Source of the DNA: a virus
Taxonomy: Duplodnaviria; Caudoviricetes
DNA length: 25,744 bases
Reading direction: 5' to 3' (one strand)
IMG/VR virus record: IMGVR_UViG_3300037311_000031
Location: 1 to 25,744 of that record
In this document: positions 1-25,744 of the stretch, one piece after another
Position numbering within the stretch: the stretch's first letter is position 1
How the letters are laid out: each line of letters starts with the position of its first letter
Program-made: the position numbers and the translations under genes
The notes under the pieces: model-generated
Databases searched by the model: none
Seen by the model: the letters and a program-made list of their open reading frames with translations, nothing else
Told to the model about the DNA's origin: nothing

Positions 1-754
1 CGTAGCTGTAAGTCTCATTGATAGTGGACACCCGGTACCTATACAGCGTGTTCGGCTGCACATTGGTGTCGATATACGTGAGAAGGTCGCCGGCTATACG
101 GTTGACCAGCAATACGCCGTCGCGATCAATGCGGTGACCGGTGAGTGCCCCCGGTGCCTGCTCCCATGTCAGGGTCACAGACCCGGCAGCGATGGCGGTC
201 ACCTGTAGATCGGTAGGCGTAGCCGGCGGGATGAAGGACGGAGGTGTAACCGTACCTTCCAGGATCTCCGCCACCTTAGTTGCGATCTCGTAAATCGTCT
301 GATCTGGCAGATTGGTGACAGTCTGCGAGATAATAGTGGAAATCTGGTCAATATTAGCAGCATGAGCACCAGATGTGCCGGCGGCCATGTTGATGATCTT
401 CTTACCGCCCATATCGAGGTCGGCGGCACCGACGACCAGTCGATCCTCGACCATCATCACCAGACGGTCAAACATCTGCTCGATCGTTTCGGCCGGGAAC
501 TTGGTGTACTGCACCAGATCGACCGGCTGCAGGTAGGGGACCTGCCGATAGATGAGGATTTCATCACCATCGGTCGGCATGCTGGCCAGCGTTACGGTGT
601 TGCCATTGACAGAGTATCCGCCAACGGGAGTACCATTGATGTTGACCTTAACCCAAGAAGACTCGTCCGCCCGGAACGGGAAGGTAAAATCTTGGGTAAG
701 CCCGGTGGCTGTGTACTTGACGTACGGCAGCGGGGAACTGGATGAAATGGACAT
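1..754 (-). CDS. Tail fibre/spike protein, N-terminal part (T7 gp17-like N-terminal anchor followed by a fibronectin type III-like domain); runs off the window edge
   Basis: Not in the ORF track. ATG at 754 overlaps the upstream stop (TAATG). My translation begins MSISSSSPLPYVKYTATGLTQDFTFPFRADESSWVKVNING...DGDEILIYRQVP, typical of podovirus fibre N-termini. Later it reads PATPTDLQVTAIAAGSVTLTWEQ...HRIDRDG...YIDTNVQPNTLYRYRV, an FN3 pattern. It lies after the internal virion genes. Confidence 0.85.
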   Translation of the reverse strand, partial: MSISSSSPLPYVKYTATGLTQDFTFPFRADESSWVKVNINGTPVGGYSVNGNTVTLASMPTDGDEILIYRQVPYLQPVDLVQYTKFPAETIEQMFDRLVMMVEDRLVVGAADLDMGGKKIINMAAGTSGAHAANIDQISTIISQTVTNLPDQTIYEIATKVAEILEGTVTPPSFIPPATPTDLQVTAIAAGSVTLTWEQAPGALTGHRIDRDGVLLVNRIAGDLLTYIDTNVQPNTLYRYRVSTINETYSY

Positions 755-3700
755 TAGTTAAACCTCGGTGATGGACTGGTTGCAACTTCGGACTTGTACT
801 GCGGGGTGGTGGCAAGAGTCTCCTCGTCCATTTCCCCGGACATGATAGACTTCAAAATTGACTTGTACTGGGACTTATCGAACTGATGCTCGATTTTGAT
901 CTTGGTACCGTTGGGTGCCTCAAATTCATCACGATCGGCTACCCACTTGATAAACTGGCCCTTACCCATACGGGTGCCCATGGCCATCGCTGTCTGGATT
1001 ACCAGATCGCCCCGGCTGCCCGGCCCGATCTGGTCATTGGCTGCGGCTTCCTTATACGCCTTCGTTTCAAGAGCCTGTTCGACCGCTGCCCGTCTGGCCT
1101 TGCCTACGAAGATCTGGTACTGTTGATAGACAAAACCTTGATCGCCATCCATGGCAAGAGTGTCGATCTGACCGTTACCGTGGTCGACGAGGTAAGACGG
1201 CTTGGTGAGTCCGACCCGGGCATTAGCGATGGCAGCTGCAGCGGGATCGATCTTATCATCTTTAACCTTGATCGGAACCATCGCACGCCAGACCGGGCCG
1301 GCATCATTGGTCATCACGGACCCATCCCAAGTAATCTGAGCGGGCAACTTTTCCGACAGCCCGGGGAAGGCGTTGTATAGCTGCTTCGTTACCCGGCCCC
1401 ATAGCGAGCGCGCCTCCATCGCCCGGTATTCAGAATCAGTGAACTCCCTAATATCACGGGCAATGCCCGGGGTGGCATAGGAGGTGGCCGTACTGGATAG
1501 CATGTATAGCGCCTGCTTGGGGTTGTTCTCACGGATAGCAGTCATGAGATCTCCGACCGTGGACAGCCAAGCCCTGTCCTCCAGCATGTGGGTGACGGTC
1601 AGCACCGACGCGATCAGGATATTATCCCGTTCGACCTGAGACTTTACACCCTTAGCGAACTCGATGCCAGTAGCAATGATGTTGAGGGCAGTGCCCATTG
1701 GGTCGAGTCGGCTGAGGCTGTAGTAAGTGTCCCCGATCTTGACGGAGTTCGACTGCCACCCAGCGGCTTCCATCGATTTCCTCGTCTCGGGCTTGGGCGA
1801 CCCCTCACCGGTGATAATCTGGTCATCGTACAGCTGATTGACCATATACCACATGCCAGCGGCAATGGTGATACGGGCCATGGTTTCGGACCGTTCGGCC
1901 GCCGTACCCTTCATCAGCTTGTCATATGTCTTGCCAAAGTAGATAGCATCCAGTAGACCGGTCTGACGGAAGGCATACCCCATAAGGTTAGCCGGCGTAC
2001 GGACGAACGGAACGAGGGCGGCGCCAAACCAGCCCGACTGCTGAATCTTCTGGCCGAGATCAGCAAGCGACTTGAAAATTCCACCATAGATCGAGGGGTC
2101 GCTGGTGAAGGTCATGCGGGCGGCTTCCTCGGTCGCCGTCCGGGTCATGATCTTGTCCGGGTTCTCAAGCCAATGCTTGTAGGCAGTAGCGTAGTCGGCC
2201 CCGGTCGCGGCTTCCTCGGCCGCTGCCCTATTGGCTGCCATCTCATGCATCTTGGCAGTGTAATACTGATTACGGAAGAATCCGTCCTCGGCCTCAAGCA
2301 GCCGGACCGGGAGCGTCGCCGCCTTCCCAAGTCGGCTATTAGGCACCGACGTCACGTGGTAGCGCAGACCAAGCTCATTCCACACCTTGCCTTCGCCAAG
2401 GTCCTGCCCAGCAGCAATCCGCTTGGCCAGCTGGATGCTATCGGCCGTGGCATTGAACATGGCCCGGATGGACGACCCGTACGCACGCCAAGACATGCGC
2501 TCTTCCGGTGTCATCTCCTTGACCATCTGGCTAAAGGTCACCCCGTTGATCGCTTTCCGAAGGAAATACTCGGAGTTGTTAAGGAAGATCTGCGTTGGCT
2601 TCTGGATGTAAAAGTCCCAAACACCAGCGCCACCAGAACCGGCCACGTTAGCGACGTGGGTACGAATACTGGACAGCATCAGCTGGTAACGGGCATTGAC
2701 AATGAACGACCCGACCTTGGCGCCGAATGTGTTCTTCGTCACACGGGTCAGCTTGGCCACGTCAGCTGGGTCAACCTCAGCGATCGTCTCGATCAGCCGG
2801 CGGGTGTTGGTAGGGCCGCCCTGGGAGTCGACCAATGAAGCGATGGCCTTAGCGGCCGACCACTCATCGTCCCACGGCTTGATGCCGACAGCATTAAGCA
2901 GCCGGCCAGCATCACTGATGACACCTTCAAACAGATCTCGGGTCGCGACGAACCGAGAAAGAACCTGATTAAACAGTGCATATTCAGCATCGCCAATACC
3001 TTCACCGGACTTCGCCCGTTCGTTGAGATTACGGGCATACTTACTCAGAACCTTAGCCTGTCGCTCATAGGTCTTGGTAAGGGCGGCAAGCTCGGACGGG
3101 GTCCAGCGTGTTTCCCGACCCTTGGCCACGACGTCAACGCCCAAATCCAACAGTTTCTTGGCTTCGTCGATCGTAACCGCATGCGGGATACGTTGGTGCT
3201 CGGGCGCCCCGCCCTCGACCTCACGCAGGAGCCGCATAATCTCCCGGGTGTCCGGGTCGTCGAAGAACTTAAGGTTGGTCTTACCCGACCTCATCTCCTC
3301 AGCGAGGGCAGTAACAACGACCTGATTAAATCGTACGTTGGCTTCTTCCCCATCGGCGGCTCGGATCTGGAGCCAGCCACCACGAGGCTGCTTACCGATG
3401 ACCTCCCACTCCTTGTCGTTCCAAAGGACGCTGGTACCCCGCATGGTGCCCCGGGCTTCCTGAACTTCGGCAAAGGCTTTCGGAGGCTCTTCAACATTGA
3501 CCTCGTCAATCTTCTTGAGAACTTCATCTGCCTCAGTCATCCCCTTCTTGCGGGTCGGATCAAACGCCGATGGGGAATTGGTTCGATCCATTTGATCGAC
3601 GGGGTCCCAATACTTCTCAGCGAACAGATCGTTGGGCTTAAGTTGCGCGAGTTTTCTAGCGGTGCCCGGCTTTAACAGCGGCTCACCATCTGTACCAAGG

Positions 3701-5118
3701 TCATTAACCTCGTCGCCGGTCATCAGCCAGATCGGGCGCCTATTGTTATTCGGCCCCAAAGACGTGACTTCCCGCTGATCGAAGGTCAGTTCATCAAGTG
3801 ACGCAATGCCACTATCCTCGACCTCGTCAAGTTTAATAACCCAACGATTCGTGGCTTCATCATACTCGACCGGGTATACGCTGGTGCCCTTCTCCTTGGT
3901 ACCGGGAAGTCTGGTGCTAAAGGTATTAGTAAGTGCGCCAACCTCAGACCTGCCGTCCTCGGGCACATCGCCAAACCGAATATACTTCTTTTCCGGGGTG
4001 TCGGAATATTCAAGTTTGGGCCTTGGTTTAAAGGCATCGCCTTCGTAGTTATACTCAACAGGTTCGCCAGTTGGCCACCTATCACCGGTCCCGACGTCGG
4101 GACTACCATCGATTTTGGTGCCAGGCACCCCCTCGTCGCCGGGGGAAGGGGGCGCCGCCTTCTGACTCGACGGCGGGGGAGTGCCATCGGAAGGTTCGGG
4201 GGCGCCCGGCTCATTTGGCTTACGGGCCGGGGGCGGATCGGCACCCAGCCGCGTGCGCAAAACATCGGCAAGCTTACCAGCCCCGTATCCAAGGCCAAAA
4301 CCACCAGCCAACCCAATAGTGCCGGAAAGGGCGGCCTGCCCGGCGATTGAAGCCGAGTCGTAATCCTCGCGGGCACCAGCGGCAATCTCAGTCCGCTGCT
4401 GGGCAAACTCCTGAGCACCGCCCTGGACAGCTGCCTCACCACCGCCGGCAGCACCACTAACCGTCCCGGCCTTGAGGGCCGTAGTGAGTTCCTTCTTGAG
4501 GATGGCCCCACCCAGCTTCTTACCAAGGGCGGCGCCGCCGACAGCGCTAACACCACCGGTGGCATACGTGACAGGATCGAACAGGATGGAAGACACGGCA
4601 TTACCGAAGTCGCCGTCCCCGCTCTCCGCCCAATCATAGATGGCAAGCATATCGAGCAATGCCTGCGGATACTCCGGGTTACTCGGTGCCGTCATCTGTG
4701 CATGTTTACTGGCGGCGAGCGCGGCGGTCACGCTCCAGTTGAACATGGACATTTGCTTGCGGGCGAGCTTGGCGAGTTCCTCGTCGGTGCCCTCCCATTC
4801 CCGGTTAAACATCCCCTTATACCAGGTCTTCGATGCGTTGACGAACTCCGGCATAAGATGAAGTTCGTCCGTCCGCATGCGCTTGGCGTCCGGCGTCGGT
4901 TCCCAGCCTTTGTGCTTGGGGACCTCGATCGGGCTGTTGGCGAGCTTGGCGGCCTCGGTGTAAGTGTTGCGCAGTTCGTCGTCCGGGATATCCGTATTGC
5001 CTACGGACTCCTTCCAACGGGCAAGACCACCGGTAGGATCGGTATTAGTGTCAAGCTTTTCATTGGCCTTGACACCGCCATCCTCGATCTCAAGCAAGGC
5101 TCTTTCAAGTTCGTCCAT
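754..5118 (-). CDS. Large internal virion/ejection protein (gp16-position, polyvalent-like)
   Basis: 1454-aa ORF, last of three internal-protein genes before the fibre. It has Gly/Ala-rich hydrophobic segments (DPVTYATGGVSAVGG), a Pro-rich linker, and C-terminal motifs PFVRTPAN and GWQSNSVKIGDTYYSLSRLDPMG seen in large podovirus ejection proteins. Confidence 0.75.
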   Translation of the reverse strand: MDELERALLEIEDGGVKANEKLDTNTDPTGGLARWKESVGNTDIPDDELRNTYTEAAKLANSPIEVPKHKGWEPTPDAKRMRTDELHLMPEFVNASKTWYKGMFNREWEGTDEELAKLARKQMSMFNWSVTAALAASKHAQMTAPSNPEYPQALLDMLAIYDWAESGDGDFGNAVSSILFDPVTYATGGVSAVGGAALGKKLGGAILKKELTTALKAGTVSGAAGGGEAAVQGGAQEFAQQRTEIAAGAREDYDSASIAGQAALSGTIGLAGGFGLGYGAGKLADVLRTRLGADPPPARKPNEPGAPEPSDGTPPPSSQKAAPPSPGDEGVPGTKIDGSPDVGTGDRWPTGEPVEYNYEGDAFKPRPKLEYSDTPEKKYIRFGDVPEDGRSEVGALTNTFSTRLPGTKEKGTSVYPVEYDEATNRWVIKLDEVEDSGIASLDELTFDQREVTSLGPNNNRRPIWLMTGDEVNDLGTDGEPLLKPGTARKLAQLKPNDLFAEKYWDPVDQMDRTNSPSAFDPTRKKGMTEADEVLKKIDEVNVEEPPKAFAEVQEARGTMRGTSVLWNDKEWEVIGKQPRGGWLQIRAADGEEANVRFNQVVVTALAEEMRSGKTNLKFFDDPDTREIMRLLREVEGGAPEHQRIPHAVTIDEAKKLLDLGVDVVAKGRETRWTPSELAALTKTYERQAKVLSKYARNLNERAKSGEGIGDAEYALFNQVLSRFVATRDLFEGVISDAGRLLNAVGIKPWDDEWSAAKAIASLVDSQGGPTNTRRLIETIAEVDPADVAKLTRVTKNTFGAKVGSFIVNARYQLMLSSIRTHVANVAGSGGAGVWDFYIQKPTQIFLNNSEYFLRKAINGVTFSQMVKEMTPEERMSWRAYGSSIRAMFNATADSIQLAKRIAAGQDLGEGKVWNELGLRYHVTSVPNSRLGKAATLPVRLLEAEDGFFRNQYYTAKMHEMAANRAAAEEAATGADYATAYKHWLENPDKIMTRTATEEAARMTFTSDPSIYGGIFKSLADLGQKIQQSGWFGAALVPFVRTPANLMGYAFRQTGLLDAIYFGKTYDKLMKGTAAERSETMARITIAAGMWYMVNQLYDDQIITGEGSPKPETRKSMEAAGWQSNSVKIGDTYYSLSRLDPMGTALNIIATGIEFAKGVKSQVERDNILIASVLTVTHMLEDRAWLSTVGDLMTAIRENNPKQALYMLSSTATSYATPGIARDIREFTDSEYRAMEARSLWGRVTKQLYNAFPGLSEKLPAQITWDGSVMTNDAGPVWRAMVPIKVKDDKIDPAAAAIANARVGLTKPSYLVDHGNGQIDTLAMDGDQGFVYQQYQIFVGKARRAAVEQALETKAYKEAAANDQIGPGSRGDLVIQTAMAMGTRMGKGQFIKWVADRDEFEAPNGTKIKIEHQFDKSQYKSILKSIMSGEMDEETLATTPQYKSEVATSPSPRFN
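4084..4103. repeat. Copy 1 of dispersed 20-mer ACCGGTCCCGACGTCGGGAC (16-bp palindrome at 4088-4103), inside the CDS
   Basis: Exact match to 12686-12705 and 22281-22300. Confidence 0.95.
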
Positions 5119-5119
5119 C

Positions 5120-6847
5120 TTAATTCACCGGTTCCGACATGATTTCAAACAGGACATTATCCGGATCGGGCATGAGGTCCTCGACCGGAATGGTGGCCGG
5201 TCTGTCAGTAAACTGGGCTTCCCGCTTAATTTCAAGCGCTCGGGACGGGGTGATCTTACCACTCTTCACCCCGGTGGCCAGATCAATGATGAGGGCATCA
5301 TAATCGAGCTGGGACTTTTCGGTGATCTTGCCATTGTCCTTGGTGATAAAGCGATCAACCTCGGGGTAGGTGGTGCTGAGCCTGACGAACTTCCGACTGC
5401 TATACCCCTTGGGGTCGTAGTTCGGGAGGTTGCGATCAGCCCACTTGATCCAGTCGGTCCCGGGATACGTCTGCTGCTGAATGAGCATCGCCCGCAGTCC
5501 GTCGGAGTACGCACGCTTGGAATCCTCGTTACCCTCAAGCGTACCATCCAACCCAAGAGACACCTGGGTCGTTGCCCTCAGACGATCAACGGCGGCCCTG
5601 AACAGGGGGTCTTCGGCCGGCGCCTTCTCTGACTTGTCAATCAGGTCCATGGCCTTGATCGCCGTCTCGCCGTCGATGACCCCATTCGCCAGTTGCCGCA
5701 TCACCGCAGTGCGGGCGGTTTCAGCCATGCCCCTGACGGTAGACGAGTTCTGATTAAACAGATAAGGATTGCGGATCATAAGAATAGACCGCGCAATCTG
5801 AGAGAACGCCTCCTTAGACTGGCGCGGGTCCTTGATCCGAGCGTCAGCCAGTTCCTGTAGGCGGCGCTGACGAACCATCTCAGCCAATGACCCGCCCCGG
5901 TCAGGATCAATATCTCTATTGCGGATGGCGGCGATGATCTCGTCGTTGGTTAATGTGCCACGGATATACTTTTCCGTCAGTAGGGCATTGCCATTATCGA
6001 ACCGCTCCTGTTCGTCGCGGTTCATTCTCGACGAATAATCATTGAGATCATCCAATAGAGCGCGACGGTCGGTGTCCGTCATGCGATTGGGGTCGAGCAG
6101 GATAGACTCCCGAACCGCATCAAGCTCACCCTCATTCTCCGCCTTATACATGCGGATCATGTACCCGCGCTTATCGACTTGGCTCGCAATGTAAGTTGCT
6201 CGTTCCTGAGCCTTTTCCGGGTCATAAACACCCAGAATAACTGATCGGTTAAGAGCTTCGAGAGCACTCTTCTCGTCACCACCCGCAATAGCACTTTCGA
6301 TTGCAGCGTCCGTGCTTGCCTTGCCATATGCAATGGCCCTATTGATTTGCGTAGTAGCGACAGCAGCCGTGCCCGGTGCCCCGTACCGGGTCTCAAGCTG
6401 TAACCTCAGCCTGTCTCTCATCCGGGGATTGCGCACCCCATTGACCGCTTCATCGATGATCGACTTCGATTGACGGTCCCACCAAGCTCCGGCTACCTCA
6501 TGTGTGAACACACGAGGCCGGAGTTCCTCTGCACTGGTACCGTCGGGTTTGACGATGGTAGCATACCTGTTGAAGTCGACGCCTTCCGGGATTTCCTCCG
6601 GGTCCACGCTCAGACTGGTGGTCAGCTTGGACTCAAGGGCCGACAGGCTCTGAGCCGCATTACTGAACGCCTGGGTGAAATCAGCCTCATCCATCACATC
6701 GCGAGCAAGGATGGCGCCTTGGTTCAGCGTGTTGACAAAGTTCTGCGCAGCCGCGCCCACAGCGCCGGCCGACTGAGGACTTTCAGTGGCCAGCGGCTGT
6801 ACGGCCCGCGTGTAATTGATGGCTGGTAGTTTCATTACTTCCACCAA
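5120..6847 (-). CDS. Internal virion/ejection protein (gp15-position)
   Basis: 575-aa mostly helical-looking ORF between the small and large internal proteins. The start may be 6847 or the ATG at 6835 that overlaps the upstream stop. Confidence 0.65.
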   Translation of the reverse strand: MVEVMKLPAINYTRAVQPLATESPQSAGAVGAAAQNFVNTLNQGAILARDVMDEADFTQAFSNAAQSLSALESKLTTSLSVDPEEIPEGVDFNRYATIVKPDGTSAEELRPRVFTHEVAGAWWDRQSKSIIDEAVNGVRNPRMRDRLRLQLETRYGAPGTAAVATTQINRAIAYGKASTDAAIESAIAGGDEKSALEALNRSVILGVYDPEKAQERATYIASQVDKRGYMIRMYKAENEGELDAVRESILLDPNRMTDTDRRALLDDLNDYSSRMNRDEQERFDNGNALLTEKYIRGTLTNDEIIAAIRNRDIDPDRGGSLAEMVRQRRLQELADARIKDPRQSKEAFSQIARSILMIRNPYLFNQNSSTVRGMAETARTAVMRQLANGVIDGETAIKAMDLIDKSEKAPAEDPLFRAAVDRLRATTQVSLGLDGTLEGNEDSKRAYSDGLRAMLIQQQTYPGTDWIKWADRNLPNYDPKGYSSRKFVRLSTTYPEVDRFITKDNGKITEKSQLDYDALIIDLATGVKSGKITPSRALEIKREAQFTDRPATIPVEDLMPDPDNVLFEIMSEPVN

Positions 6848-7230
6848 GCGGCAGCGGCGCTAAACGCATTGGAAGCGGCATTCAGCAGGCCGGCGTTAAA
6901 CTGAGATTTGGCGGTGTCGTTACCTGCCTTATACAGGCTAGCCCCCCAATTCTTCATCCATCGCATTTCTTCCATGTACTGTTTAGTCATTTCGTCTACA
7001 TATTTCTGTGGTGTCGATCCACGGACGTTGTTACGTACACCAGAAGCGCCGATCATAGTACGGGTCATGCCGATCTCGGCATTGAAGTCCTGCTTGCGGC
7101 GGCGCATTACCTCTCTGGCTTCGGCCTGATCCAGCTTAGCTTGTTTCTTGGCAGCCTTCTTGGAACCCGAAGCACCGAACGCCCCGGCAGCCAATGAAAG
7201 CCCGCCAGCGATGACTGCTCCCCAAACCAT
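6835..7230 (-). CDS. Small internal virion protein (T7 gp14-like)
   Basis: 131 aa with a hydrophobic Gly/Ala N-terminus (MVWGAVIAGGLSLAAGAFGA), an Ala/Lys/Gln helix and a GASGV motif, as typical of this family. Expected synteny. Confidence 0.75.
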   Translation of the reverse strand: MVWGAVIAGGLSLAAGAFGASGSKKAAKKQAKLDQAEAREVMRRRKQDFNAEIGMTRTMIGASGVRNNVRGSTPQKYVDEMTKQYMEEMRWMKNWGASLYKAGNDTAKSQFNAGLLNAASNAFSAAAAWWK

Positions 7231-7796
7231 TAGAATCTCCTAGCCTTCACCAGCCTGCCGGGCTGGAATCTTAGCCGCGAAGCCTTGCGCCCGTCGATGG
7301 CCTTGGCATCGGCAATGAACCCGTAGTACCTGTCCCACATCTTTGAGTCAAGAGTCTGGCTTTCAGTCAGTCCAGTACAGATGGTGGCTGCAAGTCTGGC
7401 GGCAAGAGCCTGAGTGAAGAGTGGGCTGAACAAAGCGGGGTTGATTACCCGCGTAACCGCCCTGACCATCACGGGCTTGGTATTGACTAGAAGCCCGGTG
7501 TTGGCTTGCTCCCAATCGGTTTCGCCACCGTGGAGTGTGCGCACGTCCGACACCCGGATCACATTAGACTTCAAAACAAACCTGTTGTAACCAGATGGGT
7601 CGTCAGTGGCCTCAGTATAAGGCTCAGTGACCATGGCGAACGACCAGTCGGCGGCCTCCAGAACACAATCTCTGGCATCATCAAAATTCGACTTGCAAAG
7701 CTCTGCCAGACTATTATCGTCGTCCAATGAGGTGATGCTGCCGGCAGCCAGCCACGACAAGGCAATGTTGCAGATTCTTACGATTGAGGTGCTCAT
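7230..7796 (-). CDS. Tail tubular protein A / head-tail adaptor (T7 gp11-like)
   Basis: Motifs ICNIALSWL, ITSLDD, RDCVLEAADWSFA and FSPLFTQALAARLA; 188 aa. Confidence 0.88.
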   Translation of the reverse strand: MSTSIVRICNIALSWLAAGSITSLDDDNSLAELCKSNFDDARDCVLEAADWSFAMVTEPYTEATDDPSGYNRFVLKSNVIRVSDVRTLHGGETDWEQANTGLLVNTKPVMVRAVTRVINPALFSPLFTQALAARLAATICTGLTESQTLDSKMWDRYYGFIADAKAIDGRKASRLRFQPGRLVKARRF

Positions 7797-10219
7797 GACC
7801 CTTCATTGGCTCCGAGACGGCCGAAGATGCCAGATATTTCGACAATCAGCGGCATTGGTTGAAAAATATCCAGTTCACCATCACCCCAGCCCACGGGAGT
7901 AATGTTAACGTCGGCGGTCACAAATGGCTCGCTGGTATCCATCGGCGTTTCAGCCGACCGGTCCGCGATAGATTTGCCATTGATCTTCGGCACAGAAGAA
8001 TCATTCAGTCTGAGAAAGACCTTGTTCCACTTCATGGTGGCCTGCTGAGAGCTACCACGGGGCGTCACACCTTCCGGCTTGAGCGAGATGATCCTCTGCT
8101 CGTAAGGAATTCCAATATAGGCGACAGACCCCGACGCGAACCCCTCAAGCTGAATCGACCCGCCCTCGACGACCATACTGGGGTGGAGCTGGTAATAGGT
8201 GCCCTGAGTGACCGGGTCCTTGCCAGTGAGGACCACCGATACGGCGGAGCCATCAATGTACGGCAAGCCCTCAATCAGGCCAGATTCGGTAACCTGCTTC
8301 TTGACATATCGATCGAGGGCAAACTTATCGAATGTGCTAAACTTGTACGATTCGATAGTCTTGATGCCCTGCCGGTTAACGACAACCCACAACTCATCAC
8401 CATCAGAAGTGCGGGCTGGGGTGGCGGACAAGACGGCGCCCCGCGTCTCGACCCGGTACCAGCCGACCTTGTTCTCATTATATAGATAGGTGGAACCGCA
8501 GATCGTGCCATTGCCCATCACACATAGAAGCTGGTACCCGGGGTTGCCAGCAAAGTGCACCTCCTGGATCTTACTATCGAAGATATCTGGGTTAAGGATC
8601 GAAAGCTCGATACCATCCCACCCTGAATCATTGCCCATAAGTGAGATCGTACGCACCCGATCCTTGGACGGAGATACATACACAATCTGCCTGCCGACCA
8701 ACGCAGCCTGGATATCAGCCGAACCCCAATAAGTATTGATCTTGAAGTTGAAGTCGTCGAAGGTAATGGGACCACGGGACCCGGAACCAACGACCTCACA
8801 ACGATCAGTCCCGATGATAAGCGCCTGATTGGACTCGATCCACTTGATACCACCCGGAGCCGTTAGCGGGAAGTTTAAGGGATCGGCCGCGTCGTCCACA
8901 CTCGTAGTGTCAAAGTCCGAGTATACACCTACACGGGACGCAACTACGGTCGACTTCGACCCGGGGGCGCCGCCCAACCACAGGCGACTCTCATGGAAGC
9001 AGCCACAAGATGGCCACCCGGCGCCCCATATCCCGGGGGCCGGCTGCTTATAGTCAACAATGTCAGAGATCTTCTTAAATGTCCAACCGACACCTTCCAC
9101 TTTCAGGCGATGCGGTTCGACCTCAGGGTGGAAAAACCAAAGCTCACGCTCGGCGCTGTCCATGGCATACTTGATGCCACTGAGTTTAGAAGCCTGCCAT
9201 GGTGAAAGGAACTCAACCGGCTCCAGAGAGCTAGGAGGACCCGGGACCTCCGTTTCCAATGACAAGGTCCTAACGGTCATAAGGTTGAACGGGGGAATGT
9301 TATTGATGCCAGACGCCTTCGTCCATCCCTTGTAATTCCTGCTACTGGCGGGGTTGATATCCGCGTGAATCTCAATGTAAAATTCATCCGATGGTGGGGT
9401 GAATGTTACATCGATGGTAACCATATCATCACGCCTAGTGATCGGGACCACTGCCTCATAATAAGAATTACTATGAAGAGTGGGACCGACCTTGATCTTC
9501 AACGAAAGGTCATCGAACTCACCAGTAAAACCCGTCTCGGTGGTTAGAACAACGGATCCGCGCAGCCTGTGTGGCTTCCCCGGAGACGGAGTAGACACAA
9601 TCGTGGACGTGGAAAGAGTTTCCCTGATTCTGACGACTTTGGAAACCCCATTTTCAAGATAATTCTTGGCTTCGGTACTGAACATCAAACTTACACTGTC
9701 AGTGCCGAATGCATCGTCCGGGTTGTAGTCCTTGCCAGTGAAGAATACTAGAAACGGGGTTTCACTTGGGAGCGGTGGATCGAAGGTCGATCTCGCAGGA
9801 AAATCAGACCCTGGGATATTGATCCTGGGACCATATTCATCAGTGCTGATGCTGTAAAAATCGATTGACCAAGTGGCAAGGCGCTGCCGGAAATTCCCAT
9901 CGGTAAGGATATCGGAAATAGCGCCCTGCTGGACCTTGCCAAATTGGTTACGAACAATCACCATCGAGTCCCCGACCTCGACGATGATATCATCGTTAAC
10001 ATCATTAACAAACGTGAACAGCCGGGAACGCGCATTCCTAGAATCAGCGAAGTCACGGAACATGAACGGGTTACGACCACGGGCCGATCCCTGTGGAAGA
10101 GGCATCATATTCCGCATAAGCTTGACAGCAGACTTGTACATGTCCGTGTCAGTAAGACCACGGACACGCTGCGAAATCTCGCCAGAGCTAAAAGAATTTT
10201 GGATCGGTGTGGTACGCAT
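7793..10219 (-). CDS. Tail tubular protein B / nozzle (T7 gp12, P22 gp10-like)
   Basis: N-terminus QNSFSSGEIS and NMMPLPQGSARGR; WPSCGCFHESRLWLGG beta-propeller motif; 808 aa. Confidence 0.9.
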   Translation of the reverse strand: MRTTPIQNSFSSGEISQRVRGLTDTDMYKSAVKLMRNMMPLPQGSARGRNPFMFRDFADSRNARSRLFTFVNDVNDDIIVEVGDSMVIVRNQFGKVQQGAISDILTDGNFRQRLATWSIDFYSISTDEYGPRINIPGSDFPARSTFDPPLPSETPFLVFFTGKDYNPDDAFGTDSVSLMFSTEAKNYLENGVSKVVRIRETLSTSTIVSTPSPGKPHRLRGSVVLTTETGFTGEFDDLSLKIKVGPTLHSNSYYEAVVPITRRDDMVTIDVTFTPPSDEFYIEIHADINPASSRNYKGWTKASGINNIPPFNLMTVRTLSLETEVPGPPSSLEPVEFLSPWQASKLSGIKYAMDSAERELWFFHPEVEPHRLKVEGVGWTFKKISDIVDYKQPAPGIWGAGWPSCGCFHESRLWLGGAPGSKSTVVASRVGVYSDFDTTSVDDAADPLNFPLTAPGGIKWIESNQALIIGTDRCEVVGSGSRGPITFDDFNFKINTYWGSADIQAALVGRQIVYVSPSKDRVRTISLMGNDSGWDGIELSILNPDIFDSKIQEVHFAGNPGYQLLCVMGNGTICGSTYLYNENKVGWYRVETRGAVLSATPARTSDGDELWVVVNRQGIKTIESYKFSTFDKFALDRYVKKQVTESGLIEGLPYIDGSAVSVVLTGKDPVTQGTYYQLHPSMVVEGGSIQLEGFASGSVAYIGIPYEQRIISLKPEGVTPRGSSQQATMKWNKVFLRLNDSSVPKINGKSIADRSAETPMDTSEPFVTADVNITPVGWGDGELDIFQPMPLIVEISGIFGRLGANEGS

Positions 10220-11493
10220 TAGACGACAATCGGTGTATAAAGAGGGTCACCGACAGCACAACCGTAACCATAGGTCATGCCGGCCCAAAAAGTCGCTTCG
10301 GCCATTGTATACCCGTTCAGGATCATCTCTAAAATGTCATAATGTACAGGTGTACCGAGAGCGGTGTTATGATTACGAGATCCGATGCCAGTGGAAAAGT
10401 TCGCTACATCCTGAAAATATCTCGTGTAAGAGTCATCATTAGAGGCTCCCACATAACAAAACCCGCCAAGCTGTGACGGGAACTTTGGATACCATGCAAA
10501 GTCATTATTCTGGAATGCAGGGCCGAATGCACCCCAAAACTCTTTACTGAACCCCTCTTGTTCAATATCATCGACCGTGAAATGAGCACCATCTACCGGC
10601 GCGAGATAATCGGCAAGAGGATCACCGAATGTATCGTAGAAATACTCCACATTGGTGAACCCCCTGGATAGTAGAAGCTGGTACATAGCAGCGGCGCGGG
10701 CCGGGTTATTCCTACTATTATACTGGGGGGCGCCGTAACTACCGATACCAAGAATGATGGGCTTAGACCTTGCTTGATCCAAGGTTACCCGACCGCGAAT
10801 AGATCTGGAAATAAGTGAATAAGCACGGTCCACCATCCAAGATGGGAAGCTGGTGCCGCCTAATAGGAAATAACCAATCCTCCCGACCGGGATCAAATTG
10901 AACCGTGAATAATCACGATCGAAGTTAGCTACCGGGCGGAAGAAGTATTGAAACGATTCATCATGGGCGGACCCGACTGCTACCTTTCCATCTCGCCACG
11001 CTTGAGGCGCAGATCGATCAAGATAAGGCGAAGTAGTCGTATTCGTCTCCAGAGAATTTTCAAAGGGGTAAGTACCATCGATACCCCTAAACGGCTGCCA
11101 AGAACCTGAAGCGCCGACACCGCTTTTTGGATCATAACCATCCTCGATAATCTGCTTAAGGTATGCCAACCCATCAGGCAGAGGGAAACGACCATCGACA
11201 CCACCAACAATAGTGCGACAACCAGAGAACAGTGGCACATGACTTGACGCCAGAATCATCTGGCCGTTAATGTCCTGGAACTTCTCGTATAGTGGCTCCC
11301 AAAAATCCGCATACCGATTGGCACTGTAAGCCCATACTTCCGGGTTCGTGCCCATGGCGAACGATTGAACGTTAGCGGCCGGGATGGCATACTGGGCACG
11401 AAAATATGAGGACACGGCAGCGCTGCCGGCCTCGCTACTGTTCTCTAAAATCAGTACGTGATTAAAGAAGTCATCGCGGTCTGTTACACTCAT
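10219..11493 (-). CDS. TIGR03790-like protein
   Basis: N-terminal VLILENSSEAGSAAVSSYFRAQYAIPAANV and C-terminal GYTMAEA...VGDPLYTP resemble, from memory, the ends of the TIGR03790 family. Translationally coupled on both sides and more AT-rich than its neighbours. Confidence 0.55.
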   Translation of the reverse strand: MSVTDRDDFFNHVLILENSSEAGSAAVSSYFRAQYAIPAANVQSFAMGTNPEVWAYSANRYADFWEPLYEKFQDINGQMILASSHVPLFSGCRTIVGGVDGRFPLPDGLAYLKQIIEDGYDPKSGVGASGSWQPFRGIDGTYPFENSLETNTTTSPYLDRSAPQAWRDGKVAVGSAHDESFQYFFRPVANFDRDYSRFNLIPVGRIGYFLLGGTSFPSWMVDRAYSLISRSIRGRVTLDQARSKPIILGIGSYGAPQYNSRNNPARAAAMYQLLLSRGFTNVEYFYDTFGDPLADYLAPVDGAHFTVDDIEQEGFSKEFWGAFGPAFQNNDFAWYPKFPSQLGGFCYVGASNDDSYTRYFQDVANFSTGIGSRNHNTALGTPVHYDILEMILNGYTMAEATFWAGMTYGYGCAVGDPLYTPIVV

Positions 11494-12452
11494 GCGACTT
11501 CTTCCTGCATCACGAAGTTACCACCGGTGCCTTGATTGAACCCGTCATTCCAGCCCTTGGCCCCATCACCGTTGAGGTCGTTGGCCCTCTGCTGACCGCC
11601 GAAGTAAACCAATGGCGAAGTGCCGACATTAGCGAGATTGACGTCCCCGCCCTTGTAAAACTTATCAGGGTCGGTGATATATTTGTCAGCGGTCGTACCC
11701 GCCGCCATCCACACGAAACCGATCTGGCCCTTGAACTTATTAGCCCCAGCAGCACCGGCACCGATATGCCAAAGCGTGGGGCCGGCAATATCAATGTTGC
11801 CGCCAGTGCCGTAGAAATTGCCGGGGCTAGAAAACGGACCAAGTGCCACGCCATTAAGATAGGCAATCAAAGCCATCTGGCCAGCAACCGAACGCCAGCC
11901 CACGTGGACTGTGTAATCCGTGGCTGCGGCAAGCGTACCATAAAGAACGGTGGGGCCATTGGTACCAAAAGCGAACGACGCATCCATGCTGGTGAATGTC
12001 AAATCATCACCAACAACAGTCAGGCCAAACCTGAACGGGATACTGGGAGTCTGGAAAATTACCTTATCGCCGGTGATGTTGTCTAGCCTAAACTTCGATG
12101 CGATAGTGAAGAACCCACTGGCCACGACACCAGTCAGCGCCGACGAACGAACTAGGTAATCATTAATGCCATCAAAGGTTACGTAATTGTGCGGCGCGAC
12201 CATATTGGTCCAGAAGGCAAGCTCCATGTCGGATAGCGCCCCGGTATACCCGAGGTCGCGGAGCTGCTTTTCCCGCATATCGGGTACGGCCCGTGGTCCG
12301 TACCCCTCAGAAACCAAATAGGTGTACCAGCGGTCGATTACCGTGCCGCCGACGCCACCGTTGTCCCCGAGCCACTCAAACAACATATCCCTAGCCGAAC
12401 CCGTGTAACCGAGGGCACGCAGGGCCTGGAAACGGGCATCGGCTAGGGACAT
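11490..12452 (-). CDS. Virion accessory protein: repeated N-terminal motif plus concanavalin A/LamG-like lectin domain
   Basis: Internal repeat LRALGYTGSARDM / LRDLGYTGALSDM. YVTFDGINDYL, AYLNGVAL, WHIGAG and FKGQIG match the LamG-like pattern. Confidence 0.65.
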   Translation of the reverse strand: MSLADARFQALRALGYTGSARDMLFEWLGDNGGVGGTVIDRWYTYLVSEGYGPRAVPDMREKQLRDLGYTGALSDMELAFWTNMVAPHNYVTFDGINDYLVRSSALTGVVASGFFTIASKFRLDNITGDKVIFQTPSIPFRFGLTVVGDDLTFTSMDASFAFGTNGPTVLYGTLAAATDYTVHVGWRSVAGQMALIAYLNGVALGPFSSPGNFYGTGGNIDIAGPTLWHIGAGAAGANKFKGQIGFVWMAAGTTADKYITDPDKFYKGGDVNLANVGTSPLVYFGGQQRANDLNGDGAKGWNDGFNQGTGGNFVMQEEVA

Positions 12453-12455
12453 GAT

Positions 12456-12665
12456 TTAACCCTTCTTGGACTTTTCGACCGGAGGCGGCTGCACCGTCTC
12501 AGGCTGTGGCGGCTCCGGAGGCGGATCATCCTTGACCCCAAGGTGGAGCTTGATGGCGGTAAGCTCGATCTGGAGCTTGGCCGAGATCTCCTCCGGCGGC
12601 ATGCCATCACCGGCAAGCTTATGAATCTCGTTGATTTCGACGAAGTTCGGGCCTGATTTGTACAT
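12456..12665 (-). CDS. Small hypothetical protein (69 aa; possible HTH-like N-terminus, Pro-rich tail)
   Basis: RBS AGGAGA precedes ATG 12665 (MYKSGPNFVEINEIHKLAGDGMPPEEISAKL). The ORF-track start at 12713 runs through the palindrome and is unlikely. Confidence 0.65.
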   Translation of the reverse strand: MYKSGPNFVEINEIHKLAGDGMPPEEISAKLQIELTAIKLHLGVKDDPPPEPPQPETVQPPPVEKSKKG

Positions 12666-12677
12666 GTATCTCTCCTG

Positions 12678-12711
12678 AAAAAGGGACCGGTCCCGACGTC
12701 GGGACCGGTCC
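12678..12711 (-). terminator. Probable intrinsic terminator after the capsid gene, formed by a 28-bp perfect palindrome (copy 2 of the dispersed element)
   Basis: GGACCGGTCCCGAC|GTCGGGACCGGTCC (12684-12711) followed on the minus strand by CTTTTT, 16 nt after the capsid stop. Confidence 0.7.
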
Positions 12712-12726
12712 AACCCCGCACACCCC

Positions 12727-13617
12727 TTACGTCAGGGAGTTCTTGAGCTTAAGCCAGACGAGGTGCTCGTCCTCGACGCGGACGGCGCCCATCTCGGCAG
12801 CGGCGTAAATACGCCACGCAAAGCTCACAGTCGGATCTTCGGCCACCCGGGTCCAGATATCTCGATTGACCTGCAGACCGATCGCACGCCGTGTCATGGC
12901 GAAGCAATCAATCGTACCGGCACCGCCACCAGCAAGGAGGCGGGTCGAGACGACCCACGAATAGCCCATCCAGTTATCAACGTAACCGCGAGCCTGCAGC
13001 GGGCGAAGAGCGTTGAAATCGGCGTTCGTGGCCTCGGCAATCTGCAGGAGCTTGCGCGCCTGCGTCGGACCGATAACGAACACCTTCGGCTCGTCGGGAT
13101 CAATGTCCTTCGACATAAACTTCTCGGTCACGGCAGTGACGAGATCGAAGGACATAAGGGCGGTGGCGCCGTAGTCACCGAGGATCTGACCAGCGGGCAC
13201 GGCATTGGCATTGCCGTCACCGTCGAGGGCAGTACCGGTAGCAGCCGCGATGATGCGATCATCGACACCGCGCCGCATGGCGTAGCCCTGGGCCATACCG
13301 ATAGCGGAATTAGGATCGATGAGCGTTCGCGTCGGGTCTTCCTGCTCAAGCAGGTCACCAACGTGGAACACCGTGGGCTGGGACACACGCCGCGAGAACG
13401 GCGTATCGGTCACGGGGGTAGCAACGGCTCGGGAAACCGTACCGGCGGCCGACTTGGTCGACGGGTTGACGGTACCGACGCGCTCCCAGTTATGGTCATC
13501 GGCGCCGTTGCCCTTCTCCATCACGAACGGACGGAGGCGGGCGACAGTCTGCTGGGCGTAGTGACGAACGATGTTCTCGTACGTCTTTACGAAGACTTTG
13601 GAAACCGTGTTTACCAC
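12727..13617 (-). CDS. Major capsid protein
   Basis: 296 aa with strong codon bias, RBS AGGAG and a GTG start. Motifs AQGYAMRRGVDDRII, WMGYSWVVSTRL and MGAVRVEDEHLV are typical of this podovirus capsid family. It follows the scaffold gene. Confidence 0.92.
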   Translation of the reverse strand: MVNTVSKVFVKTYENIVRHYAQQTVARLRPFVMEKGNGADDHNWERVGTVNPSTKSAAGTVSRAVATPVTDTPFSRRVSQPTVFHVGDLLEQEDPTRTLIDPNSAIGMAQGYAMRRGVDDRIIAAATGTALDGDGNANAVPAGQILGDYGATALMSFDLVTAVTEKFMSKDIDPDEPKVFVIGPTQARKLLQIAEATNADFNALRPLQARGYVDNWMGYSWVVSTRLLAGGGAGTIDCFAMTRRAIGLQVNRDIWTRVAEDPTVSFAWRIYAAAEMGAVRVEDEHLVWLKLKNSLT

Positions 13618-13655
13618 GATCTTAGCTCCTGAACAATGGTTTAAAACTATCGCTC

Positions 13656-13750
13656 GGAGCTACCCGGTCGTTCCCGGACCCCTTGCTTGCGGTTACGGTG
13701 CCGCCAGCCGGAGGCGGCGGCCGGACCCTGATTAGAGCTACCCGGCCGCC
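13656..13750 (-). promoter_or_regulatory. Structured 5' leader of capsid mRNA with two copies of one internal-loop motif
   Basis: Two hairpins (13716-13750 and 13656-13682), each pairing CCGG-GUAG-CUC with GGG-U-CCGG. Confidence 0.7.
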
Positions 13751-13765
13751 GTACCTTCATGGGGA

Positions 13766-13795
13766 ATTAGAACACGAGAGACACCCCGCCGTCAA
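13766..13795 (-). promoter_or_regulatory. Sigma70-type promoter for the capsid gene
   Basis: cTTGACG, 18-nt spacer ending CGTGT, TCTAAT; same architecture as five other sites. Confidence 0.75.
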
Positions 13796-13800
13796 GTATC

Positions 13801-14598
13801 TCAATCGACGACGAGCGCGGTGAGTTCCAACATCCGCTTCTTCGCGGATTCGTGGCCGGGCGCCTCCTTGTTCCAGTAGGCATGGTCACGGTTCCCGAGG
13901 ATCTCGTCGATGGCGGACTGAGCCTGGGCCGGGGTCAGCTTGCCGGGCGACCCATCACCACGATCCTGATTGTGCTCGCCACCGATCTGAGTAACCAGCG
14001 AATCGAGCCACATCATGGTCGACTTGGGTAGGCTGTCCGTCGAGAAAGCCTCGACAAGGTCCTCGGGAGCGTCGTTGGACTTGAGGAAGACCTCGATGTT
14101 CTTCTTCTTGTCCTCAAACGCGGACCCCCACTCCTTCTGGAGCTCCTTGTGCTCCTCCGACAGCTTGGCCTTGGCATCATCGCGGCCGGTCATAACCTTG
14201 TCAGCAAGCTTCGAAACAAACTTTTCGAACTGACGCTGAGTCATGCCGGCCTCATGGGCGTAAGCCGTGACGTCCGAAAGGTCATCGAAGTCCTTGTACT
14301 TCTCAGGAACCTTATAACCCTTAGGATCATCGGGCACGCCGATGGTCTTATTGAACTCTTTGACGCTGTTTTCGTCATCGAAGTTCGGGGCAGGGATCAG
14401 ACCGGGCACCTTCTCACGAAGCTTAGTATTGAACTCCTGCCGGTCCTTGTCCGAAGCATCCTTGCCCGGGATACGGAGCGACGTGCCAAGGAAGCTCTGC
14501 TGGTCCACGAACTGCTTGGCCAACGAGTTAACATCAGCAACGTCCTTGAGGGCCGGGGCCTCCTTGAGTTCCGGCGGCAGTGAATCTTTCCAGCTCAT
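13801..14598 (-). CDS. Capsid scaffolding/assembly protein
   Basis: MSWKDSLPPELK, IGVPDDPKGYK, AHEAGMTQRQ, LQKEWGSAFE and C-terminal HAYWNKEAPGHE; located between portal and capsid. Confidence 0.85.
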   Translation of the reverse strand: MSWKDSLPPELKEAPALKDVADVNSLAKQFVDQQSFLGTSLRIPGKDASDKDRQEFNTKLREKVPGLIPAPNFDDENSVKEFNKTIGVPDDPKGYKVPEKYKDFDDLSDVTAYAHEAGMTQRQFEKFVSKLADKVMTGRDDAKAKLSEEHKELQKEWGSAFEDKKKNIEVFLKSNDAPEDLVEAFSTDSLPKSTMMWLDSLVTQIGGEHNQDRGDGSPGKLTPAQAQSAIDEILGNRDHAYWNKEAPGHESAKKRMLELTALVVD

Positions 14599-14819
14599 TT
14601 CGTGCTCTCCTTTGCGAGGTTAATAAGTTGTTCGATGTACATTACTACATCGCGTCTGCCGAGATTGAACTCGGTTCTATCACTGTCTTCTACGTACAGA
14701 TTGGGTCCATTGAACTCTTGGTGTAAAACCTCAAGCATCTTCTGACCGTCAGGTGTAGTGAATACCTTCCTGGCCCGTATCGATTTATCAAGCAACTTCT
14801 GCGGTATCTGGGCTTTCAC
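14595..14819 (-). CDS. Small conserved protein after portal (Bbp19-like)
   Basis: VFTTPDGQKMLEVL...TEFNLGRRDVVMYI motif and position between portal and scaffold. Confidence 0.7.
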   Translation of the reverse strand: MKAQIPQKLLDKSIRARKVFTTPDGQKMLEVLHQEFNGPNLYVEDSDRTEFNLGRRDVVMYIEQLINLAKESTK

Positions 14820-16482
14820 TCATTTCCCCTTGCTGTGGTGGTGTAACTGCTGCGGCCTCCCCGACCGCCTTGGCGCCCTTGCCCATCTGCTCAGCAAGCT
14901 GGGCCTGGGCCATCTGACTCTCCATCTGCTTACGGCCCTTACGGCGCGTAGTGATCTCCTTCTCAGAATTAAGCATCGTCGCAGGCACACCCTCCAGAAT
15001 CGCGAGTTCAGTCGCAATGTTATCGAAGTTCGGAACATCGAGAACGGAAGGCTCAACCTGAGAAAGCTCACTGAGCGTAGCGACCCAGCGGCTGACACCC
15101 ATGACCAGATCAGTACGCTGGGCACGAATAAGCGGGCCAGTGTAAACGATATCCAACTCATTATCAGCATCCTCGGACGCCGCGATCGCGGGCGGGGGCG
15201 GGATCACCCCAGCACGGAGCAGGATATTAAAGGTTCGCTGGACCATTGGATCTAGGTAATCTGAACGAAGCCGACCGGCCGTTGGGCCGAGCAAACGCTG
15301 CATCAACTCGTAGCGGATGTTCGACTCAGTGGCCGACATTTGGGGCGAGTCTTTAAGCTGCAGCTGATCAACGTAAAAAATCTTGTTGATCGATTCCTGC
15401 AGACCCGCCTTCTGTAGCTCAGACACGTCGAAACGAGCAGCAGACTCATGGGTGCCAATATCGTCCATCGACCTCACAACCACGACCCTATCGCCCGACA
15501 TATCGAGATCGGAAAGGAGGCCACGCTCAGTCACCTTGGTGACGGGGTCGATAGCCTTATCAGCGGCAGTGAGAGTCATCTCAACCAGCTGATTAAGGGT
15601 CAGGATATCCGGCATGGCGACCATGGCCGGGCTATGACCCCACATTGACTTGCTGGTGCGGCGCCAGCGGGGCATGAAGGCCGGCATCTCGTAGTAGCCG
15701 TGCTCATCGCCCATTTGCTCACCGGTTTCCTGCATCACGTACTTGACACCGTACGGGCGATTCTTGGGTGCGAGCTTCTTGAAAGAATTCTTGTTCTTGG
15801 CCTTGTTAGGTCGCGGATAAACACACATGATGACTTCGATCTTGTCACTACTGACAGGATCTTTCTCATGTAGGTCCTTGATCTTTTGTGGGACCTTATC
15901 ATCGCCAAACTTGGTGATGATCTGGAGCGGAGTCCAGAAATAGCGGCGATAGAAAATCTCGATCCGGCCGCGATGGTCAAGCTCGGCTACGCAGTCATCG
16001 ACAGGCACGCATTCGAAGGATAACTCACGATAGCGGTTATTGCTATCAGCGATTTCTTCCTCGACAATGAATCCGGACCCGTACCCAGTCAGATCGAGGT
16101 ACAGTTCATTGCTCTCAAGATCGAAATTGGAGTCCTGTAAGGCAAGATGACACTTACTGGACGCATCCTGTAGCCACTTCCGGGCTTCCTGATCCTTGTT
16201 AATGTTCGGGTTACGAAACATCAATTCGAACCAGCGGTAAGCCGACGAAGTGAGGGAACTGTGCATCGACGAGGCAAGGATGTTGGCAGCATTTACCGCC
16301 GTGGAGTCGAAGATCTGCCGGTTAGCCCGCCAGTCTACGGCATTTTCATCGGCACTGGTATTGCCGTAAATGTCACCCCGGTAGGGGAACACATACCTAT
16401 TGACGAGATCCCATACGGACTCGATACCACTACGTTGCTGCTTGAGAGAATTGTAGCGGGTGCGAATTGACTTAGGTTCCAT
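14788..16482 (-). CDS. Portal (head-to-tail connector) protein
   Basis: 564 aa; IFDSTAVNAANILAS, SNFDLESNELYLDLTGYG, WGHSPAMVAMPDI and MSATES...LLGP motifs of the T7 gp8/BPP-1-type portal. Confidence 0.95.
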   Translation of the reverse strand: MEPKSIRTRYNSLKQQRSGIESVWDLVNRYVFPYRGDIYGNTSADENAVDWRANRQIFDSTAVNAANILASSMHSSLTSSAYRWFELMFRNPNINKDQEARKWLQDASSKCHLALQDSNFDLESNELYLDLTGYGSGFIVEEEIADSNNRYRELSFECVPVDDCVAELDHRGRIEIFYRRYFWTPLQIITKFGDDKVPQKIKDLHEKDPVSSDKIEVIMCVYPRPNKAKNKNSFKKLAPKNRPYGVKYVMQETGEQMGDEHGYYEMPAFMPRWRRTSKSMWGHSPAMVAMPDILTLNQLVEMTLTAADKAIDPVTKVTERGLLSDLDMSGDRVVVVRSMDDIGTHESAARFDVSELQKAGLQESINKIFYVDQLQLKDSPQMSATESNIRYELMQRLLGPTAGRLRSDYLDPMVQRTFNILLRAGVIPPPPAIAASEDADNELDIVYTGPLIRAQRTDLVMGVSRWVATLSELSQVEPSVLDVPNFDNIATELAILEGVPATMLNSEKEITTRRKGRKQMESQMAQAQLAEQMGKGAKAVGEAAAVTPPQQGEMSESPDTAEVA

Positions 16483-17860
16483 TTCTCATCGATCGGATTA
16501 CCCGACGACCTCCAAGAATCAGGCCAGACGTCCGCTTGACGCCATAGGATTTGATGACACGCCGATCGGTGGTAGGAATCCGGGAATCGGTCCCGGTATC
16601 AACCCAACCCAATGATAGGTAGCGCATCGCGTCGGCGGCGTGCGATGCCCAATCGTGGACCGGTCGGTCGCTGAAAACGTTATTCTTCTCGTCGAACTTG
16701 CGACGATAGGAGCGCAGGGCGGAGATGAGCTTCTCGGTCGCGGGTTTGTTGAACCGGGCGACCCGGAGCATGCGGCGGGTGGCGTCTATCCCGTCCGCGA
16801 TGCTGATATTCGGGATAAGTTCGAAAGATACACCAAGCGAAGCCGCAATTTCCCGCCTTGTCTTTGCGGAACTCCACTCCCTCTGTTCAAGGTCGTGGGG
16901 ACCATAGTGCTCATCGAAGATGTAGTCGGTATTTTTAAGTTCCCTAGCCCAGTAGTCAACACCCTTGTTTCGCTCTTCGAAGTAGTCGATAATGTCAGGC
17001 TTCCCATAGGAGTTACGCTGTGTGATAATGATGGAATTAGCATCGCGGACACCGATATCCCACCATGACTGACACGGGCGCGAGGGATCGTGGGGGAAGT
17101 GACCGATCCTGCCCTGGGTTTCTGCGAGCTTGATCTCGTCCGTGTAATACGACCCCTCTAGGCCGATTTCGAACGAGCAGTAGTACTCCTGCTGGATTTT
17201 CTCTGGCGCCATTCCCGAGCGGCGCTCTTCTTCAATAATCTCCGGGCCAATGACTGGAGTACCGTCATGGCGTTTAGTATCATCCACAGTAAGAAGAGAG
17301 TAAAACCAGTTCGGATTATTCCGAGCCATTTCCGACAGGTGATACCCATGATTCTTACCACGAGGAGTGTAAATGAAGATGGCCCAGCCGCCGTTTTCTG
17401 CTAGGATCGGCCGGAGGTAATCCCAGGCCGCCGGGTCGGCAACCGAGTACTCAGAGAAAACTACGCCGACAGGGTTGGTGCCGACGAGTCGGTCGTAGTT
17501 GTCAGACCCGACGATCTGATAGATAGACCCGTTGGCGAGGTTTATCTTCATCTCCGAATCGTTGGGTTCCTTGGCGCGGATTTCAGGCGGGAAAGCCTGA
17601 TCAATCATCCGCCGGCCATCACGATCAATGCCATCCCAAATGACGCGACGGCCCTGATTCAGAGTCGGGAGCATGTGCCAGATCGTGCCGACCCGCAGCT
17701 GGGAAGCCACAGCCGCGAGGTTTAGTGCGCTGGAGTCCTTGCCGGAGCGGCGATGCCAGACCAGAGCCGCCCGCTTACGGTCCATCCCGTCCTTCAACAT
17801 GTAGTGGAAGAACGGGCGCTGGTAATCGCGGGCGGACCACTGGTTAGGCAGCGTTATCAT
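16472..17860 (-). CDS. terL: Terminase large subunit
   Basis: Walker A-like VWHRRSGKD, VVFSEY (Walker B-like), TPRGKN coupling motif, QEYYCSF, nuclease WDIG and HDWASHAADAMRY. Confidence 0.95.
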   Translation of the reverse strand: MITLPNQWSARDYQRPFFHYMLKDGMDRKRAALVWHRRSGKDSSALNLAAVASQLRVGTIWHMLPTLNQGRRVIWDGIDRDGRRMIDQAFPPEIRAKEPNDSEMKINLANGSIYQIVGSDNYDRLVGTNPVGVVFSEYSVADPAAWDYLRPILAENGGWAIFIYTPRGKNHGYHLSEMARNNPNWFYSLLTVDDTKRHDGTPVIGPEIIEEERRSGMAPEKIQQEYYCSFEIGLEGSYYTDEIKLAETQGRIGHFPHDPSRPCQSWWDIGVRDANSIIITQRNSYGKPDIIDYFEERNKGVDYWARELKNTDYIFDEHYGPHDLEQREWSSAKTRREIAASLGVSFELIPNISIADGIDATRRMLRVARFNKPATEKLISALRSYRRKFDEKNNVFSDRPVHDWASHAADAMRYLSLGWVDTGTDSRIPTTDRRVIKSYGVKRTSGLILGGRRVIRSMRNGT

Positions 17861-18377
17861 CTAACTCTCCATCGATGACGACACCGACCTGCTTGGTTTC
17901 ACCAACCATCGCCGACATATCGAAGTTGATGATAACGGGCCGCTTCTTCTCGTTCCCGAGCGGGGCGATATACCCGGAATGCTTCGCCATCATGTCAATG
18001 ATACGAAGATGCGACGAAGCGTCGTACCGCTGGGTAGTAACAGAAATACCCATCCCGGGGACGAACTCAGAAACAGCCTCGTCACCCTTGGCACGGGGAA
18101 GGGCAACATGTAAGATTTCATGCTCAACCAGCGCCTTCGAAATGAGGGACGTACGCTCGACGTCTGCCTGGAGAAATCCAATAAACTCTCGGATGCGGGG
18201 ATCGCGCAGAAGGTTGATACCTCGATGGCGGGAGTAACCCGCCGCCTCGGCCGCATTAGAGTGATTGTAGTCTACCAGGTAACGGAACGCGAATGTTCGC
18301 TCCTGTGGCGTGAGCGATTCCCCGGGCAGCGACTCTTTCGTAATCGGCTCCGATCCGGTAGGTAGCTTCTCGGGCAC
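17844..18377 (-). CDS. terS: Terminase small subunit
   Basis: LTPQERTFAFRYLVDYNHSNAAEAAGYS...LLRDPRIREFI is the TerS HTH signature. GGAGG lies 6 nt before GTG 18377 (the ORF track starts at 18401). Confidence 0.85.
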   Translation of the reverse strand: MPEKLPTGSEPITKESLPGESLTPQERTFAFRYLVDYNHSNAAEAAGYSRHRGINLLRDPRIREFIGFLQADVERTSLISKALVEHEILHVALPRAKGDEAVSEFVPGMGISVTTQRYDASSHLRIIDMMAKHSGYIAPLGNEKKRPVIINFDMSAMVGETKQVGVVIDGELDDNAA

Positions 18378-18502
18378 GGACGACCTCCAGAAGACGTGCA
18401 TTCAAAACGGACTCGCGATCCTCTAAACCACATTCCTCGGCCGCGACCGTATACGTCAGCGGAGGAAGAACGCGGGTGAGCGCATATACGAGCATGGGAG
18501 AT

Positions 18503-18532
18503 ATCGTATCACGGACGGGGGGTCGCCGTCAA
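18503..18532 (-). promoter_or_regulatory. Sigma70-type promoter of the late/packaging operon
   Basis: cTTGACG, 18-nt spacer ending CGTGA, TACGAT. Confidence 0.8.
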
Positions 18533-18535
18533 GTG

Positions 18536-18573
18536 TATAAGGGTTCGGAGGCGGACGGTATATAAGGGTTCGG
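18536..18573. repeat. 13-bp direct repeat TATAAGGGTTCGG x2
   Basis: Exact copies at 18536-18548 and 18561-18573, just upstream of the late promoter -35. Confidence 0.9.
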
Positions 18574-18822
18574 GGCCGAATCGGTCCCGGTTGGAGGAGA
18601 TGGAAAGCCGCGAGGCGCCGGCTTTTCGCCCGGGGGTGCTGGGTGCCTGCGCTCGCCCGCGTGCGCGCTTTGGTCGTTCCCGCCCCCGTGCGCCCGCCCG
18701 CGTTTCGTGGTGTGCGGCCCCCGGCCCCGGGCCGGGTTGCTGCGTTGCGGCGCGTCGCGGGGGCGCGTGCGCCGTGTGCGGGTTTGCGCCCGCCCGTCGT
18801 GCGCCCCCGGTTCTGTCGGTTG

Positions 18823-18891
18823 CCGTTCGTCGCCCGTCTTGTGCCGTTCGTCGGCGGGGGCTTGCGCCCGGCCCCCGTTTCGTGTTTTCCT
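18823..18891 (+). promoter_or_regulatory. Putative adenine-free early promoter with upstream tandem CCGTTCGTCG boxes
   Basis: cTTGCGC (18862-18867), 18-nt spacer ending CGTGT, TTTCCT (18886-18891). Boxes at 18823 and 18844 parallel those at 20273 and 20294. Confidence 0.5.
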
Positions 18892-18957
18892 TGCTCTTGC
18901 CGGGGCCGCCCCGGCCGCCCGCCCCGGGCGCCCCGGGGACCGACAGGAGAAACGCCC

Positions 18958-19422
18958 GTGCCGCACAGCAACACGACCGCCACCGACGCGCGCACCACCG
19001 CCGCCCGCACCCGGGAGGAAGCCGACGCCGCCGCCCGGGCCGCCGAGGCCGCCGACCGCAAGGCCGCCGCCCGGGCCGCCGCCCGGCCGGACGACGACCG
19101 GGCCGCCGAACGCGCCGACGAAGCCGCCGACGCCAACGGCGCCGCGCAGCAGGCAGCCGACGCCGCCCGCCGGGCCGCCGACGCGGCCGAGGAAGCCGCC
19201 ACCGCGACCAGCGCCGCCGCAGCCGCCGACGCGGCCCGCCGGGCCGCCGAGGCCACCGAGGAGGCCACCGAGGCCGCAGAAAACGCCGGCGCCCCGGGCG
19301 GCCTCTCGCTTTCCGCCCGGCTTTGCGCCCCGGCTTGGGCGGCTGCCGCTGCCGCCGCCCGGGCCGCCGTGGCCGCCGCCCGCGTGGCGGCCGTCCGGGG
19401 CGCCGGCTTCGGGGCTTTTTGA
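18958..19422 (+). CDS. Ala-rich early protein (154 aa), function unknown
   Basis: RBS AGGAGA and GTG start; MPHSNTTATDARTTAARTREEADAAARAAEAAD...; GCC/GAC/GAG codon usage in one frame; start region duplicated with the next gene. Confidence 0.7.
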   Translation: MPHSNTTATDARTTAARTREEADAAARAAEAADRKAAARAAARPDDDRAAERADEAADANGAAQQAADAARRAADAAEEAATATSAAAAADAARRAAEATEEATEAAENAGAPGGLSLSARLCAPAWAAAAAAARAAVAAARVAAVRGAGFGAF

Positions 19423-19456
19423 CGCAACGCAACAAACACCCACAGGAGACACGACA

Positions 19457-19672
19457 GTGCCGCACAGCAACAAAGCCGCCACCGCCGCCCTCGACTGGCT
19501 CGACCGCTTCGAAGAAGCGCTCGGGGAGGAGCTTTGCTCCGCAGCAGACCTCCTGCCGGCCGGGGCAACGGACGCCGACGCCGAAGCGCTCGAAACCGAA
19601 GCCGCCGCCGTCCTGCGCTCCGTGTACGACGCGCTGGAGCAGCACCGGCTGCGCCTCGCGAAGCTCGCGTAA
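19457..19672 (+). CDS. Small acidic early protein (71 aa), function unknown
   Basis: RBS AGGAGA and GTG start; MPHSNKAATAALDWLDRFEEALGEEL...; amphipathic helical pattern; followed by a hairpin. Confidence 0.78.
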   Translation: MPHSNKAATAALDWLDRFEEALGEELCSAADLLPAGATDADAEALETEAAAVLRSVYDALEQHRLRLAKLA

Positions 19673-19693
19673 CGACCGACCAGCGGCCAACAA

Positions 19694-19719
19694 CCCGGCC
19701 CGGCGCAAGCCCGGCCGGG
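19694..19719 (+). terminator. GC-rich hairpin with GCAA tetraloop, no U tract (terminator or 3' stabiliser)
   Basis: CCCGGCC-C-GGC-GCAA-GCC-C-GGCCGGG, 22 nt after a stop codon. Confidence 0.55.
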
Positions 19720-20272
19720 CGTCGCTGTGCGCGAACCCAAGAGAGGGGGCGTCCCCTTGCGCCGTCCTTCTCGTCCCCCGTCCTTCGGGACGCGAGGTCG
19801 CCGGGTCGTGTCGTCCGTACCTCCCCCGTCTCTCTCCCTCTCTCTTCTCTAGAGAAGGACGGGAAGGACGGGAGGGACGGCCCGGCGTCGGACCGGGGCC
19901 CGTGCCCGTCCTCTGGCTTGTCCTCGCGTCCTCCTCGTCCGGGGTTCGGCGCAGGCTTCGAGTACAGTAGACCGGGGGGACCTCCCCCCCTCCCCCCGGG
20001 GGGGTATTTTGCCGCAGCGCGGCACCGGACCGGGGGTCGGTCGGTGGTCCGGCGCCCCGGGGGGCCACGGGGACGGCCGGGGAGGCGCTCGGGGGGGAGG
20101 GTCGGTACCCCGGTAGGGACCCCCCTCTCCCGCGTCTCCCGTGGCCTCCCGTTAGTCGCAACGGCGGTCCGTCTCGGGTGCTGCGCCCTTTCTTGGGTTG
20201 TCCCGGACGGCCCGGACCTCCCCCCGGGGAAACCCGGCCCGGCGGCCCGGCGCCCCGGCCCGAAACCCACTA

Positions 20273-20351
20273 CCGTTCGTCGCCCGTCCACTACCGTTCG
20301 TCGGAGGCCGGTGCAAGGTACTTGACACCGCCCCCGGCCCCGTGGTCTACT
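20273..20351 (+). promoter_or_regulatory. Early promoter with upstream tandem CCGTTCGTCG boxes
   Basis: cTTGACA (20322-20327), 18-nt spacer ending CGTGG, TCTACT (20346-20351); boxes at 20273 and 20294. Confidence 0.75.
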
Positions 20352-20415
20352 TCGCTCTACGGCCGGCGAACACCGGCCAGAACCGAGAAACCAGAAACAC
20401 CAACGGAGAACGCAA

Positions 20416-20883
20416 ATGAGCAAGCGCAAGAACCAGACCGCCCCCGTCGCCGCCCCGGCCCCCGCGACCAAGCCGGCCCCGAAGGCCGAGGGCAAGACGA
20501 AGCCGGCCGCCCCGGCGCCGGGTGGGGCCAAGCCGGTCCGCCGGCAGGCCGAAACCCTCGCCCGGTACCGTGCCAACTACGTCGCCAGCGTCAGCGCGAC
20601 CGGGGCCAAGAGCCTGTCCTGCGGCGACGACGTCGCCTCCTTCCTCTCTGGGTTGGCGGTGCTCGACGTGGTCGCCCTCGCGGAGCGGGTGTGCGAGTTG
20701 CCCGCCGGCACGCTCCTGACCAAGTACGACCGGCTGAACACCGGGAGCAAGCGGATGAACGCCGGCAACCGTATCCGGGCCGCCGTCAAGGCCGGCGACA
20801 CCACCCTGCCCGAGTTGAAGAAGCTCGCTCGGGGCGCCGTGGCCGCCCGTACGGCCAAGGTCGAGGAGGCCACCGCAGCCTGA
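20416..20883 (+). CDS. Basic early protein with Lys/Ala/Pro-rich N-tail (paralogue 1)
   Basis: RBS GGAG, ATG, 155 aa; core clearly aligns with 23208-23654. Confidence 0.88.
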   Translation: MSKRKNQTAPVAAPAPATKPAPKAEGKTKPAAPAPGGAKPVRRQAETLARYRANYVASVSATGAKSLSCGDDVASFLSGLAVLDVVALAERVCELPAGTLLTKYDRLNTGSKRMNAGNRIRAAVKAGDTTLPELKKLARGAVAARTAKVEEATAA

Positions 20884-20895
20884 GACCGAAACCTA

Positions 20896-20913
20896 GGGGG
20901 GCGCAAGCCCCCC
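20896..20913 (+). terminator. Hairpin with GCAA tetraloop, no U tract
   Basis: GGGGGGC-GCAA-GCCCCCC, 13 nt after the stop. Confidence 0.55.
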
Positions 20914-20955
20914 GATGGTCCGCCGGTGTTTGCCGGCGCTGATGAGGTCAAGGTT

Positions 20956-21246
20956 ATGTTTCTCGTAAGCTACACCCACTCCGGGACCTGCGGTCCTTGG
21001 TACCACCCGGTCCCGCTGGCAACCCTCGAGGCCGCGCAGGAGGTCATCCGGCAGGTCATGAAGCGGCAGGAGCTGGTCGTTACGATCCCGTTGACCCGGT
21101 CAACCGTTGGCATGATCGATACGTCGTACAACATCGAGCCGACGGTCCGGGCTTGGTTCATGGTGGCGACCCGCTACAGCTATAACCCGGACGACTGCGC
21201 CCGCTACGATTTTCACGTCGTCGAAGTCCCGGGGGAGGGTGCCTGA
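20956..21246 (+). CDS. Hypothetical protein (96 aa)
   Basis: GAGGT before ATG 20956; stop overlaps the next ATG (TGATG). Confidence 0.7.
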   Translation: MFLVSYTHSGTCGPWYHPVPLATLEAAQEVIRQVMKRQELVVTIPLTRSTVGMIDTSYNIEPTVRAWFMVATRYSYNPDDCARYDFHVVEVPGEGA

Positions 21247-21404
21247 TGCGCGCCCTCCTGCTGGTCCTCTCTATTGGGTTGGGCGGCTGTGCCGCCCTGT
21301 CCCCAACCACCTGCCCTGACGGCAGCCAACCCACCAGCTGGTGCGGTTGCGACACGCCCATCATTCCGCCGTCGCCTGACGGCACCGACCCGGGAGATTG
21401 CTAA
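21246..21404 (+). CDS. Small Cys-rich lipoprotein (52 aa)
   Basis: Not in the ORF track. MRALLLVLSIGLGG-CAALSPTTCPDGSQPTSWCGCDTPIIPPSPDGTDPGDC has a signal peptide with lipobox LGGC and is coupled by TGATG and TAATG overlaps. Confidence 0.8.
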   Translation: MRALLLVLSIGLGGCAALSPTTCPDGSQPTSWCGCDTPIIPPSPDGTDPGDC

Positions 21405-21754
21405 TGATCACCAACGTCTGCACCCTGCTGCGTTCCATCGTCATTGTTGACGAGATGGGCGCAATCATCGACCACAGCACGGCCATGATCGGTGGTTTCC
21501 GATATGTTGGCTCCGCCAAGGCCAAGGCAACCGAGGACATGATCGGGCGTGGCCTCCGGCCCTTCTACATGGACCCGCAAGATTTCACCGGGTCGCTGGA
21601 GTGGTCGCCCACGATCGGCGTGCTCGACCAGTGGAACGCAACGGCAACCAAGGAGCACGTGCTCACGGAAAGCACCGGCCCCCGCCCCGTGCTCACGCAC
21701 GTCGTGTACACGATCAACCGGCTGGAGATCGAGGTCGTCATCCAGACGACGTAA
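21404..21754 (+). CDS. Hypothetical protein (116 aa)
   Basis: GGAG before ATG 21404, which overlaps the upstream TAA; ends just before the next promoter. Confidence 0.7.
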   Translation: MITNVCTLLRSIVIVDEMGAIIDHSTAMIGGFRYVGSAKAKATEDMIGRGLRPFYMDPQDFTGSLEWSPTIGVLDQWNATATKEHVLTESTGPRPVLTHVVYTINRLEIEVVIQTT

Positions 21755-21759
21755 CCCAC

Positions 21760-21789
21760 TTGACGGGCCGGGCGGAGTCGTGCTATACT
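21760..21789 (+). promoter_or_regulatory. Sigma70-type promoter
   Basis: cTTGACG, 18-nt spacer ending CGTGC, TATACT. Confidence 0.85.
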
Positions 21790-21824
21790 CCGCCCTGCCC
21801 CTCTCACACAACGGAGATTCGGTT

Positions 21825-22046
21825 ATGCCACTACGCAAGACCAGACCTGAGGACGAGTTCGCCCAAGAGCTTGAGGCGCTCGTCGACAAACACAGCATGC
21901 AGGGCGTCATCGCCATGCTTGGGGCCATCGCCCACGAAAAGGCCAGCCACATCGAGTGCAACTACTCCGACGCCAGACTGGCCGAGCAGTGGCGCCTCGT
22001 TTCACGCCTCCTGAACGCGCCGCTCCGGCAAGCGAGGGACCTGTGA
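21825..22046 (+). CDS. Hypothetical protein (73 aa)
   Basis: GGAG RBS, ATG 21825; MPLRKTRPEDEFAQELEALVDKHS... Confidence 0.78.
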   Translation: MPLRKTRPEDEFAQELEALVDKHSMQGVIAMLGAIAHEKASHIECNYSDARLAEQWRLVSRLLNAPLRQARDL

Positions 22047-22264
22047 AGACACCAATGGACCACCACTGGAAGCGCATCAACTTCCAGCTGGCAACCACCG
22101 TCGCAGCCGGTGACCGCAACGTGCGTGACCGGCGGGCGCAGATCCTCCTCGGCTACGTGTATGAGGCCATCAACGAAGCCGCCGCATGGACGTTTGCCAT
22201 CGGCCTCGTCCTCGGCGCCGCCGTGACTTTCATCGTTACTCACATCCCCAACCCCGGAGCTTAA
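22043..22264 (+). CDS. Hypothetical membrane protein (about 73 aa, one C-terminal TM helix)
   Basis: GTGA overlap with the previous stop; hydrophobic AAAWTFAIGLVLGAAVTFIV. Confidence 0.65.
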   Translation: MKTPMDHHWKRINFQLATTVAAGDRNVRDRRAQILLGYVYEAINEAAAWTFAIGLVLGAAVTFIVTHIPNPGA

Positions 22265-22265
22265 C

Positions 22266-23105
22266 ATGGCCAAGAAAAAGACCGGTCCCGACGTCGGGAC
22301 CACCCCCGCAGGATCGCTCGCCCCATTGGATGCCAACGAAGGCAAGTGGTGGGACGGCGTTCCGGCTGAGAGCCTGACCAAGCTGAACGATATCAGCGAC
22401 AACATCAACGAGATCGTGACCGATGCGGTCAACAGCGTGGCGCAGGCTAAGCTGAAAGTCGGGCGCCTCCTGCTGGAGGCACGGGCACTGATCACCGATG
22501 ACAACCAGTTCGGGCGCTGGCGGCAGGAAAAGACCGAGATCAAGTCCAAGCAGGAGGCGCACTACCTCATGCAGATCGCGGACAAGTTTAAGAACGCGCC
22601 CGCGCTCGTGAAGTCCGCACCCATCGGCGTCCTGCGCGAACTCGTCACCGCCCCGTGGGAGGTCGTCAAGGAACTGGAGGACAAGGCAGCCAAGGGCGCG
22701 CCCGCCCCGTCCGTGCGTGAGACACGGGCGACGGTGGCCGAAGCCAAGGGCAAGGCGAAGCCCGAGCCGGTGGTCATCGAGCACGTGGCCGAGATCCCGC
22801 CCAACCGCGTGCCCGTCCAGCCGCAGACCGGATTCCAGGCAACCATCAACTCCAGCTTTGCCAAGCGGTTGTCGATGGCCGAGAATTTCATCCTCAACGC
22901 CCGGATCGGGTACAAGACGGCGGTGCAGTGGTCCTACATCATCTTTGGGTTGGACCCCGATCCATCCTGCAGCCCGAACGAGGGTACGATCGACGCGCTG
23001 AAGATTTACTACGAGAACCTGACCTCGATCGACCGTGAAAAGGCGCTCGTGCAGAAGGCGTACGAGCACATCACCTACGACCGCGACCATTTCCAGGAGG
23101 GGTAA
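22266..23105 (+). CDS. DUF3102-like (ParB-type helical DNA-binding) protein
   Basis: 279 aa; KVGRLLLEARALITDDNQFGRWRQEKTEIKSKQEAHYLMQIADKF fits the DUF3102 pattern G-x-x-L-x-E-A-[RK]...F-x-x-W...S-x-x-x-A-x-x-x-M as I recall it. Confidence 0.65.
   Translation: MAKKKTGPDVGTTPAGSLAPLDANEGKWWDGVPAESLTKLNDISDNINEIVTDAVNSVAQAKLKVGRLLLEARALITDDNQFGRWRQEKTEIKSKQEAHYLMQIADKFKNAPALVKSAPIGVLRELVTAPWEVVKELEDKAAKGAPAPSVRETRATVAEAKGKAKPEPVVIEHVAEIPPNRVPVQPQTGFQATINSSFAKRLSMAENFILNARIGYKTAVQWSYIIFGLDPDPSCSPNEGTIDALKIYYENLTSIDREKALVQKAYEHITYDRDHFQEG
22281..22301. repeat. Copy 3 of dispersed 20-mer (18-bp palindrome at 22284-22301), at codons 6-12 of the DUF3102-like gene
   Basis: 22280-22301 is identical to 12685-12706. 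Confidence 0.95.
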
Positions 23106-23110
23106 CCTCC

Positions 23111-23140
23111 TTGACGGCCCTCCCTCCGGCGTGGTACCAT
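23111..23140 (+). promoter_or_regulatory. Sigma70-type promoter
   Basis: cTTGACG, 18-nt spacer ending CGTGG, TACCAT. Confidence 0.82.
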
Positions 23141-23207
23141 GTGTCCTACGTCGGGGGGAGGTACCCCCAACGCAACTAGTACCATTCCACCCTCAGGAGA
23201 TACGACC

Positions 23208-23654
23208 ATGACCAAGTCCGTTTCGAACAAGGCCGCCAAGGCCGCCCCCGCCCCGGCCAAGACCAAGGCCAAGGCCGCCCCCGCCACCCCGGGCAAGACG
23301 ACCATTCGCCCGGACGTCAGCCAGTACGTGAAGGGTCGCACCGCCAGCGGCAAGCGCTCCTTCAATAACGGTGATGCCGTCGCCTCGACCCTCAACGGTC
23401 TGGCGCTGGAGGACGTGTACACCATCGCTGAGAAGGTGACCGGCAAGGACGGGCTGGAGGCCAAGTACAGCGGCCTCAACCCGGGCCAGCAGCGGATGAC
23501 GCTCGGCAACCTGATCCGCGCCACCGTGCGGAAGCTGGAGGCCGAGAACGCCGGTACCGGCGAGCGGGCACTGGAGGTCGCGGCGAAGTCGTTCGTTGCG
23601 GCGCGAGACAAGGCGCTAGCCGCTGCCGAGAAGGCTAAGGCCAAGGCAGCCTAA
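23208..23654 (+). CDS. Basic protein with Lys/Ala/Pro-rich tails (paralogue 2)
   Basis: RBS AGGAGA, ATG 23208, 148 aa, strong codon bias; homologous to 20416-20883. Confidence 0.88.
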   Translation: MTKSVSNKAAKAAPAPAKTKAKAAPATPGKTTIRPDVSQYVKGRTASGKRSFNNGDAVASTLNGLALEDVYTIAEKVTGKDGLEAKYSGLNPGQQRMTLGNLIRATVRKLEAENAGTGERALEVAAKSFVAARDKALAAAEKAKAKAA

Positions 23655-23657
23655 AGA

Positions 23658-23857
23658 GATCCCGCCCCGGCGACGGCTGGGAATCGTAACGGATTGGTCT
23701 ACCGTTGCGTAGGGCAAACGACCGAGGCGACCAGCTAGAGCCGGGTAGGCGAAGAGTGGATAAGTTGGGCAGCTTTGCAGAGCGGCCCATATAAACCACA
23801 GCCCACGCTGCAAGGTGGGAACAGGATCATATTAAAGCCTGCTGGTCGTTTTCTTTT
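23658..23857 (+). ncRNA. Candidate structured non-coding RNA
   Basis: About 200-nt gap with several nested stems, including GCGACCAGC/GCTGGTCGT closing a 120-nt domain, GNRA-capped hairpins and a 3' U tract. Confidence 0.5.
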
Positions 23858-23881
23858 CGTCATTTAATCGAGGTTATACAC

Positions 23882-24277
23882 ATGAAACAGCTGATGAAGG
23901 GCCAGATCACCGCCGAGATCGAGGCCGCTATCCTCAACAACGTGGAGCCGGTCCTCGGCTTCATCTCTGCCAACGTCGAAGGCAACAATACCCCCGACTG
24001 CACGTGCCCCCACTGCAAGATCCGCAATAACGTAATCGACTTCAACAAGAACGCCCTGCCCTCGGTCATAAAGGCGCTGGCCGAGTGGTCCCGGTCCATG
24101 AACCAGCAGACCTTCGACACCCTGACCGAGGACCAGAGACTCGCGTTCTGGAAGCTGCACGCCTCCATTGGCGTCGTCGGTGTCATGGCCCGGGTGCTGA
24201 ACAACGAGGCCGAGCATCTGCTTGATCTCAGCAACAAGATCAAGGAGTCGGGCAACCTCGCTCCGGGGAACGCGTGA
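23882..24277 (+). CDS. Hypothetical protein with CxCxxC motif (131 aa)
   Basis: GAGGT RBS, ATG; DCTCPHC; coupled to the next ORF. Confidence 0.8.
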   Translation: MKQLMKGQITAEIEAAILNNVEPVLGFISANVEGNNTPDCTCPHCKIRNNVIDFNKNALPSVIKALAEWSRSMNQQTFDTLTEDQRLAFWKLHASIGVVGVMARVLNNEAEHLLDLSNKIKESGNLAPGNA

Positions 24278-24381
24278 TGAAATCCAAGAAAGAGAAGCAG
24301 ACGACTGCGATGAAGCAGGTAAACAACCGCATCAAGCTCTGGACCCGGGACCGGCTGGTGGCCAAGGGCATCACCGCATGA
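24277..24381 (+). CDS. Small basic peptide (34 aa)
   Basis: MKSKKEKQTTAMKQVNNRIKLWTRDRLVAKGITA fills the gap exactly, with TGATG and ATGA overlaps. Confidence 0.6.
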   Translation: MKSKKEKQTTAMKQVNNRIKLWTRDRLVAKGITA

Positions 24382-25744
24382 GCGCCCCGGTCCAGTACAT
24401 CGGCACTCCGATGGAGCACCAGATCGAAGCAATCAATAAGGCTTGGCCTCGTGATTCGTTTGCTCTGTTTCACGAGATGGGCACCGGCAAAACCTACACT
24501 TCGATTCATCTGGCTGTTGCCCGGTATCGGGCCGGGCAGATCGACCAACTCTACGTCATCTGCCCGAACTCCATCCAGTCGGTCTGGTATAATACCATCG
24601 ACGGCGGCGAGCTAGCCAAGTGGATACCGAAAGATGTGAAGTGGAGGGTTGAATACGGCAGCACGCCCAGCCTGAAACCCTTCGATGGATTGACCATCTA
24701 CCTCTGGACGGTTGAAGGATTTGGCATCAGCGACGCCCTGTACAACATGGCGGTGCGGCTGATCAAGGGCACGAGAACAATGATCATCGTTGACGAGTCG
24801 AGCCGGATCAAGAACCCGAAATCGCAGCGGACCAAGCGCATCGCCCAGCTTGGCGGGCTGGCCCACTACCGGCTGGCCATGACCGGCACTCCCATCACCG
24901 AAGGAACGGAGGATCTGTTCGGCCAGTTCATGTTCCTAGGCACGGTCATTATTGGGTGCAAGAACTTCTTCGTGTTCAAGAACCGGTACTGTCAGATGGG
25001 TGGTTACATGATGAAAGAGATCGTTGGGTACCAATTCCTTGACGACCTCATGCGACGCATCCTGCCGTACGTGCATGTTGTCGAAAAGGCAAAGTGCATG
25101 ACGCTCCCGCCCAAGGTGTTTCAGAAGATCGTGGTTGAGCCGACACAGGAACAGAAGCGAATTCTCAAGGATTTGAAGAAGATGTTTGAGGCCGAGCACG
25201 ACGGCGCCCACATTTCTGTCGAATCTACCCTTGAACAGATGACTCGTTATCAACAAGTCATTGGTGGTATGTTCCCCCACCGGGACGAGGGTGACGAGTT
25301 CAAGTATCGCACCAAACCAATAGCAGGCAAGAATCCGAAACTCGACGCGCTGATGGGTCTGGTTGAACTCATACCCCACACCGGCAAGATCGTCATTTGG
25401 GCGAGATTCAGGCCAGAGATCGAACTGATCCGGCACCGGCTGGTGGATGAGTACGGCGGACTCTCAGTGGTCGAGTTCCACGGCGGTATCGACAAGGAAA
25501 TCCGCACACAGAACGTCCTTCGGTTCAGGAAAGACAAAAACTGTCGATTCTTCATCTCAAACCAGCAGTCAGGCGGCATCGGCCTCACATTGGTTGAGGC
25601 AAACTATGTCATCTATTATTCGAATTCGTTCAGTTACGAGGACCGGGCGCAGTCAGAGGACCGCACCCACCGCAAGGGGCAAACAAACTCGGTCACTTAC
25701 TACGATATCGAGATGAATGTGGCTGCCGATATCAAGATCCTGCG
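24378..25744 (+). CDS. SNF2-family (SF2) helicase/ATPase; runs off the window edge
   Basis: Not in the ORF track. My translation has HEMGTGKT (motif I), IIVDESSRIKN (II), MTGTP (III), SGGIGLTL (V) and QSEDRTHRKGQ (VI). Confidence 0.93.
   Translation, partial: MSAPVQYIGTPMEHQIEAINKAWPRDSFALFHEMGTGKTYTSIHLAVARYRAGQIDQLYVICPNSIQSVWYNTIDGGELAKWIPKDVKWRVEYGSTPSLKPFDGLTIYLWTVEGFGISDALYNMAVRLIKGTRTMIIVDESSRIKNPKSQRTKRIAQLGGLAHYRLAMTGTPITEGTEDLFGQFMFLGTVIIGCKNFFVFKNRYCQMGGYMMKEIVGYQFLDDLMRRILPYVHVVEKAKCMTLPPKVFQKIVVEPTQEQKRILKDLKKMFEAEHDGAHISVESTLEQMTRYQQVIGGMFPHRDEGDEFKYRTKPIAGKNPKLDALMGLVELIPHTGKIVIWARFRPEIELIRHRLVDEYGGLSVVEFHGGIDKEIRTQNVLRFRKDKNCRFFISNQQSGGIGLTLVEANYVIYYSNSFSYEDRAQSEDRTHRKGQTNSVTYYDIEMNVAADIKIL

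Follow-up and report, generated by a model that had tools for sequence, protein, structure and literature searches.

A tract of segregated A and T beside terS in a podovirus with a probable 2-aminoadenine genome

Genes and features at the locus

The DNA analysed here (IMG/VR record IMGVR_UViG_3300037311_000031, all 25,744 nucleotides of it, in the following called the window) is, judged by its genes, from a podovirus of the ZP6/phiVC8 type. Leftwards after terS follow terL and the genes for the portal, capsid, tail tube and internal virion proteins, and the rightward arm contains early genes and an SNF2-type helicase; the T7-like portal, tail tube and internal virion proteins as well as the synteny match those of ZP6/phiVC8-like podoviruses. 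By terL the nearest named phage is Alteromonas phage ZP6 (58% identity; phiVC8, 36%). In the terL tree the window fell into a group with ZP6, phiVC8 and the genome G006 (94/92, unstarred); the portal tree gave no resolved placement. No terL relatives closer than 66% were found in scans of IMG/VR, metagenomes and GTDB, and scans with terS and with the gene at 20416-20883 yielded no new locus. The tract described below is flanked by terS on one side and by the divergent early genes on the other (Table 1), which agrees with the place next to terS given in an initial annotation.

Table 1. Features of the window in the order of their positions (Z, 2-aminoadenine).
Feature	Position	Strand	Remarks
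terL	16472-17860	leftwards	
terS, terminase small subunit	17844-18401	-	phrog_51, E 6e-8
terS promoter	18503-18532	-	sigma70-type, leftward, TTGACG-18-TACGAT
Two 21-nt direct repeats	18533-18578	+	directly before tract
Block 1	18614-18938	+	no A; all A/Z on - strand; non-coding-looking; 40-nt G/C-only end
P2 paralogue (P1-like)	18812-18925	+	A-less putative promoter; -35 TTGCGC (18862-18867), 18 nt, TTTCCT at -10 position (18886-18891)
ORF1 (candidate gene)	18958-19422	+	154 aa; GTG start, AGGAG
Block 2	18960-19303	+	no T; template strand free of A/Z; 20-nt G/C-only end
Block 3	19284-19421	+	A-free; repeats 19002-19081 in direct orientation; at its end a terminator-like hairpin and a run of T
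ORF2	19457-19672	+	71 aa; pI 4.4; GTG start; called by JGI and Logan
Zone II	19491-20415	none	A and T mixed; ApT nearly absent
Non-coding element	19770-19960	+	conserved pyrimidine tract, then purine tract; alignment with phiVC8, L002, L041
Promoter P2	20322-20351	+	TTGACA-18-TCTACT, no A at -11 position
Gene a, phrog_8941/8878	20416-20883	+	155 aa, basic
Promoter P3	21760-21789	+	-10 TATACT
Gene b, phrog_8941	23139-23654	+	likely start 23208; paralogue of gene a; marker of PurZ phages

The arrangement of the terS promoter was also present in 26 of the 29 relatives examined. The termini of ZP6 were set with PhageTerm, according to the accessible text of PMC8515928, and the end of the ZP6 record, assuming that the record starts at a terminus, has the terS promoter on one side and the first rightward promoter on the other. 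From the place of the terS promoter in the window it follows that the tract begins about where a genome end would be expected, in a position which appears homologous to the ZP6 record end. The 21-nt direct repeats could be a packaging or terminus signal, and the host-type promoters and small early ORFs suggest that the tract end is the first to enter the cell.

ORF1 consists of an acidic, Ala/Glu/Asp/Arg-rich part without T and an Ala/Val-rich tail without A, and its 5' end is paralogous to ORF2; GTG is the start codon of both ORFs, and Ile and Met are absent from their products. The exact sequence of ORF1 was absent from the protein collection. Neither ORF gave meaningful homologues: ORF2 matched only itself, and long matches in one search look compositional. 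ORF2 is, by position and charge, a candidate early anti-defence protein; family searches gave no Ocr or Ard match for it. The non-coding element (Table 1) is possibly a replication origin. Rfam models found no match inside the tract, and only a sub-threshold hammerhead outside it. An early protein of 279 aa (22266-23105), conserved in the genome G001 and in phiVC8, showed a weak match to DUF3102, below the cut-off.

A probable Z genome and its marker gene

Gene a matched 43 records, with ZP6 and phiVC8 first. Gene b matched 57 of 50,697 phage records, and all 57 were among the best 60 of 62 PurZ records (E 1e-30; accessions compared by eye). The family phrog_8941/8878 spans podo- and siphoviral PurZ phages of Proteobacteria, with a conserved motif in the alignment. 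It was absent from S-2L, Wayne, OspP_OH and one PurZ-less relative; missing in the first three, it is not universal in Z phages. The PurZ cluster is carried by ZP6, BUCT555 and phiVC8, the last of which we take, from literature listings, to be a proven Z phage. The clade nearest to the window in the terL tree includes G006, whose PurZ scores above the NCBIfam cut-off and which also has a DatZ-like gene. PurZ was found in all three complete IMG/VR records tested (3/5 of that set in all); in other tested sets 0/5 were positive and 4/5 negative, the negatives being fragments.

Since the window breaks off in the helicase, short of where the purZ/datZ cluster would be expected, purZ lies outside the contig and a 2-aminoadenine (Z) genome has to be inferred; with two phrog_8941 genes present and 57 of 57 records linked to PurZ, it is likely, on strong grounds. 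The initial annotation did not notice that the phage very likely has a Z genome.

The model of gene a (pLDDT 79) predicts a small hairpin plus helices as a confident core. For the phrog_8941 family, comparison with the Atlas gave TM values of 0.30 or less. A TAL-repeat protein was considered and rejected, the matches being weak and no stretch passing.

The base-segregated core tract

On the + strand the two A-free runs of 325 and 138 nt and the T-free run of 344 nt (blocks 1, 3 and 2, Table 1) are the longest of their kinds in the window. Runs of G and C only lie at 18899-18938 (40 nt) and 19284-19303 (20 nt). Within 18939-19303 and 19422-19490 the only T's are 18959 and 19458, each inside a GTG start, and a single ApT, at 20006, was found between 18601 and 20415. 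The runs, the stray T's in the GTG starts and the single ApT had been claimed in the initial annotation, and every coordinate given there proved exact on recount. Shuffles, which had been proposed there as a control, gave at least 62 switches between A and T (mean 88.4; 10,000 same-letter shuffles) versus 7 in 18614-19490, and their longest A- or T-free runs had a mean of 53 and a maximum of 130 nt. The base segregation is thus confirmed as real at the sequence level.

The GC content of the tract is 80-85%. All six frames are open across it, but a stop codon is impossible without A or without T, and open frames alone are therefore no evidence of genes. Palindromes of 4 bp containing only G and C are not depleted (84 versus 87.5 expected), in agreement with the earlier caveat that such sites persist. 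Single-strand folding was no better than that of shuffles (z +1.1 for RNA, +2.2 for DNA). A stem-loop between T-rich and A-rich blocks was rejected: folding was at the shuffle level, and the inverted repeats were G/C matches.

A GC-rich non-coding end, followed by a T-sparing protein rich in Ala, Glu, Asp and Arg and overlaid with normal strand skew, could perhaps produce blocks by ordinary composition. In relatives (L089, L117, L122), runs of 99-128 nt without T occur close to phrog_8941 regions rich in Ala and Lys, ZP6 shows a T-rich block, a promoter and an A-rich block at this place, and the Ala-rich protein does account for part of block 2. Left unexplained are the 325-nt A-free block, the in-frame A-free tail, the loss of all 20 A's from the P2 paralogue (see below), the single ApT in 1.8 kb and the absence of T at synonymous sites of block 2 (P 1.5e-4, from the usage of neighbouring genes). 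These observations already largely refute ordinary composition, which we consider very improbable.

The ApT-poor zone beyond the blocks

The blocks at 18614-19490 are the core of a larger ApT-poor zone, which stops just past gene a, at about 20914. Between 18602 and 20914 there are 4 ApT versus 35.1 expected, and in the next 2.3 kb (20915-23200) the number is normal (88 versus 78.2). In zone II, A and T are balanced (123 and 132), and ApT is reduced to 1 versus 17.3 expected with TpA normal (15 versus 17.3), as it is generally beyond the blocks. Depletions below p 0.001 were obtained for A-N8-T (6 versus 17.0), A-N9-T (3 versus 16.3), T-N-A (3 versus 14.8) and A-N4-T; A-N6-T (12/17.5) and A-N7-T (17/19.6) were not significantly depleted. 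Pairs with A before T are 87 fewer than those with T before A (p 1e-4, or 5e-4 when the null is built from blocks of 100 nt).

The initial annotation had proposed that the tract is purged of restriction sites. In its classical form, the entering end would lack the A...T geometry needed by Type I and II enzymes, either tolerant of Z or meeting plain A at the ends, until an Ocr-like ORF2 product is made. Much of the pattern agrees with this proposal. The 877-nt tract contains 5 A-N(6-9)-T pairs (5.7 per kb), all at the two ribosome-binding sites with GTG starts, versus a density of 144-194 per kb over the bulk of the two arms, and palindromic sites with A and T are gone. The dips in zone II at 8 and 9 nt fall on the commonest methylation intervals of Type I enzymes (21 of 33 enzymes with known interval in Table 1 of PMC3874165, as far as that text was available), and the order effect, A before T, is significant. 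In the portion available of PMC12944874, 47% of 147 Type II enzymes are stated to cut dZ DNA still. Precedents exist in T5 and T7 (accessible parts of PMC10644984 and PMC3874165), and the ORF2 product is acidic.

Other parts of the pattern do not agree. The strongest signal is ApT itself, and bare ApT is too short for a classical restriction site; the intervals of 6 and 7 nt show no significant loss; T before A is also removed in the block region (zone I), where palindromes of G and C only are normal. Elsewhere in the window there is no strong avoidance of any A/T-containing restriction-modification palindrome (GATC 0.99), the asymmetry of A before T does not extend to the whole family, Vibrio phage K292 has the opposite pattern (see below), and ORF2 is without an Ocr or Ard match. 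The loss of A/T sites stands; we regard its reading as a classical site purge as rather unlikely.

Base-stripped paralogues and promoters

The P2 paralogue kept none of 20 A's versus 74 of 93 other bases, and the lost A's became C (10), G (8) and T (2). In the repeat forming the tail of ORF1 (block 3 versus 19002-19081) all 9 A's are replaced, and the start of ORF1 kept 1 of 7 T's in comparison with the start of ORF2. The commonest change is A to C (14/29). At non-A positions the paralogue pairs differ in 19/93 and 8/71 cases.

Deamination, with A to G as the main change, was rejected, since A was replaced by all three other bases and the changes are not biased towards G. The same replacement by all three bases would be expected of adenine-directed mutagenesis, by retrohoming as in diversity-generating retroelements (DGRs) or by synthesis of the end under dATP shortage, erasing A strand by strand. 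Against such a process stand the non-A differences (19/93), the loss of ApT only in zone II, and the lack of a reverse transcriptase among the scanned ORFs of the window, which is an incomplete genome; the pairs resembling template and variable repeats differ also at non-A sites, and thus do not have the hallmarks of DGRs. We regard this process as highly improbable.

A to C is a known class of Illumina error, and as the commonest change here it would be compatible with a sequencing or assembly artefact in a stretch of 80-85% GC. The tract is known from a single record, ORF1 is missing from the protein collection, and the P1-like element looks non-functional. Several observations speak against an artefact: in zone II the two bases are balanced and only their order is lost; T is kept or more frequent where sites in block 3 are synonymous (6 versus 2.5); relatives show a similar trend at the corresponding place; and ORF2 is listed by Logan on a contig 8,745 nt long, as is terS, likely one independent assembly across the tract, possibly of the same sample. 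We consider an artefact quite improbable.

The sequence TTGCGC is the first -35 box also in K292, L091 and L117. A TANNNT promoter was found in the leading zone (defined below) of 19 of 26 relatives, among them phiVC8 and ZP6, and none in that of the window. The motif GATT, which L002, L041 and phiVC8 have in the non-coding element, is absent from 19770-19960. Together with the base-stripped copies and the GTG starts, the P1-like element and the lost GATT may be read as signs of selection.

Such selection could have acted on transcription, if host RNA polymerase is poor on Z: the promoter's non-template strand (block 1) and the template strand of the gene (block 2) would then be kept free of Z. 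The order of the blocks, promoter and then gene, is as expected, and the P1-like element and P2 lack the -11A, while P3 and the terS promoter retain it. The C2 hydrogen of the -11A is reported to be important for melting (PMC4496690, in the part available), and Z is substituted at C2. Yet the 19 relatives keep their TANNNT promoters in this zone, block 3 places Z in the template within the same ORF, and neither the ApT loss in non-coding zone II nor the loss of AA and TT in K292 would be explained. A constraint of this type appears improbable.

Leading zones of the relatives

The comparison set comprised 142 fetched loci (1.65 Mb). Their longest A-free, T-free and ApT-free runs were 107, 128 and 485 nt, versus 325, 344 and 1406 nt in the window, and no second copy of blocks this long was found among the relatives examined; S-2L, PMBT28, Wayne, OspP_OH, SH-Ab 15497 and part of Bm1 likewise had no comparable blocks. 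The initial annotation had suggested a search for similar tracts beside terS in relatives; what these share is a GC excess, and comparable long blocks are lacking.

A maximum of GC (800 nt) beside terL and above the late genes was present in 12 of 12 phrog_8941 loci (median +0.145), versus a median of +0.007 and a maximum of +0.06 in 19 controls (p 4e-6; the loci are related to each other, and controls may lack a terminus). OspP_OH, which is PurZ-positive without phrog_8941, had an excess of +0.14. For a finer comparison, the leading zone was defined as the kilobase at a fixed offset from the terS promoter, which left 26 loci after 3 of 29 without a promoter match were dropped; only 1 of 14 controls could be matched by promoter, and a zone including terS-side genes diluted the signal. 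GC was above the rest of the locus in all 26 leading zones. ApT was lower in 17/26 only (p 0.17), and the asymmetry of A before T was present in 14/26 (p 0.53).

Individual loci differ. ApT is strongly low in L106, L120, L002 and ZP6, each with its locus minimum in the leading zone (loci chosen post hoc); the lowest ratio of ZP6 is 0.53. The leading zone of phiVC8 shows neither an ApT deficit (0.95) nor a loss of AA or TT. In Vibrio phage K292 (L138, OZ195702.1) the leading 1 kb or so has TT 6 versus 27 and AA 26 versus 55, with ApT enriched 2.4-fold (83 versus 34), a mirror image of the window, again chosen post hoc. L106 would appear to be an independent, milder case.

Some further properties of the relatives were recorded. 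L106 (G011) is a complete PurZ podovirus with ApT at 0.33 of expectation at about 5900-6560 and a small acidic, GTG-started first ORF. The K292 record annotates a DNA methyltransferase. L097 and L098 have an A-free run of 107 nt at the corresponding position, and in L002 some eight repeats of 21 nt stand in tandem at about 6600-6900, before the first promoter. L034 (MW202510.1; terL 48%) has no PurZ but a cluster for pyrimidine hydroxymethylase, and lacks a GC-rich end. GATC is avoided genome-wide despite PurZ in phiVC8 (0.03), PMBT28 (0.01) and ZP6 (0.23; set L028, L029, L032, L090), and CCGG is avoided by ZP6, phiVC8 and SH-Ab 15497; the window outside the zone avoids neither.

Proposed concealment of Z from a host nuclease

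The explanation which we tentatively favour is that the first-entering DNA purges and segregates Z and so evades a host nuclease of low specificity, which reads Z, until early proteins appear. Selection would have sculpted the presumed entry end so that Z is scarce and occupies only one strand of any given stretch. The presumed nuclease or sensor would read Z on both strands (ZpT, Z-N-T) and is predicted to be blind to the segregated tract; subsequently an early phage protein, either ORF2 or a phrog_8941 protein, would neutralise the defence. Each unforced boundary between A and T would cost a G/C buffer, so few boundaries would persist and the blocks would become long.

Z:T and G:C pairs have three hydrogen bonds each. 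A swap of Z:T for G:C therefore gives no easier melting, and it should be the base as such that is purged; the GC excess beside terL in the phrog_8941 loci would accordingly reflect the identity of Z and not duplex stability. The words avoided consist of two letters each and change from lineage to lineage, which favours a nuclease or sensor reading Z; a host could probably afford a specificity of two letters solely against a base which is absent from its own DNA. In the text available of PMC12944874, dZ DNA transformed two Mrr+ strains 46- to 63-fold less well, an effect described by its authors as small and unproven. Pointing in the other direction, HhiV4I, a sensor of 6mApT, leaves dZ DNA uncut (accessible part of PMC11037411), and no established Z-specific nuclease was found in the portions of the literature searched. 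Also against a Z-reading nuclease, ApT depletion is not significant family-wide, phiVC8 is without a deficit, and the A-N8-T and A-N9-T dips fit Type I enzymes.

A broader version of concealment from a nuclease, which is possible but rather doubtful, would be that various hosts have Z-sensing nucleases of two-letter specificity, ZpT in some and ZpZ in others, that podoviral Z phages sculpt their first kilobase, of which the tract is an extreme, and that phrog_8941 lifts the constraint. The matter bears on whether bacteria specifically detect Z-DNA, and on how a Z genome manages to survive, and is read for the first time, when it enters the cell. If true, the leading ends of Z phages would record the specificity of host defence (ApT here, AA/TT in K292), DNA of the tract would be a ready test substrate, phrog_8941 would be a core gene, overlooked so far, of the Z phages of Proteobacteria, and anti-defence selection would be powerful enough to alter a promoter, start codons and the amino-acid palette of a protein.

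Comparison with known systems

Neither A/T segregation nor a Z-poor leading end, nor the use of phrog_8941 to mark Z phages, was found described in the open-licence literature, including the accessible parts of PMC13128860, PMC12884076, PMC12191111 and bioRxiv 10.1101/2025.10.22.683976. First-entering DNA free of sites is of a known kind. In T5 and BF23 the site-free first-step-transfer DNA decides resistance to Type I and II enzymes, but there specific sites are missing from otherwise ordinary DNA, in a 9.7-kb repeat (PMC10644984, as far as accessible), whereas in the window whole classes of A/T arrangement are removed over 0.9-2.3 kb of a likely Z genome. The leading region of T7 with Ocr belongs likewise to a podovirus and has promoters of the host type and, at its early end, a small acidic protein (text available of PMC3874165); ORF1 and ORF2 match no family, and an entry pause and an Ocr function as in T7 are only hypothetical for the window. 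Phages with modified DNA need a counter-factor against Type IV-like systems, for instance the T4 inhibitors of GmrSD and anti-END (accessible text of PMC12191111); in contrast to these, no inhibitor was identified in the window, where protection would come from the DNA sequence itself. Most similar are the PurZ-DatZ podoviruses ZP6 (Mareflavirus) and phiVC8, VP2 and VP5 (Enhodamvirus), which have in common with the window terS, an early arm with two phrog_8941 genes and a helicase, the conserved non-coding element, a small acidic first ORF and a GC-rich zone by terS; unlike the window, they have A- or T-free runs of at most 44-62 nt, canonical first promoters and ATG starts.
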